Origin: a phage
DNA length: 64,000 bases
Sequence record: PZ476263.1
Strand: one strand, 5' to 3'
Part shown: one piece after another, positions 1 through 64,000 of the stretch
Position numbering within the stretch: the first letter of the stretch is position 1
How the letters are laid out: each line of letters opens with the position of its first letter
Notes under the pieces: generated by a model
Told to the model about the DNA's origin: nothing
What the model saw: the letters and a program-made list of their open reading frames with translations, nothing else
Database searches by the model: none
Made by a program: the position numbers and the translations under genes

Positions 1-59
1 TTCTCTGGAGAAGCAGGCAAGAAATATGAATTCGATCCTTCATCTCTGAAGAGGTAAAA

Positions 60-428
60 ATGATTGACTTAGATAAGAAATACGTTAGAACTTTCGATTT
101 TGAATTGAGTGGTTACCCTGACGAAACATTCCGTGTGGTATTGGACTCTGTAACATATGAAGTGAGATTTACTTGGAATGAAAGGGATGAATCTTGGTTC
201 TTCTCTCTTGGAGATATCGGTGTCCCACCGACAATAACAACTAAACTCACATGTTATTCCGATATCATAGGCCCTTATCGTTATTTAGATAATGTGCCTG
301 ATGGTAACCTTTACCTCTTTCCACTGAGAAACATTGAAACTCGTGTGGGAAGGTATAATGTTGGCCCACTTGCGGGTGTTCAAATGATCTATGCCTCGCA
401 AGAAGAAGATGTGGAGACTATATTCTAA
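60..428 (+). CDS. hypothetical protein, first gene of tail/baseplate module
   Basis: 122-aa ORF; stop overlaps start of next gene (ATGA at 425-428), so co-translated with structural genes. Confidence 0.55.
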   Translation: MIDLDKKYVRTFDFELSGYPDETFRVVLDSVTYEVRFTWNERDESWFFSLGDIGVPPTITTKLTCYSDIIGPYRYLDNVPDGNLYLFPLRNIETRVGRYNVGPLAGVQMIYASQEEDVETIF

Positions 429-1384
429 TGAGAGCATTGGAAAGGACATATACTTTAGTTATCGGAAGACCTGTTTACATTGGTGAAAAGCCCGTCAATA
501 TCGAGAGATATGCGAGTAACACTAACCAAGGTGAGGCATACAAGATTACAGATCTTCATATGACCTTTGAGTTGAAAAAAGATAACTCGAAGGAACCGAA
601 TAAGGGATTTGTTAGTGTATTCAACCTTTCCGATGAAGTAGTTAACTACCTGTCTATCAACCAAAGAGAATCCTTGGCGGTTCTCTTATACGCAGGCTAC
701 AATGGGGATGAGAAATTAATATTCTCGGGAACTATTGAATGGGTTCAAGATACCTTCAAAGACGAGACACGAGAAACAAAATTCATATTTGGAGATGGAA
801 CTTTAAATTTAACTACTGCAACAACTGCCCGTTCTTATCGTAAAGGTACACCGACAAATCAGGTATTAAATGATCTTATTTCAGACCTGAAATTACCAAA
901 AGGTAGAGTGGTAGATTTCGGTAATCAAACTATTCAAAACTCTATGGCTTTTACAGGATCTGCGTCTCAAAATCTTGATAACCTGGCAAAGAATACCGGA
1001 TCTACTTTCTCTGTTCAAGATGGGGCTGTGTACTGGACGAAAGAAGGCTCTCGATTCGCTAATGTAATGTTTGAAATATCTGAAGACGGTGGAATGGTTG
1101 GTGTCCCAACATTAAAACAGCCTGCGGTTTCTAAAAAGAAGAAGAAAAAGGATACTAAAGAGTCCGCGAAGACAAAAGAGAAGAATGTTAAAGAGGATGT
1201 TGGTCTTACGGTAACCACATTACTTAACGGTGCAATTCTTCCTGAGTCAACTGTGTACTTAAATACAAAGTACATAAAAGGATTTTATAAGGTGATTGAG
1301 TTAACCCATCGCGGAGGTTATGAGGGCGGCGACTGGACAACTGAATTAGGATTGGCAGAAACACGAGGGGAGTTGATAAGATAA
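428..1384 (+). CDS. putative baseplate/tail assembly protein
   Basis: 318-aa ORF in co-oriented structural operon; internal lysine-rich linker (KKKKKKDTKESAKTKEK). Confidence 0.5.
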   Translation: MRALERTYTLVIGRPVYIGEKPVNIERYASNTNQGEAYKITDLHMTFELKKDNSKEPNKGFVSVFNLSDEVVNYLSINQRESLAVLLYAGYNGDEKLIFSGTIEWVQDTFKDETRETKFIFGDGTLNLTTATTARSYRKGTPTNQVLNDLISDLKLPKGRVVDFGNQTIQNSMAFTGSASQNLDNLAKNTGSTFSVQDGAVYWTKEGSRFANVMFEISEDGGMVGVPTLKQPAVSKKKKKKDTKESAKTKEKNVKEDVGLTVTTLLNGAILPESTVYLNTKYIKGFYKVIELTHRGGYEGGDWTTELGLAETRGELIR

Positions 1385-1387
1385 ATT

Positions 1388-2128
1388 ATGGCTTATGTAG
1401 ATCGCTACGATGCTGCACTTTCTGTATTCTTTTCCAGACATATGAGAAACGTGCATACAAATATCCGAGGGAGAGTTGTAGGCGTTAACTATGCAGTACC
1501 TTCCGTAGATGTTCAACCTATGGCACAAACTCAATTTGAGAATGGTACTGTGGATAAATTCCCTGTTCTTTATGATGTGCCTATAAACTTTCCTTCAGGT
1601 GCGGGTGGAAAGGCAAGATTGACTATGCCGATCAAAGTGGGGGATATGGTCGGCGTATCTTTTTCAGAAAGAAATGAATCAGATTTTAATGATGTTACCA
1701 CCCATCAATTATTCCCAGGGTGGGCAGTCACCCAAATATTTACAGACGGAAACTCTAAGGCTTCTCACCCAGACAACGTTGTGCTTGAAAATGATAAAGG
1801 ATCATTAACTTTCACGCCCGAGGGTAAAACAACATTGAAAAACGATGTTGCTACTTTTGACGTTTCTGAAACAGGTAAGCTTAACTATACAAATGGTCCC
1901 GCCAATCTTGAAATAGACGAATCGGGAAAAATGACATTCAGCAATGGGTCTGCGAACATAATAGCAAACCCTGGTGGATTGGTAACTGTAAACGGTTGTC
2001 AAATAACCCCTTCGGGGAACGTGATAACTGCATCCGGTATTGACTTAGAGCAATTCTACAGCGAATACAGAATCCATAAACACGGTGGTGTCGAAAGAGG
2101 TGGTGATATTAGTGGAGAACCAGTATAA
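1388..2128 (+). CDS. putative baseplate protein
   Basis: 246-aa ORF tightly packed between neighbours (stop/start overlap at 2125-2130). Confidence 0.5.
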   Translation: MAYVDRYDAALSVFFSRHMRNVHTNIRGRVVGVNYAVPSVDVQPMAQTQFENGTVDKFPVLYDVPINFPSGAGGKARLTMPIKVGDMVGVSFSERNESDFNDVTTHQLFPGWAVTQIFTDGNSKASHPDNVVLENDKGSLTFTPEGKTTLKNDVATFDVSETGKLNYTNGPANLEIDESGKMTFSNGSANIIANPGGLVTVNGCQITPSGNVITASGIDLEQFYSEYRIHKHGGVERGGDISGEPV

Positions 2129-2652
2129 TGGCAACAGTATTTAAAGATTTTCTTTTAAATCCGACAACTGGGGATCTTGATTTTAGTTCTCGAACCCTTG
2201 AGGTTGTCACATCTAACCAGATGAGCTTAAGACAAAGGCTTTATATCCGTTTTGGTATCTGGCAAGGAACTTGGTATTTCGATGAAGGTATTGGATTTCC
2301 TTACGGAATGTTTATCGCTAAGAAAACCTCTAAAACAGTTCTGGACAACAGGATAAAACAAGAAGTAAGACAAGAGCCAGATGTTATCGCAATAGAAGGC
2401 TTTACTTCTTCAATTGACGTGACTAGCAGAAGTTACAAATGCTTTTTTACGGTTGTTACTTCAGAAGGGGAAGAAATAAACTTTGCATTCTTAGGGGAGG
2501 ATGCTTTCGAATACCCTACCCCGCCAGAAGGTAACGTTGAATTGTGTGGTGATGTTGGTTCATTAATCGAATTTAAGAACAAGCTTTACTATCTTATCAA
2601 CTTCAGATTACCTAAATATGGTGATTCCACTTGGGTAAATAACTGGAAATAA
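2128..2652 (+). CDS. putative baseplate protein
   Basis: 174-aa ORF followed by rho-independent terminator. Confidence 0.5.
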   Translation: MATVFKDFLLNPTTGDLDFSSRTLEVVTSNQMSLRQRLYIRFGIWQGTWYFDEGIGFPYGMFIAKKTSKTVLDNRIKQEVRQEPDVIAIEGFTSSIDVTSRSYKCFFTVVTSEGEEINFAFLGEDAFEYPTPPEGNVELCGDVGSLIEFKNKLYYLINFRLPKYGDSTWVNNWK

Positions 2653-2657
2653 CACAA

Positions 2658-2683
2658 GGGAGCCTAGCGCTCCCTTTTCTTTT
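2658..2683 (+). terminator. rho-independent terminator
   Basis: GGGAGC-ctagc-GCTCCC hairpin followed by TTTTCTTTT. Confidence 0.7.
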
Positions 2684-2742
2684 AATTCTCGGAATATTAT
2701 GATAAAATACGCTTATCGTCTAATTTTGGAGCAGGAGGAACA

Positions 2743-4227
2743 ATGGCGTCCAATTACGGTCTAACGGGTAGTGGATTTAACCTCCCGCCGATGGAAGACT
2801 TAGTTCAGGAAACGAAGAAAACCTTTAAGAATGAATTTGGTGAGGACTTCAATACTGAAAGCAACTCCGTCGCAGACAAACTAATTTCTATTTTCAACGA
2901 ACGTGAATACCAACTTTGGCTTTTGATGGGTTCTGTATATTACGCTCAGACAATGCAAGGTGCGGAAGGTATTTACCTTGATGATCTTCTATCTAAACGC
3001 GGTATCTATCGTAACGGCAAGACTCGAAGCACAGGTCAGGTACAAATGACCATTGGGTCAACTGTTCCTTACAATATGATCTATTCCGCGACGGCTTATA
3101 CCATTGACAATGATTATCGTCTTTCTAACGATGTACAGGTAGCAGGGAACATCTTTGCTCAAGTCATTAAAGGAACTGATCTTTCTGTTGGTAGTTATCG
3201 TCTACAGATCCAGAATATTAATGATCAATCCATAAAGGTCATGACTTATCAACTAACAGCCACTTCCGGTGCGCCTGTTATCGCATTCTTCTCAGCAATC
3301 AAAGAATTTATCGTCGAAAACACGATCCTTTCCAATACGGATAAGATCATCATCGACTCTGTGGAAAATGCAATCTACATTGGTTATGATACTAACAAGA
3401 ATCTTACAGGGTTGTCAAGTCGTATCGACTTCAGAACTCAACCCATTGCAGGTAACCGAACGATAACTTTAGATGTTCGTGCAACAGAGCCTGGTCCAAT
3501 ATCTCGTGATGCTTACAGTGTACGAGGTATAAGTCCTGTCCCTGCCGACTTCCTCGATCTTACAAACCTTGTGGCGTTCACGCCTGGTTCAGATGTAGAA
3601 TCTGATAACGAATATCGACTTCGTGCAATCGATGCAGTTAATACCGGAAAGGCAACAAGAACCGCGATCTTGGCTGCATTGCTGAACAAGGTTGAAGGTA
3701 TTGAAAAGGTAAGGATCTTCGCAAACAACACTGACAAGACTAATGCACTTGGTGTCCCTCCTTACTCGTTTATGCCAGTTGTTTATGGTGGTAACACCGC
3801 AGAGATTAGTCAAGTCCTTTACGACACAATCGCAGGTTCCAATAACACTTCGGGAACTACCTTCTACAACATCACGACTGAAGATGACCAGGTGGAAACT
3901 ATTTGGCATACAAAAGCTCAGGCAAGAAGATTGAGCTTACGTATCAGCTATCGTGGAAGACCTCTTTCTGTTGTTGAAGAAACAACGATATCAAATAGCT
4001 TGATTACTGCGATAAATGGAACTATGATAGCCGGAACACTGTATAACGTACAGCTCGTGGGTACTGTTATCAGTTCTACCGCATCCTCCCGCTTTACTCA
4101 AGTTTTTGTAGAGATAAAGAACGTAGAAGAACCTGAATCTTCCTACGTGGGAACGGATGTGTCTGCGGCAGTGACAGAAGTTTTTGCATTGTCGGCAGAA
4201 AATATTGAATTCCGTCAAATAGTTTAA
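2743..4227 (+). CDS. putative baseplate wedge protein (J-like)
   Basis: 494-aa ORF with RBS GGAGGA upstream; size and position typical of baseplate wedge proteins; assignment by context only. Confidence 0.45.
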   Translation: MASNYGLTGSGFNLPPMEDLVQETKKTFKNEFGEDFNTESNSVADKLISIFNEREYQLWLLMGSVYYAQTMQGAEGIYLDDLLSKRGIYRNGKTRSTGQVQMTIGSTVPYNMIYSATAYTIDNDYRLSNDVQVAGNIFAQVIKGTDLSVGSYRLQIQNINDQSIKVMTYQLTATSGAPVIAFFSAIKEFIVENTILSNTDKIIIDSVENAIYIGYDTNKNLTGLSSRIDFRTQPIAGNRTITLDVRATEPGPISRDAYSVRGISPVPADFLDLTNLVAFTPGSDVESDNEYRLRAIDAVNTGKATRTAILAALLNKVEGIEKVRIFANNTDKTNALGVPPYSFMPVVYGGNTAEISQVLYDTIAGSNNTSGTTFYNITTEDDQVETIWHTKAQARRLSLRISYRGRPLSVVEETTISNSLITAINGTMIAGTLYNVQLVGTVISSTASSRFTQVFVEIKNVEEPESSYVGTDVSAAVTEVFALSAENIEFRQIV

Positions 4228-4237
4228 GGAGTTAATT

Positions 4238-4879
4238 GTGGCAGAGAACGTAGAGAAAAAAGATGTTAACCACATCCATCCTCTGCCCGATTTCGTAAAA
4301 GGCGGTATAGATTACTTACCGCCCGAGATCTTTGAAAACAAAGATAACTTGCAGAAGGTCCTTGAGATCTTTCTGAAACGTCTTGAACTCATTGATCAAA
4401 AAGCTGTTGAACTTGCAGAGATGAGAACAATAATCAATGCGGAAGGTGAGACGCTTGACGAGATCGGAAGACAAAATGGGATATTCCGTAATGGACTCAA
4501 TGACCCTGAATATCGCGCGGTAATCATCATCCTAACGGGTGTTGGTTCTAAGAGCGGCACAAGGTCAGAAATAATATCCACACTGAAGCAGCTTTTCGGT
4601 GACGAAGGTGTTACTACCTATAAGGGTAAGAACTACCGAATGGATATTAACATATTTAACACATGTGTTGAAGTTGAACTTATTCTTGACCAGATCCTCG
4701 ATATGCTTCCTTTGGTTACTCACTTGAGACTTGTGGAGCATCAAGGGTATCCCTTTGGATTTGAGGGTGACCAACAAGCTTTCGGGTGGGCATCTGTCTA
4801 TGACAGTGAAAGAACTGGTGCAGGTGGATTATCAACTTTAGTTTATGTATCTGACGAAGAAGACCCTTGGAGCTTCTAA
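4238..4879 (+). CDS. putative baseplate/tail protein
   Basis: 213-aa ORF, GTG start after RBS AAGGAG; sits between wedge-like gene and tail fibre gene. Confidence 0.5.
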   Translation: MAENVEKKDVNHIHPLPDFVKGGIDYLPPEIFENKDNLQKVLEIFLKRLELIDQKAVELAEMRTIINAEGETLDEIGRQNGIFRNGLNDPEYRAVIIILTGVGSKSGTRSEIISTLKQLFGDEGVTTYKGKNYRMDINIFNTCVEVELILDQILDMLPLVTHLRLVEHQGYPFGFEGDQQAFGWASVYDSERTGAGGLSTLVYVSDEEDPWSF

Positions 4880-4891
4880 TAGGAGAATTTA

Positions 4892-6526
4892 ATGGCTATA
4901 CCAACTACGCCGATTGTTGTTTTTGCGGCACAAGATGTTAACCTTCCTGGTACTGGAAGACCAAACAAATCAAAACCTATTGATGATCTGTTGGCGAAAG
5001 GTTATGACAAGGGCCAGAAACCTGCGGCGGAAGAATTTAACTATATCCTCCACCAATCTGGAGCTTGGCTTTCTTATATCATCAATGAGAAGTTCCCCGA
5101 GGTAGAAGAGGAATATCGCAGACTAATCAACGAGCTTGAAAATCGTATTAACGAACAGATCACTATTATTCGTCAAGACGTTGCTGCGGTAAGGCAAAAC
5201 GTAATTGAATTACGTCAATACTTGGATCAACAGGTGGCGAATCTTCGTCGTGAGATTACTGCGGTTGACCAACGGGTTACTCGTTTATCTCAAGACTTGG
5301 ATGCGGCTGTTGCTAACCTTACTTCACGTATAGATGCATTGGAGCCTCGTTTAGTTCCAATTGGTGCAATCCTTACATGGGCAGGACAAACCCCGCCTGC
5401 GGGTTATTTAGAGTGTAATGGTCAGGTATACAATACGAACCAAAACCCGAAACTCTATCAAGTTTTAGGAAGAAACGTAGTTCCTGATTATCGTGGTTTG
5501 TTCCTTCGTGGATGGGCGCATGGGTCTAACGCATACGATCCTGATTCTGGTCGTGCATTGGGATCTATTCAGGGCGATGCAATCCGAAACATTACGGGCG
5601 CAATGGGATATGAAAGTATCCGTACTGACCACGGTTATCGTGAAACTGGTGCACTTTATACTCAGTACAATTCCAACAGTGGTCCAGACCATGACCGTAA
5701 AAACCCTGCGGGTGATGTACGGTTTGATGCGAGCCGTGTAGTTCCTACCGCTCCTGAGAACAGACCAAAAAACGCCGCAGTTATGTATATCATAAAAACT
5801 GATCAGGCTCAGGGTACGGGAAGTCTTTCTCCTACGTCCTTGATTACTACACCTGATACGATAACTAACCGTGTTGGATTTACTCAAGGGATTAGTGCTC
5901 AAGTTCTTCCTGCAAACTTAGCTAGTCAGTATCCGGTAACTTGGACATCACAAAACGGTAATGTTGCAACCGTGGATAGTGCAGGTAACGTAAGATTGAC
6001 CGGACCTGGTGAGACGAATATTATTGCCTCTATATCTACGGGATTGTCGGCGCAGGTTAGAATTGTATCCTATACCGCACTAACAAGTATTAGTATTGGC
6101 ACTATTCCAACCATAGAAGTTAACGGGTCTGAAGTTGTACCTATTAACAGAGTACCTGCAAACTCCAATGAACCTCTGGTTTATTCAACCAGTAATGCAA
6201 ACGTGGCAGTAGTTACCCAAGGTGGTTATGTTTCAGGTGTTGCTCCAGGGACAGCTGTTATTACTGTGCGTGGCTCTATTTCTGGCGCTCAAGCTACAAG
6301 ACAGGTAACTGTAATTCCTGCGACTGTTGTTCAAACTATCGAAGATGTTCGTTTAGGTATTGAACAGCAAACCACTATGAACGGTGACAACTACACGAGT
6401 CCAGTTCGTGCTCCGGCAGGTTGTGTTATCACAGGTGTTGTTTCTGCGGGTCTTGGTCTTAACCAAGGTTATTATAAACCAATCCAGAAGCTTATGTCCG
6501 GCGTTTGGGTGACAGTTCAAGGATAA
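4892..6526 (+). CDS. tail fibre protein (coiled-coil, tail-collar motif, Ig-like repeats)
   Basis: 544 aa; heptad-rich segment (NELENRINEQITIIRQDVAAVRQNV...); tail-collar-like motif GAILTWAGQTPPAGYLECNGQ; two Big_2-like repeats (VTWTSQNGNVATVDSAGNVRLTGPGETNIIAS; LVYSTSNANVAVVTQGGYVSGVAPGTAVITV). Confidence 0.75.
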   Translation: MAIPTTPIVVFAAQDVNLPGTGRPNKSKPIDDLLAKGYDKGQKPAAEEFNYILHQSGAWLSYIINEKFPEVEEEYRRLINELENRINEQITIIRQDVAAVRQNVIELRQYLDQQVANLRREITAVDQRVTRLSQDLDAAVANLTSRIDALEPRLVPIGAILTWAGQTPPAGYLECNGQVYNTNQNPKLYQVLGRNVVPDYRGLFLRGWAHGSNAYDPDSGRALGSIQGDAIRNITGAMGYESIRTDHGYRETGALYTQYNSNSGPDHDRKNPAGDVRFDASRVVPTAPENRPKNAAVMYIIKTDQAQGTGSLSPTSLITTPDTITNRVGFTQGISAQVLPANLASQYPVTWTSQNGNVATVDSAGNVRLTGPGETNIIASISTGLSAQVRIVSYTALTSISIGTIPTIEVNGSEVVPINRVPANSNEPLVYSTSNANVAVVTQGGYVSGVAPGTAVITVRGSISGAQATRQVTVIPATVVQTIEDVRLGIEQQTTMNGDNYTSPVRAPAGCVITGVVSAGLGLNQGYYKPIQKLMSGVWVTVQG

Positions 6527-6531
6527 TAATC

Positions 6532-7044
6532 ATGAGAATGAATAATTTTAAAGTATACTCGCCAGAGGTTAAAGCTTTTGGTGAAGGAGTTCAATATTTT
6601 CAAGATGAAAAGGGAAGGGACTTCTATGAATCTCGTGGACTATTCAAAAAGAAATATGTAGTTTTCTTTGATGAGCACAATATAGTTCGTGGATGGGCAA
6701 AAAGTGAAGAAGTTACCCGTCTTCACCCAGGTGGTTTATCCGTTGTCGACCTGAATACCTTGCCGAAAGAATTTTCTTTACAGGATGGTGTGTGGTCATT
6801 CAATGGGAAACAGGTCGTTAAAGCCGACTATGATCCGGTATTTACCACGGAAGTAAGAAAGGCAGGTATTTTGCAAGTAATTGGGTCTGTTATCGCCCCA
6901 CTTCAAGATGCTGTTGAATTAGGAGAGGCTACGGAAGAAGAGACTGAAAAATACAATCATCTCCGCAGGATGAGAGTTAAAGTCATGCGTATTCCAGATA
7001 GCACTTGCCCCGCCGATATAGACTGGTCAGAGTTTACTGTCTAA
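6532..7044 (+). CDS. putative tail fibre assembly protein/chaperone
   Basis: About 170 aa, immediately downstream of tail fibre gene; start placed at ATG 6532 after AAGGA; track ORF begins 6505. Confidence 0.4.
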   Translation: MRMNNFKVYSPEVKAFGEGVQYFQDEKGRDFYESRGLFKKKYVVFFDEHNIVRGWAKSEEVTRLHPGGLSVVDLNTLPKEFSLQDGVWSFNGKQVVKADYDPVFTTEVRKAGILQVIGSVIAPLQDAVELGEATEEETEKYNHLRRMRVKVMRIPDSTCPADIDWSEFTV

Positions 7045-7056
7045 TCTTACATTTAT

Positions 7057-7073
7057 GTCGGGCTTCGGCCCGA
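7057..7073 (+). terminator. GC hairpin (possible weak terminator or RNA stabiliser)
   Basis: GTCGGGC-ttcg-GCCCGAC perfect hairpin after stop; no downstream T-run. Confidence 0.35.
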
Positions 7074-7086
7074 CTGTGGAGAATCT

Positions 7087-7419
7087 ATGATTGTTGATTT
7101 AATGGCAGTATTAAAAGCACTATGGGGCCTATTAACATTCATTCTTTTAGGTGCACTTAAGATATTTTATTCCGACTTCAAAAAATTGGAGTCCCGTCAA
7201 AGTGAACTTGAAAAGGATGTTCTGCGACTTAAAGAATCTGCGGTCACTAAGGATAGTATTGATGCGATCCTTGACCGAAAAATAAAACATATTACTGATA
7301 CCATTCAAGATATCCGCGAAGATATCACCGACATGAGAAGGGAGGCTAAGGAAGAGAACCATGCTCTTCAGCGTGATATTCGCGAATTGTTGAATAAGAT
7401 CATAGAGGGTCGTAAATGA
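7087..7419 (+). CDS. small membrane protein with coiled-coil
   Basis: 110 aa; N-terminal hydrophobic helix (LWGLLTFILLGAL) then charged coiled-coil. Confidence 0.5.
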   Translation: MIVDLMAVLKALWGLLTFILLGALKIFYSDFKKLESRQSELEKDVLRLKESAVTKDSIDAILDRKIKHITDTIQDIREDITDMRREAKEENHALQRDIRELLNKIIEGRK

Positions 7420-7874
7420 TTACAGCCATAATATATGGCCTTTGTTTTGTAATCCTTGCAACCCGAAAAGAGAGTGGCACGAAGATGGTGGCGGGGATTT
7501 GCCTCGCCTACCTGATTATCGAAAATATAATTTTGTATTATTTCAGCGGTATGATCGTCTTTGACATTTCTCTTTATTTTAATGTCCTCTGGGCATTGGA
7601 TTCGATACTGCTTTTCACTTTAGGTTGCACAGTGAAAGGATTAAGACAAAAGCTAATAGTCGGACTCAGTATACCTTTTATGCTTGTCCAAGTGTTTGCA
7701 ATCCAATACCCAGAACTTTTCCCTCTTTGGGTGTATGAATTCGCTTTCAAGGATGCCCACAAATATTTCATAGAGGTATTTGTGTTTGTATTTTCTTGGA
7801 AGGATAATACAGTCCCTGAGTGGATCAGAACAGCCATAGTAATATTTCTGGTCTTGATTGCTCATTTGGTCTGA
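7416..7874 (+). CDS. polytopic membrane protein
   Basis: 152 aa with at least four hydrophobic segments; ATGA overlap with upstream gene. Confidence 0.5.
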   Translation: MITAIIYGLCFVILATRKESGTKMVAGICLAYLIIENIILYYFSGMIVFDISLYFNVLWALDSILLFTLGCTVKGLRQKLIVGLSIPFMLVQVFAIQYPELFPLWVYEFAFKDAHKYFIEVFVFVFSWKDNTVPEWIRTAIVIFLVLIAHLV

Positions 7875-7896
7875 ACATTGATAATGAAGGTGATCC

Positions 7897-8157
7897 ATGT
7901 TAAAATTTCTGAAAGACCTAGTAACCTCCGCAATAGAACCAGATAAGGCTTCACATACGAAGTTTTGGTCCAATGTGGGTATGGCAGCTATGACTGCTGT
8001 CTTTTTATGGTATGGGTTTAATAATACATTACCAGAGTGGTACGTTTGGTTGTATGCCCCAACCGTGGTTGCTCCGCACCTGTTGAGTGACCTAATTAAC
8101 CTTCGCTGGGGATTATCTCTTAAAAAGGATAAAGACCCTTCAGACGAAAACAAGTAA
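7897..8157 (+). CDS. small membrane protein
   Basis: 86 aa, two hydrophobic helices, charged C-terminus. Confidence 0.5.
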   Translation: MLKFLKDLVTSAIEPDKASHTKFWSNVGMAAMTAVFLWYGFNNTLPEWYVWLYAPTVVAPHLLSDLINLRWGLSLKKDKDPSDENK

Positions 8158-8169
8158 GAGGAGACAACT

Positions 8170-11100
8170 GTGTCGTCTAATACCGATATTTTAGCTTTGC
8201 TTAATACGGAAGCGGATCAAGCTGTGGACCAAATCATTGAAGACTCTAGAAGACTTCACTTGGTGGTCAATGGTACAGGAACAGAACAAGTAGTTACTGA
8301 AGATGGTAGCCTGATTCCTACAATCCGTAAAGCAATTATTGATAATTTTTATTTCAAAACTCCACCTTTACCTTGGAGAAATGGAGGATCGGTTGTTGAG
8401 TTTAACCAACTGTATGCTTTCACCGATCTGAATGGGAATGTATCTTGGTGGTATGCTCCTGGTGCGACGAGTGCTTCTCCTGTTGTGATGAGAGATAGCC
8501 CAATCAATGATGGTAAGTTTAGACCATTCTTTGATAAAGGTAATATTCAAGACACTTACGCTCCGCTTCTTTCTCCGGCTTTCCGTGGAAACCCTACAGT
8601 ACCACTCCCTCCTGAGGGAGATTCTTCCTTTACCATTGCACCAACTGCATGGGTATCTCGCGAAATTGAAAAGGTCCGTGGTGAAATAGTTGAAGAATCT
8701 CGCGGTGAATTTCAAAACATTATTGTAAGGGACGATGCATCTCTTAAAGACCTCTACGTAAGTGGGGAAGCGATCTTTACAAGTGAGAGAATTGCTGCAT
8801 TGGATTCCGAGCTGTCGCTTAAGCGCTTAAGAATGGCAGGTCCACAAGCGGAGATGGCTTTTGAGCAAAATGGATCCTCCCCTGCTGCGGGACTTACCAA
8901 AAAGACAAATATAAAGCCTTATGAAATAACCACTGGCAGGTTCATTTCCAATACTGTGCAGGCTGACGAGATTAAAGTTGGTGATACCTCTCGTTCAGTA
9001 AACAGTTTGGATGTTGAAGGTTACATGCAGGCTGATTATTTACATCTGGAAGGTAATGCCAATAACGATGCGGAAAGACCTCAGTTAATTGTTGACGGCA
9101 TCGCAGAGATTAAAACTCTTCGCGTTATAGATACAATTGAAGGGTTGAAAGCTGACGTTGAAGGTCTAGATATTAACCCCAATAGTGTCGTAGTTGAAAG
9201 AACTTCAAGGGTAAAAGGTGCAGCAACTTTTGATTCTACCGTAAATGTATCCGGCACAACGACTTTAAATAATGTGGTTATTGAAGGTACGCTAACGGGC
9301 GCAGGGATCGGTGTTGACGGAAAAGATATTGCTCCTCGTTCAGTAAATGCGACTTCTGTAACTGTTGCACAAAATCTTAACGTAACTGGTGAGACTTTTG
9401 CAGCTGGGGATATGACTGTAAATAACCTTAGGGTTAACGGTGCACTCATCGCAGATATCGATATTGAGGGAAGTGATCTTAACTTCACCAACATTAACGT
9501 CTCAGAAAAAGCCACAATAAAAGACCTTGAAGTGACAGGAACTGTAACCGGATTTACTGTAAGTGTTGACGGAGAGGATATTTCTCCTGCAACGGTAACA
9601 ACCTCCGGCAATGTAACTGTTGGAAATAACCTTCGTGTCTCTGGCGATCTTACTGTAGATGGTGAACTGGCAATACCTGCCTTAGATACAGGAGAGATCA
9701 CTGCGGGAGATATTTCAGGTAATTCTTTAACCCTCGACGGCGATCTTACCACAGGTCCAGAGTCTACCACTCGTCTTCATAATCTCGTTGTCACAGGAAC
9801 GACCACAGGCCTCACTGTAACAGCGAATGTAGATGGACAAGACATTCTCCCATCCAGTGTCGCTACAGGCAATCTGGATGCATCTGGAGAGGTTTCAGCG
9901 GCATCTCTGTCGGTTACTGGGGCAACGCAAGTAAAAGACCTGAATATTACAGGGACTGTTACCGGATTACAGATCGATCTTTCTGACGAGGCGGTATCTG
10001 TTGATTCAATAACGGCAAGAAGAACTTCCAACTTCGCAGATATTAGTACGACAAATATCACAAATGCTGAAAAGATTACAACTCAGGATTTACAAATCCT
10101 CGGTGATCTTACAGATGCTGACGGTAACCCATTCTATGCCAATGTGACTGGTCAAGACATCTTACCTAACAGTGTTCAATCTGCAACATCTGTCCGAACT
10201 AAAACTTTACGTGTTGAAGAAACATCTCTTCTTGAAGGAACAGTTACTTTAAATAACGGATTGATTGTTACTGACGGGGACATAACTTCAACGCAAGGTA
10301 TTGCAAAGTTTAACGATGTTCAGATATTTGGTTCTTTAACAGATGCGAATGGTAATGGTATTGGCACTGTTGAAAGTATCCAAGGAAGAGATATTGCCCC
10401 TCGAAGTGTTGTGGCTCAAGTTGATGTTCAGGCCGCAGCCTTAGAAATAACAGGGCAGGCACATGTAGGTTCTTTGATTGTTGATGGAGAAACTACAACG
10501 AGCAGCATAAACATTTCAGGTATTGCAACTGCTAATGAAGTTATTGTTGACACGGTAAGGTCTGGTCAGATAACTTCAGGAAACGTAGTAATAACAAGAA
10601 CTGTAGGCTCTTCTGATCCGGCACTTGAAGTACGTGGCCCAGGGCAGATTCAAGGCGATCTCAGTGTTACTGGAACAATCTCTGGAAACATTGACCTGTC
10701 TGCCAAAGATATCAGTGTAAACTCTTTAACCTCAGCAGGAGCTATAACCGGAATATCTGTTTCTTCCAGCACTTCTGTAACTGGATTGTCTGCTACTTTT
10801 GGTGAAGATTACCCTGAAGCACCTGCCTACGGGATTACATCTTTATCTGGTGCAAACATTAATAAAAACCTTCGTGTTGGTGGTAATTTAACTGTTGTTG
10901 GGAACATCTCTGGAAACATTGATCTTAGTGGGAAGACTATCTCTCCGCAAGAGGTTGATGCAACCACGATTGGAGCTACAAATGCCAATCTGACCAACCT
11001 TACAGTTACCGGAAACCTGACTTTACCTTCAGTACCTTTGACTTCTCAAAGTCTTACGGCGGAGGGTCTTGTTAGTGCAGCTAAGTTTAGCACAACTCCA

Positions 11101-11403
11101 AAAGAAAATACAACCAGTTCTTCTACCTACATCCCTGACGGAACTACAAGCGTTTATAACGTTAACGTAGTAAACGATGTGGAAGTAAGAGCACCGTTGA
11201 ATTTGCTTACAAGTGCTAAAGGAGAATCAATTTTCCTGTTCTTCGAACAAGACTCCATCGGAGGTCATGCTGTAACCTTCGGTTCTGATTTTGTTATTCA
11301 TGGAAGTGAAACCATCAACACGGATCCTAGTTCAATAACTGTGGTAAACATGGTTTATCGTGGTAAAGGTCCTTTGATTGACGTTTTCATCACCCGTCGC
11401 TAA
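8170..11403 (+). CDS. large tail fibre protein with internal repeats
   Basis: 1077 aa, GTG start after AAGAGGAG; recurring motif G(K/Q/R/E)DI(A/L/S)P(R/N/A)SV about every 70-90 aa; Ser/Thr/Gly/Val-rich beta-like composition. Confidence 0.75.
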   Translation: MSSNTDILALLNTEADQAVDQIIEDSRRLHLVVNGTGTEQVVTEDGSLIPTIRKAIIDNFYFKTPPLPWRNGGSVVEFNQLYAFTDLNGNVSWWYAPGATSASPVVMRDSPINDGKFRPFFDKGNIQDTYAPLLSPAFRGNPTVPLPPEGDSSFTIAPTAWVSREIEKVRGEIVEESRGEFQNIIVRDDASLKDLYVSGEAIFTSERIAALDSELSLKRLRMAGPQAEMAFEQNGSSPAAGLTKKTNIKPYEITTGRFISNTVQADEIKVGDTSRSVNSLDVEGYMQADYLHLEGNANNDAERPQLIVDGIAEIKTLRVIDTIEGLKADVEGLDINPNSVVVERTSRVKGAATFDSTVNVSGTTTLNNVVIEGTLTGAGIGVDGKDIAPRSVNATSVTVAQNLNVTGETFAAGDMTVNNLRVNGALIADIDIEGSDLNFTNINVSEKATIKDLEVTGTVTGFTVSVDGEDISPATVTTSGNVTVGNNLRVSGDLTVDGELAIPALDTGEITAGDISGNSLTLDGDLTTGPESTTRLHNLVVTGTTTGLTVTANVDGQDILPSSVATGNLDASGEVSAASLSVTGATQVKDLNITGTVTGLQIDLSDEAVSVDSITARRTSNFADISTTNITNAEKITTQDLQILGDLTDADGNPFYANVTGQDILPNSVQSATSVRTKTLRVEETSLLEGTVTLNNGLIVTDGDITSTQGIAKFNDVQIFGSLTDANGNGIGTVESIQGRDIAPRSVVAQVDVQAAALEITGQAHVGSLIVDGETTTSSINISGIATANEVIVDTVRSGQITSGNVVITRTVGSSDPALEVRGPGQIQGDLSVTGTISGNIDLSAKDISVNSLTSAGAITGISVSSSTSVTGLSATFGEDYPEAPAYGITSLSGANINKNLRVGGNLTVVGNISGNIDLSGKTISPQEVDATTIGATNANLTNLTVTGNLTLPSVPLTSQSLTAEGLVSAAKFSTTPKENTTSSSTYIPDGTTSVYNVNVVNDVEVRAPLNLLTSAKGESIFLFFEQDSIGGHAVTFGSDFVIHGSETINTDPSSITVVNMVYRGKGPLIDVFITRR

Positions 11404-11407
11404 TAAA

Positions 11408-11430
11408 GGCCCTTCGGGGCCTTTTCTTTT
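11408..11430 (+). terminator. rho-independent terminator
   Basis: GGCCC-ttcg-GGGCC hairpin followed by TTTTCTTTT. Confidence 0.75.
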
Positions 11431-11441
11431 AAGGAGATAAC

Positions 11442-12674
11442 ATGATCCCTTTTCCAATTATAAACTTCGGTGCAGGACCTGTAATTCCGGCTGGGGTGAA
11501 AATTAAAAATATTCTTAATAATGTTTCTGGCGGAATCTATCTTTTGCTAACAAATGGTGATCTCTATGTTGTTGGTAATCAGGGCGGAAACGGTCTAGGA
11601 AAGAACGGAACAGCAAATATATTACCTTCTGGGTGGACCCTTACAAACACAGGTGTTGAGGAAGTCTATCCTGCAAGTATTACATATGGTTCTGGTGTGT
11701 GGGTTAAGAAGAATAATAATCTTTATGAGTATACGTCATCTTCAGTATTCCCTGCCGTAGCTACTGAACTAAATAACTCCTGGAACGTATTGCCTGCATC
11801 TTATTACACAATAGGAGGGGTTAATATACTGTCCTCCGCTGTCCAGATAACTAAAAACTACGCTATTCAACCTGACGGCACAGTTTACCAATTCAAAGCC
11901 ACAGGTCCTGAAGTGGCATGGCCCGAGAAGACTAAATACATTTTCGAAAATACCTTTAACCAAGTAAGGGTTGATGTTGACGGAAGTTTAAGATACAACG
12001 GTCCCAACGGGTACGACAGGATAGATGGCACTGTTTCTGGGGCAACTACCACATTGACTTGGAAAACAATAGGCGATTCCACAGTAAGATACGTGAAGGC
12101 AAAATGTTCGAGAGGTCAAATAAGAGATCCTTCCGGCGGGACTGGTGCGGTCCCTATAGTTGCTGTCTTTGCTCAAAGAGAAGATGGAGTTTGGGAAGGA
12201 TGCGGATCTACAGGTAGAGCAGGTTCCTCGCTTGGCAATTTACAAGGACCTACCTTGGGTGTAATGACCGACGTACCTGTGGGTAGTGACCTCTATACAG
12301 GTCAGGTATCCAGTTACAGAGAGGCGAGCTTAGGTGTGAGGACTGCCCTTCAAACATATATTGTAGATAGGGTTACCAATACGTACCTTTCCTCTGGCGG
12401 ACAAGGTGGTGAAACATACTCCCTGTACAGAAACTTACCTATCGCCACAAACTCTACCACTTATGCATCTATGGATCAACAGATAATTGATGATGGTGGT
12501 GTTCTGACGATTGCGGAAGGATTTGGAGATACCTTTGGACTACTTGCTACAAATAATGGGAGTCTTTATTGGGTTGGTAAGGGTTACAGTGGTACTAACT
12601 GGCCTTCTGACTTTAATAACACCTCTACTTATTTAAGTAAGTTCAATCTTGAAGGGATAGTGATTCCTGAATAA
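11442..12674 (+). CDS. putative distal tail fibre/receptor-binding protein
   Basis: 410 aa, Gly/Thr/Ser/Tyr-rich, last gene of structural operon before bidirectional terminator. Confidence 0.5.
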   Translation: MIPFPIINFGAGPVIPAGVKIKNILNNVSGGIYLLLTNGDLYVVGNQGGNGLGKNGTANILPSGWTLTNTGVEEVYPASITYGSGVWVKKNNNLYEYTSSSVFPAVATELNNSWNVLPASYYTIGGVNILSSAVQITKNYAIQPDGTVYQFKATGPEVAWPEKTKYIFENTFNQVRVDVDGSLRYNGPNGYDRIDGTVSGATTTLTWKTIGDSTVRYVKAKCSRGQIRDPSGGTGAVPIVAVFAQREDGVWEGCGSTGRAGSSLGNLQGPTLGVMTDVPVGSDLYTGQVSSYREASLGVRTALQTYIVDRVTNTYLSSGGQGGETYSLYRNLPIATNSTTYASMDQQIIDDGGVLTIAEGFGDTFGLLATNNGSLYWVGKGYSGTNWPSDFNNTSTYLSKFNLEGIVIPE

Positions 12675-12709
12675 TAAAAAAGGCTCCCAAAAGGGAGCCT
12701 TTATTTTTA
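12675..12709. terminator. bidirectional rho-independent terminator
   Basis: AGGCTCCC-aaaa-GGGAGCCT hairpin flanked by A-run and T-run; sits between convergent + and - blocks. Confidence 0.8.
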
Positions 12710-12719
12710 TCCTTGAATA

Positions 12720-13877
12720 TTAGAATGGAATTTCATCATCGAAATCCATCATTCCGTCTGCAACCGACATATCGATGTGACCATCTGAAATCGTAGATTG
12801 AGGAGCATCTTCTTCACTAGGCTTCAGATCCTGCTGTTTTACAGGATCCTCTACCTTGCCACCATTTCGAATCTTATCTTCCAGAGAATTAATGAATCGG
12901 AATGTTTCTTCTGTTTTCTGAATAAATGCATCAATACTTTCATTTCCCCAACGAGCAGAAAGAATACCGGACTGACCTAAACGTGCACCAAATGCATAAT
13001 CATCTAAAGATTTAAATTCATCACGTAGCTTGGCTTTAACAGAATCCATAGCTTGAAGGATCTGTTCTACGATAACACCTTTTTCCAAAACTGATTGTTC
13101 AGGGAACATAGCTTCAGAAATTGAAAGGGCATTTCCGAGGCGAATAGGTAGATCATCTTTCTTACTGCCGCCGGACTTATTGCCTGTTGAGCCGCCTGAA
13201 TTTTTAGGACCATACGCTTTAAAGTTAGTTACTTTACCTTCACCATCCCGCAGACCTGCAATTCGACCATCTTTAGCAATTTGAGCCAACTGATCATTAG
13301 AAAGAACGACAAAAACTTCTTCACCACTTTCCACTTTCACAACCACACGATTCCCATCTACCGATGTAATATCACCATAGATTTTAGTTGCCGTTGCAGA
13401 AGACGTTTGCTGGCCTTGCTGTGCTGACTGTTGGCGAGCCTCTCGTGCACCGGAAGCGTCCGTAACCTTAATCTTAGATTTCTTACCTTCAATTGATTCA
13501 CCTTGCTCACCATTAGCACGAGTAAAGACTTTCTTTGAAACAGGTAGACGAATCTTCATACCCTCTTTCAGATCAACGTAGCCACCTTCAGGATTCTTAA
13601 TCTGGAACTGATTTTCATACTTCAGATTCTTAACTTCACCTTCACCAAAAGAAATCCAAGCCTGATCTTCACCTTCTTTCAACAGAACAGAATATCGATG
13701 AGTATTGTTAATGCTCTTTTGTTGGCCTGTGCTCTTATCCTTGAATGTCGTAACTCGTGGACTGCCGTCTTCATTAATACGTTTGATAACGATTCGCTCA
13801 ATAGTACCCGCAGCGATAGAAACAGTAACATCGTTAACAGCATCGTATACAGAATTAATAACTTTAACTTCAGACAT
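12720..13877 (-). CDS. putative ssDNA-binding protein with SSB-type acidic C-terminal tail
   Basis: 385 aa; C-terminus ...MDFDDEIPF matches bacterial SSB tail (DFDDDIPF); Gly/Ser/Gln-rich linker; body not recognisably a canonical OB fold. Confidence 0.55.
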   Translation of the reverse strand: MSEVKVINSVYDAVNDVTVSIAAGTIERIVIKRINEDGSPRVTTFKDKSTGQQKSINNTHRYSVLLKEGEDQAWISFGEGEVKNLKYENQFQIKNPEGGYVDLKEGMKIRLPVSKKVFTRANGEQGESIEGKKSKIKVTDASGAREARQQSAQQGQQTSSATATKIYGDITSVDGNRVVVKVESGEEVFVVLSNDQLAQIAKDGRIAGLRDGEGKVTNFKAYGPKNSGGSTGNKSGGSKKDDLPIRLGNALSISEAMFPEQSVLEKGVIVEQILQAMDSVKAKLRDEFKSLDDYAFGARLGQSGILSARWGNESIDAFIQKTEETFRFINSLEDKIRNGGKVEDPVKQQDLKPSEEDAPQSTISDGHIDMSVADGMMDFDDEIPF

Positions 13878-13955
13878 TCAAACTCTCCTTTATTGATTAC
13901 CCTTTCGGGAACAGAAACTATATTACTACTTCAAAACTTCAATTGCAACTACTTT

Positions 13956-14342
13956 TTACAAATAAACACGTTTAGTTTTAGAATCCACACCCTCAAAAAG
14001 TTCATTGATAATGTTTAAATCTTTGATAAAGCGAACAGTAAAGTCCTCATCTTTCAATGCTCGTAAACGGTCACGTTTTACAATCTTAGGTTCACCGTCA
14101 TCATAATTCAAAACATCAGTTAGATCAAAGAGAGTGATCGTAATTTTTGCGTAAGTTTCCTTATCTATTTTTTGGTTCTTGTCAATCCCATAGACTGACG
14201 CAATTTCAAGTTCGTCTGTATCTTTACTGTATACAATGTTGGTATTCATTGCATACTCTACATCAGTCCATTTTGTGATATTACGAGTTGCAGATTTAAT
14301 TTTCCAACTATCGTCTAATTCGTATTTATCAAAAACGCTCAT
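13956..14342 (-). CDS. hypothetical protein
   Basis: 128-aa ORF in - strand block. Confidence 0.5.
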   Translation of the reverse strand: MSVFDKYELDDSWKIKSATRNITKWTDVEYAMNTNIVYSKDTDELEIASVYGIDKNQKIDKETYAKITITLFDLTDVLNYDDGEPKIVKRDRLRALKDEDFTVRFIKDLNIINELFEGVDSKTKRVYL

Positions 14343-14398
14343 CTTTATCTCCTTCGTTTAGGTTGAGGTAATCATCTTACCCCAACCTTTATTACCTG

Positions 14399-14842
14399 TC
14401 AATACTCTGCGCGAGGTTTAACTACACCAGCTTTAGAAATTGGAAGCTCATCTGCATCTTTACCACGAAGACTATTGATCCATTCCCGTTCTGTCATGAC
14501 ATATTCGTGGTTGTCCTCTTTTGCTAGGCGAACATAAATTTCATAAGCTGACTCTCCGACGGGTCCCATATTACCTCGATCACCTTGTGGACCAGATAAA
14601 ATCTTTTCTACCTGTGCTTTTTCAACGACAGGTTTTGATTTGTATAGCGACCAAATCAGCAGGCCAGTCCAAATAGCCAGACCCGCAAAAGGGTAAATCG
14701 ACAATACAAGTCCCAACAAAGAAAGGATTAAAATAATGTGTTTGTTAAGATGGTCCCGCTTATAAGCGATAACTACAGGAACAAACCAGATCGCCAATAC
14801 AATTAAAGACAGAAAAAGAAAAATTACTATTGCAACATCCAT
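14399..14842 (-). CDS. membrane protein with collagen-like G-X-Y stretch
   Basis: 147 aa; three predicted TM helices then GPQGDRGNMGPVGES (five G-X-Y triplets). Confidence 0.5.
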   Translation of the reverse strand: MDVAIVIFLFLSLIVLAIWFVPVVIAYKRDHLNKHIILILSLLGLVLSIYPFAGLAIWTGLLIWSLYKSKPVVEKAQVEKILSGPQGDRGNMGPVGESAYEIYVRLAKEDNHEYVMTEREWINSLRGKDADELPISKAGVVKPRAEY

Positions 14843-14857
14843 AATGACCTCCTCAGA

Positions 14858-15061
14858 TTAATCGCTTAAAGTAACAGTATCGAAAAACACATCCCGCATC
14901 CACTCTTCAGCGGGACGAATGTAATAACCAGTTTTACCTAGAGATTGGTAATATTTTAAAATCTCTTTGGCAATATCTTTAGTCAAACCTGCCGCTACAA
15001 TACAGCCACCAGGTCCAGAGACTACATGTGTTTTGTATTTATCATTTTTGTTTTTGCTCAT
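14858..15061 (-). CDS. hypothetical protein
   Basis: 67-aa ORF. Confidence 0.4.
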   Translation of the reverse strand: MSKNKNDKYKTHVVSGPGGCIVAAGLTKDIAKEILKYYQSLGKTGYYIRPAEEWMRDVFFDTVTLSD

Positions 15062-15350
15062 TATTCTCTCCCTCTAATTTTTGTTTAAGTTTTTCTGCAT
15101 CCCAACTGTATGAGCTTGGAAGCCCCATTTTAACGTCACTATCTGTAAATGTACATAAAACACCTTTTGCGTCCTGACCCCGTTTAATTATAGAACTATT
15201 ATTATAGTTCGGTTGACTTTTACAAAATTTGTGCAGACTAATAATTTCACTTGGGGTTAAGGATGGTAATTTAGAATAAGAATCTGGTTTTTCATCTTTT
15301 AAATCACAACCTGCAAGAAGAAAAATAAAAGCAACGATTAATTTTTTCAA
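15042..15350 (-). CDS. putative lipoprotein
   Basis: 102 aa; signal peptide with lipobox MKKLIVAFIFLLAGC. Confidence 0.55.
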   Translation of the reverse strand: MKKLIVAFIFLLAGCDLKDEKPDSYSKLPSLTPSEIISLHKFCKSQPNYNNSSIIKRGQDAKGVLCTFTDSDVKMGLPSSYSWDAEKLKQKLEGENNEQKQK

Positions 15351-15497
15351 TTCACGATCCTCCCCAATACTTAAACAATTCTACACATGCGATTGTTGAC
15401 AGTATGAACCATATGGCACTTACAACATTTACATACAGGAATCTACAACCTGCCATAGAAACCATTATAAAGAGGCAGACAAAAGTTTTATAATCAA

Positions 15498-15902
15498 TCA
15501 TTTCTTACTCTCCTTTTTTGATTTTTCGTCTGCATCTACCTGATCTTCCGCCAGACTAATTATCTGATAAACTGTTTCAGGGTTTTGAAGAAACTCTGTA
15601 TATTTCTTGATCCGAACTACGAGTTTTGAACGAACTTTTCTTTCTCTTTCTACTTGCTTGAAGTAATGACCCTTCTGAGTATAAGTCCACGCATAGTAAA
15701 CTGTTTTTGCACGATGGCGGGTTGATTTTAATTTCTCCGCCAGCTCCGTATACGGGTCATTATCTGTGGGACCAAAAAGAAAAATTTGTGCAAAATTCTC
15801 TTTCATAATTTGAGATTCTTCAGGTGTCAGTCGTGGACACTCTTCGGAACCGTACTTAGGACCTTTTACCATTGGTTTTTTAGGATAAACTTTACTATTC
15901 AT
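15498..15902 (-). CDS. hypothetical protein
   Basis: 134-aa basic ORF. Confidence 0.5.
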   Translation of the reverse strand: MNSKVYPKKPMVKGPKYGSEECPRLTPEESQIMKENFAQIFLFGPTDNDPYTELAEKLKSTRHRAKTVYYAWTYTQKGHYFKQVERERKVRSKLVVRIKKYTEFLQNPETVYQIISLAEDQVDADEKSKKESKK

Positions 15903-15977
15903 ATTAATACCTCACTCCCGTTATGTTACTTTTACTCCGATGTAAGAGGGGTATTATAACCCCTCTCGATTTATTTA

Positions 15978-16607
15978 TCAATCACAACTTGAAGAACTTG
16001 AACCGCTATCATAAGAGCTACTGTCATAAGAGCTGGATGAACTCTCATAAGATGATGAAGAAGAACTTGAAGAACAAGATCGACTAGGTTCATCGCTCGC
16101 CATAACAGCGGCATACGTTCCAATACCTCCTAAAACACCTGCTGTTAATGGTACGTCATTGTTGCTGTTGACTTGAGTTGTTCCAGATCGAGATGTCGAA
16201 TTATGGGCCTCTTTAATAAATTTACGTTTAGCCTTTGGCGGCAGTTTCTTACCTTGTGCATAAACAGGAAGGTCAACTTCTTTCAATTTCTCATCTAAAG
16301 GTTTAGCCTTTTTAGGTGGAACTTTTTCAAGCTTAGAAACTTTAACAGTTTTCTTGTCGATGTTAACTCCAACGACGACTTCATTTTCTTCCAGATCGGT
16401 TTCAAATTTTTGAATCTTCGGCTTAGTGAAACGAACACTTTCAGACTTAACATTTAAACCAACAGCTTCAACATATTCTTTTACCTTTTGGGGAGCCTGA
16501 ACATTGTTCACATACTTCCGAGAATTAATATACTCATCAACTTTTGAAGTTTCGATCTTGACAGGTACAAAAATAGATTTCACCCAAGAAAATAATTTTT
16601 TAAACAT
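15978..16607 (-). CDS. hypothetical protein with Ser-rich low-complexity C-terminus
   Basis: 209 aa; Lys-rich body; C-terminal SSSSSSSSYESSSSSYDSSSYDSGSSSSSCD. Confidence 0.5.
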   Translation of the reverse strand: MFKKLFSWVKSIFVPVKIETSKVDEYINSRKYVNNVQAPQKVKEYVEAVGLNVKSESVRFTKPKIQKFETDLEENEVVVGVNIDKKTVKVSKLEKVPPKKAKPLDEKLKEVDLPVYAQGKKLPPKAKRKFIKEAHNSTSRSGTTQVNSNNDVPLTAGVLGGIGTYAAVMASDEPSRSCSSSSSSSSYESSSSSYDSSSYDSGSSSSSCD

Positions 16608-16674
16608 AACTTCCTCCTTTCAATTTTTAATTCGAGGCTATTGTAATTCAATAGCCTTTGCTTGTCAATAAAAT

Positions 16675-16977
16675 TTAAATACCTTCTTCATCTTTTGGTC
16701 GACATTTCTTTTCCATAGCTTTTAGATTCTTATCAGTTTCTTCTGCGAGATCACGAAGTTTTTTAGCAAGAGGTTCACCAACAACGAACCATTTCTTTAC
16801 CGCAATCTTTGTCAACTTCGATAACCAATCGGCGAAATCTTCCATACGCCAAGCTACCCAACTGATAATCGCTGCAAAAATGTTTACAAACATCAACATA
16901 AATCGATGTGGGTTAATAATGCAAAGAATAACGATAAGGGAAAACATTTTTACAAAGTTAAATACAATTTTACTCAT
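16675..16977 (-). CDS. small membrane protein
   Basis: 100 aa, two hydrophobic helices. Confidence 0.45.
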   Translation of the reverse strand: MSKIVFNFVKMFSLIVILCIINPHRFMLMFVNIFAAIISWVAWRMEDFADWLSKLTKIAVKKWFVVGEPLAKKLRDLAEETDKNLKAMEKKCRPKDEEGI

Positions 16978-17381
16978 TTATTAATAGTCTCCTTAACAGT
17001 GTTTTGAATATTCTCATCCCATATTTCAAGGTCAAAGAATTCTAAAGGGCAATCGCCAATATCGTATGAGTTTGCAGTGCAAGGTGAAACCCAATAGCCT
17101 TCAGCAACTATTGATTGTACGCCTTCTGAACTAACAACATACTCAGTTATATAGGGAACCAAGATCGGTTCTACATCACCACAACCACATCCACAACAAA
17201 AATATTGACCATTTTTCAACTCATAGAGTTTATGTGGTGGTTTGATTATCACCTCTGCTAAAGGATATTCAGAGATGATTGCATCATTATACTGTTGGCC
17301 TCGGAACTTTGCAATAAATTTTAAAAAGTTTTGCGTATGTTTTTCTTGAGCTTCGTATTTACGTAAATTATCAATATTCAT
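16974..17381 (-). CDS. hypothetical protein
   Basis: 135 aa, Cys cluster CCGCGCGD. Confidence 0.45.
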   Translation of the reverse strand: MNIDNLRKYEAQEKHTQNFLKFIAKFRGQQYNDAIISEYPLAEVIIKPPHKLYELKNGQYFCCGCGCGDVEPILVPYITEYVVSSEGVQSIVAEGYWVSPCTANSYDIGDCPLEFFDLEIWDENIQNTVKETINK

Positions 17382-17614
17382 TTTTCTTCCTCTTTCCCTC
17401 CAAAGATACTAAAAGCTTTACTGTAGTCAATATGACCATCCACATAATGCTGTTCTTTCAACAGGCATTTCTTGCAAATACGGGATACTCTTGTCATATT
17501 GTCGGGATCATCTATGTACCGTCCTCTTATCGTGGTGTGCATATTTTCTGTTATGACCCACTCATGATTGCAAATAGTTTGAGGGTGTTCTTTTTTCTTT
17601 TTAAAAGGCCACAT
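17378..17614 (-). CDS. small zinc-ribbon-like protein
   Basis: Likely starts at MWPFKKKK (track ORF extends to 17683); C-x-H...CKKC pattern. Confidence 0.4.
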   Translation of the reverse strand: MWPFKKKKEHPQTICNHEWVITENMHTTIRGRYIDDPDNMTRVSRICKKCLLKEQHYVDGHIDYSKAFSIFGGKEEEK

Positions 17615-17615
17615 G

Positions 17616-17813
17616 TTATTTTCCTTTCTTTGTAATGATGAGTTTAAATTTACCATACACTGAATCAGAAAACAAGACATCAACTAAAGAATTATCGTCC
17701 GCTTTAACTTTAAGAAAGTTGCGATTGCCACATTGATTAATGACTTCATACTCCTTACCTTCACTAAAAAGACCCCAACCCTTAAAATTACTTTTCTCAC
17801 AGAGTAGCTTCAT
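17616..17813 (-). CDS. hypothetical protein
   Basis: 65-aa ORF. Confidence 0.4.
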   Translation of the reverse strand: MKLLCEKSNFKGWGLFSEGKEYEVINQCGNRNFLKVKADDNSLVDVLFSDSVYGKFKLIITKKGK

Positions 17814-17888
17814 ATTTTATCCCCTTCTCGTCATTTGATGTAGAGATTATAGTTCATAAAGTATGGACCTGTCAACATATTTATATAA

Positions 17889-17912
17889 ATAAAAAGGCCA
17901 CCCGAAGGTGAC
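17889..17912 (-). terminator. rho-independent terminator (- strand)
   Basis: GC hairpin AGGCCACCC-gaa-GGTGACCT with T-run on - strand. Confidence 0.6.
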
Positions 17913-17921
17913 CTTAATAAA

Positions 17922-18332
17922 TTAATCTTCCAGTGCTGCCAGTGCTGCCAGTTCCGCACGAAGTTCTTCTGGCGTTTTGTTCTTCAGTTCACGAAGTTCT
18001 GCATCTGCAAGCTGATCAATCAGGATCTGACGTTTACGCTTGATTTCTGCACGTTTTGCTGCTTCATCTTCTTCAGCTTTACGGATTTTAATTACCTCTT
18101 TAACAACGGCAAGAGCGAGATCCAGTTTCTTATCTTCTTGAGGTTTATCGTCCACAAAAGAAACTCCACCGAGGCTTTTAATTTCATCATCCAGGTCAAC
18201 AGCAATTCGGTTCAAAGAAAGTTCTGGACCACGAAGATGCAGTGTAAACAGGTCTTCAGTTGTGATATTGCCACGTACAGTTTTAAAACGCAGGTGCTGA
18301 CGAATAGCCTGTTCAAATACATTGTTACTCAT
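17922..18332 (-). CDS. hypothetical protein (coiled-coil)
   Basis: 136-aa ORF, charged helical C-terminus. Confidence 0.5.
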   Translation of the reverse strand: MSNNVFEQAIRQHLRFKTVRGNITTEDLFTLHLRGPELSLNRIAVDLDDEIKSLGGVSFVDDKPQEDKKLDLALAVVKEVIKIRKAEEDEAAKRAEIKRKRQILIDQLADAELRELKNKTPEELRAELAALAALED

Positions 18333-18358
18333 GATAATCTCCTCTGTTATTTATTAAA

Positions 18359-18634
18359 TTATTCTTTTTCGAAAGGGCCGCCAAGGGACACTTTAAGATC
18401 AAAAGATTTTGATAAAATAAAATCAGCGTCCTCATTAAAGAAGTCAAACTGAATAAAACATTCGTTTAGGCTCACACAAACCCCAACCGATTTTACACCG
18501 TTGACATCTTTCATCAGATATTCATATTCAGGTAATAATTTTACATCATAAAAATAAAAGACTCCAGAATCAATTTCGTCCCAACCATCCCAAGATTTAA
18601 CAAATTTACCTTCAATACCTTTTAAGTCGCTCAT
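18359..18634 (-). CDS. hypothetical protein
   Basis: 91-aa ORF. Confidence 0.45.
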   Translation of the reverse strand: MSDLKGIEGKFVKSWDGWDEIDSGVFYFYDVKLLPEYEYLMKDVNGVKSVGVCVSLNECFIQFDFFNEDADFILSKSFDLKVSLGGPFEKE

Positions 18635-18692
18635 TCTAATCTCCTCTCGTTGTTGATGTGATGATTATAGGCTTCCTTGCCCAATGTGTCAA

Positions 18693-20705
18693 TTAAAAAG
18701 TTACTTCAATTACACGATTAAATTTACCAGCTACTTTCAGAATCACAGATTTGCCAGAGGTTTCTGAGAAACCGATACCTGCCAGTTGCTGATCAGATGG
18801 TGCAACTTTCATCTTCTCTGCCAGAACTTCAAATACCTTCTTATGTTTGTTCAGCTCTGGGCGAAGGTATTCATTATAGAATCCACGAGTACCTTCTGGA
18901 TTTGCACAACCTTCCAACATAAAGAAGTAGTGGCGCAGGCCAGTTTTGTTGTTATCCCAATGGTTAGGTGAATTCATAATTACAGAGACTTTCTTAAAGT
19001 TTTCTGTGTTGATTCCCCATACCTTTTTGGAGACTGGTGCAGCCGCCTTCATTTTGCCAGTAATCTTTTCCACCTTACCATTAACAATCTTCACAGAGGC
19101 CACCTGAATTTTGTTGCCATCCTGCGGATTGTTCTCGGCACTCATGTTGTAAATTTCCCCGTTCACCTCCACTTGGATAGAGAAACCTGAACGAGTATTT
19201 GAACGACGACGATAGTTGTGAACAAAGATACCATAAACCCCATCAACGAGATCAGAATAGTAAATATTCTCAACTGGATCCACATCATTCCCAATTCCGC
19301 CTGCATTCATATCTACATCCAATTGACCACCCATTGGAGATCGACGATTACGGTTACCGAAGTAAACTGTGTAATTGCCTGGTTCAACAACAGACAGATC
19401 AAGGTCATCCCCGTTTGACCAAGACAAAGATACACGGAAAGGTGAATCTGTATTGCCGCCTGCTGCTTTAACGCGCTCTTTAATAGAGTCGGTTACTTCA
19501 CCATTGTACGACCAAGAGAAGTTGTTGTCCCACTTAAGCATGTTTGTAGCATCTGCATGTACAGGTGCGATCAGGGATACAAAGTTACCCGCCAGATTGT
19601 TACCAACAAACGCATCAATTCGTTCAGCCGATGGAAGAATATTCTTAAAGAAGTGCTCAGCACTTACCTTTTCCACCTTGTTCAGACTACGAGATGAACC
19701 TTTTGCAGACTCCTCTGAAAGCTCCTCAAACACATTGAACAGCTTCTTAGCTTCACGGTTAGCAAAGAGTACATTGTTAATCGTAATGTCTTCAATCGTC
19801 GCATATCGACGTGCAAGAGAGTCTTCCATACCCAACTCTGCAACTGTTTTCTGAGCCTGTTCAATCATACCTTTGGTGATCAAAGACGTTGGGCGCTTAT
19901 AGTTTGTCGGAGCCATAACTTTTTCCCAAGCTTTAACCGCAGCTTCCAGATCCATATCGTTAGATAAGTTTTCAAGCAACGTTCCTAAAGCTGTGTTACG
20001 GAATTTAAGAACATAGTTATGTTCAACTGCCATCGTCCACAAGAAACCTTGTTTCTCTGAAATGGAGCGACGATCATATTCCTTTTTCAGTTTAATAAAC
20101 AGGTCTACTAAACCACGGAATTCATTACCGCGATACAGAGAGCCTTGAGCAGTCAGTTCTTTGATCGTCTCAGCTGCATCAAGAGTAAGTTCTTTCATGC
20201 TGCGCTCAAAAACTTGAACAATACCACGGATATCGTTCTGCTTGGTTGGGATCACACCTTTATCATACACAACATTGCTCGGAAGAACTGCATAAAAGTG
20301 ATTATAAGTTACAACCTGCCCATTTTCAATAACGTTGTTTTTCTCTAAGCCAACACGGCGTTCATGATGGAAAAACTGATCAACAACATTGCTATTACGA
20401 ACTTTGTTGGCAAGAGAATCAACCACGGCCTGATAGTAGCCAGGGACAGTGATATCCCACACGGACACGATCTCATTGTCGACAAAAGTAACTACACGAC
20501 CAACGTCACGAATAAAGTTTTTGCAGCAATTGCAATCGTACTCACGACGCTCACGGTATACATTGTTAGTCCCTTCAGGGAAAGAATCAAGGTAAAGGTT
20601 GTAAAATTCATCTTTATCAATATCGACAACGAACAGTCCGGTTTTAGACATTTTAGCCAGTTGTTTCTGAATCTCGGTTACGAAAGCGTGGTAGTTGTTA
20701 GACAT
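18693..20705 (-). CDS. large hypothetical protein (enzyme-like, unassigned)
   Basis: 670-aa ORF; N-terminal Cys cluster YDCNCCKNF; no family recognised by eye. Confidence 0.6.
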   Translation of the reverse strand: MSNNYHAFVTEIQKQLAKMSKTGLFVVDIDKDEFYNLYLDSFPEGTNNVYRERREYDCNCCKNFIRDVGRVVTFVDNEIVSVWDITVPGYYQAVVDSLANKVRNSNVVDQFFHHERRVGLEKNNVIENGQVVTYNHFYAVLPSNVVYDKGVIPTKQNDIRGIVQVFERSMKELTLDAAETIKELTAQGSLYRGNEFRGLVDLFIKLKKEYDRRSISEKQGFLWTMAVEHNYVLKFRNTALGTLLENLSNDMDLEAAVKAWEKVMAPTNYKRPTSLITKGMIEQAQKTVAELGMEDSLARRYATIEDITINNVLFANREAKKLFNVFEELSEESAKGSSRSLNKVEKVSAEHFFKNILPSAERIDAFVGNNLAGNFVSLIAPVHADATNMLKWDNNFSWSYNGEVTDSIKERVKAAGGNTDSPFRVSLSWSNGDDLDLSVVEPGNYTVYFGNRNRRSPMGGQLDVDMNAGGIGNDVDPVENIYYSDLVDGVYGIFVHNYRRRSNTRSGFSIQVEVNGEIYNMSAENNPQDGNKIQVASVKIVNGKVEKITGKMKAAAPVSKKVWGINTENFKKVSVIMNSPNHWDNNKTGLRHYFFMLEGCANPEGTRGFYNEYLRPELNKHKKVFEVLAEKMKVAPSDQQLAGIGFSETSGKSVILKVAGKFNRVIEVTF

Positions 20706-20909
20706 TTAATATTCTCCTTTGTGTTTTGATGTGGTAATACTACTTACTTTTCTTTTTGTTGTCAACCTCTTTGTAGAATTCTTTTAAAAATTCTTCGGGA
20801 GGGACTCCCTTTTTATAGTAAGGTAAGCAATCAGAGATCACAAACCACCTGTGTGTTTTCATAGACCAAACGATCTTCTCACACTCGGCAATATACTGGA
20901 TAAAGGTCA

Positions 20910-21185
20910 TTAATCCTTTTTCCCATAAGAAAGAGATTCAAACTGAGATGAATCATTTTCAAAGGACACTTGCTTAGAGTCTTGTTGAGTCTGCTTGTCG
21001 ATCTGGATCAGGCATGTTTCAATCACCGACCCTAAAGGCATTCTCATGCTTTTGCTATAGGCAAGTAAAAACTTAAGTGCTTCTGCTTCTTCTTTTGACA
21101 TGTTTAGTGTAATCATTGTTTTCTCTCTTTTAGTATTATACGTGAACAACAAACCAGACTTGATTTTTATTATTGTAAACTTCAT
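20910..21185 (-). CDS. hypothetical protein
   Basis: 91-aa ORF. Confidence 0.4.
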   Translation of the reverse strand: MKFTIIKIKSGLLFTYNTKREKTMITLNMSKEEAEALKFLLAYSKSMRMPLGSVIETCLIQIDKQTQQDSKQVSFENDSSQFESLSYGKKD

Positions 21186-21321
21186 AAGATTTTAGTATGG
21201 AGTAACAATATTTTTGAAATCCTTTTACTAAGATCGTTGTTTTCTCTTCAGGGATTTCTGAAATATCTACATCAAATATTTCCATAACTACCTCACCGCT
21301 TTCAATTATGCGAATATTCAT
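21136..21321 (-). CDS. hypothetical protein
   Basis: 61-aa ORF. Confidence 0.35.
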   Translation of the reverse strand: MNIRIIESGEVVMEIFDVDISEIPEEKTTILVKGFQKYCYSILKSYEVYNNKNQVWFVVHV

Positions 21322-21331
21322 ATCAGTACCA

Positions 21332-21706
21332 CTATTTAAGTTTTTTCATCTTTTTGATCTGTGATGGCAAAATATAAGTTACTTCATTGAAGATTTCAAG
21401 ATCTTCTTTTTCAACCCATACTCGGCCCGTGTCTGGACAGAAAGTATGACCAACGAGGACAGTCATTGTGTTCTCTTCCCCGATCCCGTAGCAGGGTTGA
21501 CCATCACCATAGTTACTGAAAACAAAGTTTTCATTAGGTTTAAGTGCTTCACCTTGGACAAAGATAACGTAACCAGCTTCTTTCATCGCTTGGATTTCTT
21601 TTGCTCGTTCAAAGCCTTTCATGAAACGAGTGTAAGAGTGTTTATTGGCGAAATCTTTAATTTTGATCTCTTCTAACTTGATGTGGCGGATGTTCAAATG
21701 AGACAT
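21332..21706 (-). CDS. hypothetical protein
   Basis: 124-aa ORF. Confidence 0.5.
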   Translation of the reverse strand: MSHLNIRHIKLEEIKIKDFANKHSYTRFMKGFERAKEIQAMKEAGYVIFVQGEALKPNENFVFSNYGDGQPCYGIGEENTMTVLVGHTFCPDTGRVWVEKEDLEIFNEVTYILPSQIKKMKKLK

Positions 21707-21718
21707 TTTGTTTTCCTC

Positions 21719-21895
21719 TTATTTGTTAATGAATTGGCTAAGGATTTCGATAAGATCTTTAGCTTGTTTCTTGTCGAGAATCACGCTGTCTCCTGCGTGG
21801 AGGATTTCAATAACATCCTCTTCTGCATGATATTCAACTTCCTTTGCATGAAAATCTTCAGTTTCTTTAATCACTTTTACAATGCGCTGTGTCAT
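21719..21895 (-). CDS. hypothetical small acidic protein (not in ORF track, <60 aa)
   Basis: 58-aa ORF read from reverse complement, co-oriented with neighbours; the overlapping + ORF 21683..22009 is antisense and rejected. Confidence 0.4.
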   Translation of the reverse strand: MTQRIVKVIKETEDFHAKEVEYHAEEDVIEILHAGDSVILDKKQAKDLIEILSQFINK

Positions 21896-22005
21896 CTTGT
21901 TTCTCTCCTTTTCTCTCTTTCATCGTTTAGTTTCGATAAGGTGATAGTACATCAACTAACCAATTATTATTTAGCAATTAGTGCTAAACGCCATAATCAA
22001 TCTTA

Positions 22006-22248
22006 TTAATTTTCATTTAATACCCTTAGTGATTTCTTTTCACAAATATCCCTGAGCCTGACTACCTCTCCTATTAGATAGGAAATAGCCTTAGCTTGTA
22101 CTGGTTCATCGTAATCCCCAACTGTCCCAAACACTTCATCGAGAGATAGGAAGAACCCTGAAGAGTAAATACTGTTTTGATCTTCTATAGCACGGTCTGC
22201 ATTAAATTTAATATCTTCCAGGGTGCTATTACTGATATTCATAGTCAA
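22006..22248 (-). CDS. hypothetical protein
   Basis: 80-aa ORF. Confidence 0.45.
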   Translation of the reverse strand: MTMNISNSTLEDIKFNADRAIEDQNSIYSSGFFLSLDEVFGTVGDYDEPVQAKAISYLIGEVVRLRDICEKKSLRVLNEN

Positions 22249-22670
22249 ACTCCATAATCTATCTTAACAAGCTTCCCTTTGTAGTATCCAAAGTTTTTAG
22301 GAAATGCGTCGTACTCGAAGAAATCTCGGTCAAGGGTTCTATCTTTATCGTTATCAATCTCATCATAAAGTTTTTGTAGATCAGCTTTAAATAATTCCTC
22401 ATTTTCTACTGGTTTAGCCTTGTGCATCACAACCATAAGTCCGAACCTGTTTGAGTGAGCTATTGGGCACAGATGCGGGTTATTATACCCTTTCCACTGA
22501 CCCTCTGTCATATTGCTGAGCATTCCTTGAACAAACGCCTTCCATGAATTAAATCTTGGGAACTTAATCGCATACTTGTTTGTGATTATGACAATTCTCG
22601 TCCCGCCACTCCTGTTTATCTGCATCTTAATATCTCCAGACCTCGTTACTTGTTTCGATGAGGGCATCAT
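22245..22670 (-). CDS. hypothetical protein
   Basis: 141-aa ORF. Confidence 0.5.
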   Translation of the reverse strand: MMPSSKQVTRSGDIKMQINRSGGTRIVIITNKYAIKFPRFNSWKAFVQGMLSNMTEGQWKGYNNPHLCPIAHSNRFGLMVVMHKAKPVENEELFKADLQKLYDEIDNDKDRTLDRDFFEYDAFPKNFGYYKGKLVKIDYGV

Positions 22671-22712
22671 ACCAGAATGAATCTGTGTGTCAACACTTTT
22701 TATTCAGGCAAT

Positions 22713-22736
22713 AAAAAACCACCCCGAAGGGTGGCT
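22713..22736 (-). terminator. rho-independent terminator downstream of DNA polymerase (- strand)
   Basis: CCACCC-cgaa-GGGTGG hairpin with T-run on - strand. Confidence 0.7.
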
Positions 22737-22752
22737 TAAGATTAAAGTTTCA

Positions 22753-23651
22753 TTAGTGACAATCTCCCCAGCTGTATCCACACAAGTATTCCCCTGTGAT
22801 ATGCACTGGTGATTTCATCATCTTAGCTGCTTGTTCGACACAACGAACAACCATCTCTCCTACAGGGCAGTATGTAATAGTGAAGATACCATTTTCATCT
22901 GGATCACACTTAAACTTACCTTCCTTGACACAATGGCCTTCGAGGACCATCTTCTTAGCAAGACATGCCTCAACAAAAGCTTTTGCATCAGCTTCGTTAT
23001 CAAACTTCCATACCTTTTTGAACTTCTCCGGCACTTCAAGCTGGTACTCGTCATGGTAATAAATTGTACGACGTACACCTTGATCATACCAACCTTTTTT
23101 AACCAGCTGCCAATGCAACAGGATACCTACCAAGTCAAACATGGCAGCACCACCGTTCTGTTGGAAAGCGTTAAGCAATGAGTGTTTGGATCGGGTATAG
23201 ATCTTACGACCATCAAGACCATAAATGAATCGTTTACCGTTGGCTTCCCAAAACTTCTCAAGTGCTTCTTTACGACCTTTCAAACCTAAGTTGCTATCCC
23301 AAAATGCATCGATTACTGCTTGTGCTTTCTCCAATGAAATTCCAAGCATGGATGCAATCTTAGCTGCTTGAGCACCGTACATAATTCCATAGGTGATCCC
23401 CTTTCCTTCCCCACGAGATACTTTCTTACCCGCTGCCTTGGTATATGCTTCTGCGTTTCGACTATGAGCATCACCACTTTCCATAATTCGGAGGTAAGCA
23501 CCACCATCGAATTCATAACTTCCCCATGCAGCGACCATACCCTCTAAGTTAGAACCGTCTATACCTACCTGATACTTACCCTCGGGTACAGTGAAAAGGT
23601 CACGCATTTCTTTACCTAGAAGAACCTTAGGATCAGGCTTCGGCACGTTAG
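22753..23651 (-). CDS. DNA polymerase, family A (T7 gp5-like), 3' exon: palm/fingers from motif A to C-terminus
   Basis: GIDGSNLEGMV (motif A region), KGITYGIMYGA, GLDGRKIYTRSKHSLLNAFQQNGGA, YHDEYQLEV (motif C), C-terminus ...SWGDCH; parallels the T7 DNA polymerase C-terminal half as recalled; 5' boundary approximate. Confidence 0.85.
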
Positions 23652-24875
23652 CACAATATGTTCGTTAAAGGTCGCAACTCTTTAACCGGGATCGTATACA
23701 CCTGAAGAAATATCTCTTCACACTTTCGAGTACGATTCCTGTTTCTTTTGCTACGTCACAGAAATCTTTCCCATCAAGTATCATTTTTGTTATCTCTAGT
23801 TCCAACTCTTCTTTAGTTTTGTTTCTTAACTTACTGACCCCAAAAGTTTTATCTTCGGCAAATTTACCGATAAAAAATCTAACTGTCGGTTTCTCTAAGT
23901 TTAGGATCTCACAAATCTTTAAAAGAGTCGCACCTTTCCACCATAAAGATCTTGCTTCTTCTGCAAGATGTTTCTTTTCTTCCACTTCAGAAACACATTT
24001 CCCCATGTCGAAAGTTTTTAAGTATCTTGCTGCAAAGTGCCTTTCTTGTCCAAGGTCCAGAGAGATTTTTGCATACGAATCACCTGCCAGATATCTTTTA
24101 TGGATGTGCAGATACATCTCTCCATAGTTATCAAAGCCGGATTGTTTTGCTCTATTATCTCTTTTTGCCATTGAACTTCTTTCAGATGCGATAGTTTTTA
24201 TGGACTCACCAAAAGAGTTTCCAATTGCATCTGGACTAGGACTCACCGCTGAAAAAGTATTATTAGTCATGTTATAGAATTCTGTATTGTTGGCTGCATC
24301 ATTCTCTAAAAGAACTTTTTCTTCGATTTCACGAAGGAGATCTCTTTTGTCTACAACTTCCAACACCTCAGCTACAAATCTATGACCACTTTTTAAATCC
24401 TTTTTCATATCTGGATTGGAAGAGGACCCAAGATAAGGTTTTCCACTCTTAATCGAGATTATTGTGGGGATTCCATCCACATCTATCACTTTGCATTCAC
24501 TTTTACTTCCGATATATTTGTTCGGGTATTCTTCTTTATCGATGTTTTTCAAGAGATAAACAATGTTCATGTATACGTCCTCCGCTGTATCTTTCAACAC
24601 AGTTCAGACTATATCTTTGACACACTAAAGGATAGCTGAACCAATCTACCCCTAATGTATCACAAACCACTTCGATTGTCTACGCTTACAATCTACGCCT
24701 TCCGGCTAGTCGTTGAACCTTCTACCTGTCTGGTAGCTTGGCTGCTGATTGCCCAATCCTTTAACTTTTTAAACCTTCGCTTTGTATTCCTACTCGCAGT
24801 GGTATAAAGGCTCTAAGGGGTTCCCAGCAATTCAATTTGTTTTATACTGAGGCAGCTTTAGTTTACCACAGTGTG
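23652..24875 (-). mobile_element. group I intron interrupting the DNA polymerase gene, carrying a GIY-YIG homing endonuclease ORF
   Basis: All four conserved core elements on - strand RNA: P AAUUGCUGGGAAC (rc of 24820-24832), Q AAUCAGCAGCC (rc of 24740-24750), R GUUCAACGACUAGCC (rc of 24704-24718), S AAGAUAUAGUCUGAAC (rc of 24602-24617); polymerase reading frame resumes after the inserted ORF; exact splice sites not resolved. Confidence 0.75.
23665..24600 (-). CDS. GIY-YIG family homing endonuclease (intron-encoded)
   Basis: 311 aa; N-terminal MNIVYLLKNI...NKYIGSKSE matches the GIY...YIG module; Lys-rich C-terminal half; RBS GGAGGA; located inside the intron downstream of core element S. Confidence 0.75.
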   Translation of the reverse strand: MLKDTAEDVYMNIVYLLKNIDKEEYPNKYIGSKSECKVIDVDGIPTIISIKSGKPYLGSSSNPDMKKDLKSGHRFVAEVLEVVDKRDLLREIEEKVLLENDAANNTEFYNMTNNTFSAVSPSPDAIGNSFGESIKTIASERSSMAKRDNRAKQSGFDNYGEMYLHIHKRYLAGDSYAKISLDLGQERHFAARYLKTFDMGKCVSEVEEKKHLAEEARSLWWKGATLLKICEILNLEKPTVRFFIGKFAEDKTFGVSKLRNKTKEELELEITKMILDGKDFCDVAKETGIVLESVKRYFFRCIRSRLKSCDL

Positions 24876-26594
24876 TTTACGACGGCCTGTATTCGTTATT
24901 CCAGTATAACGTGCAGGTAATTTACCGTCCACCGCAAGTCGAGGATGGTTTAACCAACCTGTATCTACTTTATCCTCTTTCAAAGGATCAAGAACACTTC
25001 GACGGTTACGAAGAGATAGCCATTTTACAATCTGCTTTGCCATATCACCATCGACTCGCTCAAGGTTAGGACAAAGGCCCTGCTGATCCTTAAGCTGCGG
25101 TGATGTTGGTAATGCTCTTGCCTTCTTCCTGAAGAACTTATACATCTTCTCTTTATCTTGCCACTGCTTACCACTGATACCTAAACTTTTCAGAATCAGA
25201 TCGCGATATTCAGTCTGGTCAAGATCATCAATGTATTGACGAACAATGATATCGACTTCGTTATCGGGACGTTGTTTCTTAAACTGGTCCTTCGTCGCAT
25301 CTTTGGTTCGCCACAATGTTGGGACCCAACCCGCATCACGAATAAGGAATTTTTTAACGTCATCCTGATTACCAATACGCATCGGAATCATAATATCCGG
25401 CATCTTTTGATCTTTGATATCCATCAATGCACGGGCCATGTCTTCCGGTGGCAAAGGTACAAGATTTTCCTTTTTCACATTTTGAGAACGAATAAATTCA
25501 GCCATTTTGGATTCATCTTCTACACCATGCTCTACACAATACTTAATTGCAGCAGATGTGAGTGAACCATCGCCCTTAAACGGCTTACTTGGAGCGCCTT
25601 TAAATTCAAGAGCTTCCCAATTCACATTGTAACCTAACTTCTCTAACCATTTCCAGCCCGTACCAGAAAGAGATCCATCTCCTTTAAACGGCTTAGACGG
25701 GAAAGTAGGCTGTGCTGACTTGGACATCTCTTTCTTCGGCAGCTTTGGTTCAACCTCTTCTTCAATTTCTTTCATCATCGTATCAATACGATCACGCAAA
25801 GCTAAACCTTTCTCCACGTCGAAAGTAACACCCTGAATTTCTTGCTCAACCATCAAATAGTCGGTAAGCATACCTCGACGCAAGGCATTCTTCCAATTGA
25901 TGAGCTTCATCTTCTTCGGATCTTTGTCCGATTCATCTTTGTACATGAAACGTTTATCATCCGGCATAGAGTCACATGAAATTTCTTTCATGAGGGCATC
26001 CCATACCATTTCGTTGATGATTACGTCTTCAATAATACGATCACAATATTTCCACAAAGGGAGTCCACGCCAATCTTCGATTGCTACCTTCTGGTTTGCT
26101 ACTCGCATACCCCAAGCTTCAAGTCCATGAGGGCCTACAGGCTTCATTTTACCTGTAACTGGGTTCTTTACCATCTCGGGACAACCGCGCGGCAGAGGGC
26201 GATCTGGATACAGTGTACGGGACATTGAAAGGGTATCGAAGATGTTAACTTGTTTACCATTGATAGTCCCCATGCAACCAGGGTCTGCAAACATATCGTA
26301 TGTTGTTCCAAACATCTTTTTAAACAGCTGTAAGTCATAGCCGAAGATATTATGGATAGCAACAGCTTTTGGTTCAGTCACAAACCACTCATTAAGTTCT
26401 TCCAACTTACGGATCTTAAAGTTCTTACCTTTGGATTGAATAAACTTAACCGCTTGCTCGTAGCCTTCGCGGTTCGGATCGATAAAAATATTCCAATTGT
26501 CCTTTTTGTACTCTTTAAAAAGAACACAGTGAACAAGATCAACTTCTGTCAACAGGCCGTTAGCCTCTGCATCTCCAATAAACAAACCTTTCAT
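24858..26594 (-). CDS. DNA polymerase, family A (T7 gp5-like), 5' exon: 3'-5' exonuclease domain plus N-terminal part of polymerase domain
   Basis: FIGDAEANGL (Exo I), GPHGLEAWGMRV and GWVPT match T7 gp5 landmarks as recalled; ends ...TGRRKHTVVN just before the conserved PNL(Q)xIP region; last codons and stop probably intron-encoded. Confidence 0.85.
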   Translation of the reverse strand: MKGLFIGDAEANGLLTEVDLVHCVLFKEYKKDNWNIFIDPNREGYEQAVKFIQSKGKNFKIRKLEELNEWFVTEPKAVAIHNIFGYDLQLFKKMFGTTYDMFADPGCMGTINGKQVNIFDTLSMSRTLYPDRPLPRGCPEMVKNPVTGKMKPVGPHGLEAWGMRVANQKVAIEDWRGLPLWKYCDRIIEDVIINEMVWDALMKEISCDSMPDDKRFMYKDESDKDPKKMKLINWKNALRRGMLTDYLMVEQEIQGVTFDVEKGLALRDRIDTMMKEIEEEVEPKLPKKEMSKSAQPTFPSKPFKGDGSLSGTGWKWLEKLGYNVNWEALEFKGAPSKPFKGDGSLTSAAIKYCVEHGVEDESKMAEFIRSQNVKKENLVPLPPEDMARALMDIKDQKMPDIMIPMRIGNQDDVKKFLIRDAGWVPTLWRTKDATKDQFKKQRPDNEVDIIVRQYIDDLDQTEYRDLILKSLGISGKQWQDKEKMYKFFRKKARALPTSPQLKDQQGLCPNLERVDGDMAKQIVKWLSLRNRRSVLDPLKEDKVDTGWLNHPRLAVDGKLPARYTGITNTGRRKHTVVN

Positions 26595-26678
26595 GTTCTA
26601 AAACCCTCCTCATCTTCTCTTTACCTTTGACCATATGACCGACTAACTATCTTACACATGATCAAAGAGAAAGACAAC

Positions 26679-26912
26679 TTAATCTTCAATCAATTCGAAT
26701 TCTGGAGCGAAGAGAACTATATTTTGGTCCTCTTCACCTGCCCAGATCCTTGCTGTACAAGGCTTGCCGCTTTTACAACAAAAGTAAACATCGGCCTCGT
26801 AGATATCTCCTACAGAAATTCCATAAGAAGAAAGACTAACGCCATTGGTATCGGGAATGTCGTTCTTTCTGATCTTTATCGAAATTTCTTTTTCTACATA
26901 TGTATTTCTCAA
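26679..26912 (-). CDS. hypothetical protein
   Basis: 77-aa ORF. Confidence 0.45.
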   Translation of the reverse strand: MRNTYVEKEISIKIRKNDIPDTNGVSLSSYGISVGDIYEADVYFCCKSGKPCTARIWAGEEDQNIVLFAPEFELIED

Positions 26913-27352
26913 CGTTCAATCTCCTTCTTTTTGGACATAGTGATGAAATAGTTCTGACCTTTCTTGCACTGGTTAAACCAGCCAACAAGATATCCATCTT
27001 CGATACGAATATCATACTCAGGGTATTCGCCCGTTCCACTGATTATATGGAAAAGTTTACCGAAGTCAATAAAGGTCAGATTATACTGAAAGTTTTCCTC
27101 GTCCTGGAAGATTGCAACAGCAGAGCTTCGGCCCTTTGACGTAGTAATAAACTTAAGTTTAAGTTCACGATGCTCATGATCGACAATGTTAACTTTTCTC
27201 TCAAGCAAGTAATTTGGGTCAACACGGGGCCAATGAGCTTTAAATCTTTCAGCGCCTTCTTCAGTAAAGGCATCACCATCGTAACCAGTAAACCATTTAC
27301 CATTATCTTTTACGTAGCCATGATAACTACGCTTACCTTTTACTTTAATCAT
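26909..27352 (-). CDS. hypothetical protein
   Basis: 147-aa ORF. Confidence 0.5.
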   Translation of the reverse strand: MIKVKGKRSYHGYVKDNGKWFTGYDGDAFTEEGAERFKAHWPRVDPNYLLERKVNIVDHEHRELKLKFITTSKGRSSAVAIFQDEENFQYNLTFIDFGKLFHIISGTGEYPEYDIRIEDGYLVGWFNQCKKGQNYFITMSKKKEIER

Positions 27353-27552
27353 TCCGTTATCTCCTCTTGTTCTGGATCTTCGATCATTGAGCTTTTAACT
27401 CTTGACCCGTATGTGGTCATTTCACCCGACCTACTCGAACCCTCAGGTGCTCTTATGACAGCATGACCTCTTAATAGTGTTCCTTCGTAGGTTTGTCCAA
27501 CTACAAAACCCATTTGGGAAACACCATTATCTCTATAACAAAGTAAATTCAT
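27349..27552 (-). CDS. small paralogue array member 11 (divergent)
   Basis: 67 aa; GQTYEG...IEDPEQEE; shares family scaffold. Confidence 0.55.
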   Translation of the reverse strand: MNLLCYRDNGVSQMGFVVGQTYEGTLLRGHAVIRAPEGSSRSGEMTTYGSRVKSSMIEDPEQEEITE

Positions 27553-27763
27553 CGTTCTCTATTTTAATTTCCTCTGTGATTTTATTTTCGGGATCAAGAA
27601 TAAGGCATGACTTTTTACACGGCACGGAATAAAACAACCCCCGCTCGTTTGGACAGATAATTAAAATATTTCGACCTCCCATATCTTTACCCTCGTAAGA
27701 CTCTCCTACCATTACCCCTTTGTCCCTCAGGAAACTATCCTCTTTTATGTAGATATACCTCAT
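27533..27763 (-). CDS. small paralogue array member 10
   Basis: 76 aa; MRYIYIKED...VGESYEG...ILDPE. Confidence 0.6.
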   Translation of the reverse strand: MRYIYIKEDSFLRDKGVMVGESYEGKDMGGRNILIICPNERGLFYSVPCKKSCLILDPENKITEEIKIENDEFTLL

Positions 27764-27960
27764 AGGCTGTTTTCCTCAGGGTCAAGAATAAAATGTTTAT
27801 CTTCGCAAAATCCCCAGTTATTTTCTCGTCCTAATGGATAGATACAGAGAATATTTTTCTTTATACTTGCATATTTCCCTTCATAAGTACAGCCTATTTC
27901 TACATGTTTCCAAGTAGGAACACTTAAGCATATGTATTTTTTAAATGTTTCTTCATTCAT
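27760..27960 (-). CDS. small paralogue array member 9
   Basis: About 66 aa from internal Met (track ORF to 27984); KKYICLS...IGCTYEG...LCIYPLG...ILDPEE. Confidence 0.6.
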   Translation of the reverse strand: MNEETFKKYICLSVPTWKHVEIGCTYEGKYASIKKNILCIYPLGRENNWGFCEDKHFILDPEENSL

Positions 27961-28156
27961 TTTGGTCCTCCCCCTCAGGGTCAATAACGAAGTGTATAGA
28001 ATTTAAATATCTTATCCCACCATCCAACCCTGTCGGGTAGATACAAAGATAGTGAAGCATTACGCTATCTTCACATCCATAATAAGTCGATCCTAAAGAA
28101 ACTTGACTGCTTGCTTTATCTGATAAGCAGATGTACTTTTTTAAATCCTGTTTCAT
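27953..28156 (-). CDS. small paralogue array member 8
   Basis: 67 aa; KKYICLSD...GSTYYG...LCIYPTG...VIDPEGE. Confidence 0.6.
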   Translation of the reverse strand: MKQDLKKYICLSDKASSQVSLGSTYYGCEDSVMLHYLCIYPTGLDGGIRYLNSIHFVIDPEGEDQNE

Positions 28157-28359
28157 TCATTAACCTCCTCAGGGTCGAGAATGAAATCATTAAAATCGCA
28201 AATTATCCAATCAGCAGACCAAGGGTGATGACCATCAGGGAAAATATATAGAACACCAGGTATCATTCCCCCTATAAAACCTGTATATGTCTCGCCTATT
28301 TTGACAAGATCCTCGTTACTTTTTATACAGAGGAACTTTTTAGTGTTTTTATCTCTCAT
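28153..28359 (-). CDS. small paralogue array member 7
   Basis: 68 aa; KKFLCIKS...IGETYTG...LYIFPDG...ILDPEE. Confidence 0.6.
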   Translation of the reverse strand: MRDKNTKKFLCIKSNEDLVKIGETYTGFIGGMIPGVLYIFPDGHHPWSADWIICDFNDFILDPEEVNE

Positions 28360-28565
28360 TTTTTAATATCCTCTGGTTCCTTTGCAAAACTCTTAGTGCC
28401 TATATATACCCATCCACTACCTATTCCATGAGGATATATACAAAGTGCATCCGACATTGTACTGTCGAATCCTGAATAAGTCTCCCCCAAATTAAGATTT
28501 GAGCATCCTTTGGTGCTTATGCATATGTAATTTTGAATATACATTTCAGGTTTTTGTTTCATTTT
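28356..28565 (-). CDS. small paralogue array member 6
   Basis: About 69 aa from internal Met (track ORF to 28622); NYICIS...LGETYSG...LCIYPHG. Confidence 0.55.
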   Translation of the reverse strand, partial: KMKQKPEMYIQNYICISTKGCSNLNLGETYSGFDSTMSDALCIYPHGIGSGWVYIGTKSFAKEPEDIKK

Positions 28566-28566
28566 A

Positions 28567-28764
28567 TTACTCCTCGTGCTCGGGGTCAAGAACGAAGTCC
28601 GCAGAATGATAGTACACACCATAAGTTTCTATCCCTTTCGGAAAAATATGAAGATAGTTGCTCATTAAAATATCTTTACGACCATAATAGGTCAATCCTT
28701 GAGAGATTGCTGTACCTGCCTCATCAGATATGCAAAGATACTTTTTAAATCCTATTTCACTCAT
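28567..28764 (-). CDS. small paralogue array member 5
   Basis: 65 aa; KKYLCISD...GLTYYG...LHIFPKG...VLDPEHEE. Confidence 0.6.
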   Translation of the reverse strand: MSEIGFKKYLCISDEAGTAISQGLTYYGRKDILMSNYLHIFPKGIETYGVYYHSADFVLDPEHEE

Positions 28765-28953
28765 TTAATCTCCTTCCGGATCAGCCGCTAAGCAAGATCC
28801 CTTACAAGGTGCTGACCTGAGCCAACCCTCATCGTTTAAATAGTAAATGATAATAACAGCATCTCCTATACCCTCAGTGCCTTCGTAAGATTCTCCTATT
28901 ATCAACGGGTAGTCTTCCAAAAGGCGATCTTCTTTTATGTAGATATATTTCAT
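28765..28953 (-). CDS. small paralogue array member 4
   Basis: 62 aa; MKYIYIKED...IGESYEG...AADPEGD. Confidence 0.6.
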   Translation of the reverse strand: MKYIYIKEDRLLEDYPLIIGESYEGTEGIGDAVIIIYYLNDEGWLRSAPCKGSCLAADPEGD

Positions 28954-29145
28954 TTATTCATCGCCTTCGGGATCTTCGACAAAATTATCTAACTTTACAG
29001 GCATAGATAAATTATCAGTCACCTTCACTGTGATGTAAATACTTTGAAAAGATTTAAATTTATTCTCTTCCCGATAAGTCTCGCCAACTACCAAGAGTTT
29101 AGAGTCCTTATTTTGTATGCATAGATAATTTGTCATTGTTTTCAC
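28954..29145 (-). CDS. small paralogue array member 3
   Basis: 63 aa; NYLCIQN...VGETYRE...VEDPEGDE. Confidence 0.6.
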   Translation of the reverse strand: MKTMTNYLCIQNKDSKLLVVGETYREENKFKSFQSIYITVKVTDNLSMPVKLDNFVEDPEGDE

Positions 29146-29345
29146 CTGTATTCAGGGTCTTCCGTGAAACTCTCCTTATTGAAAAATAGAGTAGTATCTT
29201 CATTTGGGAACGTTATAGGTATGTACTTACCCCGAGGAATACTATCGTTTATAAAGTAAGTCATACCTAATTGAAGTTTAGTGCTGTGTATGTTACTTAT
29301 ACATATAACCCCGACAAATCTTTCACCCTTCCTCTCCTTCTTCAT
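29142..29345 (-). CDS. small paralogue array member 2
   Basis: 67 aa; VGVICISN...LGMTYF...TEDPEYR. Confidence 0.55.
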   Translation of the reverse strand: MKKERKGERFVGVICISNIHSTKLQLGMTYFINDSIPRGKYIPITFPNEDTTLFFNKESFTEDPEYR

Positions 29346-29532
29346 ATATTTCAGGATCCTCTACAAAATCAGATTTCTTAAGCCATAGTTCCAAAGTATC
29401 ACTTACCCTTACGGATATCTGCCCACCAAATATTTTAGATGGTCTTACATAGTAAGTTTCTCCGATTACAAGTTTGTAAGTAGACCTATTGCTAACGCAG
29501 AGAAACTTAACATATTTTTGCTGTATACTCAT
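29323..29532 (-). CDS. small paralogue array member 1
   Basis: 69 aa; KFLCVSN...IGETYY...VEDPEIYEE. Confidence 0.55.
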   Translation of the reverse strand: MSIQQKYVKFLCVSNRSTYKLVIGETYYVRPSKIFGGQISVRVSDTLELWLKKSDFVEDPEIYEEGEEG

Positions 29533-29849
29533 GCAAGGCTTCGAACATACTCAAAGACTTTTTCATAATCTTCACCAAAGGAAACATAACCACTTCCCTT
29601 CGGATTGTCTAAACCATATGAATCGTCTTCAAATTTTTCCAGAATGATCCCGCCAGTGTATTCGATATACATCAAATCTCGTACTTTTGTCCACTTACCT
29701 ATACCAAAGGAAGCGAGATCTTTTTTGCAAATTTTAACATGCATATCTTTCTCTCCAGTATGATAGATATAAACATCCCCACTTTGGAGCTGTTCAACAA
29801 TGACCTCTGGAAAGATACCGCTTTGTGATTTACCGAATACCTTTTTCAT
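29529..29849 (-). CDS. hypothetical protein
   Basis: 106-aa ORF immediately upstream of the array. Confidence 0.5.
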   Translation of the reverse strand: MKKVFGKSQSGIFPEVIVEQLQSGDVYIYHTGEKDMHVKICKKDLASFGIGKWTKVRDLMYIEYTGGIILEKFEDDSYGLDNPKGSGYVSFGEDYEKVFEYVRSLA

Positions 29850-29863
29850 TTTACCCCCAATAA

Positions 29864-30544
29864 TTAGTGATTGAATTTAAAAACTGCCCGTGCAAAACCT
29901 TCTGGTGTTAGTGATCGCAATTGTTTTGTCCGATCAGACTTTCCACCTAAATACCGCCATCCCCAAAAACATCCAATATGTTCAACAGGTTTCTTTTCAG
30001 GCATTATAAACCCATTTCCTGACCAAAGGCAAGTCTTTTTAGTGTAGGCATTCTGTAAAGGCATCTGAGGATGATAAGAACCTTCGTGTGGTTCCAGATA
30101 ACCCCCATACTCATACGGATCAAAGTAATGGTCAGGTTTTCGCCATAGGGTACTCATCTTTCCTACAGGATTCTCCACAAACCAAGGACAATTAAATGTA
30201 TTCGCAATCCGCTCTACCATTTTTGCATTGATGATTGACTCCATCAACTGATCATTAGTCCTCTCATGTTTTGCACCCGCTACCGTTAAGTTTGTGCAAG
30301 AAGGGAAAGAGAAGATGATATCTGGCTTTGGGATACCCGCTTTGGCTGCAAAGGCTTCAAAATTATCATCAATCCAACAATTCACATACTCAATATTTGG
30401 ATGCTCTTTACGCATCTTGTACTGACCGTGATCCGCCGTATCGGCATTGAAGCAATAAACTTTCCAACCTGCCTTTGCATACTCATAGCCCATAAAGCCA
30501 CTACCGTCAAAAAGCGACCAAACCACTTTAAAAATATTAATCAT
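29864..30544 (-). CDS. putative DNA (cytosine-5)-methyltransferase-like protein (short)
   Basis: 226 aa; motif I-like LFDGSGFMG, motif IV-like FSFPSCTNL (PC dipeptide), motif VI-like FVENPVG (ENV); too short for a canonical enzyme with target-recognition domain. Confidence 0.5.
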   Translation of the reverse strand: MINIFKVVWSLFDGSGFMGYEYAKAGWKVYCFNADTADHGQYKMRKEHPNIEYVNCWIDDNFEAFAAKAGIPKPDIIFSFPSCTNLTVAGAKHERTNDQLMESIINAKMVERIANTFNCPWFVENPVGKMSTLWRKPDHYFDPYEYGGYLEPHEGSYHPQMPLQNAYTKKTCLWSGNGFIMPEKKPVEHIGCFWGWRYLGGKSDRTKQLRSLTPEGFARAVFKFNH

Positions 30545-30545
30545 A

Positions 30546-30875
30546 TTATCCTCGGATTGAAAGTTTCGCCAAATAAAATATAACCAGGTACAAGCCGTAT
30601 GCTAACGCAACCGAACTCAGTATTGTAATTGTGACAGGCAAGGCCCATAAAAGAACGATAATCATCATCGTTAAACCGAATGCTCCACCAAAACACTCTA
30701 AAAAAGCTTCACTTCCGAACTTAATGGGGTCCAAAGATTTCTTTATCTTGTCCCTTAGGAAAAGAAAAGACATAATAACAAATATTGCGATCCCCAGCAA
30801 GACCCATTGGGTAACAGAGGTGTTTTGTCGGATAAAATGATACCATGCATCATAAATTACTGTCAAGTTTTCCAT
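30546..30875 (-). CDS. membrane protein
   Basis: 109 aa, three hydrophobic segments. Confidence 0.5.
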   Translation of the reverse strand: MENLTVIYDAWYHFIRQNTSVTQWVLLGIAIFVIMSFLFLRDKIKKSLDPIKFGSEAFLECFGGAFGLTMMIIVLLWALPVTITILSSVALAYGLYLVIFYLAKLSIRG

Positions 30876-31240
30876 TAGGTCCTCACTGATAGTTTAACAA
30901 GGATTTCAATAATTTTTACAAGTACAAAGATTAAGACTGCAAAAATAGACACAAAAATAATCAAAGGTAAAAGGTATATTGTCCCTGTGATCAATGCTGA
31001 AATAAGTAAGGAAAAGAAAATCTCCGGTACACCATCCCAACACCACAGTTGCTTACTCTTTTTGTATTGATACCTTAAAATACCAAATAAAGATACAATT
31101 GAAAAAGATATGAAAATGATAAATGGTGTTTCCTTCGAGATCAAGAAACTTATTACATCATTAAACCAAAATATTACGACTCTCTGTGCGAATTCAATCA
31201 TTTCTTTTTCCTCTCTTTCTTCTCTGGTTTTACATCGCAA
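30875..31240 (-). CDS. membrane protein
   Basis: 121 aa, several hydrophobic segments; ATGA overlap with downstream gene. Confidence 0.5.
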   Translation of the reverse strand: MRCKTREEREEKEMIEFAQRVVIFWFNDVISFLISKETPFIIFISFSIVSLFGILRYQYKKSKQLWCWDGVPEIFFSLLISALITGTIYLLPLIIFVSIFAVLIFVLVKIIEILVKLSVRT

Positions 31241-31407
31241 ATTTTGGCTTCATATGCAATTGGTGTTACATAGCGCCAAGTCTTTTTGTAATGGTCGAGG
31301 AGTTCTCTCATATTCTCCTCGTCCTTTGCCCAACCACAAACGTGAGGTATTTCATCAACAGACATTTGACACTTAATATACCAACGCGTTTCTGTGTTTT
31401 TATTCAT
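31198..31407 (-). CDS. hypothetical protein
   Basis: Likely starts at internal Met (MNKNTETRWY); track ORF extends to 31479. Confidence 0.4.
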   Translation of the reverse strand: MNKNTETRWYIKCQMSVDEIPHVCGWAKDEENMRELLDHYKKTWRYVTPIAYEAKICDVKPEKKERKKK

Positions 31408-31640
31408 GATTTTTTCACCAGTTCGTAAATCTCGAAGTCGGATTTCTTTACACACGCTCGCCAACCTGAAGATAAGCAACGAGCAACAACAAAGTCGTCT
31501 GGTAAAGAGGGTGTATTGTTTTCAACCATCAACACATCGCCTTTGAAAACATTAATTTCTATGCTTGTATTATCCCAACATACGTAAGAATAATTATCAT
31601 TTTTGGCAACTAAGAACATTTTAATATTTTTAATTGTCAT
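31404..31640 (-). CDS. hypothetical protein
   Basis: 78-aa ORF. Confidence 0.45.
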   Translation of the reverse strand: MTIKNIKMFLVAKNDNYSYVCWDNTSIEINVFKGDVLMVENNTPSLPDDFVVARCLSSGWRACVKKSDFEIYELVKKS

Positions 31641-31921
31641 TTTACCAACCCCAATTCATATGCCGAGTATAAATCATTTCCTTCGTACCCGTCAACAATA
31701 ATTTTCACATTTTTATCGCGACGCTCATCAACAACCATTCGAGATCCTGCGCCGGATTTAACAAGGTAGGTGTCCTTATTAACCCTTACCGTTTGTGTTC
31801 TTCTTGCAGAAACAATCTCAACCTGTGTATTTTTAGGAACAAATTTAACAATCTCCACCATAGTACCTTCGGTCCCCATTTCCATAAGGTCATACTTAAT
31901 AGCTTTCATTAATGTAGTCAT
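31637..31921 (-). CDS. hypothetical protein
   Basis: 94-aa ORF. Confidence 0.5.
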   Translation of the reverse strand: MTTLMKAIKYDLMEMGTEGTMVEIVKFVPKNTQVEIVSARRTQTVRVNKDTYLVKSGAGSRMVVDERRDKNVKIIVDGYEGNDLYSAYELGLVK

Positions 31922-32091
31922 TGTGCATTCTCCTCTGAAGGGCCTTCTTTAGCCTTTGCAATTGCGTTAATAGTGATTATATAGCTATCTTGTAAGTTTT
32001 CAAGCTCTTTCTTAGTGTCAAAAGGATACCATCCATCTTTAGACATCTTGGCTATGGTTTCGTAATCATCAAATTTCACATCTGAAGGCAT
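31921..32091 (-). CDS. hypothetical small protein (not in ORF track, <60 aa)
   Basis: 57-aa ORF read from reverse complement; TAATG and ATGA overlaps couple it to both neighbours. Confidence 0.4.
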
Positions 32092-32468
32092 TAGCATAAT
32101 TTTACCTCTTTGTTCAGAAAGTCTTTGGCAATAAGACGGATAATTTCTTCTGCGTTTTCAGAATTTACCACACCATAGTTCTTGAAAGGTAAAATGGTGT
32201 CTTCACAAACTTCTTCGAAGAATTTAAATTCGTCATCACATATTTCAAAATATTCGTCACCATTCTCCAGGCAAGTTAACTTTTTTCCATTTATACACAA
32301 AGCCTCTTCAATAAAATAAACCTCATTGAAAAGTCCAATTTTCGTAGGACAAAACACACCACCATTAGAATTAAGTAAATTTACCATTGGGGTGTTGGAA
32401 CGAGGATTATCCTCGACAAACTCAGAGACACGAGATTCTTTTAATTTGTACCATTTACCTAATTCCAT
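32091..32468 (-). CDS. hypothetical protein
   Basis: 125-aa ORF. Confidence 0.5.
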   Translation of the reverse strand: MELGKWYKLKESRVSEFVEDNPRSNTPMVNLLNSNGGVFCPTKIGLFNEVYFIEEALCINGKKLTCLENGDEYFEICDDEFKFFEEVCEDTILPFKNYGVVNSENAEEIIRLIAKDFLNKEVKLC

Positions 32469-32533
32469 CTTCTTTTCCTCTTTTATTGTGTTGATGAGAT
32501 AAGTATAAGGATATTTTAGGTGGCTGTCAATAG

Positions 32534-32562
32534 AAAAACCACCCCGAAGGGTGGTTTATTTT
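32534..32562. terminator. bidirectional rho-independent terminator downstream of primase-helicase
   Basis: CCACCC-cgaa-GGGTGG hairpin flanked by A-run and T-run. Confidence 0.7.
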
Positions 32563-32570
32563 GAAAAATA

Positions 32571-34613
32571 TCAGAAAGGTGCTTCCTCGTCGAAATCCAC
32601 ATCTTCAACTTCCGGTACGTCTGGAATGTTTGCTGCCGCTTCGACAATATCTTGTTGCTCCCAAATCTCTTCCATAGGTTGTCCAAGTTCTTCCATTACT
32701 TCCTTCATCTCTTGCTTCTGAGCTTCAAGGAAGTTTTCATCCGGATCTGGAATGTCCTCTTCTGTGATATCCGAACGGGTAAGGTCCGAATTACTTTCCG
32801 ACAGAGGCTGGATTTCAGCTGCCTTTGGCTTAAAGTCTGGAGAACGATGATCATCTTCTGGATGTGCTGCATACCATTCCCGAAGAGTCTCATATGGACT
32901 GTCCAAAAAGCCTTCTGGCGGCTCAAGGTAATCACCCGTGTCAATGTCATAGAACACAGGGAATTTACCAGCACGACCGTGTTTACGGTCATCCAGAATA
33001 ACAAACCATGAAGTATTTCGTTGCTTCATAGGTAGTTCTGGATCTTTGTTACGCTCAATACCCCACATGTAATACGTGTTACGCATCATTGCACGACTAC
33101 CAGCAAACTGAGCTGATTGAACTTGACCACCAAACTCGTGTGGCTTACCTGCATCTGGCTTATTGAGGTGGCAGAAGCAATAATAAGTAAAACCAAGTTC
33201 TTTAGCCAGCTTGGAGATCTCATCAGAGAACCGCTCAAGTTCCTGGTTAGCCTCTGACGCACTCATACCCTGAACAAGTCGAGTGATCGGGTCAATAAAG
33301 ATATCTTCACACCCTTCTACGATTACAGCATGGCGGATAGCACCTTTCAGTTCATCCCATACTGCACGACCATAGTTGTTATAGTAAATTACACTATCAC
33401 CAACTTCATCTGTCGCCTTGATCAGCTCTTCCTGCTTAAAGTATCCACGTTGACCTTCAAAAACTTCATTGCCCCAAATGTCACGGTAAGTCCCGTCAGG
33501 TTGCGGAAGCATTACTTTTTCTGCGTTAACGAAGTCTTTATGATATCGCTTACCTGCAATCTTCTTACAGGTGATTTCGTTCTCTTCTTCAAACTTAAAT
33601 ACCGCTGCTTTTGCTTTCTCTACGCCAGTGATATGTTCAACCAGCTGGTTAAGCAATTCACTCTTACCCATTTTTACACCCGCACCAATGAAGTAACCTT
33701 CACCGAGGCGACGGCCCAAAGTAAGTTTTGTCAGTGTAGGCCAAGGGAATTTTTTACCCAGCTTAGGGATTTCATGAGCCTTTTCACGGAATTGTGAATA
33801 AGTTGAAAAACCGTCCGGTACATATTCCTTTGGTTTCATTGCTGCCCAAAACAACTGATCAGCAAGACCTTTGTTATACATGTCACAAGGGTCCATATCT
33901 TCAGGGATATCGACCACCTTCATTTGAGGAATAACAGAGTAAACTGCGGCAACCGCATCTTTACCCTTCATAATTCCTTTTGCTTTTTCTGCTTCAGTTG
34001 CCCGATCCGCATCGAAAGCTACAATAATCTCATCAAACTTACTTAACAGCTTATAGTTGTTCTTTTGTGACAAGTTCTGAACAGCGTTAGAAGTTCCGTT
34101 AGAGATGGAAACAACTGTGAAGTTCGGTTTACGTGTCGCACCATCTTTGGGTTTATACTTTTCACGAAGAACTTGCCAAAGAACGGCAGCATCGTATTCA
34201 CCCTCAGTGATAAAGATCATTCGTTTGGAGGATTTATTAGCACCTTCAAGACCAAACAGATCACAAGCTACCGATTGAAAACCGATAGTTGTAAAATGAC
34301 CTTTCTGCTGTTTTGGGATTGTAAGATCACGCTTCTTAAAACCTACAATCTTCCCATCCAAAGTATACGGAAAGTAATGTGCTTCTGCCGAAAGACCGTC
34401 TTTTGCGGAAAGCTTAGTACGAATACCAAAACGCTCTGCTGTCTTTTCATCGATACCACGCTCAGGGATTGCTTTGAACGGATAAGTCATTACATCTGCA
34501 ACTGTTTCTTCTACTCGCGAAGAACTGCTACCAAAACTACGTTGAACACTGGCCTTTGGATTCTTATGCCCAAATTTGTAACCGCCAAACAAACTTTCTC
34601 CGATGGTACTCAT
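32571..34613 (-). CDS. DNA primase-helicase (T7 gp4-like)
   Basis: 680 aa; TOPRIM-like motifs IFITEGEYDAAV and IIVAFDAD; Walker A GAGVKMGKSEL; acidic C-terminus ending ...DVDFDEEAPF; no N-terminal Cys zinc ribbon visible. Confidence 0.85.
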   Translation of the reverse strand: MSTIGESLFGGYKFGHKNPKASVQRSFGSSSSRVEETVADVMTYPFKAIPERGIDEKTAERFGIRTKLSAKDGLSAEAHYFPYTLDGKIVGFKKRDLTIPKQQKGHFTTIGFQSVACDLFGLEGANKSSKRMIFITEGEYDAAVLWQVLREKYKPKDGATRKPNFTVVSISNGTSNAVQNLSQKNNYKLLSKFDEIIVAFDADRATEAEKAKGIMKGKDAVAAVYSVIPQMKVVDIPEDMDPCDMYNKGLADQLFWAAMKPKEYVPDGFSTYSQFREKAHEIPKLGKKFPWPTLTKLTLGRRLGEGYFIGAGVKMGKSELLNQLVEHITGVEKAKAAVFKFEEENEITCKKIAGKRYHKDFVNAEKVMLPQPDGTYRDIWGNEVFEGQRGYFKQEELIKATDEVGDSVIYYNNYGRAVWDELKGAIRHAVIVEGCEDIFIDPITRLVQGMSASEANQELERFSDEISKLAKELGFTYYCFCHLNKPDAGKPHEFGGQVQSAQFAGSRAMMRNTYYMWGIERNKDPELPMKQRNTSWFVILDDRKHGRAGKFPVFYDIDTGDYLEPPEGFLDSPYETLREWYAAHPEDDHRSPDFKPKAAEIQPLSESNSDLTRSDITEEDIPDPDENFLEAQKQEMKEVMEELGQPMEEIWEQQDIVEAAANIPDVPEVEDVDFDEEAPF

Positions 34614-34770
34614 TCCTTCTCCTTAATCATTGTCGCCAAATAAATTGTGTTGCCATTACTATTTACACCTATAGTTACTGATCCTACAAGATGATAACCA
34701 TGACCATAGCACTTCCCTATGATATTTTCAAGAATCGCTAAATTGGTATAACATAATAATTTAACCTCCA

Positions 34771-35046
34771 TTAAAAACCTCCAGTTTCTTCATTGAATGC
34801 TCGTTCGAGTTGAGCATTACGAACCTGATTTTCAATGTTACGATACACTACAGAGTAAGGAATATCAAGAGCAACTTCTTCACCATCTTCATAAACAGTT
34901 ACCGACCAAATGTCCATATAATCACTTGCGTCCCAGTCACTTGCGGCTTCTTCAATACCTTTGGTAAGGATAACTTCAGCCTCAACAACAACTTCTTTAC
35001 CAATTTCTTCGTTAAACATGGTGAATTCGATATTTACTGTACGCAT
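34771..35046 (-). CDS. hypothetical acidic protein
   Basis: 91-aa ORF. Confidence 0.45.
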   Translation of the reverse strand: MRTVNIEFTMFNEEIGKEVVVEAEVILTKGIEEAASDWDASDYMDIWSVTVYEDGEEVALDIPYSVVYRNIENQVRNAQLERAFNEETGGF

Positions 35047-35080
35047 TTATTGTCTCCTGATATTTTATATTTATTCTATA

Positions 35081-35275
35081 TTACTTTTGAGAAGTGATCT
35101 GATCTTCTCTAACCTGAACCTTAGTTCCGTCTGGCATTTCAACAAGATATGCGTTGCATGTCAAGTATTCTTGTTGGAGAAGAATTTTACCTTCTCCGTT
35201 GTAATCCCATTTTTGACTACCTTGCTCAAAATTAACCGAATCGTTGATCTCGTACTTGAAGGTCGTACTCTTCAC
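35081..35275 (-). CDS. hypothetical protein
   Basis: 64-aa ORF. Confidence 0.4.
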   Translation of the reverse strand: MKSTTFKYEINDSVNFEQGSQKWDYNGEGKILLQQEYLTCNAYLVEMPDGTKVQVREDQITSQK

Positions 35276-35471
35276 TTGTCAATACCTCCCCAATCTTTTC
35301 AAAGTTGTCTTTATTCAGATAAAAGTTCATAGTACCTTTATCTACCGGAAGAATCAACCACATTTCATCTTTTTCACAACCATAGTAATTAATTCCGTAC
35401 CCTAAATCACAGGCCCGATCAAAGTCACCTTGGCCTTTTACAACTTTACAACGGCATTCGTTTCTCATCAT
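35232..35471 (-). CDS. hypothetical protein
   Basis: 79-aa ORF, several Cys. Confidence 0.4.
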   Translation of the reverse strand: MMRNECRCKVVKGQGDFDRACDLGYGINYYGCEKDEMWLILPVDKGTMNFYLNKDNFEKIGEVLTSEEYDLQVRDQRFG

Positions 35472-35737
35472 TTACCTCTCGTATGTGGATGGTCAGGAAC
35501 AACATATTTAGAAATAACCTTCGAGATCTGCGTCCGACATTGTTGTGTGTTACCATATTTCTCTGTTGTTTCCATAATCTCGATGATCAACTTATTATAA
35601 AGATCAGGACGAATACGGGGAACTTTGTCTTCAGTCTTTAAAAGCTCCTCAATCGCATCATAAGCGATGCTTTTCATTTGCTGAGCGTTTCCATGATCAG
35701 CTTCGTCAAACCTTTCCCACAAGCGTTCTGGAGTCAT
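35468..35737 (-). CDS. hypothetical protein
   Basis: 89-aa ORF. Confidence 0.45.
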   Translation of the reverse strand: MTPERLWERFDEADHGNAQQMKSIAYDAIEELLKTEDKVPRIRPDLYNKLIIEIMETTEKYGNTQQCRTQISKVISKYVVPDHPHTRGK

Positions 35738-35967
35738 TAATCGTCACTCCCGATAACCTTTAGACCACCATCCATTTCATAGATGACGTGTTCTTTATTT
35801 TCGATCTCTTCTAATCGAGCAATAACGGCATCAAGAAAATTTTGTTCGTCTTTAATTTGTGCCTTAAGACGCTGTAAATTTTGAGAGCTAATGTCACGCA
35901 AGCTTAAGATCTGTGCCTTGTTCAGTTTTGAAAGGTCTTTGCTGTAATCAACAACTTCTAATTTCAT
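35737..35967 (-). CDS. hypothetical coiled-coil protein
   Basis: 76-aa ORF. Confidence 0.45.
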   Translation of the reverse strand: MKLEVVDYSKDLSKLNKAQILSLRDISSQNLQRLKAQIKDEQNFLDAVIARLEEIENKEHVIYEMDGGLKVIGSDD

Positions 35968-36049
35968 TTGTTATCTCCTGTTCTTAAGTATGTGTGTACT
36001 CTATCATAAGTTTTGAAAGGTGCAAGTGTTAATTACACCTTTCTTAAAA

Positions 36050-37402
36050 TTATTGAAAAATTGTCGGGAACTTTTCCTTATAGAAAGCCACAACATCTTG
36101 ATCAACGATAACATCCTTTACTCGCAAACGCTTAAGTAAGCGAAGACCGCTAGTATCTGTCGCACGAGAAAGCATAACGTAAGCCTGACCAGGTGAGAAT
36201 GTCCCATATCCTAGATCAATGTTAACTTTACCAAGTGTAAGACCCTGTGCTTTGTGTCCGGTGATCGCATATCCCAACTTAAATGGATACTGAATATATT
36301 CACCAATTGACTTATCAACCAAAACTGTTTTCTCTACCATCTTCTTAATGGTCTTCTTAGTCCCATCCGGCATATCAATCTCTACGTCTTCGAGAACATT
36401 TTTCTTTTCAGGGACTTGTGTAATATTGTTCCAAGTGAACGGTGCAATCGGGACCATTTTACCATCGATCTCTACAACAACGAAAGTTTTAGCGATACGT
36501 CGAATAATTCCAACAGTACCATTCACATAATCAGGGGTCTTTTTCTTCTGATCATTGTCATTAACGACAATCATAACCTTAAGACCTTCTTTGAGCATTA
36601 ATTTTTCATTAACAGGACGCTCAGTAAATTCACCTGTGATACGTGCATTGAATTCATGAGGTTCTGCCTTAATTTTAGAAAATTCTTTATTGTTAATCTC
36701 TTCCGCGAGCTTGTTTGTTGTTGTAAGAGTTACAGCACCCTCTAAAGAAGGCCCATAGCATTTACTGTTAAAGTAATTCACCGCATCAGGAATGTTTTTA
36801 CCGATACGAATATTATTGAGATGTTCAGCAAATTCTGGATCTGTTTGGCGATGAACCTTAGGCAAGTAAGCATAAGTCATATCCAAGGATTCCCAAGCCT
36901 CACAACCAAAAGGGATTTCTTTACCGTGAAGTTCACGGAATGTTGGAACTTCTTCTTTTTTAAGGACAGGCTTGATCTGGAAGCCATCACCAAACATGAT
37001 TACCTGCAAGCCACCGAAAGGCTCATTAACTTTACGATGATAACGCAGCTTCATATCGATCTCTTTAAGCTTGTCACTACGTGTCATGCCGATCTCATCG
37101 AATACGATTGCATCCAATGCTTCAGATGCCATAAGCATAGCGGGTTTCTTTGATTTAGCTTTATAATCTTCGCTTGTGGTTACTCCAAAGGTGAGTCCAA
37201 AAGCTTTATGAGTCGTCACACCACGGATATTCAATGAAGCTACGCCAGTTGGTGCGACAAAAAGAAAACTGTCAGCAAAGAATTCACGCAGAGAAGCGAT
37301 CATCATACTTTTACCACTACCACCAGGGCCTGTAACGAAAACATTCTTCCCTGCCATAATCTCTGCCATAGCCGCTTCTGTACCGATAACATAATTACTC
37401 AT
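36050..37402 (-). CDS. Dda/RecD-like superfamily 1 DNA helicase
   Basis: 450 aa; Walker A VTGPGGSGKS, Walker B FDEIGM, plus GDGFQ, TGHKAQGLT and YVMLSRA motifs typical of Dda/RecD/Pif1-type helicases. Confidence 0.85.
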   Translation of the reverse strand: MSNYVIGTEAAMAEIMAGKNVFVTGPGGSGKSMMIASLREFFADSFLFVAPTGVASLNIRGVTTHKAFGLTFGVTTSEDYKAKSKKPAMLMASEALDAIVFDEIGMTRSDKLKEIDMKLRYHRKVNEPFGGLQVIMFGDGFQIKPVLKKEEVPTFRELHGKEIPFGCEAWESLDMTYAYLPKVHRQTDPEFAEHLNNIRIGKNIPDAVNYFNSKCYGPSLEGAVTLTTTNKLAEEINNKEFSKIKAEPHEFNARITGEFTERPVNEKLMLKEGLKVMIVVNDNDQKKKTPDYVNGTVGIIRRIAKTFVVVEIDGKMVPIAPFTWNNITQVPEKKNVLEDVEIDMPDGTKKTIKKMVEKTVLVDKSIGEYIQYPFKLGYAITGHKAQGLTLGKVNIDLGYGTFSPGQAYVMLSRATDTSGLRLLKRLRVKDVIVDQDVVAFYKEKFPTIFQ

Positions 37403-37592
37403 TAATGTATTCTCCTACTTCTTCAGGATAAAGGACGTATGATTTACCATCTTTAAGGCTCTGTGCATAATAACAGAATACACTACCATCGGAAACAACT
37501 TCATCATACTCGATGTCTAAAACTTTAAAAATATCATTTGCTTTTGGATGATCGTCTCGGTCGCTGTAATCAGCCTTTAAAAAGATTTTCAC
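37395..37592 (-). CDS. hypothetical protein (start uncertain)
   Basis: GTG at 37592 overlaps the hydrolase stop (GTGA); track ORF from ATG 37667 would overlap the hydrolase 3' end. Confidence 0.4.
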   Translation of the reverse strand: MKIFLKADYSDRDDHPKANDIFKVLDIEYDEVVSDGSVFCYYAQSLKDGKSYVLYPEEVGEYINE

Positions 37593-38105
37593 TTTTTCTT
37601 CTCCTCTTTGTCTTTGTAAAAAACATGATTTTCTATTGTAACCGTACGCTTGAGAAGTTTTCTCCAAATTGGTTTAACCTTCTTCGTATGATAGTACAGA
37701 GATCCGTATGTCGGGTCAAGTCTTTTATAAAGTAATTCATTATCTTTTATTTTGTGAACAAACTTAGATATGTTTATCGCAACTTCCCATGAATCTTTAT
37801 CAGTGATTCGATAATCAGATTTAACAAGTGTCCATGAAAATTGTGAAGACTGGTAAAAACACCCCCTTCATGGTGGTAGGGAACTTATCATGTTTCATTC
37901 TGTTCATGGTCACAAAAGCAACAGCCATCTGACCATTAACTGTCTCACCTCTCGCCTCCATATAGACATTACAGGCAAGAGATTTTACAGAATTATCCTT
38001 CTTACTGCATTTATGGATAACCTTCTGTGCTCTCTCTTTGGCATAAGTAAAGCCTGGTGCCAGAGACAGAGTACAAACTAAAACACCTAAAACAATATTT
38101 CTCAT
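37589..38105 (-). CDS. SleB/CwlJ-type cell-wall hydrolase with signal peptide (putative endolysin), interrupted by +1 frameshift in G5 tract
   Basis: Signal peptide MRNIVLGVLVCTLSLAPGFTYA; Hydrolase_2-like NVYMEARGETVNGQMAVAFVTMNR; frame breaks at C5 (+ strand 37862-37866), and one G fewer would continue ...MKG-CFYQSSQFSWT, the expected motif. Confidence 0.6.
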
Positions 38106-38151
38106 CTTTCCTCCAATTGAGGACCCAGTTTATCACTGGGTCGCTCTCTTG

Positions 38152-38535
38152 TCAATTCCCTTTTTTACTTACAATCTGATCAGCGATCCCTTTCCACAGA
38201 TCATTTAAGAAAGGATTGCTGGTGATAACTTCACCCAACCAAGGACCATACAGACGATAAACATAATCATCTGTTATCGCATACAAAGAACCTTGACGTA
38301 CTGCAAGTCCACGAACAAGGGAAGTTGTTACTCGTCTACCATAATCCCCTGTTTCTTTTGCAACGGATTCTTTGTTTTCAATATAACCAACAAGATTTAC
38401 GAGTTTATCAATACCATCGATCTTGAATCCACACTTACTTTCAAGATCTTCTTGCAAAGTACTAAAACCTTCCAAGCATAAATTGCCACCGAATTTTAAA
38501 CCATACTTAGCTGCAAATTTATCTTGTGAATTCAT
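38152..38535 (-). CDS. hypothetical protein
   Basis: 127-aa ORF. Confidence 0.5.
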   Translation of the reverse strand: MNSQDKFAAKYGLKFGGNLCLEGFSTLQEDLESKCGFKIDGIDKLVNLVGYIENKESVAKETGDYGRRVTTSLVRGLAVRQGSLYAITDDYVYRLYGPWLGEVITSNPFLNDLWKGIADQIVSKKGN

Positions 38536-38738
38536 CAGTATTTCCCTGTTTGGATTTTTCGGGTCTGTTCAGCAATATTTTCAACAGTTTGCTTAACTTT
38601 AATAATCGCTCCATCCACTAAAGTAACTTCAACATGATTACCGTATAGTTCGTTATAACGCTCACGAAAATACAAGACAGATTCTGCACGAACACCGATT
38701 TTAGTATCATCACCACAAATTTCTAATTCTACAAACAT
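38535..38738 (-). CDS. hypothetical protein
   Basis: Likely starts at internal Met (MFVELEICG); track ORF to 38858 overlaps neighbour. Confidence 0.4.
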   Translation of the reverse strand: MFVELEICGDDTKIGVRAESVLYFRERYNELYGNHVEVTLVDGAIIKVKQTVENIAEQTRKIQTGKY

Positions 38739-38739
38739 A

Positions 38740-39003
38740 TCATTCCTCCTTTTCTGCTTCATAACGACGAAGAACAGCTTCACAAATGCCAAGAAATTCT
38801 TGAGTGGAGATATCTTTACCTGCCATACCGATTGTATTGAATAAAACTTCAAGGTCAATAGCTTTTGTATCTTTCTTGAGTTTCAGGGAACCATCTTTAT
38901 TGTACTTCAATTTTTCCAAGAAGAGCATTTGTGGATGTTTACCATTCGGATCAGTGGTTGCAAGATAATCCATAATGTCTTCACGAGGTTCAACGATATT
39001 CAT
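38740..39003 (-). CDS. hypothetical protein
   Basis: 87-aa ORF. Confidence 0.45.
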   Translation of the reverse strand: MNIVEPREDIMDYLATTDPNGKHPQMLFLEKLKYNKDGSLKLKKDTKAIDLEVLFNTIGMAGKDISTQEFLGICEAVLRRYEAEKEE

Positions 39004-39004
39004 A

Positions 39005-39448
39005 TTATTCTCCTGTTAAGTTAAGCTTTGTACCTTTACGAGATTCTAAGAAATTTTTCAAATCTCCGAACTTACCCTTGGGTTTTTCTAAATAAGATGG
39101 TGCTTTATTATAATCCCACTCTTCCTTGGTCTTGTCAATGTCTTTTACACGATCCTCTATGAGTTTTCGAAAAGTGTAAGCTGAATAACCAGAGCGAATA
39201 ACTTTTGGAGGTACGTAGCGCATAAGTCCTGCATCTATCGCCCTTTTGGACAGCCTCAGCTTTTGGTTGTGCATCTTTATACATTTTAAAACATATTGAG
39301 AAAATTCTTCTTTGAATGCTGGATGAATCAATGATTCAGGTGCACCAAACTGAACCTTATTGTAATTTCCATTTCCATCATTAAAGTAACATACTTCTGG
39401 ACGACCTGCAATCACTTCAACATTAAATTCTTCAACTGTGAACTTCAT
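39005..39448 (-). CDS. hypothetical protein
   Basis: 147-aa ORF. Confidence 0.5.
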   Translation of the reverse strand: MKFTVEEFNVEVIAGRPEVCYFNDGNGNYNKVQFGAPESLIHPAFKEEFSQYVLKCIKMHNQKLRLSKRAIDAGLMRYVPPKVIRSGYSAYTFRKLIEDRVKDIDKTKEEWDYNKAPSYLEKPKGKFGDLKNFLESRKGTKLNLTGE

Positions 39449-39515
39449 AATAAAAATGCCCTCACTGTTTCCAATAAGGGCATATTAATATAATTTTAAC
39501 TACCTGTCAATCACT

Positions 39516-39923
39516 TTAAGAGACAAATACAAAATCTTCGAACTTCTCTTTAACCACTCTCCATTTCCACAGGTGACCATCAAGAGGTAACTCTTCCCCT
39601 TTTTCCCAACCACCACCATTTTTGAAAGATTTGTCCTGAGTTAAACGAAACCTTTTATTATCTACAAAAACCCCTTTAACTTTTTCACCAAGTGAAATAG
39701 TGGAACTCTTAGATGCAATGCATTCAAAAACAAGAGATTCAACATCTAAAGAGTCACGATGCATCTCTTCAAAATTTATCTCTAAAACCTTGGCGACAAC
39801 GGGAAGACCCGCTTCAATCTTTTCTTTAGCTTTCAACAGGAATTCCAGATCATCAGAGTCTTTTTCAAATTTGAACTCTTCATCATTATTCCATTTTGTC
39901 CACAATTGGTATTTCTTGATCAT
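39516..39923 (-). CDS. hypothetical protein
   Basis: 135-aa ORF. Confidence 0.5.
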   Translation of the reverse strand: MIKKYQLWTKWNNDEEFKFEKDSDDLEFLLKAKEKIEAGLPVVAKVLEINFEEMHRDSLDVESLVFECIASKSSTISLGEKVKGVFVDNKRFRLTQDKSFKNGGGWEKGEELPLDGHLWKWRVVKEKFEDFVFVS

Positions 39924-39937
39924 CTTTTAATCCTTCT

Positions 39938-40258
39938 TTAATTGAGTAGTTGGATTTTTGGAGTTGTGTCTGCTTTAGCTTCATCACGGAGTCGTTGACG
40001 AACATACAGTTCAATATCTGTTGGTCGCCACAGTTCAACAATAACGACTTCAAATCGGTTAGGATGAGCACCTAGTTGGCTGTTCATATGCTCTGCCATA
40101 AGATCTGCACTGGTTTTGTCTGCAAATACTGCCTTCGCGACAATATTTTTACCGTCTGCCGTCTGGCCCATGCTCATCGATGGGATGTTGTGACCCGCAT
40201 CGTTATCACGAATAGCGAATACCAGTGTAGTGCTTGCATCTTTTAGTAAATCAGTCAT
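39938..40258 (-). CDS. hypothetical protein
   Basis: Likely starts at internal Met (MTDLLKD); track ORF to 40369. Confidence 0.45.
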   Translation of the reverse strand: MTDLLKDASTTLVFAIRDNDAGHNIPSMSMGQTADGKNIVAKAVFADKTSADLMAEHMNSQLGAHPNRFEVVIVELWRPTDIELYVRQRLRDEAKADTTPKIQLLN

Positions 40259-40463
40259 TAATAATCTCCACCTTGTCTGTAATTGAACCCATGTAACACA
40301 AACCCTCAGGACCGCCAAACGGGACCAGTATCTTATTTTTGTACTCCATAGCATCATCCGATGCTTCAAAGATCATACTGTATACTGGCTTACCGAATAA
40401 GTCACAGTCTGTAATATAACGGAACTTATCTCCCTTTACAATATCTTTCGCAAGTTTATTCAT
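40251..40463 (-). CDS. hypothetical protein
   Basis: 70-aa ORF. Confidence 0.4.
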   Translation of the reverse strand: MNKLAKDIVKGDKFRYITDCDLFGKPVYSMIFEASDDAMEYKNKILVPFGGPEGLCYMGSITDKVEIIND

Positions 40464-41154
40464 TTTCTTTATTCTCCAGGGTGATTGGTGATATACCTAA
40501 ACCTTCCATACCCTTATTTAAGATTACACGGTGTACACTAGCTTCAAACTCAGCCTGTGCTTGTGCCTTGATCACTTCGGTATTCTCCTCGAACATACGG
40601 ACAGCAAAATCTGTAGTTTCAGGCAGTTTTCGATGAATCTCTGTCAGTTTGGAGTAAGCTATCGCAAGTTTTCCTTTGGTCACTTTACCACTCGTAATCA
40701 TATTTTCAATATCTGAAAGACCATCTTCATAGTCTTTGAGCATCTTTTGTAAATCCTTTTTAATGTCTACACCAGATAATTCAGATGTACTCTTTTGACC
40801 GACAATACGCGGGATCGGGCCTTCACCTTTTACATGACGTAAAGTAGCCGGAACACCTTGACCACTATGGCAAGACACGAGACTGGCCCATTGGTAAGCG
40901 GTCATTTCAACTTCAACAATACGCTGGCGAGATTTTTCATAATATGTTGGGATACCTGAAGTAACATCCTGATAGCCTTGACTAATCCGTAAACAAACAC
41001 GCTGGTTATGTGTGGTATCTGATCCAAACATTTCCATGTCACCACCCTGAGGATGAGTAATAGTCACCATCCCATAAGCAGGGTGTTCTTGAATAAGACG
41101 GTCCATCGAACCTACTTGCTGAACTTTAACTTCTGGTTTTTGTTTGTTGCTCAT
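40456..41154 (-). CDS. hypothetical protein
   Basis: 232-aa ORF. Confidence 0.55.
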   Translation of the reverse strand: MSNKQKPEVKVQQVGSMDRLIQEHPAYGMVTITHPQGGDMEMFGSDTTHNQRVCLRISQGYQDVTSGIPTYYEKSRQRIVEVEMTAYQWASLVSCHSGQGVPATLRHVKGEGPIPRIVGQKSTSELSGVDIKKDLQKMLKDYEDGLSDIENMITSGKVTKGKLAIAYSKLTEIHRKLPETTDFAVRMFEENTEVIKAQAQAEFEASVHRVILNKGMEGLGISPITLENKENE

Positions 41155-41158
41155 ATGA

Positions 41159-41464
41159 TCACTCCTTCAAAGATTCAATGCATTCTTCCAAAATCTGTTT
41201 TGCATGTTTAAGTTTAATGTTGTTTTGACTTTGTTTTTGTTTTTCACGAATTTCTTCAAAGAAAAGATGATCAGCCAAGTTCATAAGTTCTGTTGCTAAT
41301 TCACGGGCCTCTTCACGAGACAAACGGATGCCTGCCGCTGCTGATTTGCCACTTGCAATCTGCGTCATGTTGGTTTCAATAACAATCTTACCCCTTTCAA
41401 TCTCGGAGGGAGAGATACACAAAGAACCTTCATATTGTGAACTTTTTTCTTTATACAATTTCAT
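41159..41464 (-). CDS. hypothetical coiled-coil protein
   Basis: 101-aa ORF. Confidence 0.45.
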   Translation of the reverse strand: MKLYKEKSSQYEGSLCISPSEIERGKIVIETNMTQIASGKSAAAGIRLSREEARELATELMNLADHLFFEEIREKQKQSQNNIKLKHAKQILEECIESLKE

Positions 41465-41474
41465 ACTTTTCTCC

Positions 41475-42017
41475 TTATTTACGTTTAAATTTGTTATGGC
41501 CTTTTCCTTTCTTCAATTTCGATTGTTTCCAATCTGAAGTATTTGAATTTCCAATTTCAATCGGGCTTGCAAACCAACTTGTAAGATCTTTCTTAGTGAT
41601 ATGCTTCCCAATAGTAGGACATGCACCAAGTAATACAGCTTTAGATTTAATTTCTACAACAGCTTCATTAACTTCATCTTTAAAAGAATCCATAAATTTA
41701 CCAGTTGTCTCAATATCGTAATTACTGTATGAATGAACATAAAGCATAGTTTTAAGCTCATGACGGTTACTTACAACAACTTTAAAACCAGTGTAAGTCC
41801 TCAATCTTGAAAAGATTTCCTGAATGTCATCTGCATCTACAACCGAATCTTTGTCAAGAGACTGAATCAATAAGTATTTAAAATCGAATTTGTAGTCAGA
41901 TTTTGGATTCTTGATTGTTTCAACATACTCTTCAAGACGTTCCCACTCAGTAGGATCATTAATAAGGTCTTCAATACGAAAGATAAAGGGATGCTTGCGA
42001 TTTTGTTGAACTGTCAT
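41475..42017 (-). CDS. hypothetical protein
   Basis: 180-aa ORF, basic C-terminus. Confidence 0.5.
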   Translation of the reverse strand: MTVQQNRKHPFIFRIEDLINDPTEWERLEEYVETIKNPKSDYKFDFKYLLIQSLDKDSVVDADDIQEIFSRLRTYTGFKVVVSNRHELKTMLYVHSYSNYDIETTGKFMDSFKDEVNEAVVEIKSKAVLLGACPTIGKHITKKDLTSWFASPIEIGNSNTSDWKQSKLKKGKGHNKFKRK

Positions 42018-42071
42018 TTTATTATCCTCTTTTGTTTAAGTAGGGTCATTATACATGACCCTTATTGTGTG

Positions 42072-42323
42072 TCAAGCAAAAATTAAAGAAAGTACCTTAA
42101 CAACGACCTGTGGGAACAGGATGATATAATAAACCCCTAAAAGTAAGAAAGGGATAATCAATAACTTTGACTTTACACTGAAAGTTTTATTGAACAAAGA
42201 TTTAATCTGTTCGTAAGTATTGATGATTGTCTGATAATAGGCGGCAGATCCTGAAAAAATACCGATAAGAATCAGAACCATTACACTCGCATTTTCAGAA
42301 ATTGTAAAAATTGCATCGATCAT
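42072..42323 (-). CDS. small membrane protein
   Basis: 83 aa, two or three hydrophobic helices. Confidence 0.45.
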   Translation of the reverse strand: MIDAIFTISENASVMVLILIGIFSGSAAYYQTIINTYEQIKSLFNKTFSVKSKLLIIPFLLLGVYYIILFPQVVVKVLSLIFA

Positions 42324-42325
42324 TT

Positions 42326-42574
42326 TTATTCTCCTTGGTTAATGGTGGAAACTGAAATACGGGTTTTACCTGTGCTGTAAGATGTACTTACCTGTGCACT
42401 TGGACAATAGATTGCACGTAGTGCAGGACCTTGACCACGTACAACGTAAATCTCACAACCTTTTGCCACAAGCTCTGGAGGAAGAACATAGCTATCTGAT
42501 ACTTTTTCCGTTTGTCGGTCGTCACATGCACTAATCATAAACACTAATGCGATTACTGTCAACAACTTTTTCAT
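42326..42574 (-). CDS. putative small lipoprotein
   Basis: 82 aa; signal peptide with lipobox MKKLLTVIALVFMISAC. Confidence 0.5.
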   Translation of the reverse strand: MKKLLTVIALVFMISACDDRQTEKVSDSYVLPPELVAKGCEIYVVRGQGPALRAIYCPSAQVSTSYSTGKTRISVSTINQGE

Positions 42575-42934
42575 TTAATCAACCCTCTTAAAGTAAACCC
42601 TAACCTTAACGACATCAAGAATCTTATTGCTATTCCCGCCGCAATTTTGTAGTCGACGACGTTTATCATCGGCTTCACTGTAGTCCCCAAATAAGTAAAA
42701 ATCTTTTCCAATTGTGGGGATATTATCCTGACCACGAATGGCTAATGCATATTTAATGCCGTCGCCTTCGATAAGTCCACGACTTACTTGTTTACTTACC
42801 CATTTCTCAAACTCCTTTGGTGTGGTGTCTTCAATCTCTTTGTAACCTTCCATTCCCCAAAGCTTATCCCAAAACTTGTCTTCAATCAAGATAATTTTAT
42901 CTTTTAATTTCTTAATGCTATTTTTAATCTTCAT
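42575..42934 (-). CDS. hypothetical protein
   Basis: 119-aa ORF. Confidence 0.5.
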   Translation of the reverse strand: MKIKNSIKKLKDKIILIEDKFWDKLWGMEGYKEIEDTTPKEFEKWVSKQVSRGLIEGDGIKYALAIRGQDNIPTIGKDFYLFGDYSEADDKRRRLQNCGGNSNKILDVVKVRVYFKRVD

Positions 42935-43421
42935 CTATAATTTTCATCCAACTTGGTTTAGAGAATCCCATCGCAAGAGTATCAATCTCTTGCTTAGCCT
43001 TTTGTTCTATTACATTTTGCAATACGATTTCGTTTGCCTCTGGTAAACTAGAATACGCTTCTCTGATTACCCTGTCAAACTTTTCCTTCATCTTTTTAAC
43101 TTCAACCTTAATTTCTACTTCGTCCATTGCATCTTTACAAACACAACAATGACCCTTAAAGTTTAATGTTGACCTGTCTTGTATTGGGAGTGCCACTCTC
43201 CCACAATAAGCACATACGGGAGTACCATAATCACCGATCATCACTGTTTTTGTGGGACGCAAACCAGTTTTAGTAGGGTTCCAGTCAGAAACCCAACCAT
43301 CTTTTCCATAAAGAGTGGAAAAGAAAGGGTATGCTCTTTCATCTACATGATCTTCATCTTTATTTTTCGTCTTTCCTAAGAATTTTATCATCTTCGTATC
43401 CTCGTCGTTTTGATGATTCAA
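42924..43421 (-). CDS. hypothetical protein with Cys-rich zinc-finger-like motif; first gene of leftward block
   Basis: 165 aa; CAYCGR...CCVCKD. Confidence 0.5.
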   Translation of the reverse strand: MNHQNDEDTKMIKFLGKTKNKDEDHVDERAYPFFSTLYGKDGWVSDWNPTKTGLRPTKTVMIGDYGTPVCAYCGRVALPIQDRSTLNFKGHCCVCKDAMDEVEIKVEVKKMKEKFDRVIREAYSSLPEANEIVLQNVIEQKAKQEIDTLAMGFSKPSWMKIIDED

Positions 43422-43449
43422 ATTTACGAGAACTTGAGGGAGAAGTCAA
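43421..43449 (-). promoter_or_regulatory. sigma70-like promoter for leftward block
   Basis: On - strand TTGACT (rc 43444-43449), 17-nt spacer, TAAATT (rc 43421-43426); spacer contains the GAACTTGAGGG motif also repeated at 51.3-51.5 kb. Confidence 0.5.
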
Positions 43450-43512
43450 TACTTGATTTTCATTTATTTTGTGATATTCTTCTCTCAACTTAAACGAGAA
43501 GGAGAGTAATAG

Positions 43513-44043
43513 ATGAAAAAAGATAAAGAGCTTGCAATTGCAATCAGTCTTGCAGCACATCACCACGTTGATCAAACAGATAAAGGAGGTAACGTATACA
43601 TCCTTCACCCTTTGGAAGTTATGAATACTCTAGCAAGTCGTGGTGATTATCATCTTATGGCTGCTGGTGTTCTTCACGACATTCTGGAGGATTGCCCTGT
43701 TACTGAACAAGATTTATTGGACGCAGGGATTAGTATAAAGACAGTAAGAACAGTGAAGAAAGTTACAAAGGTTAAGGGTCAGAAACCTCGGGACTATCTC
43801 TTAGGTATCTTGTATGACATTAACGCTTCAAAAGTTAAGTTGGCAGATCTTAAGCATAACTTGGATCTTCTACGTGTTCGTGAAATCGACGAGAAAGCAG
43901 TAAAAAGAATTAAAAAATATGTTGACATGTATACCGTAATAGAGCAATCTATTGCCTGGCAACAAAAGAACTTTGAAGATTCGGATTCTTACTATAATGC
44001 AAGAGATGAGTATCTGGAGGAGTTAATCAAAATACTGAAATAA
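43513..44043 (+). CDS. small alarmone hydrolase (RelA/SpoT-type HD domain, (p)ppGpp hydrolase-like)
   Basis: 176 aa; HD-domain motifs AAHHH, AAGVLHDILED and KLADLKHNL, characteristic of SpoT/Mesh1-type hydrolases. Confidence 0.7.
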   Translation: MKKDKELAIAISLAAHHHVDQTDKGGNVYILHPLEVMNTLASRGDYHLMAAGVLHDILEDCPVTEQDLLDAGISIKTVRTVKKVTKVKGQKPRDYLLGILYDINASKVKLADLKHNLDLLRVREIDEKAVKRIKKYVDMYTVIEQSIAWQQKNFEDSDSYYNARDEYLEELIKILK

Positions 44044-44059
44044 ATTATTAAAAAAGTTA

Positions 44060-44088
44060 TTGACACGATAAACAAAACGCTCCATAAT
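44060..44088 (+). promoter_or_regulatory. sigma70-like promoter
   Basis: TTGACA (44060-44065), 17 nt, CATAAT (44083-44088); RBS AAAGGAG before ATG 44121. Confidence 0.6.
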
Positions 44089-44120
44089 GAGCACATCAAC
44101 TAAACGAAAGGAGAAACAAA

Positions 44121-45350
44121 ATGCAAGCAACTTATCAACGTATGGACCAGAGCATGTTCAAAAAACGTATCAGCATTCGTCATATGGAAGCGCTTATTCG
44201 CTTGGGTGCATCGATTGGTAAAACTGTGTTCTTTTATGGCGGCGCTGGTCTGGGTAAATCCGAGAAAGTTCGTCAGATCGCAGACGCAATGTTCCCAAAT
44301 CGCGTAGGTAATAACCTCTGTGATGTTCGTCTGTCCGATAAAGAACCACAAGACGTTGCAGGTATTCCGATCCCTGTTACCTTGATTGATGAGAAAACTG
44401 GTAAAGAAGTTACTCGTACCGTTTATGCTGTACCAAACTTCTGGCCTACCGATCCTGATTGGCAGGGTATTGTTTTCCTTGATGAACTGCCTAACGCCCC
44501 GCTGGGTACTCAGCACTCGGCATATCAGGTAATTCTGGATCACGTTGCAGGTGAGCATAAATTCCCTGAAGGCTGCGTGTTTGTAGGTGCGGGTAACCGT
44601 GATACCGATGGTGCAGGTACTACCACAATGCCAGGTCCATTGGTTAACCGTATGATCTTGGCAGAAATTGATTATAACTTGGATGTTTGGATTGAAGATT
44701 ATGCGATTCCTTATCGTTTACATCCGAACGTAATTGGTTTCCTCAAGCAATTCCCTGAACATTTTTACACAGGGGATGTTGAGAACCGAAGCACTCAGGT
44801 ATTCGCTTCGCCTCGCCAATGGAAAACTGTTTCAGATATCCTTTATAAATATGATCAAGGAACTATGTCTGAATTTATCGCAGAGGTGGCGATTGCAGGT
44901 ACAGTTGGCGAAGGTCTTGAAGTTCAAGTATTGGCTTATCATATGCGTACTAAAGAACTTCCGGCGATTGAAGACATTTTCAGCGGTAAAACTAAAGAGC
45001 ATAAGTTGGATCGTAGTAAAAACGACCTGGTTTATGTATTGGCACAGACTGGTCTTCGTAAGATGGAAGATGAAGTCATGGATAATGAGATTAAGGATGA
45101 AGATTTCCTGGAGCGTTCAGGTAACTTCTTAACCTTTATGTACAATAACTATTACGATAACAACAAGGATACTCTGATTGCGATGATCTTGGGTGTATTC
45201 CGTGGTCCAAATGACAAGCCGTCCATTTTGACTGTTAACCCTCGTCGTCAGAAGATGATCCCGATGATGCGTAAGACTTGTCCGACCATCTCAGCTGTTG
45301 TTATGGAGTACATGACTCGTTATGGTCAACTGATTAAAGATTTTGAATAA
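44121..45350 (+). CDS. MoxR/CbbQ/CobS-like AAA+ ATPase
   Basis: 409 aa; Walker A FFYGGAGLGKSE; Walker B VFLDELPNAP. Confidence 0.75.
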   Translation: MQATYQRMDQSMFKKRISIRHMEALIRLGASIGKTVFFYGGAGLGKSEKVRQIADAMFPNRVGNNLCDVRLSDKEPQDVAGIPIPVTLIDEKTGKEVTRTVYAVPNFWPTDPDWQGIVFLDELPNAPLGTQHSAYQVILDHVAGEHKFPEGCVFVGAGNRDTDGAGTTTMPGPLVNRMILAEIDYNLDVWIEDYAIPYRLHPNVIGFLKQFPEHFYTGDVENRSTQVFASPRQWKTVSDILYKYDQGTMSEFIAEVAIAGTVGEGLEVQVLAYHMRTKELPAIEDIFSGKTKEHKLDRSKNDLVYVLAQTGLRKMEDEVMDNEIKDEDFLERSGNFLTFMYNNYYDNNKDTLIAMILGVFRGPNDKPSILTVNPRRQKMIPMMRKTCPTISAVVMEYMTRYGQLIKDFE

Positions 45351-45355
45351 AATCG

Positions 45356-45384
45356 TTGACAACAAAATCTAACTGACTTATTAT
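45356..45384 (+). promoter_or_regulatory. sigma70-like promoter
   Basis: TTGACA (45356-45361), 17 nt, TATTAT (45379-45384). Confidence 0.5.
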
Positions 45385-45432
45385 AGGGGCATCTCGAAAG
45401 GGGTGTCCCTTTTTAATACCGGAGGATATGTA

Positions 45433-46950
45433 ATGATTGACCAAAAAGAAAAAGATATGATTCAACAACAAGACTCAGAAGCTGTTCGTATTATCGAGGC
45501 AGCAAGCCTTCAGTTGATGCGATTTAAACCGTTTTACGGAGTCATGCTGTCATCCATGCCCGTTAAGAACGGTACTTCATGGTGCTCCACAATGGCAACT
45601 GATGGTCGTAACCTCTATTATCATCCAGAATTTATCGCAGGGATGACAGATGAGCGTAAACAGTTAGTTCTTTCACGCCTGAAAGCTTCTGTGAGCGATC
45701 CTCAGCGCCTTAAAGAACTTACCCTGTACATCGAGTCATTTTATCGTCGTAAGACCGCCAGAGAGGTCGCTCTTATCCTTGAGCACGAATGTGACCACGT
45801 AGTTTCTGATCACGCCAGTCGTGGGAAAGGTTTTAATCACGAGCTTTACAATATTGCTGCGGATCATCGTATCAATACAACGGCAGTCCTGATCCATCAA
45901 AAAGGTGATGCATTAGGTAAGGCTTGGTTCCCTCAGGGTGAAAAGACAGTATTTGATCCGTTGCAAGAGTTTGGTTTTATGCATTGGGCTTATTGTGATT
46001 TCAAATTCAAAGATATGTATACAGAGCAGATCTATGAAATTTTGAACAAAGAAGAAAATGAGAAAGATAAATCTGATGGGAAAGGAAATGGATCGGGTAA
46101 CGGTGGGCCGGATGGCGATCTGAAAGGTGTTGACCAACACACAGATGAAAACGGTGATCCTGATGATGGTAATAATGATGTTGAAGATGCATTAGGTATC
46201 GACAAGAAAAGCAAACCAAAGCAGACAGCCGAAGAGCGTCAATATAACGATGGTGTAATGCGTCGAGCTATTGAGAATGCTGTTCAGGCGGCGGGTTCTG
46301 GTGCGCCGGAAGATGCTCGTCTCTTTGTTGAAGCTGACGGTAAGCCAAAGATTAACTACCTTCGTTTGCTTCGTCGTACTATTGAGCGTTTATTTAAACA
46401 GGATGTGTCTTATCGTCGTTTATCTCGTCGTAGTCACTCTTTGACTCGTACATTGCGTGGTGCTGGTTATATTAGTTCTCGACAAACTGTTGGTTTACCT
46501 TCTCACAACAAGCAGAAGACTATTCGTGCGGGTGTTTTCTTTGATGTGTCGGGTTCTTTTAACGATGAACTTCTTAAGCCAACAATGCGAGAGATCAGGG
46601 GTCTTTGTAATCTTTATGATGAGTTTGAAGTTACAATGGCCTGTTGGTCAACTAAGGTTGGTAACATAGAAACTTACACCAAAAAGAATATTAAGGACAT
46701 GGCTAACTATAAGATTAAGACTACTTTTGGTACGGACGTATCTTGTGTCTTTGAAGAGCTAGATAAGATGGAAAATCCTATGGATCAGATCATTATCTAT
46801 ACGGATGGTTACTTCTCTGATGTTTCTCAAACAAAAGATTGGGCCAAAAAGTATGGTAAGAATGTTCTTTGGATCATCCTTGGTCGTGGAGGAAATTCTT
46901 TCAAACCTCCATTCGGCAACGCGATTGATTTTGATAAGTACGTTAAGTAA
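45433..46950 (+). CDS. VWA-domain protein with HExxH motif and acidic linker (partner of AAA+ ATPase)
   Basis: Start placed at ATG 45433 after GGAGGA (track starts at GTG 45403); HECDH motif; acidic low-complexity segment; C-terminal VFFDVSGSF... resembling a VWA MIDAS region. Confidence 0.6.
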   Translation: MIDQKEKDMIQQQDSEAVRIIEAASLQLMRFKPFYGVMLSSMPVKNGTSWCSTMATDGRNLYYHPEFIAGMTDERKQLVLSRLKASVSDPQRLKELTLYIESFYRRKTAREVALILEHECDHVVSDHASRGKGFNHELYNIAADHRINTTAVLIHQKGDALGKAWFPQGEKTVFDPLQEFGFMHWAYCDFKFKDMYTEQIYEILNKEENEKDKSDGKGNGSGNGGPDGDLKGVDQHTDENGDPDDGNNDVEDALGIDKKSKPKQTAEERQYNDGVMRRAIENAVQAAGSGAPEDARLFVEADGKPKINYLRLLRRTIERLFKQDVSYRRLSRRSHSLTRTLRGAGYISSRQTVGLPSHNKQKTIRAGVFFDVSGSFNDELLKPTMREIRGLCNLYDEFEVTMACWSTKVGNIETYTKKNIKDMANYKIKTTFGTDVSCVFEELDKMENPMDQIIIYTDGYFSDVSQTKDWAKKYGKNVLWIILGRGGNSFKPPFGNAIDFDKYVK

Positions 46951-46959
46951 GGAGGTATC

Positions 46960-47331
46960 TTGGACCAGTACGGTACTAAACACAGTATCCTTCGTAAAGG
47001 AGGACACCTCACTGTGTTCTCTATGGATCCCAAAGGGAATTTTAAATCAGAATGGATAATAACTTACAACGGCAAGGGTTTTAAAATGACAAGGTACACT
47101 TACCCTAGTTTTATTAGAAAAGATATTGTCAGCGAAGATACATTCTTGTATCCTGATAAGCTTAAGGATGAGGATATTGATTTTATCGAGGCACTCTTAG
47201 GGACACTAACTGATCAAGAGAGATCTTTGATTAAGCTTTGTTCCTTACTTGTTGCAAAATGGGCGGCGGGTCATTCAGAAGAAGATTTGTTAACAACGAC
47301 TAACAACGTAGTTAAGAGTTGGTCTAACTAA
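46960..47331 (+). CDS. hypothetical protein
   Basis: 123 aa, RBS AAGGAGG. Confidence 0.55.
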   Translation: MDQYGTKHSILRKGGHLTVFSMDPKGNFKSEWIITYNGKGFKMTRYTYPSFIRKDIVSEDTFLYPDKLKDEDIDFIEALLGTLTDQERSLIKLCSLLVAKWAAGHSEEDLLTTTNNVVKSWSN

Positions 47332-47494
47332 CAACATTCTCTTTATGCCCGTTTAGGCATACAATACTATATTAGATAATAAAACCCCTCGCTACGCTCA
47401 CCATTCTGGCCCTGGGGTTTTATATATCTATTAAAAAATTAACCACACTCACATCCGTTCGGTACTTAATTTTTTAAGTTTTCCCAAAATTGTG

Positions 47495-47523
47495 TTGACA
47501 CACAAACATACTGAAGATATAGT
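47495..47523 (+). promoter_or_regulatory. sigma70-like promoter
   Basis: TTGACA (47495-47500), 17 nt, TATAGT. Confidence 0.45.
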
Positions 47524-47790
47524 GAGTTAAAGGAAAAGATATGAATGTTAATGATTTATATAGTAAACTATCCAAAAGGTTCTTTACTTTCTATGGATTG
47601 ATGTTGATTGGTTTAGTTATGTTCTTAGTTGGATCTGTAGGTAAGTTGATCTTAAAATTGTTGGAGGTAATATGATCACAGTTACAAACATGAAGTGGTG
47701 GGCATTAGCTCAAGTGGCTAATGATCAAGATGGTGGTGATGGTAAACGTGCAGTGGCACAGATCTATGTGTATGGTAAAGGAGGTAACTG

Positions 47791-48162
47791 ATGTTGGAAT
47801 TTATTAATAATCTTGATTGGTATTTAGTAGCTTTAGTGGTTGTATACCTTATTTGTGTACCTTTGGTGTTATTCAACTTTGTGGACCTACTGGCCCTAGA
47901 TGATAAATCTGAAACTGCCACTTTTGGTGATCATCTAATGGCGATAGTTTGTGTATTGTCTGCACCCTTGGCACTGCTGTGCTTCTATTTTGTGGCCTTT
48001 GCTTTCTATTTCCCAAAAAGCAAATATGGGAAAAAGTACATTGCATGGAAGATTGAACGAAAACTACGTCGTAAGAAGATTATTAGTCCACTTGATTGGG
48101 CAGTGACCAAACGCCGCATTAGCCGAAAGGAGAAGAGAGATGAAACAGATAACCAAGTTTAA
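47791..48162 (+). CDS. membrane protein
   Basis: 123 aa, two hydrophobic helices, basic C-terminus; preceded by two tiny ORFs (47541-47675, 47672-47791). Confidence 0.5.
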   Translation: MLEFINNLDWYLVALVVVYLICVPLVLFNFVDLLALDDKSETATFGDHLMAIVCVLSAPLALLCFYFVAFAFYFPKSKYGKKYIAWKIERKLRRKKIISPLDWAVTKRRISRKEKRDETDNQV

Positions 48163-48293
48163 GTGGAAGTTTTGGGAGTACACTCTGATCATTGCTGGTT
48201 GGTTATTTGGCTATGGTCATGAAGTGTATTACAATGTGAAACATAAGAGAAATATGGCTTACATTCGTCATGTCTTCCACAAAAGAGGTTAAG

Positions 48294-48821
48294 ATGAAAA
48301 TTGAAAGATCAATGGTTGAGAAGATTACCATCATGGGTCTTAAGAATTACACACCTATCACGGTGATTGTTGAAAATGGAGAGACGGAAGAGCAAGCGAA
48401 CATTAAAATATCTTGCTTTGGTGAAACTTGGTCACACTATTGGGGCAGTATGGGGTCATCGATTGGGGACTTCTTTAATCGTTGCGATAACGATTATCTG
48501 ATCTCTAAGTTAACCAATATCCCTCAAAAAGAAGAGGACTTGTTCCTTGATTGGAAAGTTATGCGTGATATTGTGCTAAAGGCAAGACGTAGACGAGAAA
48601 TTTCAGAGACAGATGCAAGACAGGCTTATTACTACATTTTATTTTATAAACCTGATCGTCATGAATTTGGAAATGGGTTGCCAGACGACCTTCAGCCTAT
48701 TGAAGAGTTGAGAGAATACTGGTATATTGACTGGCCTATGCGAGATAACCCGAAGTACAACTACATTTATGGGATCATTGATGCAGTACGAATTGCATTG
48801 AATACTGAAAAAGGTTGTTGA
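48294..48821 (+). CDS. hypothetical protein
   Basis: Start placed at ATG 48294 after AAGAGG (track starts 48270). Confidence 0.5.
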   Translation: MKIERSMVEKITIMGLKNYTPITVIVENGETEEQANIKISCFGETWSHYWGSMGSSIGDFFNRCDNDYLISKLTNIPQKEEDLFLDWKVMRDIVLKARRRREISETDARQAYYYILFYKPDRHEFGNGLPDDLQPIEELREYWYIDWPMRDNPKYNYIYGIIDAVRIALNTEKGC

Positions 48822-48846
48822 CAACACCACATGGGTGCAGTAAGAT
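48818..48846 (+). promoter_or_regulatory. sigma70-like promoter
   Basis: TTGACA (48818-48823), 17 nt, TAAGAT (48841-48846), overlapping the stop of the upstream gene. Confidence 0.5.
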
Positions 48847-48876
48847 GTACCCATCAAGACAGAAGAGGGAAACAAA

Positions 48877-49557
48877 ATGAGTCATCTTATCGCAAAAATT
48901 AAACCAAACAAACTGGAAGAATTTCTTAAACGTGATTCTGCAAATAAATCTATTTATCATTCTTTGGGTGATAAATTTAAAATTAAACCTGCCAATTCAA
49001 GATGCCGAACAGCGGCCCCTGTACTTTTACCTCAGTATGGGTTCAGTGCAGAAGAAATTGAATATTTCATGAATGTAGTCCCAGATGAAAAATGTGAAGG
49101 GTTTGAATTTAAAGTTGTGTACACTGGAAATAAGGAACGGATGTCTTCTTACCTTGGAAGTTTGTTTGACGGAAAAGAGTTGGATTTTGAATTCACTGTT
49201 GAATTGAAATCCCTGAAATATGGCAGTACAGGAGAATTGGCTTGGTATTTTAAAGACCATCGGATTGACTTTTGTTTAAGTCATGGAGCATTTATTAAAG
49301 ATTTTTCCTTGACTTTAGATTCTGTTTTGGCATACTTAAAACATGTTCAAGAGAAACAAGACGCGGCAAATAAGAAACTAGAGGAGAGTCGAATGAATCC
49401 TAAGAATATTGCATCTCAACGCTACAACGGTTCTACAGTGCAGAGCATCCCTCTTGAGCTAGTAGTGGAAAAGAAAGTTGTAATCCATGATCTTGAAATC
49501 ACTAAACAAAACATTCAAGAAGTTTTTAAGAAAATCTCAAAAATGTTGGAGGACTGA
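48877..49557 (+). CDS. hypothetical protein
   Basis: 226-aa ORF. Confidence 0.55.
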   Translation: MSHLIAKIKPNKLEEFLKRDSANKSIYHSLGDKFKIKPANSRCRTAAPVLLPQYGFSAEEIEYFMNVVPDEKCEGFEFKVVYTGNKERMSSYLGSLFDGKELDFEFTVELKSLKYGSTGELAWYFKDHRIDFCLSHGAFIKDFSLTLDSVLAYLKHVQEKQDAANKKLEESRMNPKNIASQRYNGSTVQSIPLELVVEKKVVIHDLEITKQNIQEVFKKISKMLED

Positions 49558-49559
49558 TT

Positions 49560-49862
49560 ATGAACATTGATGTAGATATTGAAAAACTTTCTCAGGTATT
49601 TGCTGTTCGTGAAAAAATTGCGGTTGACTTTGAGTTTGAAGAAGATGGTCATAAAGACCTTGATTGGTCAAAACTGGAAAAGGATTTCTTAGATGATTTT
49701 CATGACCAAAGTTTTTCAGAGTTTGTTGAAATTACAGGGGATGATTCGGTATGGATGACCTTCTATATGGAAGCTGAAATTGATAATAAGTCTCACTTCC
49801 TTCAAGCACTGGCTTGGATCGAGGCTTACCAACAAGTTATTAATTTAAATATCGTTCGATAA
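49560..49862 (+). CDS. hypothetical highly acidic protein
   Basis: 100 aa, very D/E/F-rich. Confidence 0.5.
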   Translation: MNIDVDIEKLSQVFAVREKIAVDFEFEEDGHKDLDWSKLEKDFLDDFHDQSFSEFVEITGDDSVWMTFYMEAEIDNKSHFLQALAWIEAYQQVINLNIVR

Positions 49863-49872
49863 GGGGGCTTAT

Positions 49873-50112
49873 ATGAGTACGAAGGACGTAAAATTTTATA
49901 TTGGCACTAAGCGAAAAGATTCACGAAAACTAATCATCGTTGAAAATACGAAAACTAATCTGGTTTACGAATTCGATGTTTTTAAGGACCAGGCTCTTGA
50001 TTATCAATCGGTTGTTGATTGGTGGAAAGATGATGATACGGTAAATTACTTTGCCAGCGATATCAAATCCATCCTCCGCTTCTCAACCGTTGAAGAACTG
50101 AAACCAGAATAA
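49873..50112 (+). CDS. hypothetical protein
   Basis: 79-aa ORF. Confidence 0.5.
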   Translation: MSTKDVKFYIGTKRKDSRKLIIVENTKTNLVYEFDVFKDQALDYQSVVDWWKDDDTVNYFASDIKSILRFSTVEELKPE

Positions 50113-50118
50113 GATATA

Positions 50119-50140
50119 AGGGGCCTAAGCGCCCCTTTAA
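50119..50140 (+). terminator. possible terminator
   Basis: AGGGGC-ctaagc-GCCCCT hairpin with short T stretch. Confidence 0.4.
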
Positions 50141-50218
50141 CGCATCAAAGAACAAAAGATGATAAATGACCTTACCTGATACAAAAAGTCCCCACAATAG
50201 CTTACAGGAGATGATAAA

Positions 50219-51031
50219 ATGGCACTCGGATTTGATCCTTTAGTACTTTACGGCATTGTTGAACCATCAACATACAAAACTAACTTTCTTCCTGACGAAC
50301 CGGATACCAAATACTATGTCAAATGTGTAGACGAGATCATAAGAGATGTGGAAAATGAAAACTACGCTGATGCAATCACAGACCTTAATTCTTTGCGTAG
50401 CGACCTTGACATGGGATCTGAACTTACTGACTATATAAATGCAAGTAATGACGCTATCAACAAATTCCACACGGTAATTAAAGATTTGGTTTTAACATAC
50501 GAAGATCTCGATAAGGAGAAATTAACTAAGACTTCCGCCTTGCAATTTATTGAAAGGGTCGGTGAACTACTTGATGAAATCAAACCTGACAGTATTGGCA
50601 TGTCTGCATGGGGTTACTTAGACTCAGATGCAAGAACCTTTGCCCAAACGTTACCTGGATTAAAGCGAGCTAATTTCAGATGGGATCCTGAGAGCGATTG
50701 CTATGTTTCAACAATACATAATAACCATACAAGAGGCTCACTCTTTGCAAAGATCTACCCTAATGGCGACCTGTACATCAATGATCACTTTAATGAAACA
50801 TCTTTACTTTTCAAAAAAGAGAAACAAGGGTATGCCTATAGCTACTTGCTTTACTTCTCAACAAAGGATAAGAAGTTTGGGCCTCACTACGATACTAAAG
50901 TTTTCAAGGAATATTTTGAAGACTGGACACAGCCTACAGACGAAGAGATTTTACTGTTCAATGCAACTATGTCTTATGAGCACGACTTTAGTATCTTTAA
51001 GTATCTTGCTGGAGAGGAATTCGATATTTGA
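50219..51031 (+). CDS. hypothetical protein
   Basis: 270-aa ORF. Confidence 0.55.
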   Translation: MALGFDPLVLYGIVEPSTYKTNFLPDEPDTKYYVKCVDEIIRDVENENYADAITDLNSLRSDLDMGSELTDYINASNDAINKFHTVIKDLVLTYEDLDKEKLTKTSALQFIERVGELLDEIKPDSIGMSAWGYLDSDARTFAQTLPGLKRANFRWDPESDCYVSTIHNNHTRGSLFAKIYPNGDLYINDHFNETSLLFKKEKQGYAYSYLLYFSTKDKKFGPHYDTKVFKEYFEDWTQPTDEEILLFNATMSYEHDFSIFKYLAGEEFDI

Positions 51032-51163
51032 TATTTGATCTCGGGTTGATTTTCAGATTTCAAAGTCAAATTGAAATTGAGATATTTGTCCGTGATATTT
51101 GTTTTGTTTTAGAAAATCAGATTTCAAATTGAAAAATGAATTTGAGATATGAAAGTAGACAAT

Positions 51164-51190
51164 GAGAGGCCAATGGCCTCTTTTCTTTTT
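51164..51190 (+). terminator. rho-independent terminator
   Basis: GAGGCC-aat-GGCCTC hairpin followed by TTTTCTTTTT. Confidence 0.7.
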
Positions 51191-51329
51191 GATACGGAAC
51201 CTATACTTACTAACCCTCCACGTACACGATCCGATAACGCCCCTATGCAAACATACGACAATTAATGTATGACTTACACAACCTCCTTAATCAATTAAAA
51301 TAGTCAAGCTTAAGACCCTAAAAAATTTT

Positions 51330-51520
51330 GAGAACTTGAGGGCTTTTTCATTTTCCAGATCGTATTTTCGATTACTCGAACGAGAACTTGAGAGCTTTCT
51401 CACTAGAAAATTTGGAACTTGAGGGCTTTTTCATTTTTGAGATCGTATTCTGGATTGAGAACTTGAGCTACAGGCCAGATACTTGAGGGCTTTTTCATTT
51501 TCCAAATCGTATTTTGAATT
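51330..51520. repeat. iteron-like direct repeats (five copies of GAACTTGAG(G/A)GCTTT...)
   Basis: Units at about 51330, 51381, 51414, 51457 and 51481; three share the longer form ACTTGAGGGCTTTTTCATTTT(C/T)(C/G)A(G/A)ATCGTATT; inside an ~800-bp ORF-free region. Confidence 0.6.
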
Positions 51521-51855
51521 GAAAAATTTTTCATATGCATAAAATTATATGCATGTCAAGGTCTGGAGGGATAAAATTTTACAGAGTTGAGAATTATTCT
51601 CATTTGCAGAATAGCGGGCAGGGGTGGTGATTATTTCGTGAAACCGTCCTCATCACCATGAATGTATAATAGCACCGTTCAGCTCAAGATTGCAAGAGGT
51701 ATTTTAATTTATTTTTCAATAAATTTTAAACGAATTACCGGCGATCAACCTTACATCTGGTCGCCCAGTATGTTAGCCCCGCCTTTACGCCGTGGGGTGG
51801 CGCTTCCTCTTCTGTATGTAAAACAATATAAGCCCGATCCTTGGGCTTGTCAAGA

Positions 51856-52122
51856 TTATTTTTTGTTTTCTTGCCAGGCTAGGACACCTAACCAGAAAAA
51901 GACGTTCCCTTTCTCGACCTTAGGTATATTACTTTCACCGCCACCGCTTTGCATCCATTCCGCACCGTTATTATACATCTCAAGCTCATAAAGATCGGTT
52001 ATCTTTGTATCCTTAAGGTTAAGGATTGTTTCAACCTTTAAGCCTGTTGCGCTCGCCACTTGGTGGACCGTTCCGCCTTGCCATTTTAAAGCGTGCATAA
52101 GGTGTAGTGTAGTAGTTGTCAT
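51856..52122 (-). CDS. putative HTH DNA-binding regulator
   Basis: 88 aa; helix-turn-helix-like TVHQVASATGLKVETILNL; diverges from rightward small-gene cluster. Confidence 0.45.
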   Translation of the reverse strand: MTTTTLHLMHALKWQGGTVHQVASATGLKVETILNLKDTKITDLYELEMYNNGAEWMQSGGGESNIPKVEKGNVFFWLGVLAWQENKK

Positions 52123-52329
52123 GTTGTGTTGCCCTTTCTTCTATTGTGCGCCCTAGTTGACGCGGTAAAAAGATATTAACTCTTCTTCCTATATAAAGCA
52201 AGTAAAAAGAAACATAAAAAAGATTGAAAATGTTGTTGACGTAGGAAAAAGGTTGGCGTAGTATTCATCTCATCGAACGGCGGCACAACTTAACGCCTAC
52301 ATTAATTAACGTTACTCACTAAGGGGTAA

Positions 52330-52518
52330 ATGATGGAAAGAAAAATTAATCAGCTTGCACCTGGTGCGGTAATGATTCACGAAGGATCAAAACACACTGT
52401 AGTAACTAATCGCCCACACAATGTAAGAGCAAACAAAAATATATTGCAGTTAAAGGATCGTTTTGGTATAGTACAGACTTACACGATTGAGTCAAACAAA
52501 TCAGTTATCGCACACTAA
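52330..52518 (+). CDS. hypothetical small protein
   Basis: 62 aa, RBS AAGGGG. Confidence 0.5.
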   Translation: MMERKINQLAPGAVMIHEGSKHTVVTNRPHNVRANKNILQLKDRFGIVQTYTIESNKSVIAH

Positions 52519-52535
52519 TTAAAAAGGTATACACT

Positions 52536-52871
52536 ATGAGTCAGCAAACTAAATATTTCATCGAAGGCGTTCAAGCGGCATCAACTGGTTTAGGTCCAGT
52601 AAGCCGTTATAAAAAGCCTGAGAACATCGCTGAATTTATGAAAGGGTATGAATCTGTAAGCCGTGAGGCAATGATACTGAGATTCGAATCTAATCCGGTA
52701 GGCAAGTCTAAAAATTCATACAGTGAAGCGCCCGACGTTGTTTATGTTGGTACAGTTAAGCAATGTAACGACCGATTGATCATGTTGCAGCAAAAAGACC
52801 GTAGCGGATTTTTTAAGGTCTACACTAATGATGGTAAACCTTATGAATACGAAAGCAAATATTTCAAATAA
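52536..52871 (+). CDS. hypothetical small protein
   Basis: 111-aa ORF. Confidence 0.5.
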   Translation: MSQQTKYFIEGVQAASTGLGPVSRYKKPENIAEFMKGYESVSREAMILRFESNPVGKSKNSYSEAPDVVYVGTVKQCNDRLIMLQQKDRSGFFKVYTNDGKPYEYESKYFK

Positions 52872-52886
52872 GTTTTAAAAAAGTAG

Positions 52887-52946
52887 TTGACAGCAAGAAA
52901 GTAAACAAGTATATTACACACATAGCGGCGGCAATGATGCAACCGC
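52887..52946 (+). promoter_or_regulatory. sigma70-like promoter plus conserved 5' leader hairpin
   Basis: TTGACA 52887-52892, 17 nt, TATATT 52910-52915; leader hairpin GCGG...CCGC 52925-52946. Confidence 0.6.
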
Positions 52947-52968
52947 AAGACAAAGAGAGATTATCAAG

Positions 52969-53184
52969 ATGGCTAAAGTAACTTTTAAAAAATCCCATAC
53001 CGTTTCCAATGTTGCAGCTGTAAACATGACTATGCCAACTTATAAAACACGCGACGCAGCTCGCAAGGTGGCAACGAAGATCCGCAGTGCTGGCTTGTCT
53101 GTCACGCAGCCTGTAAAAACGGAAAACGGTTGGCAATTGAATGTTAAGCATGTTGGCGGTACTCTTACAATCAACAAAGGCTAA
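52969..53184 (+). CDS. hypothetical small basic protein
   Basis: 71-aa ORF. Confidence 0.55.
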   Translation: MAKVTFKKSHTVSNVAAVNMTMPTYKTRDAARKVATKIRSAGLSVTQPVKTENGWQLNVKHVGGTLTINKG

Positions 53185-53254
53185 TAATAATACTAATCTT
53201 TCATAGCCGGATCGCTGGTCCGGCAAATAACCAACAATATAAAAGGAAACAAAG

Positions 53255-53407
53255 ATGGCTTATTCCAACAACGTAGAAAAAATCAAAGCAAACAAAGATC
53301 GTAAAGCCTGGAATGAAACGGTGATCCGTAAAGGTGCAAAACTGAATAAGACCAAACGTGATCGCACTGATAAACGTGCCTTTGTTGAAATGGAAACAGA
53401 GATCTAA
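53255..53407 (+). CDS. hypothetical small basic protein (not in ORF track)
   Basis: 50-aa ORF with RBS AAAGGAAA. Confidence 0.4.
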   Translation: MAYSNNVEKIKANKDRKAWNETVIRKGAKLNKTKRDRTDKRAFVEMETEI

Positions 53408-53408
53408 C

Positions 53409-53699
53409 ATGAAAAAATTTATTATCGGCGCGGCGGCGGTGTTTCTTTCCTTGAATTGCCAGGCTAATGATACAAAATATCTAAGATGTAACGCCGTCAT
53501 GACCGATGAACAATCAGGGAACACGTTTAAAAAGCCGTTCGAAATAAATCCGGCTGCATTTAATGACGGTGTATTCTACCAAAAGAAAGGGAAAGGCAGT
53601 ACAACGATCTACTATGACGCATCAAAAAACCGAGGGGATATCAGTATCATGGTTGGCCCTGAGGTTGTAGTGTCCGGTTACTTCTCCTGTGAGAAATAA
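53409..53699 (+). CDS. small secreted protein
   Basis: N-terminal signal peptide MKKFIIGAAAVFLSLNCQA; start placed at 53409 (track ORF starts 53358). Confidence 0.5.
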   Translation: MKKFIIGAAAVFLSLNCQANDTKYLRCNAVMTDEQSGNTFKKPFEINPAAFNDGVFYQKKGKGSTTIYYDASKNRGDISIMVGPEVVVSGYFSCEK

Positions 53700-53703
53700 A
53701 GCA

Positions 53704-53732
53704 AGGCCCCTCCCCTGGGGCCTTTTTCTTTT
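53704..53732 (+). terminator. rho-independent terminator
   Basis: AGGCCCC-tccc-ctGGGGCCT hairpin followed by TTTTTCTTTT. Confidence 0.7.
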
Positions 53733-53760
53733 ATGTCCCCCAAAATATTTAAAAATGTTG

Positions 53761-53788
53761 TTGACAGTAAAATTGATTCTGATAAGAT
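53761..53788 (+). promoter_or_regulatory. sigma70-like promoter driving ncRNA-like element copy 1
   Basis: TTGACA 53761-53766, 16 nt, TAAGAT 53783-53788. Confidence 0.55.
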
Positions 53789-53794
53789 GTATCC

Positions 53795-53869
53795 CATCAG
53801 GACGGGGAACGAAGTAAACACTTCCCGTTAAGTAGTCCAGGAGTAAGACATACGAAAAACTCCCCTGAT
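53795..53869 (+). ncRNA. candidate small structured RNA, copy 1
   Basis: No ORF; outer ATCAGG/CCTGAT pairing and inner ACGGGGA/UCCCGU hairpin; near-identical second copy at 56493-56569 with a different loop. Confidence 0.45.
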
Positions 53870-53887
53870 AAAAAGATTTAAAAGTGG

Positions 53888-53942
53888 TTGACAAGAAATT
53901 AAAAACTGTTAAGATGTATCACATAGGGCGGCAATGAGGCCG
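53888..53942 (+). promoter_or_regulatory. sigma70-like promoter plus leader hairpin
   Basis: TTGACA 53888-53893, TAAGAT 53910-53915, hairpin GCGGC-aatgag-GCCGC 53926-53942. Confidence 0.6.
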
Positions 53943-53965
53943 CAGATAACAAAGAGATAAAGAAA

Positions 53966-54337
53966 ATGGCTAAAAATATCAATGTTGCAATGTACGCTGA
54001 ATCCACCAACGCAGATAATGTAAAATTTAAAATTAGCGAGATTGAAGCGGTTCACATTTTGGCTAAACGTTGGTTTCAATCTTCATACGGTAATACTTAT
54101 TTCTCTTTGTCTGTTGATATCGAGATCAGCGGTAAAATGATTGAAGTGGTAAACGTGCCGTTCCAATATGGCTACGGGGATCACTTTGACACTGTGGCAA
54201 TGGAAGAATTTAGCAAGGTTATTGATATGGAAAGTAAAGAATTTTTAAAAGGTAATTACCTGACACGTTTTTGTAAAGATAATGATGTATCTGTTTACTG
54301 CAATGCAGTTGATGTAAAACGTAAAAAAGATTTATAA
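53966..54337 (+). CDS. hypothetical small protein
   Basis: 123-aa ORF. Confidence 0.55.
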   Translation: MAKNINVAMYAESTNADNVKFKISEIEAVHILAKRWFQSSYGNTYFSLSVDIEISGKMIEVVNVPFQYGYGDHFDTVAMEEFSKVIDMESKEFLKGNYLTRFCKDNDVSVYCNAVDVKRKKDL

Positions 54338-54343
54338 TTGTTG

Positions 54344-54404
54344 TTGACAAGATAATTAAAAAGCGTAGAATGTACAACATAGAGGGCGGGAATGGTTCCC
54401 GCCT
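54344..54404 (+). promoter_or_regulatory. sigma70-like promoter plus leader hairpin
   Basis: TTGACA 54344-54349, TAGAAT 54366-54371, hairpin GGCGGGAA...TTCCCGCC 54384-54404. Confidence 0.6.
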
Positions 54405-54425
54405 CACTAAAAAGAGATTAAAATC

Positions 54426-54650
54426 ATGGCTATTATCACCACCAAAATCACAAATACTGTTGGCGAGTCTTTTGTAGTTGCATTTATCACCAATCAACCT
54501 GTTGATGATATTCATTGCACTGTCAACAATTTTGCAGAAAATAATTTTGGTCAATGGTCATCTGTTGAGTACATTGAAACGGTCCAGGTTGCAGCGTTCA
54601 AGGTTAGCCAACATGTTGATTATATTGTTGCACTTGATGAATTAAATTAA
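54426..54650 (+). CDS. hypothetical small protein
   Basis: 74-aa ORF. Confidence 0.5.
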   Translation: MAIITTKITNTVGESFVVAFITNQPVDDIHCTVNNFAENNFGQWSSVEYIETVQVAAFKVSQHVDYIVALDELN

Positions 54651-54657
54651 AAAGTAG

Positions 54658-54714
54658 TTGCAAACAATCTTAAAAAGCGTATAATGTTTTACATAGAGCG
54701 GGAACTATTCCCGC
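54658..54714 (+). promoter_or_regulatory. sigma70-like promoter plus leader hairpin
   Basis: TTGCAA 54658-54663, TATAAT 54680-54685, hairpin GCGGGAA...TTCCCGC 54698-54714. Confidence 0.6.
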
Positions 54715-54736
54715 CAGATATAACGAGGAAAGTGTA

Positions 54737-54979
54737 ATGGAAACCATTTTAATCAAAGACACTGCAACTACTGTTACTTATGATAATGATTGTATTATCC
54801 CTGGTACTGATTACGGCGAACGTGTACCCGTTCAAGTCGAGATTGACACTACATACATTGACCAGGCTGAAAAGTGTATCACTATTGTTATTGGTGAATA
54901 TCGTTTTCTACCAGAAGAGATCCAAAAATGGCAGTATATGATTGACCGTTCGAAATTAGTTGCACAAAGTTTAAAATAA
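54737..54979 (+). CDS. hypothetical small acidic protein
   Basis: 80-aa ORF. Confidence 0.5.
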   Translation: METILIKDTATTVTYDNDCIIPGTDYGERVPVQVEIDTTYIDQAEKCITIVIGEYRFLPEEIQKWQYMIDRSKLVAQSLK

Positions 54980-54982
54980 TAC

Positions 54983-55042
54983 TTGCAATTAGTTTTCAGT
55001 ACTGTACAATGTTTTACATCGAGAGCGGTAGTATTGCCGCTC
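54983..55042 (+). promoter_or_regulatory. sigma70-like promoter plus leader hairpin
   Basis: TTGCAA 54983-54988, TACAAT 55005-55010, hairpin GAGCGG...CCGCTC 55023-55042. Confidence 0.6.
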
Positions 55043-55062
55043 ACAGCAAAGAGAAATCTAAA

Positions 55063-55305
55063 ATGAAAAAATTATCTTCCATCGTCAATCATAATGAAAT
55101 TTTCATTAATGAAAAATCCTACGCATGCATTCAACTAAAAGAGATGAAAGGTGATCGCCGTGTAACTGTCGTTCGCAAAGTTAAAAGTAAGCCTTTTAGT
55201 AATTACTCTATCGATACCGTTCGCATCAATAACGAAGATTATTTGATCGATAGTCAAATAACTTGCAGTCCCACAGCTTCAGTTAGTGCACCATATCACT
55301 ATTGA
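55063..55305 (+). CDS. hypothetical small protein
   Basis: Start placed at ATG 55063 downstream of promoter/hairpin (track starts 55009). Confidence 0.5.
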   Translation: MKKLSSIVNHNEIFINEKSYACIQLKEMKGDRRVTVVRKVKSKPFSNYSIDTVRINNEDYLIDSQITCSPTASVSAPYHY

Positions 55306-55330
55306 CAGAAGGGCCGAGAGGCCCTATAAT
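55302..55330 (+). promoter_or_regulatory. consensus sigma70 promoter with GC hairpin in spacer
   Basis: TTGACA 55302-55307, 17-nt spacer containing GGGCC-gaga-GGCCC, TATAAT 55325-55330. Confidence 0.6.
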
Positions 55331-55364
55331 ACAAACCACCTTAACAAAGAATGAGAGAAACAAA

Positions 55365-55571
55365 ATGATTAATGAAAAACAGATTAACGATGTTCGTGAT
55401 GAGGCTTACTGTACTGCTATTACCAATGGATCACGCGCCGCTTTCAATCTTGTTGTTGACTTGTACCCTGAGCAAGCCGAAAACATTCTTTACCAAGTCA
55501 GTGTAAAGTTGGAAGCAACCGGACACACAAAGTTATCAAACGGAATTGACAAGTTGATCAAAACACTTTAA
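55365..55571 (+). CDS. hypothetical small protein
   Basis: Start placed at ATG 55365 (MINEKQ) after the promoter; track ORF starts 55302. Confidence 0.5.
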   Translation: MINEKQINDVRDEAYCTAITNGSRAAFNLVVDLYPEQAENILYQVSVKLEATGHTKLSNGIDKLIKTL

Positions 55572-55653
55572 TATCTGGTTAACTTTTATCAATGCCGTCG
55601 TTATAGTGGCGGCATGAATAAAAGAAATCATTCTACAACGTAAAGGTTGAAAA

Positions 55654-55965
55654 ATGGATCAAGTCATCCCAATGATAGGTTTAATCGGCTTAGGCTACAT
55701 CGCTACCAGTTTAGCTATGAGTTACATCAATAAGAGAAGAGATAAAATGTTTTGTTACTTTGAATATACTTACAACGGTAAAACAGGGTCATCCCGTGAC
55801 TATGGCCCAATGTTAGAGATTGATGCGGTTGGTGCTATGCGGTATCGAGAGAGCTTAGGGGCAAAGATAACGTTTGAAGTATACCGATCTACCGAAGAGG
55901 AATTATTTTCGATCATTGATGAACGTGCTTACATGCAAGAGCAACAAGATAAACGCCGTAAATAA
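55654..55965 (+). CDS. small membrane-anchored protein
   Basis: 103 aa; N-terminal hydrophobic helix IPMIGLIGLGYIATSLAM. Confidence 0.5.
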   Translation: MDQVIPMIGLIGLGYIATSLAMSYINKRRDKMFCYFEYTYNGKTGSSRDYGPMLEIDAVGAMRYRESLGAKITFEVYRSTEEELFSIIDERAYMQEQQDKRRK

Positions 55966-56014
55966 TTAATATTGTAAATAATTAACAAATCAAACAACAA
56001 GCAAGGTAAACATA

Positions 56015-56158
56015 ATGAATACAAATATTAACCGTGAGAAAGTAAAAAGCAAAAACAAAATGGACTATGAAGAAGTAAAAGCAATGAAGAAAAGCAAAGA
56101 TAACAAACAACAACGCCGCAGGACGCGCTACAGTTGGGAAAACATAGACATCCTTTAA
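56015..56158 (+). CDS. hypothetical small basic protein (not in ORF track)
   Basis: 47-aa Lys/Arg-rich ORF. Confidence 0.35.
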   Translation: MNTNINREKVKSKNKMDYEEVKAMKKSKDNKQQRRRTRYSWENIDIL

Positions 56159-56190
56159 GATTGTATAAGTTGAAACATAAATCATCACAA

Positions 56191-56217
56191 AGGCCCTTTA
56201 AGGGCCTTATTTCATTG
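56191..56217 (+). terminator. rho-independent terminator
   Basis: AGGCCC-ttta-AGGGCCT hairpin followed by T-rich tract. Confidence 0.6.
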
Positions 56218-56227
56218 GAGGGAATAC

Positions 56228-56455
56228 ATGATTAATCCATATAGCTTAACAGAGTTGATCCGACTTCTGAAATCTAAGCCGCTAGGGACGGCTTATACTT
56301 ATATTGTGATGGAGGGTAAGGATTATGCAGGGGTAAGCCGATCTATCACGGCAACGGCCTCTAGGGAGGGCCTAAAGGTGAGTATTTCGCAGATCCTTAT
56401 TGTTGATCCTTCCACATGTGAGACGAAAGAAGCTGTAAAAATAATTAGAAAATAG
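56228..56455 (+). CDS. hypothetical small protein
   Basis: 75 aa, RBS GGAGGG. Confidence 0.5.
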   Translation: MINPYSLTELIRLLKSKPLGTAYTYIVMEGKDYAGVSRSITATASREGLKVSISQILIVDPSTCETKEAVKIIRK

Positions 56456-56458
56456 TAT

Positions 56459-56486
56459 TGACACTGTATTGGAATAGTGTAGAATT
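56459..56486 (+). promoter_or_regulatory. sigma70-like promoter driving ncRNA-like element copy 2
   Basis: TTGACA 56459-56464, 16 nt, TAGAAT 56481-56486. Confidence 0.55.
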
Positions 56487-56492
56487 TATTAC

Positions 56493-56569
56493 ATCAGGAC
56501 GGGGAACAAAAACAAATAGTTCCCCGTTAAGTAGCCCAGGAGTAAGGCAGACGAAAAACTCCCCTGATA
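56493..56569 (+). ncRNA. candidate small structured RNA, copy 2
   Basis: Same element as 53795-53869; perfect ACGGGGAA/TTCCCCGT stem; loop differs while stems are conserved. Confidence 0.45.
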
Positions 56570-56576
56570 AAAAGAT

Positions 56577-56604
56577 TGACAACAAATAGTAAATAAGTAC
56601 AATA
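56577..56604 (+). promoter_or_regulatory. sigma70-like promoter
   Basis: TTGACA 56577-56582, 16 nt, TACAAT 56599-56604. Confidence 0.55.
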
Positions 56605-56654
56605 AGACTTAATGAGACGGGCAAAGGTCCAAAACAACAACAAGGTAACTTATC

Positions 56655-56891
56655 ATGATTGAACAAATCAAAACTACTAAACCAAATTTTAACGGTGATG
56701 TTTCTCACTTTATTGGTGACAATGAAAGAGGAACACCCTACGCTGCGGTAACAGTTCAGCCAAATGGTGATTATTGGTTTACCTTGTACGGGTCTTATTC
56801 CTTTGGACGTTCGGCACATGAAAAGATCTTACAAGTAGTTAAGCCTACAGGAAAGAACATCACGGCAGAAAAATATTTTACTAAACATTAA
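56655..56891 (+). CDS. hypothetical small protein
   Basis: 78-aa ORF. Confidence 0.5.
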   Translation: MIEQIKTTKPNFNGDVSHFIGDNERGTPYAAVTVQPNGDYWFTLYGSYSFGRSAHEKILQVVKPTGKNITAEKYFTKH

Positions 56892-56898
56892 AAAGTAC

Positions 56899-56956
56899 TT
56901 CCAAACTAAGTTTAAAAGCGTATAATGTTTTACATCAAGAGCGGCAAGGGCCGCTC
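56899..56956 (+). promoter_or_regulatory. sigma70-like promoter plus leader hairpin
   Basis: TTCCAA (weak -35) 56899-56904, TATAAT 56921-56926, hairpin GAGCGGC-aagg-GCCGCTC 56939-56956. Confidence 0.55.
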
Positions 56957-56978
56957 ACACAAACAAAGAGAAATTATC

Positions 56979-57230
56979 ATGACTAACAAAACTAAAACTA
57001 CTAAAACTTATAACGGTCACAAAAACAAAACTCATTGGAATGTTTCCTTATGGATTAATAACGGTGAGTCATTGTATCGGCTTGCTCAAAATTGCATCGC
57101 TCAAAGTAAAACGAAAGATATTGCGGCGGAATGTATGTACCGCAGATTAAAAGCCAACGGTACTACTACAACGCCGGACGGATTCAAGTATAGCACTACG
57201 GCGATCCGTGCTGCAATGGTTGGAATGTAA
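56979..57230 (+). CDS. hypothetical small basic protein
   Basis: Start placed at ATG 56979 downstream of promoter/hairpin (track starts 56925). Confidence 0.5.
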   Translation: MTNKTKTTKTYNGHKNKTHWNVSLWINNGESLYRLAQNCIAQSKTKDIAAECMYRRLKANGTTTTPDGFKYSTTAIRAAMVGM

Positions 57231-57286
57231 CATTCAATACTGAGTTAATGGCGGGATTAGTTCCCGCCTTTGCGGAGAAATATCTA

Positions 57287-57574
57287 ATGAGCAAAGTAAT
57301 TGACTATAAAGTGTTAACTAAATCATTGTCAATCAGTGAGTGCAACGATGGTTTTTGGATGTACGATGAAACACGCGGCATGAATCTAGCTATGAAGGCT
57401 AAAACGGCTGAGGCGGCGTATGTGCAAGCCCTGGAATACTACCAGAGACGTTTAAAGGAAGTAGAAAACAATTATCAGAATCTCAAAGAGAAAGTAGATC
57501 ATTTCGTTGGTCAATTCGTTGACGATGACGAGGAAGACGGGCACTACTGCAACCGCTGCGGATCTTACAATTAA
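57287..57574 (+). CDS. hypothetical small protein
   Basis: Start placed at ATG 57287 after leader hairpin GGCGGGAttagTTCCCGCC (57250-57268); track starts 57248. Confidence 0.45.
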   Translation: MSKVIDYKVLTKSLSISECNDGFWMYDETRGMNLAMKAKTAEAAYVQALEYYQRRLKEVENNYQNLKEKVDHFVGQFVDDDEEDGHYCNRCGSYN

Positions 57575-57596
57575 ATAAATAAATAAATAAAAAAGT

Positions 57597-57658
57597 TTGA
57601 CAACGTTTTAAATTAGTGTAATATGTATCACATAGAGCGGTGGAATGGTCTACCGCTC
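57597..57658 (+). promoter_or_regulatory. sigma70-like promoter plus leader hairpin
   Basis: TTGACA 57597-57602, TAATAT 57619-57624, hairpin GAGCGGT...ACCGCTC 57635-57658. Confidence 0.6.
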
Positions 57659-57678
57659 ACAAATAAGAGATTATCAAA

Positions 57679-57858
57679 ATGACTATCATCGCAAAAACTG
57701 AAATAATCGGCCTGGATTCTATCATCATGACGTTTGAAGAACAAAAAGGTATGTATGTAGTTTCCTATAGTAATTATGTTCGGGAGTATGAAACGGTAGA
57801 CGAAGCCTTTGAAAGTTACATTCGTCAGGTGAATAAAGCATACGACGACTACCGCTAA
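57679..57858 (+). CDS. hypothetical small protein (not in ORF track)
   Basis: 59-aa ORF directly downstream of promoter/hairpin. Confidence 0.45.
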   Translation: MTIIAKTEIIGLDSIIMTFEEQKGMYVVSYSNYVREYETVDEAFESYIRQVNKAYDDYR

Positions 57859-57945
57859 AATATATTACCAGTACTATTAAAGATATTGACAATGTTTGAT
57901 AGTACTGTATGATTGATTTTATCAAGACTCCTAAAGGATCACAAA

Positions 57946-58089
57946 ATGAAAATTTGCCAATGTGGTAAAAAGTCTATCCCTGGTTTAAAACGTGGTGTTT
58001 CTCTTTGTCAGTATCATTATAATGTTAAAATATGGGGTAAACAGTGGGCCGACCAAGTGGAAGCATCAAAGAAAGTAAAAAGTAATTAA
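57946..58089 (+). CDS. hypothetical small Cys-containing protein (not in ORF track)
   Basis: 47-aa ORF MKICQCGKK...CQYHY; promoter TTGACA/TATGAT upstream. Confidence 0.35.
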   Translation: MKICQCGKKSIPGLKRGVSLCQYHYNVKIWGKQWADQVEASKKVKSN

Positions 58090-58180
58090 AATATTTAAAC
58101 AGTTGACATTGGTTTATGTGGTCGGGTACAATGACCACATAGACAAATGAAACAAACAATATAAATTAACGAGGTTTATC

Positions 58181-58492
58181 ATGATCTTTGAAGTTTTTGC
58201 GGGTATGTGTTTTTATGGTGCTGCCGCCGTTCGTCAATGCGATGATTATGTAGTTGAATCATATAATGATGTTTTAACTTGTGAGATCGTAACTAGTGAA
58301 TACTCACGGGATCGCCGTTGGATTAATCCAGCCTGTATCGACTCTCTGGAAGCTATGCCAGAAGGTCAAGAATTAACAGAAGAAGAAACAGAAGAGGTTA
58401 GAGAGGTATTATCTTACATGCTCGATAACTTAGATTCTAGTGCACTGCAAAGAATGTATGCAGTAGCACAAGAAAGCGAACTGACCAACTGA
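58181..58492 (+). CDS. hypothetical small acidic protein
   Basis: 103-aa ORF; promoter TTGACA/TACAAT with hairpin ATGTGGTC...GACCACAT over the -10. Confidence 0.5.
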   Translation: MIFEVFAGMCFYGAAAVRQCDDYVVESYNDVLTCEIVTSEYSRDRRWINPACIDSLEAMPEGQELTEEETEEVREVLSYMLDNLDSSALQRMYAVAQESELTN

Positions 58493-58519
58493 CCAAAACA
58501 GATAACAAGGTAAACAAAA

Positions 58520-58702
58520 ATGAAAGCATCAATGATGGTTGCAACTGTAAACATTATCATAGGTAACGGCACGGGACACCATGAGATCATAAAAAACAAG
58601 GCTTACAGCCTTGCAACCTTAAAGGCGGATATGCGCTTATCCCTGGGGCAAATCAAAGCTTACTTTCGTGAAGGTCATCACAAAAAGGTAGTAAATTCTT
58701 AA
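58520..58702 (+). CDS. hypothetical small protein
   Basis: 60-aa ORF. Confidence 0.45.
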   Translation: MKASMMVATVNIIIGNGTGHHEIIKNKAYSLATLKADMRLSLGQIKAYFREGHHKKVVNS

Positions 58703-58721
58703 AATATTTCTTTACTTGTGG

Positions 58722-58750
58722 GCCTATCTTCTTTAAGATAGGCTTTATCA
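58722..58750 (+). terminator. rho-independent terminator
   Basis: GCCTATCTT-cttt-AAGATAGGC hairpin followed by T-rich tract. Confidence 0.55.
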
Positions 58751-58782
58751 GTTTTAGAATACACAAACAAAGAGGGTACAAA

Positions 58783-59076
58783 ATGAAAAAGGCAAATCAA
58801 TATTTCTTCCTGAATGCCGTTAATGATCATATCGTTGTTAGCATGTTGGTTAATTCGAATCCAATGATGCTAACATTTTGTGACGAGGCATACACTTTAC
58901 CAAAACATAAAAAAGCATTTTTAAAAGTGGTTGCAACTCCAAATAAAACAGGGTATATTCTTGACTATAAGGTCACAGAAGGTCAGAAAGTGATTGCAGT
59001 CGGTGAAAGCACCGAGATCCCTAAGGATGAGATCTACGGCGTGATCGCTGGTTTTGTGAATGCAGTGTTTGAATAA
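58783..59076 (+). CDS. hypothetical small protein
   Basis: 97 aa, RBS AGAGGG. Confidence 0.5.
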   Translation: MKKANQYFFLNAVNDHIVVSMLVNSNPMMLTFCDEAYTLPKHKKAFLKVVATPNKTGYILDYKVTEGQKVIAVGESTEIPKDEIYGVIAGFVNAVFE

Positions 59077-59102
59077 TCATACAACCATAAAGAGACAAGA
59101 TC

Positions 59103-59324
59103 ATGAATAAAGTAACTGAATTTTTATATCAATCATTGGCAACTTTACTGTTTACCGTTGCAGGTATCGCCCTTATCAGTGGTGTTGGTGCAATGTTTAT
59201 CGGTTACTTCACTTTTACCGCTATTACTTTCATCGTTTGTCCTGTAATGGCATACGCCGCTACAAAAATTGTAATCTATGTGGATGATAAAATTTATCCT
59301 AAAAAGTCATTGCATACTAAGTAA
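59103..59324 (+). CDS. small membrane protein
   Basis: 73 aa, two hydrophobic helices. Confidence 0.5.
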   Translation: MNKVTEFLYQSLATLLFTVAGIALISGVGAMFIGYFTFTAITFIVCPVMAYAATKIVIYVDDKIYPKKSLHTK

Positions 59325-59387
59325 GATTAAAGTATATTACATACATTGAAGCGGTGAACGGTTCACCGCACAAAAAGAGTAAATAAA

Positions 59388-59540
59388 ATGTTTAAGTTAA
59401 TAACCTGGGAACATCAATCATCTTCACCAATCACCCGCACCTTTTTTGATCTGTGTACCGCTTATCGTTTAGCTAAAGGTGGTTACTATAAAGCCCAGAT
59501 TATTGATGAAAACAATGTAATACTGTACGAATTCAAATAA
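59388..59540 (+). CDS. hypothetical small protein (not in ORF track)
   Basis: 50-aa ORF downstream of leader hairpin GCGGTGAAC...GTTCACCGC (59349-59370). Confidence 0.4.
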   Translation: MFKLITWEHQSSSPITRTFFDLCTAYRLAKGGYYKAQIIDENNVILYEFK

Positions 59541-59742
59541 AAAACTTTAAAAAAGTAGTTGACACGAATAACAGATAGTATATAATTACTATCAACAAGA
59601 CGGGAAACAGGTTCCCCACTAAATAATCTTACAGGAGTCCGTAAAATGATGGCAATCTTCTTAATCTCTCTTCTGGTCGCTGTTTCTTCTGCAACTGCTG
59701 CCGCTGTTCTGTATGATACCCGTTACAATGAGAACTGATAAA

Positions 59743-59970
59743 ATGCTAAACATGAAAAACGTTGTCGGAAAGACTGAGACACTAAAAGCGCTTAATCCTG
59801 GTCAATCAACGGTGTGGATCTGCACTGAGGCCGGAAAGGTCGAAAGAGATATGAGATTATTTACTGCGACCGCTTGCAGATTAAAATTTAAGATTGTTCA
59901 AAGTAGCGCGATGATTGTAAAGGTAAATGATTTACCAGTAGAATCCATTATTATTACCCGTATAGAGTGA
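59743..59970 (+). CDS. hypothetical small protein
   Basis: Start uncertain (ATG 59713 or 59743); a 30-codon hydrophobic mini-ORF (59647-59738) lies upstream. Confidence 0.45.
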   Translation: MLNMKNVVGKTETLKALNPGQSTVWICTEAGKVERDMRLFTATACRLKFKIVQSSAMIVKVNDLPVESIIITRIE

Positions 59971-59982
59971 AAGAGGCCATAA

Positions 59983-60291
59983 ATGTATAAAGACTATATT
60001 TTCAACGATAAATATAACAATGTGATTGAAATCAGCGAACAATCGAAAGATGCGGCGGTAAATCGTATCGGGCAAGTTTTAGGATTATCAGCAAAGGATC
60101 TTATTCTAGTGCATGATCTTATTCTAGTGCATGAGTCTGATAATCCTGATTACCTGGCTGCAAGGGATAGCGGCTTGAATCATGAGTCTGCAATAGAGGT
60201 CGCAAATGGTGAGATATCACTAGATGACGCTCTCGGGGCAATGGATATGGTTAGCGAGTGTAATTTTATGCTTATGGAGGCTTCAAAATGA
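59983..60291 (+). CDS. hypothetical small acidic protein
   Basis: 102 aa; internal 22-bp perfect direct repeat (aggatcttattctagtgcatga twice, 60095-60138). Confidence 0.5.
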   Translation: MYKDYIFNDKYNNVIEISEQSKDAAVNRIGQVLGLSAKDLILVHDLILVHESDNPDYLAARDSGLNHESAIEVANGEISLDDALGAMDMVSECNFMLMEASK

Positions 60292-60480
60292 ATCCTAACG
60301 GCCTTGAATTTAAAGCTATTCCCAACCTTGCCGGATTGCGTAACAAATCGGCACGAAATCAAAGAAGATTGGAGAAAAAGAAGAATAATAGAAAATAATT
60401 GTTGACACCCTTCCTTAAATCCTTTAAATTGCTCCACATAGGGCGGCAATAGTGCCGCTCACTAATCTGGAGTTATCACC

Positions 60481-60882
60481 ATGACTTTTACAATCCTTTC
60501 TTATGCTGACGTAGCAAACATCGCTAAAACTTTTGGACCTCGGGCACTGGAATATGCCGTATCTAATGGTAATCTGACAAAGGAGCAATGCTACCTGATC
60601 GGCAGTTGTAAACGTTGGGCGGTATCCCGTAACATCGAGATTGAAAACGTTAATGATGGGAATATCGAGTACACTGTTGATGCCGTATTCCAATCTATTG
60701 ACCTGGGCGGTATCTATAATACCAATCTTAACGATGTTCGTATTATCCGCACTGGCTTCGGTGCTTATGATGTATCTATCCGTGAAGCTATGGACAAGGG
60801 ATACATTAGCAAGGATCAATTAGCTTACATCATGCAACAAACTAAGGAACGTAACGAAGTAAAGGCTATCTTAGGCTTGTAA
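60481..60882 (+). CDS. hypothetical protein
   Basis: 133-aa ORF downstream of promoter TTGACA plus leader hairpin GCGGCA...TGCCGC. Confidence 0.55.
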   Translation: MTFTILSYADVANIAKTFGPRALEYAVSNGNLTKEQCYLIGSCKRWAVSRNIEIENVNDGNIEYTVDAVFQSIDLGGIYNTNLNDVRIIRTGFGAYDVSIREAMDKGYISKDQLAYIMQQTKERNEVKAILGL

Positions 60883-60900
60883 TCCGGTAGTCAGCTTACA

Positions 60901-60926
60901 AGGCCCCTTCATGGGGCCTTTCTTTT
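60901..60926 (+). terminator. rho-independent terminator
   Basis: AGGCCCC-ttcat-GGGGCCT hairpin followed by TTCTTTT. Confidence 0.7.
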
Positions 60927-60969
60927 ATGTGTTGAGCAAAAATAAATTAAAAATAATTCAAAAAGACTA

Positions 60970-60997
60970 TTGACTCAACCGCAAAAAAGGGTAGAAT
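60970..60997 (+). promoter_or_regulatory. sigma70-like promoter driving long ORF-free leader
   Basis: TTGACT 60970-60975, 16 nt, TAGAAT 60992-60997. Confidence 0.55.
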
Positions 60998-61003
60998 GTA
61001 TTA

Positions 61004-61287
61004 CATCAAGACGATGAAGCAGCGATGTAAAGTAGTCGCCCTGGTGAGTAAGTTCGGTGAAGGTTAATCGACCTAAGTAACCGAAAGTTAGTAAGGATAA
61101 GGACTCTGGGATTGAATACGTCATAGACGGGCTACACTATCCAGTCAGTGAAGAGGTCGGCTGAGCAATGACCCTACGGCTTTACGAAGACCGTGCTATC
61201 CTGTGACTAACAACAAAAACAGTAAAAAGCAGTAAGAAACACAAAGTAAAGAATTTTAATCAAATCACAAAATAAAAGGTTGACATC
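61004..61287 (+). ncRNA. candidate structured RNA / long 5' leader (about 280 nt, ORF-free)
   Basis: Promoter-proximal region with no ORF over 17 codons; many local stem-forming segments; the TTGACA at 61279 is too close to the ATG to serve the downstream gene, so 61288 is probably transcribed through this leader. Confidence 0.4.
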
Positions 61288-61527
61288 ATGCAAACGATCA
61301 TTACTAAGTTTTTGGCCCCTACTAATACCCGTTGCGCTCGCATCATTGCAAAATGCTGGTTGACAAATATCACGATTGCTTATCCAGTAGCGGAGATCAA
61401 CGAAGCCCACAAAATTGCAGCTCAGCAATTGATCGTTAAGTTAAAGATGACGACGGGCAATGATTGGAATATCGTTGCAAGTGGTGAAACACCGGACGGA
61501 TCAGGTTATGCATTTATCATCAAATAA
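61288..61527 (+). CDS. hypothetical small protein
   Basis: 79 aa, RBS AAAGG. Confidence 0.5.
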   Translation: MQTIITKFLAPTNTRCARIIAKCWLTNITIAYPVAEINEAHKIAAQQLIVKLKMTTGNDWNIVASGETPDGSGYAFIIK

Positions 61528-61609
61528 GTGTTGACAAGCTAGGTAATAAATAGTAAATTGATGTTCTGGCGGCGCAACGGTGCACGGCATAGGTTAAGGA
61601 CCAATTATC

Positions 61610-61996
61610 ATGAAAACAGAAATCATTATTGAAATCATCAACGGTTATAAAGAAGCCTTTATCTTTGCTGAATCAGCCAGGGATCATGAAGGTAATTTTA
61701 TAGAGAACATGACTGATTATGAATTTTCAGATCAAGCCCAGCAACGGATCATTCGTGACGTGGCGGCTTTTTGTGATGCCAATGATGCCGCTATCTCTGA
61801 GGCAATGAGCGACGGCGCAACAGCCAACCAGATCGGGAATGATTTACATTTTACCCGTAACGGTCACGGCGTAGGCTTTTGGGATCGCCCTGAAATATAC
61901 ACCACTAACACGGCTAACCGCTTAACTAATGCGGCTAAGTTTATGCCAGATGTGACGGCTTACATTCGTGAAGATAATTTGATTTATATTGAATAA
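61610..61996 (+). CDS. hypothetical acidic protein
   Basis: 128-aa ORF; promoter TTGACA/TAAATT upstream. Confidence 0.55.
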   Translation: MKTEIIIEIINGYKEAFIFAESARDHEGNFIENMTDYEFSDQAQQRIIRDVAAFCDANDAAISEAMSDGATANQIGNDLHFTRNGHGVGFWDRPEIYTTNTANRLTNAAKFMPDVTAYIREDNLIYIE

Positions 61997-62079
61997 AAGT
62001 ATTGACACAGATCGGCATTGTGCTATGATTTACCACGTAGGGCGGCAATATCGCCGCCTCAATCAAAGGAAGTAAAACC

Positions 62080-62379
62080 ATGAATCAGACCACTTTAATT
62101 TCTTCTCTTCTTTCTTATGACGATGACCGCCTGAGCAACGGATCACTTTTTGATGCTATTACCTTTGAATCCTCAAAGATTGGTGCAAGCGTTCTTAAAT
62201 TTGCATATCTTGAAAATTACGAAATCAATCAGATTCGTTTGAACATCCTGGATAGCATTACCACTGAGGAAGGCGTAAAGGTTAGCAAGGCCGCAAGCAA
62301 GGAAGGTAAAACGTTTATCATTGTTGATTATCTCGATATCTATGGGGATAAGGCCAGTAAGTATTTTATTGCACAATAA
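62080..62379 (+). CDS. hypothetical small protein
   Basis: 99-aa ORF downstream of TTGACA/TATGAT plus leader hairpin GGCGGC...GCCGCC. Confidence 0.55.
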   Translation: MNQTTLISSLLSYDDDRLSNGSLFDAITFESSKIGASVLKFAYLENYEINQIRLNILDSITTEEGVKVSKAASKEGKTFIIVDYLDIYGDKASKYFIAQ

Positions 62380-62390
62380 AGGAAAACATC

Positions 62391-62582
62391 ATGACCGTTG
62401 ATCAAGTTAGAAAGGTTTTAGCAGCGTTGCGCTATCACAACCACAGCAAGGTAAAGAATGATCCTGATTATCTGGATTCATCATTGGAAGAGGATACCTT
62501 GCAAGCTATAAGCCATATGCAAACAATGCTTAAGCGTATGACTGAGAAAAACAGATCAGATTATATTGGCGATAAGATTTAA
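62391..62582 (+). CDS. hypothetical small protein
   Basis: 63-aa ORF. Confidence 0.45.
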   Translation: MTVDQVRKVLAALRYHNHSKVKNDPDYLDSSLEEDTLQAISHMQTMLKRMTEKNRSDYIGDKI

Positions 62583-62670
62583 AAAGTACTTGCATTGTAC
62601 TTAGAATCAAGTATAATGTTTTATATCGAGAGGGGGGAAACGGTTCTCCCTGATAATAAGGAATAAAATC

Positions 62671-62874
62671 ATGACTGCTGCTAACCGCCTGATCGCCGTC
62701 CTGAATAAAGCAAAAACTAACCTTTTAGACGTTCAAATCAAAGAACAGGCGAACGGTGAGATTCTCGCCACGGTATCCGATGGCGGTTACATATCAGAGT
62801 CATTCACTACCGATAATCTGGATCATCTTGTCTGGAAATTAGAAATTATCGTAGAGGATATGCAAATCATCTAA
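62671..62874 (+). CDS. hypothetical small protein
   Basis: 67-aa ORF downstream of TTGCAT/TATAAT plus GC hairpin. Confidence 0.5.
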   Translation: MTAANRLIAVLNKAKTNLLDVQIKEQANGEILATVSDGGYISESFTTDNLDHLVWKLEIIVEDMQII

Positions 62875-62883
62875 TCATTGCAA

Positions 62884-62907
62884 AGGCCCTTCGGGGCCTT
62901 TCTTGTT
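62884..62907 (+). terminator. rho-independent terminator ending the small-gene cluster
   Basis: AGGCCC-ttcg-GGGCCT hairpin followed by TTCTTGTT. Confidence 0.7.
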
Positions 62908-62912
62908 ATCGG

Positions 62913-62986
62913 TGTCACTCCCCCAACCTATATAAACCTTCCTATCCTATTCCTCCCATCAATCCACAACCTAACCCAACCGTTTG
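62913..62986 (+). repeat. G-depleted tract on + strand
   Basis: About 70 consecutive nt with no G (tcactcccccaacctatataaaccttcctatcc...). Confidence 0.6.
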
Positions 62987-63278
62987 GATTATCTAATCAT
63001 CAATACCTATAAAATCTTATACTATATCACAATAGCTTTTCCCTTGTCCACAATAATTATGAAAGAGAACCATTGCCAGAATATCGAGAGGGTGGCGCGA
63101 CCGTAGGGAGCGACACTATAAAACGAGTATACCCTCCTACCGCTATGCGGTCATCGGTGATAACCGATATCGTTACACGCTATCTGTTCTCTTCGTTTCC
63201 TCGTTTTATAGTGTCTATCAGTTAAACAAAATTAGTCTTTGTCAATTATTATTTCACTTATTCCCAAAATAAATTGGC

Positions 63279-63362
63279 TGTAGTTACTATTGAATGTAGC
63301 AATAGTTCAAATGATTGTAGTAATAGTTCAACTGAATGTAGTAATAGTTAAAATGATTGTAT
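63279..63362. repeat. tandem 21-bp direct repeats (about 3.5 copies)
   Basis: tgaatgtagcaatagttcaaa / tgattgtagtaatagttcaac / tgaatgtagtaatagttaaaa / tgattgtat. Confidence 0.7.
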
Positions 63363-64000
63363 ATTCACTTTATTTGAATATGTAATCAATAGGGTTGCTT
63401 ATACCATAGATGATTAGTAGTGTCAACAGGTAATTATTGTTCGCAAAGAGATAGAGATTGTTTATTCTTTGTCCACAATGAAGGTCGTAAGGGCACTTAT
63501 AGCATGGTTTTCTTTACCTTTGCTTGATAAAGCACGCTTCTCTCTTCTTGTCAAATAAAAATTTATTTTTTCTTTCTTGCCAGAATATCGAGGGTGACTT
63601 GCCCCAATGTTGGGAGGGCCGTCGGTCGTGGAATCTATCAAGTTGGAATGATTCGACCTGCAACCTTTATTGTTGGGATAGTCACGTCTGTAATCGTCCC
63701 AAACCAGGCGGGGCGCGGAGTAGGGGAGTAGTCGGGTCGTCAGTCAATCCATTTTGGCAACTGGTCCGGCTTAGTGCGTATAAGTTGTATTATGTTAAAT
63801 GCAGATCGAAATCGGTATTCTAAATCAGATTCAGAAGTCAATAGAAATCTTTAACTTTATTGTTGGAAGGGCACAACATTTTTCTTGACAAGTCGAATCA
63901 AAGATGTATTGTGGATTGAAAATAAATGAAGATAATGCTTGACTTCTTGGATATTTTGAAAACATCGGACCCCCCTCCCCCTCCCCCGAGAGCGGCGTGC

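Follow-up and report, generated by a model that had tools for sequence, protein, structure and literature searches.

A gene in phage sequence record PZ476263.1 likely encodes an active, self-sufficient 'orphan' DNA methyltransferase of the cytosine-5 type (C5-MTase) that uses AdoMet and belongs to a family of short phage enzymes, phrog_757. The gene lies in a 64,000-nt stretch of phage DNA, referred to here as the window. Family membership, fold, conservation of the catalytic residues and motif spacing, all computed in this work, support the assignment, and we infer the activity, target site, timing and role of the window protein itself. The protein is a further member of a widespread, annotated and partly experimentally characterised family, and is in that sense essentially known.

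The window protein belongs to a family of short phage methylases

An earlier note on this DNA, made without database searches, had called a 226-aa protein at positions 29864–30544 and gave no strand. The open reading frame is real and runs from an ATG start to a TAA stop on the minus strand (Table 1). The protein matched the phrog_757 'DNA methyltransferase' profile over residues 6–225 (profile positions 15–218 of 247; E = 3.4e-82), and two other methyltransferase PHROGs gave weak matches to its N-terminal part only. The nearest annotated match was CR9_073 of Cronobacter phage CR9, a 'putative site-specific DNA methylase' that is 85% identical.

Using tblastn, we found homologs in 1,504 phage records, with at least 80% query coverage in 1,440. 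The phages that carry them include Vequintavirinae and relatives, Drexlerviridae (Webervirus, Warwickvirus and others) and phages of Campylobacter, Vibrio and Arthrobacter, and the annotations span 'hypothetical protein' to 'Dcm-like C5 cytosine methyltransferase'. A collection of 5.8 billion proteins held 795 homologs, the best of which was 85% identical and several of which carry the NCBI name 'DNA cytosine methyltransferase'. When representatives of clusters at 50% identity were searched exhaustively with HMMER, 983 clusters matched at E ≤ 0.001. With so many homologs, most of them near full length, the methylase gene is no chance ORF.

The earlier note had described the protein as about 100 aa shorter than typical enzymes of its class. 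Canonical C5-MTases (PF00145) include M.HhaI, M.HaeIII and E. coli Dcm. The eight canonical enzymes of our reference set, seven phage C5-MTases and E. coli K-12 Dcm (the latter entered by its 387-residue catalytic region only), have 303–387 aa, compared to 226 aa here. The size difference is therefore genuine, but it is not peculiar to the window protein. Full-length family members among the cluster representatives are nearly all 200–260 aa long, and since short length is the norm across homologs, the window protein is not a truncation. It shares the features of this size class, being a single-domain protein encoded by an orphan phage gene. Ten longer relatives yielded one HNH fusion and otherwise no informative extra domain.

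Profile and structure comparisons recover a C5-methyltransferase relationship

The check that the earlier note had proposed, an HMM search against the DNA_methylase family, came back negative: Pfam and NCBIfam scans of the window protein gave no match at E ≤ 10. When 57 diverse family members (down to 30% identity) were scanned, PF00145 was touched by one of them, weakly (E = 0.007). Searches of PDB sequences were likewise not significant, whether run with the single protein or with profiles of 28 members, 57 members or the C-terminal fragment; DNMT2 and M.HaeIII surfaced in them at a non-significant E of about 0.7, with alignments spanning motifs I–IV.

The Pfam result is misleading, because more sensitive profile–profile and structural comparisons recover the relationship. 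When the 57-member family alignment was compared with the eight-enzyme canonical profile by hhalign, residues 6–136 were aligned (E = 5.1e-5, probability 67%), with motifs I, IV and VI in register with the canonical enzymes. Against the single sequence of E. coli Dcm, the register was also correct (E = 0.098). For a family member from Pantoea phage AAS23, gp52, HHpred has been reported to give 99.7% probability to a C5-MTase structure (PMC8004638).

An AlphaFold2 model of the window protein (mean pLDDT 78.5, pTM 0.82) showed strands and helices alternating as in Rossmann-type methyltransferases, and the loop that directly follows motif IV was modelled with low confidence. In Foldseek searches of the PDB with this model, the catalytic domains of DNMT3A and DNMT3B ranked first (E about 1e-7). 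The best matches in a viral structure library were phage proteins of about 225 aa from the same family, with TM scores of 0.85 for an unnamed protein and 0.72 for a 'site-specific DNA-cytosine methylase'; canonical viral C5-MTases ranked after them. On the evidence of the model, the window protein has the fold of a C5-MTase catalytic domain. In sequence, the catalytic domains of the eukaryotic enzymes DNMT3A and DNMT3B are only 12–19% identical to the window protein. Unlike it, the DNMT3 enzymes keep motif X, and their catalytic domain by itself takes up about 285 aa; they also have regulatory domains, and their oligomer interfaces are obligate.

Catalytic motifs are present and conserved

Motifs I, IV and VI, read in the earlier note as LFDGSGFMG, FSFPSC and FVENPVG in canonical order, were found in that order at residues 11–19, 78–83 and 122–128. 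The coordinates of these and the other features are collected in Table 1.

Table 1. Features of the methylase gene and its product, in window coordinates
Feature	Coordinates	Strand	Basis
CDS, short phage C5-cytosine DNA methyltransferase (predicted), phrog_757 family	29864..30544	-	ORF; phrog_757 E = 3.4e-82; CR9_073 85% identical
GAGGA ribosome-binding site	30549..30553	-	4 nt 5' of methylase ATG; neighbour's TAA stop (30546-30548) in between
Motif I LFDGSGFMG, residues 11-19, AdoMet-binding loop after strand beta1	30488..30514	-	hhalign to canonical LFAGIGG
Motif IV FSFPSCTN, residues 78-85, predicted catalytic Cys83	30290..30313	-	aligned with canonical PC cysteine
Predicted flexible catalytic loop, residues 86-96	30257..30289	-	lowest-confidence model segment; analogy with M.HhaI
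Motif VI FVENPVG, residues 122-128, Glu124 invariant	30161..30181	-	aligned with canonical ENV
Motif VIII-like strand YTKKTCLW, residues 167-174	30023..30046	-	spacing; invariant residues; model strand 171-176
Minimal variable region, candidate 'mini-TRD', residues 175-205	29930..30022	-	short VIII-IX gap; internal variability
Motif IX-like segment TKQLRSLTPEGFARAV, residues 206-221, and C-terminal helix	29882..29929	-	R210 invariant; weak profile match

Across the family, motif I has the consensus L-[FY]-D-x-[TS]-G. Motif IV reads F-P-x-C-T, as compared with F-P-C-Q (P-C-Q) in canonical enzymes, with x at position 82. This position is Ser in the window protein, and among the 57 members it is Pro in 37, Val in 7, Glu in 6, Asp in 5 and Ser in 2. 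The model falls below a pLDDT of 50 at residues 89–92 and then enters a helix (residues 97–116); by analogy with the mobile loop that follows motif IV of M.HhaI, residues 86–96 may form a flexible catalytic loop. In motif VI, E124 is found in all 57 members, N125 in 53 and P126 in 56, and the distance from C83 to E124 is 41 residues, compared to 39–48 in the canonical enzymes.

The motif VIII-like strand, Y-x-K-[KR]-T-x-x-W, is invariant in the family and would place K169 at the position of the basic residues of canonical QxRxR. Y-x-K-K-T of the window protein appears to replace the canonical Q-x-R-x-R, although the two did not align in sequence; the spacing between E124 and K169 is 45 residues, compared to 43–52 in canonical enzymes. 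In the motif IX-like segment, R210 is invariant and S211, T213, P214, G216 and A220 are nearly so. In local profile comparison, the C-terminal fragment matched canonical motif IX best, with family tk.iRS.TPrG opposite canonical riRkLTPrE, but the match was weak (E = 0.018) and spanned only 11 columns. Altogether, ten positions are invariant among the 57 members, C83, G90, E124, P143, Y167, K169, T171, W174, P182 and R210, and the nearly invariant ones also include F80, P81 and T84.

Two substitutions count against an active enzyme: the canonical Pro-Cys is Ser-Cys in the window protein, and the family-typical Arg at position 215 is Glu in the window clade. Position 215 is Arg in 46 of the 57 members and Glu in 4, and Ser at position 82 is as rare as noted above. 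In older mutagenesis of the EcoRII methylase, replacing the Pro of the Pro-Cys motif reportedly lowered activity. The window protein could accordingly be pictured as a degenerate member of the same fold, in which P82S and R215E abolished or strongly cut catalysis and which persists as a DNA-binding or regulatory factor. We regard this as very improbable. All ten invariant positions are intact in the window protein, and position 82 varies freely in the family, which suggests that the residue there is not critical. The clade is moreover well conserved (five relatives at 79–85% identity), as expected under purifying selection.

The predicted recognition region is small and motif X is absent

The earlier note had found neither the later motifs nor the variable region evident, and the measurements bear this out. 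Between motifs VIII and IX (K169 to R210) there are 41 residues, compared to 97–174 in the eight canonical enzymes, and the tail after Pro214 has 12 residues, compared to 48–69. The short gap and the short tail together account for the 80–100 or so 'missing' residues: the segment with motif X and the greater part of the target-recognition domain, much as the earlier note had suspected. Canonical enzymes carry motif X (Q.GN[SA]V), part of the cofactor pocket in known enzymes. The window protein sequence has no counterpart to motif X or GN[SA]V, and this too weighs against the reading as an active methyltransferase.

Within the C-terminal third, the family consensus is undefined at about residues 186–198 only. 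This sole variable stretch, lying within residues 175–205, is a candidate for the element that reads the DNA sequence and sets specificity.

With much less confidence than we place in an active enzyme, we entertain the idea that the family represents a distinct minimal C5-MTase architecture that dispenses with a canonical target-recognition domain and motif X. Under this doubtful proposal, DNA would be read by about 40 residues, possibly in a homo-oligomer like that of DNMT3A, and the site of the subtype with F-P-S-C and Glu215 may differ from CCWGG or be very short.

Relatives include an enzyme that raises 5mC on DNA and proteins of phages with EcoRII-resistant DNA

One such relative, the 'Dcm' of phage K42 (Drexlerviridae, KarlJaspers-like), triggers retron Ec86 (bioRxiv 10.1101/2023.08.16.553469; published as Wang et al., Cell Rep 2024 43:114857). 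The 711-bp 'dcm' gene was disrupted in four of four K42 mutants that escaped Ec86, and K42 Dcm expressed alone from a plasmid gave high 5mC on msDNA by LC-MS and triggered Ec86 (bioRxiv 10.1101/2023.08.16.553469). A C82A/E128A/K175A/K176A quadruple mutant and the empty vector gave only low 5mC in MG1655, which has its own Dcm (bioRxiv 10.1101/2023.08.16.553469). When the CCTGG site of the msDNA was mutated, Ec86 defence was lost; CCWGG as the site of the K42 enzyme was presumed on the strength of the name 'Dcm', and these msDNA site mutants are the sole observation in its favour (bioRxiv 10.1101/2023.08.16.553469).

A 236-aa protein of phage MikeNSara (Warwickvirus) has C, E, K and K at positions 82, 128, 175 and 176, as in the K42 numbering, and is 49% identical to the window protein over its full length. 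The K42-type residues C82, E128, K175 and K176 map to C83, E124, K169 and K170 of the window protein. Both proteins belong to the same family and size class and are encoded by orphan genes in the replication region. They differ in motif IV (F-P-P-C in the K42 type, F-P-S-C here) and at position 215 (Arg in the K42 type, Glu here). The variable stretch of about 20 residues before LGGKS is wholly different, LILPKEEDKDNPGWAKT in the K42 type and PVEHIGCFWGWRY in the window protein, and therefore the specificity of the window protein need not match that of the K42 type.

Since the K42 relative raised msDNA 5mC and triggered Ec86 when expressed alone, it also speaks to the suggestion in the earlier note that the protein might need a partner. 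The window protein would then be the catalytic half of a split enzyme, with another phage or host protein providing DNA recognition or stimulation. DNMT3A depends on DNMT3L, and two-subunit C5-MTases exist. The tiny recognition region of 41 residues and the lack of motif X would suit such an arrangement, as would the oligomeric action of DNMT3A and DNMT3B, the closest solved folds. However, apart from the activity of the K42 relative on its own, the genes next to the methylase differ among the window, CR9, E. coli phage A73, MikeNSara, AAS23 and KP36, so that no neighbour is conserved across these loci, and the genes right beside it in the window either lack any match or match a PHROG without an assigned function. 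Dependence on a partner thus appears most unlikely. The window protein is probably an orphan enzyme that works alone or as a homo-oligomer, and homo-oligomerisation is possible and compatible with our main reading.

The same data bear on a third alternative, in which the substrate or the transferred group is different. The earlier note had considered an enzyme repurposed for nucleotide or RNA modification, and one can envisage action on RNA or tRNA (as by DNMT2), on free nucleotides, or transfer of a carboxymethyl group from Cx-SAM (as by CmoX). E. coli makes Cx-SAM, so that a phage cmoA would be dispensable, and 5mC alone was monitored for the K42 relative. On the other hand, DNA C5-MTases outscored DNMT2, and it was on DNA that 5mC was detected for the K42 relative. 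We found no support for repurposing and give this alternative the least credence of those considered. CmoX enzymes are DNA cytosine C5-carboxymethyltransferases defined by an SPPC motif together with Arg where motif X otherwise has Asn, and their genes usually show linkage to cmoA and to a gene for an amide ligase (PMC12783734). The window protein has F-P-S-C, not SPPC, and lacks motif X, and no cmoA or ligase gene was found among the 20 window proteins scanned. A CmoX-like reading of the Arg in 'ARAV' was considered and rejected: R219, the only nearby Arg, is variable across the family (R/K/I/Q/L/E).

Two further relatives come from phages whose DNA resists EcoRII. AAS23 gp52, annotated 'DNA cytosine methyltransferase', is 49% identical to the window protein; AAS23 virion DNA resists EcoRII, with host Dcm not excluded as the source of methylation (PMC8004638). 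Gp74 of Klebsiella phage KP36 ('DNA methyltransferase'; 47552–48244) is 56% identical and shares with the window protein both F-P-S-C and, in the candidate mini-TRD, the FW.W.(Y/F)LGG segment. KP36 DNA has 155 EcoRII sites and is uncut, host Dcm again not being excluded as the source (PMC3620542). In that 2013 study, the KP36 genome was stated to lack a cytosine methyltransferase, and the EcoRII resistance was put down to host Dcm (PMC3620542). Since KP36 encodes the family member gp74, the attribution to the host deserves re-examination. That a protein with F-P-S-C comes from a phage with fully EcoRII-resistant DNA is a further point against an inactive window protein. KP36 gp74, AAS23 gp52 and CR9_073 belong to other phage families and hosts than the window. 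Against our main reading, Vequintavirinae in the BASEL collection were very sensitive to restriction, and methylase genes showed no simple link to resistance (PMC8594841).

Overall, an annotated phage family, the C5-MTase fold and the 5mC evidence for relatives of 49–56% identity support the remaining suggestion of the earlier note, that of a minimal DNA modification enzyme.

The methylase lies in a replication gene block at a locus with apparently exchanged alleles

The methylase gene is part of a long co-directional block of minus-strand genes (about 12.7–43.4 kb) that also holds a primase/helicase (32571–34613), a Dda-like helicase and a DNA polymerase. It sits among the replication genes, between those for the primase/helicase and the DNA polymerase, and its Shine–Dalgarno sequence overlaps the stop-codon region of the preceding gene. 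Because of this position in the replication block, the methylase is probably made during phage DNA replication. The 20 window proteins scanned included no restriction enzyme, second methylase or TET/JBP-like enzyme, and no endonuclease is annotated beside the methylase in the window, CR9, A73, AAS23 or KP36. No tRNA genes were found in the window.

The ORFs that flank the methylase gave no functional PHROG match. Directly upstream, two small ORFs of 109 and 121 aa occupy 30546–31240 on the minus strand; of the two, only one matches a PHROG, namely phrog_15955, to which no function is assigned. Hydrophobic stretches judged by eye indicate that the pair may be membrane proteins. On the downstream side, the methylase is followed by a 106-aa ORF and then at once by 11 small tandem paralogous genes (27349–29532, minus strand), encoding proteins of 62–88 aa that are 19–31% identical and have in common the pattern KYICIS...G(E/S)TY.G...DPE.

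Judged by the primase/helicase (92% aa identity), the closest phages are the E. coli K-12 myoviruses A7_1, LTH01, A5-4, A73 and UPEC06, unclassified Vequintavirinae of about 142–145 kb. A megablast search of the phage collection with the methylase locus gave no DNA match. The syntenic gene of A73, A73_91 ('hypothetical protein', A73 locus sequence 9007–9711), belongs to the same family and is only 45% identical to the window methylase. The nearest allele is that of CR9 (85%), a compositionally distant phage with 50.6% G+C, compared to 39.1% in the window. The low identity of the syntenic A73 allele, set against the high identity of the CR9 allele, argues that the methylase allele was replaced by recombination at a conserved locus.

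The DNA polymerase of the window appears to be split into two ORFs (22753–26594, minus strand). That at 24858–26594 (578 aa) matches positions 670–980 of the phrog_17 DNA polymerase profile, and that at 22753–23646 (297 aa) matches phrog_8888 and positions 986–1233 of phrog_17. The 311-aa ORF that separates them (23665–24600) weakly matched a homing-endonuclease profile (phrog_7504, E = 1e-5). CR9 has one polymerase gene, of 2,343 bp. The arrangement suggests that insertion of a homing endonuclease split the polymerase gene.

Site frequencies in phage DNA follow the host

CCSGG (CCCGG/CCGGG) was the most depleted 5-mer of the window, with one site against 23 expected from a Markov model or 36 from composition. 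CCWGG, with 57 sites, was at its composition expectation and not avoided. The E. coli phage MikeNSara showed the same contrast, with CCSGG depleted and CCWGG not avoided. In CR9, with a methylase 85% identical to the window protein, the contrast was reversed, and on the Markov measure no 5-mer was more depleted than CCWGG. KP36 showed neither pattern. We considered site avoidance as evidence of methylase specificity and rejected it, as the patterns in these four phages track the host and not the methylase.

The single CCSGG copy of the window is at 23686, in the ORF of the putative homing endonuclease, as would fit DNA that was acquired recently. Many 6-bp palindromes are also absent or rare relative to expectation (CTGCAG 0 against 11.9, GGTACC 0 against 7.2, CGATCG 0 against 8.2, GGGCCC 0 against 7.7 and TCCGGA 2 against 14.6). 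Together with the CCSGG depletion, these counts point to strong restriction-site avoidance.

Proposed mechanism and implications

For the active enzyme that we favour, a mechanism can be proposed from the chemistry of the C5-MTase family. AdoMet would be bound by the Rossmann half that carries motifs I–III. Cys83 of F-P-S-C would attack C6 of a flipped-out cytosine, Glu124 of E-N-P would protonate N3, Lys169 and Lys170 would stand in for the canonical motif VIII arginines, and the methyl group would be passed to C5. With neither a large target-recognition domain nor motif X, the enzyme would have to read DNA through some 40 residues, those that separate motif VIII from the motif IX-like RSLTP helix. 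The enzyme would likely methylate a short motif in the DNA of the phage (and of the host), with the Dcm site CCWGG as the candidate offered by the relatives, and would thereby block restriction enzymes that are sensitive to cytosine methylation. The cost may be exposure to abortive infection, as methylases of this kind can trigger the retron Ec86 system.

For annotation, phage–host biology and enzymology, the finding is not new in kind. It does show a very common phage methylase family that escapes Pfam and NCBIfam and that many records, such as that of A73_91, still call 'hypothetical protein'. A 226-aa enzyme that lacks most of the recognition domain and motif X would be a compact scaffold, one that merits structural work and the mapping of its specificity. 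Should the minimal-architecture proposal be true, it would be the smallest self-sufficient DNA C5-methyltransferase scaffold, with a mode of recognition structurally undescribed so far. Members of the family can block cytosine-methylation-sensitive restriction and are also a known trigger of retron Ec86, and the presence of the gene therefore predicts counter-defence and vulnerability alike.

Follow-up and report, generated by a model that had tools for sequence, protein, structure and literature searches.

A frameshift lesion in the SleB-like cell-wall hydrolase gene of a Vequintavirinae-type Escherichia coli phage

The phage DNA analysed here (sequence record PZ476263.1) is a stretch of 64,000 nt, referred to below as the window, with 39% G+C and no tRNA genes. 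On its minus strand, the gene for a SleB-like cell-wall hydrolase is divided between two reading frames. This arrangement raises the question of whether the gene has been lost through a real mutation, whether the consensus is wrong at one spot, or whether ribosomes change frame to complete the protein. An earlier sequence-only reading had called the gene a putative endolysin interrupted at a run of five G residues, had offered a sequencing indel, a real pseudogene and a slippage site as explanations, and had proposed a comparison with orthologues in related phages.

Reading frames and protein family of the split locus

The locus comprises the following elements.

37821..38105, minus strand: frame-0 open reading frame (ORF) of 94 aa plus TAA, with the signal sequence, Hydrolase_2 profile positions 1-30 and an out-of-frame tail
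37589..37864, minus strand: +1-frame continuation, with Hydrolase_2 profile positions 32-100 (YQSSQFSW ... YYHT ... W ... H-FY)
38037..38105, minus strand: predicted Sec signal sequence MRNIVLGVLVCTLSLAPGFTYA, followed by KE; R2 in the n-region, a 13-residue hydrophobic core and T-Y-A at -3 to -1, as read from the sequence
38110..38114, minus strand: ribosome-binding site GGAGG, 4 nt 5' of the ATG, read directly
38127..38155, minus strand: sigma-70-like promoter match TTGACA-17-TAAACT with TG before the -10 (10/12 matches), in the 46-nt gap upstream of the hydrolase gene
37395..37592, minus strand: 65-aa ORF downstream of the hydrolase, whose GTG start (37592-37590) overlaps the hydrolase TGA (GTGA), with GAGGAG at 37606-37601

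Frame 0 opens with ATG at 38105-38103 and closes with TAA at 37823-37821. Its 94-aa product reads MRNIVLGVLVCTLSLAPGFTYAKE...YMEARGETVNGQMAVAFVTMNRMKHDKFPTTMKGV, continues into the 12-aa out-of-frame tail FLPVFTIFMDTC and ends ...MKGVFLPVFTIFMDTC. From 37864, the +1 frame reads GCFYQSSQFSWT...HVFYKDKEEKKK and reaches TGA at 37591-37589. Matched separately to the Pfam family Hydrolase_2 (PF07486), the N-terminal half scores 30.7 bits over profile positions 1-30 and the C-terminal half 35.6 bits over positions 32-100. Each half alone exceeds the gathering score of the family (27 bits), so the split is not a chance pattern. Joined, the protein scores 78.1 bits and covers the whole profile (positions 1-100 of 100). 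These results agree with the sequence-only reading on the coordinates of the first ORF, which it had described as a signal peptide plus the first half of the SleB/CwlJ signature, and on an adjacent frame that supplies the second half up to a stop at 37589-37591. One continuous frame over the entire Hydrolase_2 domain is absent from the window, since frame 0 ends after 94 aa. Within the +1 frame, no ATG, GTG or TTG start opens an ORF of at least 30 aa, and no ribosome-binding site was found for it, so the C-terminal part could not be made separately.

A sequence search of the PDB returned the SleB catalytic domains 4F55 (E 4e-8) and 4FET (1e-7), matched over the catalytic part only. The PHROGs match is phrog_938, labelled 'endolysin', a name that several RefSeq records use too. 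Together with the score of the joined protein, these matches uphold the earlier assignment to the SleB-type cell-wall hydrolases. Residues E50, R52 and E54 (E50-x-R52-x-E54 of YMEARGE) do not vary among 12 homologues, and the motif aligns with YGESRGE in 4F55 and 4FET. Which glutamate of the Y-x-E-x-R-G-E motif is catalytic in SleB was reportedly addressed by Li in 2012 and Jing in 2012. The family has 23 invariant positions, 13 of which lie downstream of the break; all 13 are still encoded in the +1 frame.

The hydrolase thus shares its catalytic family with SleB and CwlJ of Bacillus (4F55, 4FET; PF07486), the Y-x-E-x-R-G-E motif and the downstream YQ..F both being alignable. SleB acts as a lytic transglycosylase and requires a catalytic glutamate (PMC12331253, PMC11148199). 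Unlike SleB proper, the phage protein lacks the N-terminal peptidoglycan-binding (three-helix) domain and carries a Sec signal sequence instead. Only this 23-aa signal sequence and about 25 further residues precede the Hydrolase_2 domain, Pfam reports no second domain, and the protein is single-domain like CwlJ. Because the host is Gram-negative, the substrate cannot be spore cortex with muramic-delta-lactam.

Alignment of the hydrolase homologues shows a conserved signal motif, CTLSLAPG..YA-KE. The cysteine within the signal sequence, Cys11 (38073-38075), is conserved in 10 of 12 homologues. Processing as a lipoprotein through Cys11 was considered; in this lineage the residue at -1 is V or I, which does not fit a lipobox. 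Certrevirus-type homologues have A before the signal-sequence Cys (IAAC, LVAC), which is lipobox-like, and some family members may be lipoproteins.

Upstream of the gene, the promoter-like site is a consensus match only: the region holds no more sites of this kind than shuffled sequence would be expected to give. The 8-bp repeat GACCCAG TGATAAA CTGGGTC, an inverted one, occupies 38142-38122 on the minus strand, and its loop holds the -10 of that site. The segment containing both (38122-38155) is identical in two related contigs introduced below (L004 and L008). The inverted repeat could be an operator or a 5' hairpin.

The gene in related phages and the position of the lesion

The window belongs to the genome of a Vequintavirinae-type E. 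coli myophage and has about 80% nucleotide identity to the Escherichia phages A73, A5-4, W70, A7_1, LTH01 and UPEC06, which form the proposed genus Septuagintavirus (PMC11370258). Closer relatives were found among assembled contigs: L004, a 141-kb ENA metagenome contig (about 91% nucleotide identity); L009 (94.5%); and L008, a Logan contig from SRR17836600 (99.26%). No record identical to the window turned up, and an exact look-up of its 450-aa helicase gave no match.

Two further observations concern the window outside the hydrolase locus. At 51330-51530 (plus strand), a unit of 21-48 nt, ACTTGAGGGCTTTTTCATTTT..GATCGTATT, is present in three to four direct copies, 52-83 nt apart. The segment holds only dubious small ORFs, and the homologous A73_40 CDS looks like translated repeats; the array could be iteron-like or regulatory. 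Around 27500-29550 (minus strand), tandem paralogous small ORFs of 59-69 aa share 30-55% identity with one another (tblastn, L004 gene set).

All six Septuagintavirus-type phages carry an uninterrupted 516-nt orthologue of 171 aa in the same syntenic place. There, a 127-aa ORF is followed by the hydrolase gene, then by a 65-70-aa ORF and a 450-aa PIF1-type helicase. An intact protein of 171 aa with 98% amino-acid identity (P0001) occurs on five contigs from several samples (L004-L007 carry it). L008 also has an intact 171-aa gene, identical to the window at all 571 aligned positions of gene and flanks except the lesion. L009 is in frame across the lesion site, its contig ending about 340 nt into the gene. 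More distant homologues have 165-222 aa. Among phage records, 1,173 contain a homologue, and the best 60 of these 1,173 are each a single in-frame piece. The proposed comparison with orthologues thus found the gene in one frame in every relative examined.

By sequence and position, the gene is an orthologue of a signal-peptide-bearing SleB-like (Hydrolase_2) peptidoglycan hydrolase conserved across Vequintavirinae-type myophages. Its counterparts include A73_73 and UPEC06 QUL77346 in Septuagintavirus-type phages, as well as CB7_83, phiTE SleB and CR3_087 in Certrevirus, all with the same length of 171 aa. The window protein is 84-86% identical in amino acids to its counterparts in the A73/W70 group and about 55% identical to those of Certrevirus. 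It shares with the Vequintavirinae orthologues both the signal motif and a position upstream of the PIF1-type helicase (PMC7344957; PMC11370258). It differs from them in the frameshift, which is seen in the window sequence only. The disruption is non-programmed, is unique to the window sequence and affects a well-known conserved gene.

Comparison with L008 places the lesion next to the G run and not within it.

37862..37866, minus strand: G5 run (AAG GGG G), ancestral and in frame, not the lesion
37855..37861, minus strand: lesion, T-G-T-T-T-T-T in the window and T-T-G-T-T-T in L008

In L008, the codons are ATG AAG GGG GTT GTT TAC CAG (M K G V V Y Q); the window reads ATG AAG GGG GTG TTT TTA CCA G. 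Aligned base by base, the two differ by one additional base in the window at 37860 and by G->T at 37858 (TTG->TGTT). Equivalently, GTT stands in place of TG. The change creates a T5 run (37859-37855), separated from G5 only by TG, a feature that the sequence-only reading had not brought out. The intact L008-type sequence at the site is GGGGGTTGTTTAC (KGVVYQ), the window allele is GGGGGTGTTTTTAC, and ATGAAGGGGGTGTTTTTACCAGTCT is a 25-mer of the window allele.

The G5 run had been located correctly at 37862-37866, with the two frames meeting there, and the statement that one base fewer gives an intact protein also holds, as removal of one base at the junction restores 171 aa, the length of the orthologues. 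The run is not the site of the indel, however. L008 and L009 share G5 and stay in frame across it, so G5 is ancestral and the loss of one G from it does not describe the historical lesion. Dropping a G would moreover give KGCFYQ, a sequence at odds with the K/R-G/K-V/I-V-Y-Q that all relatives read at the junction. Because the lesion maps to 37860/37858, outside G5, the best repair is KGVFYQ. Even this repair carries V83F, and position 83 is V in all 11 aligned homologues.

A templated or quasi-palindromic origin of the lesion was sought, and no repeat of at least 10 nt matches the site. The 8-mer GGTGTTTT recurs near 38085 in our own reading, at chance level for the region.

Mutation, consensus error or recoding

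The window and L008 differ over 6,385 bp by 46 substitutions and one indel, the indel being the lesion. Across 38622..36938 (1,683 bp), the lesion is the sole difference, in a block where about 12 substitutions would be expected at average divergence by our own arithmetic. With no decay elsewhere in the gene, the lesion must have arisen very recently, unless it is not real. The flanks of this block differ from L008 by about 0.7-1%, and substitutions cluster at 40370-40431 and 36224-36755. An identity block at 36938-38622 with divergent flanks suggests recent recombination between closely related phages.

We lean towards reading the lesion as a genuine, recent, non-programmed loss-of-function mutation in the sequenced phage, and we infer that it is real, on balance, rather than a base-calling error. 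Two considerations direct this preference: the assembly is otherwise free of indel problems, and the change is complex and not a miscount of run length. A single complex lesion, a 1-nt insertion with an adjacent substitution just 3' of the ancestral G5, would have knocked out the hydrolase. Translation would end after 94 aa, retaining the signal sequence and YMEARGE and losing about 70% of the catalytic domain. An active enzyme would not be expected, since the 94-aa product lacks that part of the domain and the C-terminal part has no start codon. We propose that the phage would tolerate the lesion because lysis depends on the M15 endolysin described below; the toxicity of the homologue CB7_83 in E. 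coli has likewise been counted towards dispensability.

The chief competitor, a base-calling or assembly artefact, retains a substantial share of our confidence. It holds that the phage truly has the intact L008-type GGGGGTTGTTTAC and that the consensus is wrong at one spot. The near-perfect preservation of the locus accords with this idea: the gene and 1.68 kb around it match an intact relative apart from the lesion, and the 13 invariant residues downstream remain encoded in the +1 frame. The site is flanked by G5 on one side and by a T run on the other. All relatives examined have an intact gene, and homologues are present in all Vequintavirinae genera (PMC7344957). Such conservation implies that loss is usually selected against, which counts against a real mutation. 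No second assembly with the lesion allele was found by an exact look-up of the 94-aa ORF or by protein-pattern and frameshift-tolerant DNA-pattern scans of viral_contigs, and a 40-mer just downstream of the lesion had no match in metagenome_contigs or genome_contigs. This result also favours an error and speaks against a real mutation. That two changes should fall within 3 nt, in a block identical in all else, is unusual for mutation and error alike, and has been counted against the former.

An artefact is opposed by the form of the change and by the quality of the surrounding sequence. The lesion is not a simple homopolymer length error; it requires an insertion plus a substitution, or -1 and +2 in two T runs. 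Only one indel separates the window from L008 in 6.4 kb. Of the 46 genes in the L004 set, the hydrolase gene alone is split, the other 45 each mapping to the window in a single frame. A scan of A73 ORFs of at least 60 aa against the whole window raised seven split flags, among which A73_73 is the sole annotated gene. The other six flags fell on antisense or intergenic ORFs that carry no annotation, or on an ORF extending A73_66 upstream, and were set aside as not representing genes. Homopolymer runs of 5-6 nt number about 350 in the window (about 340 of them A/T) and none reaches 7 nt, yet no other compared gene is broken. Systematic homopolymer error in the window is ruled out by the L004 and A73 gene scans and by the single indel relative to L008. 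This good assembly quality lowers the odds of an artefact without removing them.

Recoding is improbable. Under this explanation, a leaky or programmed +1 ribosomal frameshift would yield the full-length 171-aa protein (KGVFYQ...) and lower the dose of a toxic secreted hydrolase. The frame-0 codons at the lesion are GUG(82), UUU(83) and UUA(84); tRNA-Phe on the P-site UUU of codon 83 would re-pair on the overlapping UUU, after which UAC (Tyr) would be read. The junction peptide of the shifted product is GVFYQSSQFSWTLVK. Re-pairing on UUU_U would be perfect, and a shift there would give back the length typical of the family together with every invariant residue downstream. Toxicity of the homologue CB7_83 on expression (PMC7344957) is also in favour. 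In-frame TTT TTA pairs are absent from the 10,057 codons of the window's long ORFs, which counts for little because only about 3 would be expected on a rough estimate.

The closest parallel is prfB (RF2), whose +1 site is AGG GGG UAU CUU UGA C (PMC13245932). As in prfB, where such an element stimulates the +1 shift, a Shine-Dalgarno (SD)-like element AAGGGGGUG (AGGGGG) lies immediately 5' of a P-site codon, here UUU, that is able to re-pair in +1. The A-site codon in frame 0, UUA, is a sense codon that accounts for 18% of Leu codons (13 per 1000 codons) in the window's long ORFs and is neither a stop nor rare. The spacer from AGGGGG to UUU is 2 nt, where prfB has a 3-nt codon (UAU/UCU). AGGGGG is also present in the intact genes of L008 and L009, so the element was in place before the shift and did not originate with it. 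With V83F, the product would depart from the V found in all 11 aligned homologues. Finally, the shift is absent from every relative compared, at 99%, 94%, 91% and 80% identity and down to below 50%; because it is conserved in no relative, the slippage site considered earlier is disfavoured. As for slippage during transcription, runs such as T5 and G5 are too short for it to be efficient.

A combination of the two ideas is, in our estimate, a shade less probable still. Here, the lesion would be real and partly bypassed, with the ancestral SD-like AAGGGGGUG and the new UUU_UUA supporting a low-level, prfB-like +1 shift. If so, the phage would receive a small, attenuated dose of the toxic Sec-exported hydrolase (with V83F), and the locus would represent a newborn recoding site at its origin.

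Long-standing decay as a pseudogene, or division of the gene into two functional polypeptides, is hardly credible. Two open frames do span the whole domain, but decay is contradicted by the single lesion, the gene and the surrounding 1,683 bp otherwise matching L008 throughout, and a split by a C-terminal frame lacking both a ribosome-binding site and a start for an ORF of at least 30 aa. Of the explanations first offered, the real pseudogene survives as a fresh mutation, not as a decayed gene, and is the one we incline to; the sequencing indel survives as a consensus error of appreciable probability.

Role of the hydrolase and meaning of its disruption

The normal 171-aa product would be Sec-exported to the periplasm, where it would cut peptidoglycan. 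It is predicted to act as a second or accessory muralytic enzyme beside an M15 endolysin. An M15 peptidase endolysin (127 aa, phrog_465) is 99-100% conserved in all six closest phages, about 56 kb from the SleB-like gene, and the paper on Septuagintavirus lists the SleB-like hydrolase alongside an M15C endopeptidase (PMC11370258). The presence of this separate conserved peptidase in relatives indicates that the SleB-like hydrolase is a second muralytic enzyme and not the sole endolysin. The M15 endolysin is absent within the 64-kb window, and the phage probably carries it outside the window.

The earlier name 'putative endolysin' can be kept only in part. PHROGs and RefSeq use that label, yet database names for phage SleB-like proteins ('amidase', 'endolysin') are unverified. 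A principal endolysin is not indicated by the context: a separate M15 endolysin exists in the six closest phages, and the downstream ORF is predicted to be soluble. The gene is placed among early and replication genes, its neighbours being small early ORFs and the PIF1 helicase.

Pectobacterium phage CB7 encodes the homologue CB7_83, which carries a signal peptide and whose expression in E. coli is toxic; homologues of CB7_83 occur in all genera of the subfamily, and for one, CR3_087, a part in lysis is no more than implicated (PMC7344957). An ORF that overlaps the SleB-like gene of CB7 encodes a 65-aa protein with two transmembrane domains and has been proposed to be a holin (PMC7344957). The overlapping 65-aa ORF of the window is intact and 92% identical to the 65-aa gene of L004, but in contrast to the CB7 protein it is acidic and soluble, without a hydrophobic segment. 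The pairing of SleB and holin thus fails in this lineage.

For annotation, the two fragments belong together under a single entry for a disrupted SleB-like hydrolase, marked as a pseudogene or as a frameshift pending verification, not as a short novel protein and not as the principal endolysin. If the lesion is an error, one base is to be corrected. If it is real, the phage amounts to a natural knockout for a gene that every genus of the Vequintavirinae has conserved, and its comparison with the 99%-identical intact relative would test the role of the hydrolase, be it as a second lysin or in early periplasmic wall remodelling.

Follow-up and report, generated by a model that had tools for sequence, protein, structure and literature searches.

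A stand-alone small alarmone hydrolase of the Aph1 branch in a Vequintavirinae-like phage, with a possible role in counter-defence

Alarmone hydrolases encoded by phages have been proposed to counter alarmone-synthetase toxins and CapRel-type immunity, and the two enzymes tested so far were tested by co-expression only. In a window of 64,000 nucleotides of phage DNA (the whole stretch analysed, record PZ476263.1), a gene at the head of the rightward gene block raises the question of which nucleotide such an enzyme would act upon, and to what benefit for the phage. An earlier note, made from the letters of the DNA, had read it as a small alarmone hydrolase (SAH) of the SpoT/Mesh1 type. Phage SAHs and the Aph family are already known, and a homologue with 48% identity, encoded by another phage of this subfamily, has been tested; the SAH described here is an additional, diverged member from a phage lineage of E. 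coli type. The explanation that we favour, and to which we give a little better than an even chance, is that of a stand-alone Aph1-branch adenosine 3'-pyrophosphohydrolase acting as counter-defence.

The gene, its start signals and its genomic surroundings

The reading frame described in the earlier note is present and intact, with 176 codons running from ATG to TAA on the plus strand, and is preceded by a Shine-Dalgarno site and a candidate promoter.

43513..44043, plus strand: SAH coding sequence, an Aph1-type HD_4 protein (ORF, Pfam HD_4, PHROG 990, Aph1 structure 7smg, AlphaFold2 model)
43500..43504, plus strand: Shine-Dalgarno AGGAG, 8 nt 5' of the ATG of the SAH gene (direct reading)
43453..43480, plus strand: candidate sigma-70 promoter with extended -10 (inferred by eye and from the LTH01 alignment)

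The window consists of phage DNA, with ORFs that match baseplate and tail-fibre proteins, a family A DNA polymerase and DnaB-like and PIF1-like helicases. The nearest records are the unclassified Vequintavirinae of E. coli W70, A73, LTH01 and A5-4, with a nucleotide identity of ~78% at most, restricted to conserved genes downstream of the SAH gene. The source is a Vequintavirinae-like myovirus of lytic type. Since the leftward genes (12720–43421) end at 43421 and the rightward genes (43513–64000) begin at 43513, the SAH gene is the first of the rightward block, and the gene orientations thus confirm what had been noticed at first reading. The same arrangement recurs in phage LTH01, where the homologue also heads the divergent block and is followed by one extra gene of 177 aa and then by the ATPase gene, and in an independent metagenome contig carrying a 99%-identical SAH copy with unchanged neighbours; in phage SSE121, the homologue is the second gene of the corresponding divergent block. 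To the left of the SAH gene lie PHROGs without assigned function, and to its right a PHROG 1297 ATPase and a DUF2201 metallopeptidase/VWA protein.

Between the SAH and its LTH01 counterpart the identity is 52%, with values of 31–58% for the adjacent small genes, 87% for the ATPase and 82% for the VWA protein. A recent horizontal acquisition of the gene was considered and rejected, since this 52% identity is typical for the neighbours and the GC content is unremarkable (37.3% in the SAH gene, 37% in the adjacent leftward genes at 40456–43421 and 39% in the window). Among the 126 ORFs of the window, which covers 64 kb of a genome of ~140 kb, a Pfam scan revealed no RelA_SpoT synthetase or MuF domain at E ≤ 0.001, a result that holds for the best 25 of the 26 families, the remaining one having E > 7.5e-4; with neither domain among these ORFs, the SAH gene is considered stand-alone. 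A tRNA scan of the same 64 kb returned zero tRNA genes. In LTH01, a CCA-adding enzyme, an RlaP-type RNA-repair protein and tRNA genes were found (ORFs of at least 125 aa across the whole genome, among the 25 of 58 families listed).

Upstream of the SAH gene, the candidate plus-strand promoter is composed of TTGATT (43453–43458), a 16-nt spacer ending in TGa, and TATTCT (43475–43480). It scores 8/12 against the consensus, and a promoter scanner run at a threshold of 9/12 returned no plus-strand site upstream of the gene. LTH01 keeps this candidate at the same position, with TATACT as its -10, and the stretch GAGAAGGAGA at the Shine-Dalgarno of the SAH gene is invariant in the alignment of the two phages. 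On the minus strand of the same intergenic region, the scanner detected a promoter-like element, TTGACT-17-TAAATT, so that the promoter-like elements stand back-to-back within a 120-bp intergenic region whose conservation with LTH01 is far above that of the flanking coding DNA. The candidate promoter weakly suggests that the SAH gene may be expressed by the host polymerase, hence early. Two short ORFs of the minus strand, at 43794–43928 and 43360–43608, overlap the SAH gene and are taken to be by-products of its coding frame.

Family membership, catalytic centre and base-recognition residues

That the protein is a SAH of the RSH superfamily is close to certain. The HMM search proposed in the earlier note placed it in the RelA/SpoT HD family, with a Pfam HD_4 (PF13328) match of 36.9 bits over residues 10–120, above the gathering cut-off of 27.2, and this was the sole Pfam family above cut-off in the 176-aa protein. 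The NCBIfam profile TIGR00691 (spoT_relA) was matched over positions 1–144 of 687 only, which correspond to the hydrolase part, and the absence of a synthetase domain was thereby borne out; the protein consists of a single HD domain without synthetase, TGS or ACT domains. It also matched PHROG 990, "metal-dependent phosphohydrolase" (E 2e-47). Homologues are numerous: when 1.84 billion cluster representatives were scanned in full with HMMER, 10,930 matches were retrieved at E ≤ 1e-3, including 2,096 at E ≤ 1e-10, while a word-index search found 4 proteins from the single sequence and more than 5600 when repeated with their alignment. By tblastn, homologues were detected in 252 phage records, from phages of Aeromonas, Streptococcus, Klebsiella, Escherichia, Cronobacter, Salmonella and other hosts.

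The three HD motifs reported at first reading are found in the translation, as LAAHHH (residues 13–18), AAGVLHDILED (50–60) and KLADLKHNL (109–117), and the catalytic centre is encoded as follows.

43606..43608, plus strand: codon of His32, metal ligand, equivalent to RelSeq H53 (1vj7 alignment, invariance in homologues)
43675..43692, plus strand: HDILED, with the HD metal ligands His55-Asp56 and the ED pair Glu59-Asp60 (sequence, alignment, conservation)
43846..43875, plus strand: Asp112 (metal ligand), Asn116, Asp118 and Arg121, equivalent to Aph1 D110, N114, D116 and R119 (alignment, conservation)

In the alignment with RelSeq (1vj7), H32 pairs with H53, H55-D56 with H77-D78, E59-D60 with E81-D82, D112 with D144 and N116 with N148, RelSeq residues reported to be metal ligands or catalytic residues (Hogg et al. 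2004). At the positions of all their SAH equivalents, 120 homologues show no variation or hardly any. Given the HD_4 match, the hydrolase-only match to TIGR00691 and the retention of the catalytic residues across homologues, the protein is a hydrolase-only RSH enzyme that looks catalytically competent.

The subtype initially assigned, SpoT/Mesh1, did not withstand comparison with known structures. Among PDB sequences, Aph1 (adenosine 3'-pyrophosphohydrolase 1) of Bacteroides caccae is matched best (7SMG; E 1e-17, 68 bits, 33% identity), with Rel enzymes reaching about 40–45 bits and human Mesh1 (3nr1) 23.5 bits, and a profile built from the 120 nearest homologues gave 160 bits for Aph1 vs 67 for the best Rel. 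The AlphaFold2 model of the SAH (mean pLDDT 93.9, pTM 0.90) likewise had Aph1 as its top Foldseek match, with a TM-score of 0.92 (normalised to Aph1) and an rmsd of 1.1 Å over about 138 columns, vs rmsd values of 3.7–8.6 Å for Mesh1, PaSAH and RelH. In addition, the Aph1 segment Y90–E143 aligned with the SAH by pairwise BLASTP (E 4e-10, 38% identity over 39 residues); this HD-less C-terminal segment was used as a pairwise proxy for the jackhmmer collection of the family described in PMC10083569. By sequence, profile and predicted fold, the SAH is placed in the Aph1 branch, and probably in the PbcSpo subfamily, to which its 48% identity to the PbcSpo-classed SAH of Salmonella phage PVP-SE1 points indirectly.

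Aph1 is specific for (p)ppApp, with undetectable activity on ppGpp, and among 12 purified Aph homologues all cleaved ppApp, 2 had modest ppGpp activity and 10 had none (PMC10083569). The family is recognised by a signature of six residues, D24, R96, D116, R119, K133 and Y134, of which R96 lies outside the five near the active site, and the double replacement D24R/R119A conferred ppGpp hydrolysis on Aph1 (PMC10083569). The residues of the SAH at the base-recognition position and at the end of this signature are encoded here:

43579..43584, plus strand: Asp23-Lys24, base-recognition position, equivalent to Aph1 D24-K25 and TtRel R43-R44 (7smg alignment, PMC10083569)
43915..43920, plus strand: Lys135-Tyr136, equivalent to the Aph1 signature residues K133-Y134 (alignment, PMC10083569, conservation)

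With the 7SMG chain numbered as in PMC10083569 (checked at D24-K25-A26 and Y90–E143), the signature positions of the SAH are D23, G98, D118, R121, K135 and Y136, that is five residues out of six, the equivalents of D24 and R119 both being among them. These five are strongly retained across the 120 homologues, in all of which D23, R121 and Y136 are found (K135 in 118, D118 in 116). The exception, Gly98 at the position of R96, falls at a site that is variable in the same set (Gly in 52, Arg in 22, Gln in 16). The guanine-recognition residues R43, R44 and S45 of TtRel are replaced by D23, K24 and G25, and the position of the guanine-stacking arginine (TtRel R43, RelSeq R44) is occupied by Asp in 120/120 homologues. 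On these residues, an Aph1-type enzyme with adenosine preference appears likely. Strict adenosine specificity is not assured, since 2 of the 12 Aph homologues and ATfaRel, an SAH antitoxin, act on ppGpp. Such a prediction of an adenosine-type substrate (ppApp or a pyrophosphate on tRNA A76) is nevertheless sharper than the usual label of "ppGpp hydrolase", and could correct a widespread database label on the homologues, in 252 phage records.

Substrate and biological role among the alternatives

Several characterised enzymes frame this question. Aph1 shares with the SAH a single-domain HD_4 architecture, all catalytic residues and the equivalents of D24, D116, R119, K133 and Y134. It differs by its R96 in place of Gly98, by the absence of the ~30 extra C-terminal residues seen here, and by its setting, as an immunity enzyme encoded by a temperate phage beside a (p)ppApp synthetase that is fused to MuF, whereas the present gene is stand-alone. 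The SpoT/Rel and Mesh1 enzymes have the HD fold in common with the SAH, as well as its metal ligands, ED pair and LADxxHN motif, but their similarity to it is much lower than that of Aph1. They carry a guanine-binding Arg where the SAH has Asp, and Arg121, Asp118 and Lys135-Tyr136 are Aph-specific here; synthetase and regulatory domains are absent from the SAH.

A relative with experimental data comes from Salmonella phage PVP-SE1. The SSE121 protein shares 48% identity with the SAH over 136 residues (E 1e-40) and matches the sole PVP-SE1 homologue (gp220) at 100% identity, and alignments revealed in the PVP-SE1 protein the same Aph-type residues as in the SAH. Both are stand-alone genes of Vequintavirinae that come first or almost first in the same divergent block, 5' of the conserved ATPase gene; the PVP-SE1 enzyme is extended by 11 residues at its N-terminus, its C-terminus is shorter and unrelated, and a gene annotated as "thymidylate kinase" lies upstream of it. 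The PVP-SE1 enzyme (PbcSpo subfamily) and that of phage SSU5 (PaSpo) each neutralised all five toxic alarmone synthetase (toxSAS) families tested, CapRel, PhRel, PhRel2, FaRel2 and FaRel, in E. coli, in plasmid co-expression and not in phage infection, and incoming phages were proposed to bypass alarmone-based defence by means of their SAHs (PMC7229694). The SAH of the Salmonella phage SSU5, likewise a stand-alone phage enzyme, was effective against every toxSAS tested and is stated to remove the tRNA modification; it differs by its classification in the PaSpo subfamily (Jimmy et al. 2020, PMC7229694). This SSU5 enzyme is in routine use for restraining CapRel(SJ46), itself a genuine anti-phage system. 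ATfaRel of Cellulomonas marina, a type IV SAH antitoxin of the PbcSpo subfamily, is similarly a hydrolase-only RSH that detoxifies toxSAS products, ppApp and pyrophosphorylated tRNA among them, and differs by description in belonging to a three-gene operon where it flanks its toxin and in reportedly cleaving ppGpp too. [quoted passage not shown]

Two kinds of role had been suggested in the earlier note, the manipulation of the host stringent response through ppGpp and the countering of toxins and defences; the latter emerges as much better supported and the former as weaker, because of the Aph1 match, the Asp23 found in place of the guanine-stacking Arg and the presence of Arg121. Under the weaker of these, the protein would be a SpoT/Mesh1-like (p)ppGpp hydrolase lowering host ppGpp and thereby preventing or reversing the stringent response during infection. 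Membership of the HD_4/RSH hydrolase superfamily with a complete set of catalytic residues fits this reading, as do the annotation of Klebsiella, Raoultella and Aeromonas phage homologues as "guanosine-3',5'-bis(diphosphate) 3'-pyrophosphohydrolase" and the ppGpp hydrolysis displayed to some extent by the two Aph homologues and ATfaRel. The annotations, however, were made by homology only, Aph1 is much closer to the SAH than true ppGpp hydrolases are, and neither Aph1 nor ten of its twelve purified homologues had any detectable activity of this kind. The reading is disfavoured by the Asp that replaces the guanine-stacking Arg (TtRel R43 / RelSeq R44), together with the invariant Arg121, the counterpart of Aph1 R119, for which a role in keeping out the O6 of guanine has been proposed, and we regard the reading as rather unlikely. 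Slightly less probable still would be another 3'-phosphorylated substrate, such as NADPH, pAp/PAPS or a further nucleotide signal, which would direct the enzyme to nucleotide or cofactor metabolism or to a different immune signal. Family members are promiscuous, human MESH1 being an NADPH phosphatase that was crystallised with PAPS, and an orphan bacterial SAH is reported to be metabolically promiscuous; yet Aph1 is far nearer to the SAH than Mesh1 is, the Aph signature is conserved, and the 48%-identical PVP-SE1 enzyme counters toxSAS products in vivo.

Self-immunity, in which the SAH would protect the infected cell against a (p)ppApp synthetase or toxSAS toxin of the phage itself, has direct precedents in Aph1 (against MuF-Apk2) and ATfaRel (against FaRel), which do exactly so, and toxSAS genes can be encoded by phages (PMC7229694). 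In these known cases the hydrolase gene adjoins the toxin gene, whereas no such toxin was found among the 126 ORFs of the 64-kb window and the immediate neighbours are unassigned PHROGs, the ATPase and the DUF2201/VWA protein. Moreover, the PVP-SE1 enzyme is described as a stand-alone phage SAH (PMC7229694), and the relatives of the present phage are Vequintavirinae of virulent type, not temperate phages with MuF toxins, all of which makes self-immunity a very improbable function. That the protein is a mere remnant of an HD domain, decaying or without catalytic function, is hardly credible: nothing specific speaks for it beyond an identity of only ~52% to the counterpart in the nearest phages, a value in line with those of the small genes next to it, and it is opposed by metal ligands and catalytic residues that are intact and invariant across homologues, by the confidence of the structural model (pLDDT 93.9) and by the occurrence of the 99%-identical copy in an independent sample.

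The substrate, the timing of expression and the role in infection of this SAH are here inferred from the computational analysis. Its main biological role would be to counter defences based on toxSAS or (p)ppApp toxins, a proposition that we hold to be about evenly balanced, if anything slightly on the favourable side. From the candidate host-type promoter at the head of the divergent block, the SAH would probably be made early. The proposed trigger is the firing, upon infection, of an alarmone-synthetase immunity system or toxin of the host or of a resident prophage. In the predicted active site, the H...HD...D metal centre and the ED pair would activate a metal-bound water that cleaves the 3'-pyrophosphate of an adenosine-type substrate, which may be (p)ppApp produced by toxic synthetases of the FaRel/Apk type and/or the pyrophosphate added to tRNA A76 by CapRel, PhRel or FaRel2. 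ATP and purine metabolism or tRNA charging would thereby be restored, and toxSAS or CapRel-type immunity blunted. In our literature searches, no study came up that tests a phage SAH during infection.

Pyrophosphorylated tRNA as a possible substrate, and the C-terminal extension

Since the modification introduced by toxSAS sits on adenosine 76, an adenosine-specific 3'-pyrophosphohydrolase would be a chemically sensible antidote. A narrower version of the counter-defence proposal, which we put forward tentatively and hold to be possible rather than probable, is that the physiological substrate is pyrophosphorylated tRNA and not a free alarmone, the enzyme acting in phage tRNA 3'-end repair with an adenosine-specific, Aph-type pocket that reads A76. 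The SAH might then act alongside a CCA-adding enzyme, an RlaP-type RNA-repair protein and tRNA genes such as those of LTH01. If true, this would imply a broad immunity of Vequintavirinae-like phages to CapRel-type fused toxin-antitoxin defences.

At its C-terminus, the protein departs from Aph1.

43945..44040, plus strand: clade-specific C-terminal extension, residues 145–176 (AlphaFold2 model, Foldseek, alignment)

In the model, this region involves an extended helix 8 (residues 127–153) and an extra helix (158–173). The extension is common to phage A73 and a few metagenomic proteins only, with a conserved Trp149. The fold of Aph1 is compact, with eight helices and no ninth at the C-terminus, and the enzyme forms a tetramer, with which the extra C-terminal helix of other SAHs was argued to be incompatible (PMC10083569). 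As the extension is absent from Aph1, the quaternary structure could differ, and the oligomeric state of the modelled SAH may not be the Aph1 tetramer. These clade-specific helices might also aid tRNA binding.

Divergent intergenic region and its left-hand gene

The intergenic region at 43392-43512, upstream of the small alarmone hydrolase (SAH) gene (43513-44043, + strand), was much better conserved with LTH01, an Escherichia phage of the unclassified Vequintavirinae sharing the same divergent gene arrangement, than the coding sequences on either side. Invariant blocks occur within it, among them ACGAGAACTTGAGG and TCAATACTTGATTT, and this conservation suggests back-to-back promoters or operator sites common to both phages. 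The gene to its left is:

42924-43421, - strand, ORF of PHROG 13698 (unknown function), mechanical start at TTG 43421

Its protein carries CxxC-type cysteine pairs. On a 99%-identical, independent metagenome contig the counterpart is called as a 155-aa gene, which fits initiation at an internal ATG at 43391. Translation probably begins there in the window as well, and this start makes the intergenic region wider.

The ATPase/VWA pair and the upstream junction

Downstream of the SAH gene, we identified a conserved gene pair preceded by a promoter-like sequence:

44060-44088, + strand, near-consensus sigma-70 promoter, TTGACA + 17 nt + CATAAT (11 of 12 consensus positions)
44121-45350, + strand, 409-aa ATPase, PHROG 1297, Walker A GGAGLGKSE
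45403-46950, + strand, 515-aa protein with DUF2201_N metallopeptidase and VWA-like regions

Identities to the LTH01 proteins (87% for the ATPase and 82% for the DUF2201_N/VWA-like protein) were far above those of the neighbours. The ATPase had no Pfam match at 1e-3, and the label of PHROG 1314 for its partner, 'HNH endonuclease', looks misleading. Since the promoter lies between the SAH and ATPase genes and no terminator was found on the + strand after the SAH gene, the pair appears to be transcribed from a strong host-type promoter of its own.

The same junction harbours an additional gene in LTH01:

LTH01 record stretch L001, 5561-6094, 177-aa gene between the SAH and ATPase genes

This gene had no Pfam match, and its counterpart was absent from the window when the junction at 44044-44120 was compared. 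Together with an HNH homing endonuclease detected in the same neighbourhood of phage A5-4, another E. coli phage of the unclassified Vequintavirinae, it makes the SAH-ATPase junction appear to be an accessory-gene hotspot.

Phage relatedness and the LTH01 RNA-related genes

Five records matched within window positions 42500-46000; the matches were confined to the ATPase/VWA genes, at ~78% identity. No deposited genome is more than a distant relative of this phage, which is probably a new species or genus belonging to Vequintavirinae or lying close to that subfamily. The tRNA scan recovered no tRNA genes in the 64-kb window. LTH01 harbours five tRNAs, a gene annotated as CCA tRNA nucleotidyltransferase (Pfam PolyA_pol), a member of the RlaP RNA-repair family (a match not tied to one gene) and a NADAR-domain protein, the domain being assigned to the COG3236-noted CDS at 85955-86506. 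The record positions concerned are:

LTH01 record stretches L005/L006, 73238-74682, 85955-86506 and 107154-108449, tRNA/RNA-end and NADAR loci

This gene content points to a putative tRNA/RNA-end repair and anti-toxin toolkit in this clade of phages, encoded outside the genome part that the window covers.

Small leftward genes

Two small genes adjoin near 42 kb:

42072-42323, 83-aa hydrophobic protein
42326-42574, - strand, 82-aa protein with lipoprotein-like N-terminus MKKLLTVIALVFMISAC

The counterpart of the latter on the related metagenome contig is listed as Pfam DUF4884, and the protein may be a phage lipoprotein involved, for example, in superinfection exclusion. Long runs of packed small ORFs are a typical arrangement for early or accessory genes in phages. 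On the - strand, region 26900-32500, covered by the window-wide Pfam scan, encodes ~20 small ORFs of 59-125 aa, tightly packed and often overlapping.

Follow-up and report, generated by a model that had tools for sequence, protein, structure and literature searches.

A MoxR-type AAA+ ATPase and a putative metallopeptidase–VWA partner form an N4 gp24/gp25-like gene pair shared by phages and bacteria

As an earlier note on this DNA had described, two adjacent open reading frames lie on the + strand of the window (the whole stretch that we analyzed, 64,000 nucleotides of phage sequence record PZ476263.1), at positions 44121–45350 and 45403–46950. The upstream gene (44121..45350, +) encodes a 409-aa MoxR-type AAA+ ATPase that matches phrog_1297 at 2e-100 and is a homologue of gp24 of phage N4, and the downstream gene encodes a partner that is a homologue of N4 gp25 and contains the Pfam domains DUF2201_N and DUF2201. 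The longest ORF of the partner begins with a GTG at 45403 and would specify 515 aa. Translation almost certainly starts instead at the ATG at 45433, because a GGAGGA ribosome-binding site lies upstream of it, the GTG falls within a hairpin, and homologues are 500–520 aa long; the resulting gene (45433..46950, +) encodes 505 aa, which agrees with the ~505 aa first proposed for this protein. The ribosome-binding site (45421..45426, +), read from the sequence, is positioned 6 nt before the ATG, and its GGAG is kept in UPEC06 and CR3. Judged by sequence, both ORFs are genuine genes rather than chance ORFs, since their best homologues score strongly (E = 1e-276 for the ATPase; E = 0 and 1150 bits for the partner) and they are present in hundreds of phage records. 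The closest proteins in the sequence collection that we searched were 99% identical to both window proteins.

The assignment of the upstream product as an AAA+ ATPase, made originally from the strings GAGLGKSE (Walker A) and VFLDELP (Walker B), was borne out by both motifs and fold. In particular, the Walker A motif GGAGLGKS occupies aa 40–47 (nt 44238–44261; GAGLGKSE is aa 41–48) and the Walker B motif aa 118–124 (nt 44472–44492), and the predicted model (pLDDT 89.6) contains a helix-2-insert hairpin at aa 82–103, with strands 82–89 and 96–103 between β2 and β3, together with sensor-1 residue N159, N176-R177 (R177 being a putative arginine finger), R232 and a C-terminal region that is long and helical (aa ~186–409). 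The H2-insert carries an E-P-x-D-x-x-G motif (E75, P76, D78, G81). Among 118 sequences of the family, 45 from phages and 73 cellular, the Walker motifs, the H2-insert motif, sensor 1, the N-R pair and R232 are at least 93% conserved, and G43, G45, K46, S47, D121 and E122 are invariant. The top Foldseek matches of the model in the PDB were NorQ (E 4e-8 to 1e-7; target-normalized TM 0.57–0.64) and CbbQ2 (6l1q); dynein AAA modules and McrB ranked next. Consistent with these findings, the ATPase family profile matched the midasin AAA ring at E 9e-22, with the H2-insert, sensor-1 and N-R segments aligning with those of midasin modules.

The window ATPase itself fell under every Pfam AAA threshold (AAA_5, AAA_3 and bpMoxR), the only match being to PF00004 at E 0.14. 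Five of its relatives passed the AAA_5 cut-off of 22 bits (P0072, 29.5; P0069, 24.5; P0070, 23.9; the Paride ATPase, 24.0; and the cellular sequence L077, 41.6 bits), and these are tied to the window family at E 7e-18 to 4e-28 or with an hhalign probability of 100%. Because these linked relatives pass, we place the window ATPase in the AAA_5/MoxR-like class by transitivity. Of the label "MoxR/CobS-like" that it had initially been given, the MoxR part stands, in agreement with the NorQ and CbbQ2 folds and the midasin match, and the CobS part does not: searches for CobS/CobT-like families in Pfam and NCBIfam returned no match for either protein of the pair. The protein is a MoxR-type AAA+ ATPase of the helix-2-insert clade and is not specifically CobS-like. 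NCBIfam assigned no family to the ATPase or to the partner, and single-sequence searches against PDB sequences yielded nothing useful.

Both Pfam domains of the partner scored above their gathering cut-offs, the peptidase-like PF13203 first (86.7 bits; cut-off 23.2) and the VWA-like PF09967 after it (30.9 bits; cut-off 26.4), and both were matched in 45 of 45 aligned relatives. The family defined by PF13203 and PF09967 carries the NCBI name "DUF2201 family putative metallopeptidase". The PF13203 match, the secondary structure and the invariant residues delimit a zincin-like peptidase core at aa 1–215 (45433..46077, +), modeled as a three-stranded sheet, an active-site helix, a next helix with the pattern N140-x-A142-x-D144-x-x-x-N148, and a helix containing E198..Y201. 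The N-terminal HECDH motif that had drawn attention to this protein is indeed found on the PF13203 domain, as H118-E119-x-x-H122 (nt 45784–45798) on helix 109–128, and is followed by H127 and R130. E119 is invariant in 125 sequences (45 phage, 80 cellular); in zincins the HExxH glutamate is the general base, and metal binding does not need it. Candidates for the third metal ligand are H127, kept in 124 of the 125 sequences, and D144 of the next helix, kept in all 125. Weak secondary matches of partner family members were to Peptidase_M48, SprT-like, PhageMetallopep and M78, and in fold searches with the whole partner model VWA matches predominated.

The acidic low-complexity segment noted earlier was likewise found, at aa ~203–260 (46039..46212, +), where the chain is predicted to be disordered (pLDDT <50 at aa 217–235 and 237–245). 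The stretch is acidic and Gly-rich and also rich in Lys and Asn (12 D, 11 G, 9 K and 5 E per 62 residues), and it is present, at lengths of 27–220 aa, in 45/45 family members. Inside it lies a D234-x-H236 motif (nt 46132–46140) that is kept in 80/80 cellular sequences and, in phages, at 37/45 (D) and 41/45 (H); a conserved D-x-H within this "linker" has not been remarked on before. A helical region separates the acidic stretch from the C-terminal domain (aa ~356–505; 46498..46950, +), which, as had been proposed, is VWA-like: the HMM search for VWA families supports it through PF09967, a Rossmann-like VWA fold was found, and the metal-ion-dependent adhesion site (MIDAS) is complete, comprising D371-x-S373-G-S375 (DVSGS, aa 371–375; nt 46543–46557), T434 and D458. 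These five residues (D371, S373, S375, T434 and D458) are invariant in the 45 phage sequences and kept in at least 79 of the 80 cellular ones. A conserved tail, PFG..V.FD.Y, follows the VWA domain.

Each of the two genes is preceded by a near-consensus σ70-type promoter-like site. One, TTGACA-17-CATAAT (44060..44088, +), lies in the 77-nt gap 5′ of the ATPase gene and is a consensus match only, at 11/12 positions; the other, TTGACA-17-TATTAT (45356..45384, +), lies between the two genes. The pattern TTGACA-N17-YATWRT occurs five times in the window versus 0.21 expected. The intergenic match is common to close relatives and absent from CR3 at one mismatch allowed; the −35 box and its position are kept in UPEC06 and CR3. 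Immediately after the −10 box begins an 11-bp stem-loop followed by a T-run (45385..45415, +; −27.2 kcal/mol, z = −3.8), which is probably a terminator or attenuator of read-through from the ATPase gene, and CR3 keeps a hairpin between the genes with a different stem sequence. Transcripts from the adjacent intergenic promoter would miss part of the 5′ arm of the hairpin. The pair comes first in a unit that has host-type promoter-like sites and whose ORFs are otherwise small and non-structural, and a leftward block of ~30 kb with replication genes lies between it and the tail genes, the tail-fibre cluster being 31 kb away. Downstream of the partner, a gene for a 123-aa protein (46960–47331) is syntenic in CR3; as a universal third component of the system it was rejected, being unrelated to the small protein encoded between the genes in an N4-like contig and lacking a counterpart in the rV5-type phage RudolfGeigy at the position just after the partner gene. 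Two other neighbours, conserved in cellular loci, had no Pfam match.

UPEC06, CR3 and N4 have the two genes side by side, as the window does. In tblastn searches the ATPase family was found in 844 and the partner family in 752 GenBank phage records, with nearly identical genus counts, and a single-sequence search with the partner gave 3,434 clusters at 50% identity. The identities of the two proteins to the same phage groups fall in parallel (ATPase/partner: 87/85%, 73/61%, 38/38% and about 26/23%). In beta- and gammaproteobacteria, 75 of 80 loci have a same-strand ATPase gene directly upstream of the DUF2201 gene, sequence upstream of the DUF2201 gene being missing in the remaining 5, and 61 of those 75 form a strict adjacent operon. 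From this co-occurrence across phage families, and from the adjacency in N4 and in cellular operons, we infer that the ATPase and its partner are functionally linked, as the pairing first suggested. Tight co-translation would not be needed, because the genes are divergent and 3.6 kb apart in rV5-type phages and ~3 kb apart in some other phages.

Comparison with known loci identifies the pair, at the level of sequence, as the N4 gp24/gp25 module and as no peculiarity of the PZ476263.1 phage; the find is correct but not new. N4 gp24 aligned with the window ATPase with an hhalign probability of 99.9% (E 6e-37, 300 columns) and gp25 with the window partner at 100% (E 1.7e-41, 358 columns). These two N4 genes (AAA ATPase and vWFA superfamily) are core genes of the N4-like phages, Schitoviridae; as here, they are adjacent, on the same strand and in a non-structural region, among nucleotide-metabolism and replication genes, and they have been described as middle transcripts (PMC4193335). 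Early or middle expression is also compatible with an assembly role. The window phage is a ~140-kb Vequintavirinae-like myovirus whereas N4 is a podovirus, and the window proteins are longer (409 versus 352 aa for the ATPase; 505 versus 380 aa for the partner), the partner having an extra helical insert at aa ~73–105 and a much longer acidic stretch. A MoxR AAA+/metallopeptidase-vWA pair of equal domain architecture has been described computationally in group 2.2 jumbo phages (Iyer, Anantharaman, Krishnan, Burroughs, Aravind 2021, PMC7824862), and tblastn from the window proteins reached jumbo phages of the RaK2, PBECO4/121Q, CBB, XaC1 and PA5oct/Paride types. The cellular AAA_5–DUF2201 operon (Thiobacillus, Chromatiales, Hydrogenophilales, Gallionellaceae and others) has in common with the window pair the invariant residues, including the D-x-H, the acidic stretch and the order ATPase then partner, and its ATPase aligned with that of the window with an hhalign probability of 100% (E 5.5e-53). 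The cellular copies are shorter (~349 and ~380–423 aa), mostly translationally coupled, and located beside housekeeping genes.

Better-studied AAA+/VWA systems are more distant. NorQ/NorD, which inserts metal into nitric oxide reductase, and CbbQ/CbbO, a Rubisco activase, share only 14–18% identity with the window proteins, and NorD and CbbO lack the zincin domain of the partner, whose N-terminal domain is DUF2201_N and not NorD-like; NorD and CbbO family models did not match the window proteins. Midasin/Rea1, which acts in eukaryotic ribosome assembly, combines six AAA modules and a MIDAS in one 4,800-aa chain and has no peptidase. The CobS/CobT cobaltochelatase has the general AAA+ plus VWA scheme in common with the pair. 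Among PADLOC defence models, the ATPase gave only an insignificant match to DolB over the P-loop (E 0.009, 13 bits) and the partner none, which places the pair outside the known defence systems.

With the domain architecture, the near-invariant catalytic and metal-binding residues, and the conserved pairing in phages and cells as observed, we lean, at slightly better than even, towards the view that the pair is an ATP-driven, VWA-adapted zinc-peptidase or remodelling machine that works on a host protein or a non-structural phage protein in the cytoplasm, ahead of late morphogenesis. The MoxR-type ATPase would presumably form a hexameric ring on which the VWA domain of the partner would dock in the manner of NorD on NorQ; the MIDAS metal would capture an acidic residue of a target protein, and ATP hydrolysis would shift the VWA domain and linker, such that the target is remodelled and may be cut by the peptidase domain. 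There is precedent for part of this scheme in NorQD, whose VWA domain docks onto the AAA ring and whose ATPase acts to remodel the partner's linker (PMC13036017). The docking mode may nevertheless differ from that of NorD, because the VWA region of the partner model is only ~150 aa and contains no long hairpin insertion of the type of the NorD finger; 154 of 257 residues of the NorD VWA chain (9qh8_G) align with the partner. Cytoplasmic action at a pre-late stage is suggested by the non-structural location, the host-type promoter-like sites and the middle transcription of the N4 orthologues; the timing and the target, in both its identity and its nature, stay provisional parts of this model. 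Because the cellular copies adjoin housekeeping genes, the core activity cannot be virion-specific.

The explanation that competes most directly makes the pair a chaperone and processing protease of virion morphogenesis, which would help to fold or assemble structural proteins, for example tails or fibres, that the peptidase would trim. Iyer et al. 2021 proposed virion assembly for the same architecture, dealing with jumbo phages only and reasoning by analogy with p618/p892 of the archaeal virus ATV (PMC7824862); in addition, roseophage N4-like genomes encode some virion proteins near their gp24/gp25 homologues (PMC4193335), and in RudolfGeigy the partner gene is ~5 kb from a lateral tail fibre gene. 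In the 140-kb phage studied here, however, the context favours an earlier, non-structural role, the pair being separated from the tail-fibre cluster by 31 kb that include the replication genes and being accompanied by host-type promoter-like sites. Moreover, N4 gp24 and gp25 are reported to be middle transcripts and are missing from the virion proteins of N4 that PMC4193335 names, the literature that we searched reports no family member as a virion protein, and the same two-gene operon stands beside housekeeping genes on the chromosomes of bacteria, from which no virions are made. We therefore regard an assembly role as unlikely, though worth weighing. A metal-insertion or chelatase-type chaperone resembling NorQ/NorD, CbbQ/CbbO or CobS/CobT, in which the HExxH would hold or deliver a metal and no peptide would be cleaved, is improbable. 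It would fit the nearest solved structures, which include NorQ for the ATPase and the VWA domain of NorD for the partner, the many conserved His and Asp residues of the partner, and the fact that characterized MoxR/VWA pairs mostly mature metalloenzymes (PMC13036017). It sits poorly with the failure of CobS, CobT, NorD and CbbO models to match, with the strict conservation of a HExxH glutamate that metal binding would not need, and with secondary matches that point, if weakly, to peptidases. Furthermore, phage CobT-like proteins in BFVD match only at E 1e-8 to 1e-5, far below full-length relatives, and the only window ORF above 700 aa, which is also the only one long enough for a CobN-type subunit, is a tail fibre.

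Two further explanations concern the identity of the genes and their relationship. That they are mere neighbours with independent functions would accord with the divergent rV5-type arrangement, with the promoter-like site that each gene has of its own and with the terminator-like hairpin between them, but is very hard to reconcile with near-identical genus counts across about 750–840 phage records, with the parallel divergence of both proteins across phage groups and with the strict cellular operons; we consider it highly improbable. An identity of the partner as HNH or homing endonuclease, to which we give next to no credence, derives from a database label, applied by phrog_1314 and by many GenBank records. 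We detected no HNH or nuclease domain, DUF2201_N and DUF2201 cover the full length, the fold combines a helical zincin-like domain with a VWA domain, and the ORF in Paride that truly resembles an endonuclease is a neighbour of the partner gene, all of which mark the label as a propagated annotation error. The label "anti-sigma factor" sits, in RudolfGeigy, on a neighbour of the partner that bears no relation to the ATPase and gained no support from Pfam; earlier BASEL records place this label on the partner itself. A CobS/CobT identity of the pair was rejected because the family models did not match. Records of relatives carry the annotations "MoxR ATPase" and "putative metallopeptidase". Correction of the misleading labels "HNH endonuclease", "anti-sigma factor" and "CobS-like" is the main yield of our analysis, and the window pair itself shows nothing unusual.

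In the literature that we searched we found no experiment on any family member; searches on "DUF2201" and "COG3864" gave nothing functional, and no paper tied rV5 to "MoxR ATPase". The CRISPRi-ART paper contains no data on the ATPase and partner genes, which also go unmentioned in the PA5oct omics paper.

A bolder version of the zinc-peptidase machine, which we put forward as a speculation with rather long odds against it, is that of a licensed protease. Here the D-x-H of the acidic stretch would complete or block the zincin site, and a pull by the ring on the VWA domain and linker would activate the peptidase only after the MIDAS had captured a target. A cellular module would then have been borrowed by over 750 phages, belonging to four or more families (N4-like, Vequintavirinae, RaK2/PA5oct-like jumbo, PBS1/AR9-like and marine myoviruses), as a means of eliminating, early in infection, a single conserved protein of the host, for example a defence, nucleoid or stress-response factor. 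If this were true, the pair would serve generally as a protease for host takeover or counter-defence and not as an assembly factor. Whichever role the zinc-peptidase or remodelling machine has, the pair is among the more widespread phage gene pairs without an established function, is present in the model phage N4, and is carried by therapy-relevant rV5-like and N4-like phages. The question is testable in N4 or in an rV5-like coliphage, given the orthologous bacterial operon, the invariant catalytic residues and the pre-late context.

The earlier note had placed two adjacent + strand open reading frames at 44121–46950, and both are present there: an ATPase gene (44121–45350, 409 aa) and a partner gene that, with a mechanically assigned GTG start, spans 45403–46950. 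Because an ATG at 45433 is preceded at suitable spacing by GGAGGA, the GTG at 45403 lies inside a hairpin, and partner homologues are 500–520 aa in length, the partner is almost certainly a 505-aa protein initiated at ATG 45433, in line with the ~505 aa first proposed. Both reading frames are genes and not chance ORFs, since each has very strong homologues (the ATPase at E 1e-276, the partner at E 0 and 1150 bits). Among sequenced phages, the closest are Escherichia phages W70, LTH01, UPEC06 and A5-4 (Vequintavirinae, ~140 kb), with which the window shares only 78–79% DNA identity. The motifs originally read from the sequence were all recovered, namely GAGLGKSE (aa 41–48) and VFLDELP (aa 118–124) in the ATPase, and HECDH (aa 118–122) and an acidic/Gly-rich stretch (about aa 203–260) in the 505-aa partner; to these we add DVSGS (aa 371–375 of the partner), the canonical start of a MIDAS, the metal site motif of VWA domains.

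No Pfam or NCBIfam model scored above threshold against the window ATPase, which matched phrog_1297 ('ATPase', 2e-100) in PHROGs. Its AlphaFold model is confident (pLDDT 89.6), and the best PDB matches of this model were MoxR-class NorQ and CbbQ2, with dynein AAA modules and McrB ranking next. A profile built from 45 ATPase relatives matched the AAA_5 modules of midasin/Rea1 (E 9e-22); the commonest weak Pfam matches among these 45 were bpMoxR (14) and AAA_5 (8), and more distant relatives and cellular orthologues passed one or other of these models. Across 45 phage and 73 cellular ATPases, Walker A, Walker B, sensor-1 N159, N176-R177, R232 and the helix-2-insert motif D68-x-R-L...E75-P-x-D78..G81 are at least 93% conserved. 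On the strength of the folds, the midasin match, the AAA_5/bpMoxR relatives and these motifs, the protein is a MoxR-type AAA+ ATPase whose helical C-terminal region is unusually long. Thus the MoxR half of the original 'MoxR/CobS-like' designation holds, through the NorQ/CbbQ2 folds and AAA_5/bpMoxR relatives, and nothing specific to CobS was found.

In the partner, Pfam bore out the proposed VWA fold (DUF2201, 'VWA-like', 30.9 bits) and identified DUF2201_N ('putative metallopeptidase', 86.7 bits), both above cut-off; weak secondary matches of the family were to the zincin families M48, SprT-like, M78, PhageMetallopep and DUF5700, and to VWA_CoxE. The partner model (pLDDT 84.4) comprises an N-terminal helical domain with a small sheet, in which helix 109–128 bears the HExxH, then a disordered segment (aa 217–245), a helical region and an alpha/beta domain of ~150 aa. 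Residues H118, E119, H122, A142, D144, N148 and Y201 on the zincin side, and D371, S373, G374, S375, G433, T434, T457 and D458 on the VWA side, are invariant in 45 phage partners, so that, as judged from the alignment, strict selection acts on the zincin motif and on the whole MIDAS motif alike.

A low-complexity, net-acidic, Gly-rich stretch of 27–220 aa occupies the linker position in 45/45 partner relatives, and within that of the partner lies a short conserved motif, D234-x-H236, that we describe here. In an alignment of 45 phage partners and 80 cellular homologues, the D and the H are each present in 80/80 cellular proteins, and in 37/45 and 41/45 phage proteins, respectively; E198 and Y201 are conserved to an equal degree. 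Because it is conserved across phage and cellular partners, the D-x-H motif probably belongs to the peptidase site. In thermolysin-type enzymes an Asp/His pair stabilises the transition state, and by analogy the D-x-H motif could play a similar role. The truly variable acidic stretch begins after this motif, and residue 236 alone in aa 217–245 falls outside the two segments of the partner model with pLDDT below 50, which hints weakly that it is anchored in the model.

The ATPase and partner genes are adjacent in the window, in UPEC06 (where they are annotated 'MoxR ATPase' and hypothetical protein) and in phage CR3; in rV5-type phages they are divergent and 3.6 kb apart. By tblastn, 844 phage records contain the ATPase family and, with an N4-like query, 752 contain the partner family, with near-identical genus counts (ATPase and partner, respectively: Escherichia 216 and 211, Pseudomonas 112 and 112, Klebsiella 70 and 69, Salmonella 34 and 34, Rhizobium 20 and 20, Achromobacter 17 and 17). 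Both genes also occur in the jumbo phage Paride and in metagenomic contigs from an N4-like phage, a 195-kb marine phage and one other phage; further members listed in BFVD come from cyanophage S-TIM5, Bacillus phage PBS1 and Ruegeria phages. In coliphage N4, hhalign matched the pair to gp24 (probability 99.9%, E 6e-37) and gp25 (100%, E 1.7e-41), which are listed as 'putative ATPase, AAA superfamily' and 'vWFA superfamily' (PMC2784036) and described as middle transcripts (PMC4193335).

The module is also cellular. On a bacterial contig with AsmA, MoaC, UbiE, PlsY and TrpD genes, the stop of an AAA_5 ATPase gene, whose product matches the phage family (hhalign probability 100%, E 5.5e-53), overlaps the start of a DUF2201 gene. 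A reference-genome scan yielded 80 loci, in Chromatiales, Thiobacillus, Hydrogenophilales, Gallionellaceae, Thiotrichales and relatives; the ATPase gene lies upstream on the same strand in 75 (gap of at most 60 nt in 61), and the remaining five contain no upstream sequence. When 1.84 billion cluster representatives were searched with a single sequence, 3,434 partner relatives scored E <=1e-3 and 544 scored <=1e-10. The architecture itself was described for jumbo phages in 2021 (Iyer et al. 2021), the N4 genes have been on record since that genome was annotated, and the NCBI name of the partner is already 'DUF2201 family putative metallopeptidase', with relatives annotated 'MoxR ATPase'; what we add, besides the D-x-H motif, is orthology traced explicitly from N4 to Vequintavirinae, to jumbo phages and to the bacterial operon, and the conservation of the promoter-hairpin junction that separates the two genes.

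In the window, tail and fibre genes (1–12.7 kb, + strand) are followed by a leftward block that includes genes for a DNA polymerase, a primase-helicase and a helicase (12.7–43.4 kb) and, from 43.5 kb, by a rightward unit of mostly small ORFs that opens with an HD-domain (RelA/SpoT-hydrolase-like) gene, the ATPase gene and the partner gene. Transcription diverges at about 43.45 kb (~43430–43510), and GC skew runs negative over 12–44 kb and positive from 44 kb. Five near-perfect matches to the sigma70-type pattern TTGACA-N17-YATWRT lie in the window, where chance would give 0.21. Those at 44060–44088, 45356–45384 and 47495–47523 (all + strand) are intergenic and in gene orientation, and the other two are at 18664–18692 (− strand) and 55302–55330 (+ strand); orientation agrees with the four nearest annotated genes. 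Directly after the -10 box of the 45356 site lies a strong 11-bp hairpin with a T-run (45385–45415, + strand; fold z = -3.8), and the order -35, -10, hairpin, T-run, RBS is kept in UPEC06 and CR3. Because the CR3 stem differs in sequence yet pairs into the same structure, these signals suggest that selection maintains a terminator/promoter junction here, by which the two genes are uncoupled. Transcripts reading through from the ATPase gene would end at the hairpin and the partner would be transcribed from its own host-type promoter, which, if so, would permit different dosage of ring and adaptor. The signals also suggest pre-late, host-RNAP-dependent expression of the pair.

The best-supported model, which we consider somewhat probable, is that of an ATP-driven, adaptor-coupled zinc peptidase or remodeller. 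In NorQD, the AAA+ ring bears a VWA domain, and the linker of the partner is twisted and stretched in the course of nucleotide cycling (PMC13036017). By analogy, the ATPase would form a ring carrying the partner's VWA domain, nucleotide cycling would twist and stretch the partner's linker, an acidic residue of the target would be bound at the MIDAS site, and the zincin domain would cut the captured target. Unlike in NorQD, the partner's VWA domain is too short for a NorD-type finger, and the acidic stretch or the conserved C-terminal tail may engage the pore instead. Invariance of the catalytic Glu, beyond the metal ligands alone, favours hydrolysis over mere metal handling. Metal insertion or chelatase activity, for which the sole argument is the nearest solved structures, appears improbable given the peptidase-type motif set and the lack of a CobS/CobT/NorD/CbbO signature.

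A role in virion assembly and processing (Iyer et al. 2021) is plausible but seems to us unlikely, though less so: the pair occupies a non-structural location, its N4 orthologues are middle genes, its proteins are absent from the published virion lists examined, and its operon is conserved in cells. In our view a cytoplasmic, pre-late role agrees better with the genomic context and with the conservation in cells. That the two genes are unlinked neighbours is very improbable beside the near-identical genus counts, and we give practically no credence to the partner being an HNH endonuclease, as its PHROG label has it; the names 'HNH endonuclease' and 'homing endonuclease' borne by N4 gp25, CR3 gp113, Paride_0139 and many other homologues, after phrog_1314, lack domain support, as do the BASEL label 'putative anti-sigma factor' for the partner and 'ribosomal protein uS19' for the ATPase homologue in Salmonella phage SSBI34.

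Several neighbours of the pair can also be described. The HD-domain gene (43513–44043, + strand, 176 aa) encodes a product matching HD_4 (Pfam, 3.9e-9), the N-terminal part of TIGR00691 (1.2e-15) and phrog_990 and resembling the (p)ppGpp-hydrolase half of RelA/SpoT; with intact HD and ADLKHN motifs it looks to be a small alarmone hydrolase, and it may hint at roles in host physiology or counter-defence for the rightward unit. CR3 (gp108) and UPEC06 have it in the same position, labelled 'GTP pyrophosphokinase'. Directly downstream of the partner gene, 46960–47331 (+ strand) encodes a 123-aa protein (phrog_12385) that is syntenic and 34% identical in CR3 (gp114). In the rV5-type phage RudolfGeigy nothing equivalent follows directly on the partner gene, and the 123-aa protein is not related to the small ORF that separates the two genes in an N4-like contig. 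The 55302 promoter site, like one in UPEC06 (14214–14242), has a GC hairpin (GGGCC-GAGA-GGCCC) in its spacer. Around the cellular operon, a ~295-aa protein is encoded ~2 kb upstream of the ATPase-DUF2201 genes in 37 loci (beta/gammaproteobacteria) and a ~379-aa protein just downstream in 26, neither with a Pfam match, and on one contig a Sel1-repeat protein is encoded directly upstream. In Paride, a 498-aa ORF (107815–109311) with weak restriction-endonuclease-like matches (MTES_1575, Vsr) lies immediately upstream of the DUF2201 gene, both being labelled 'homing endonuclease', with the ATPase gene ~3 kb upstream.
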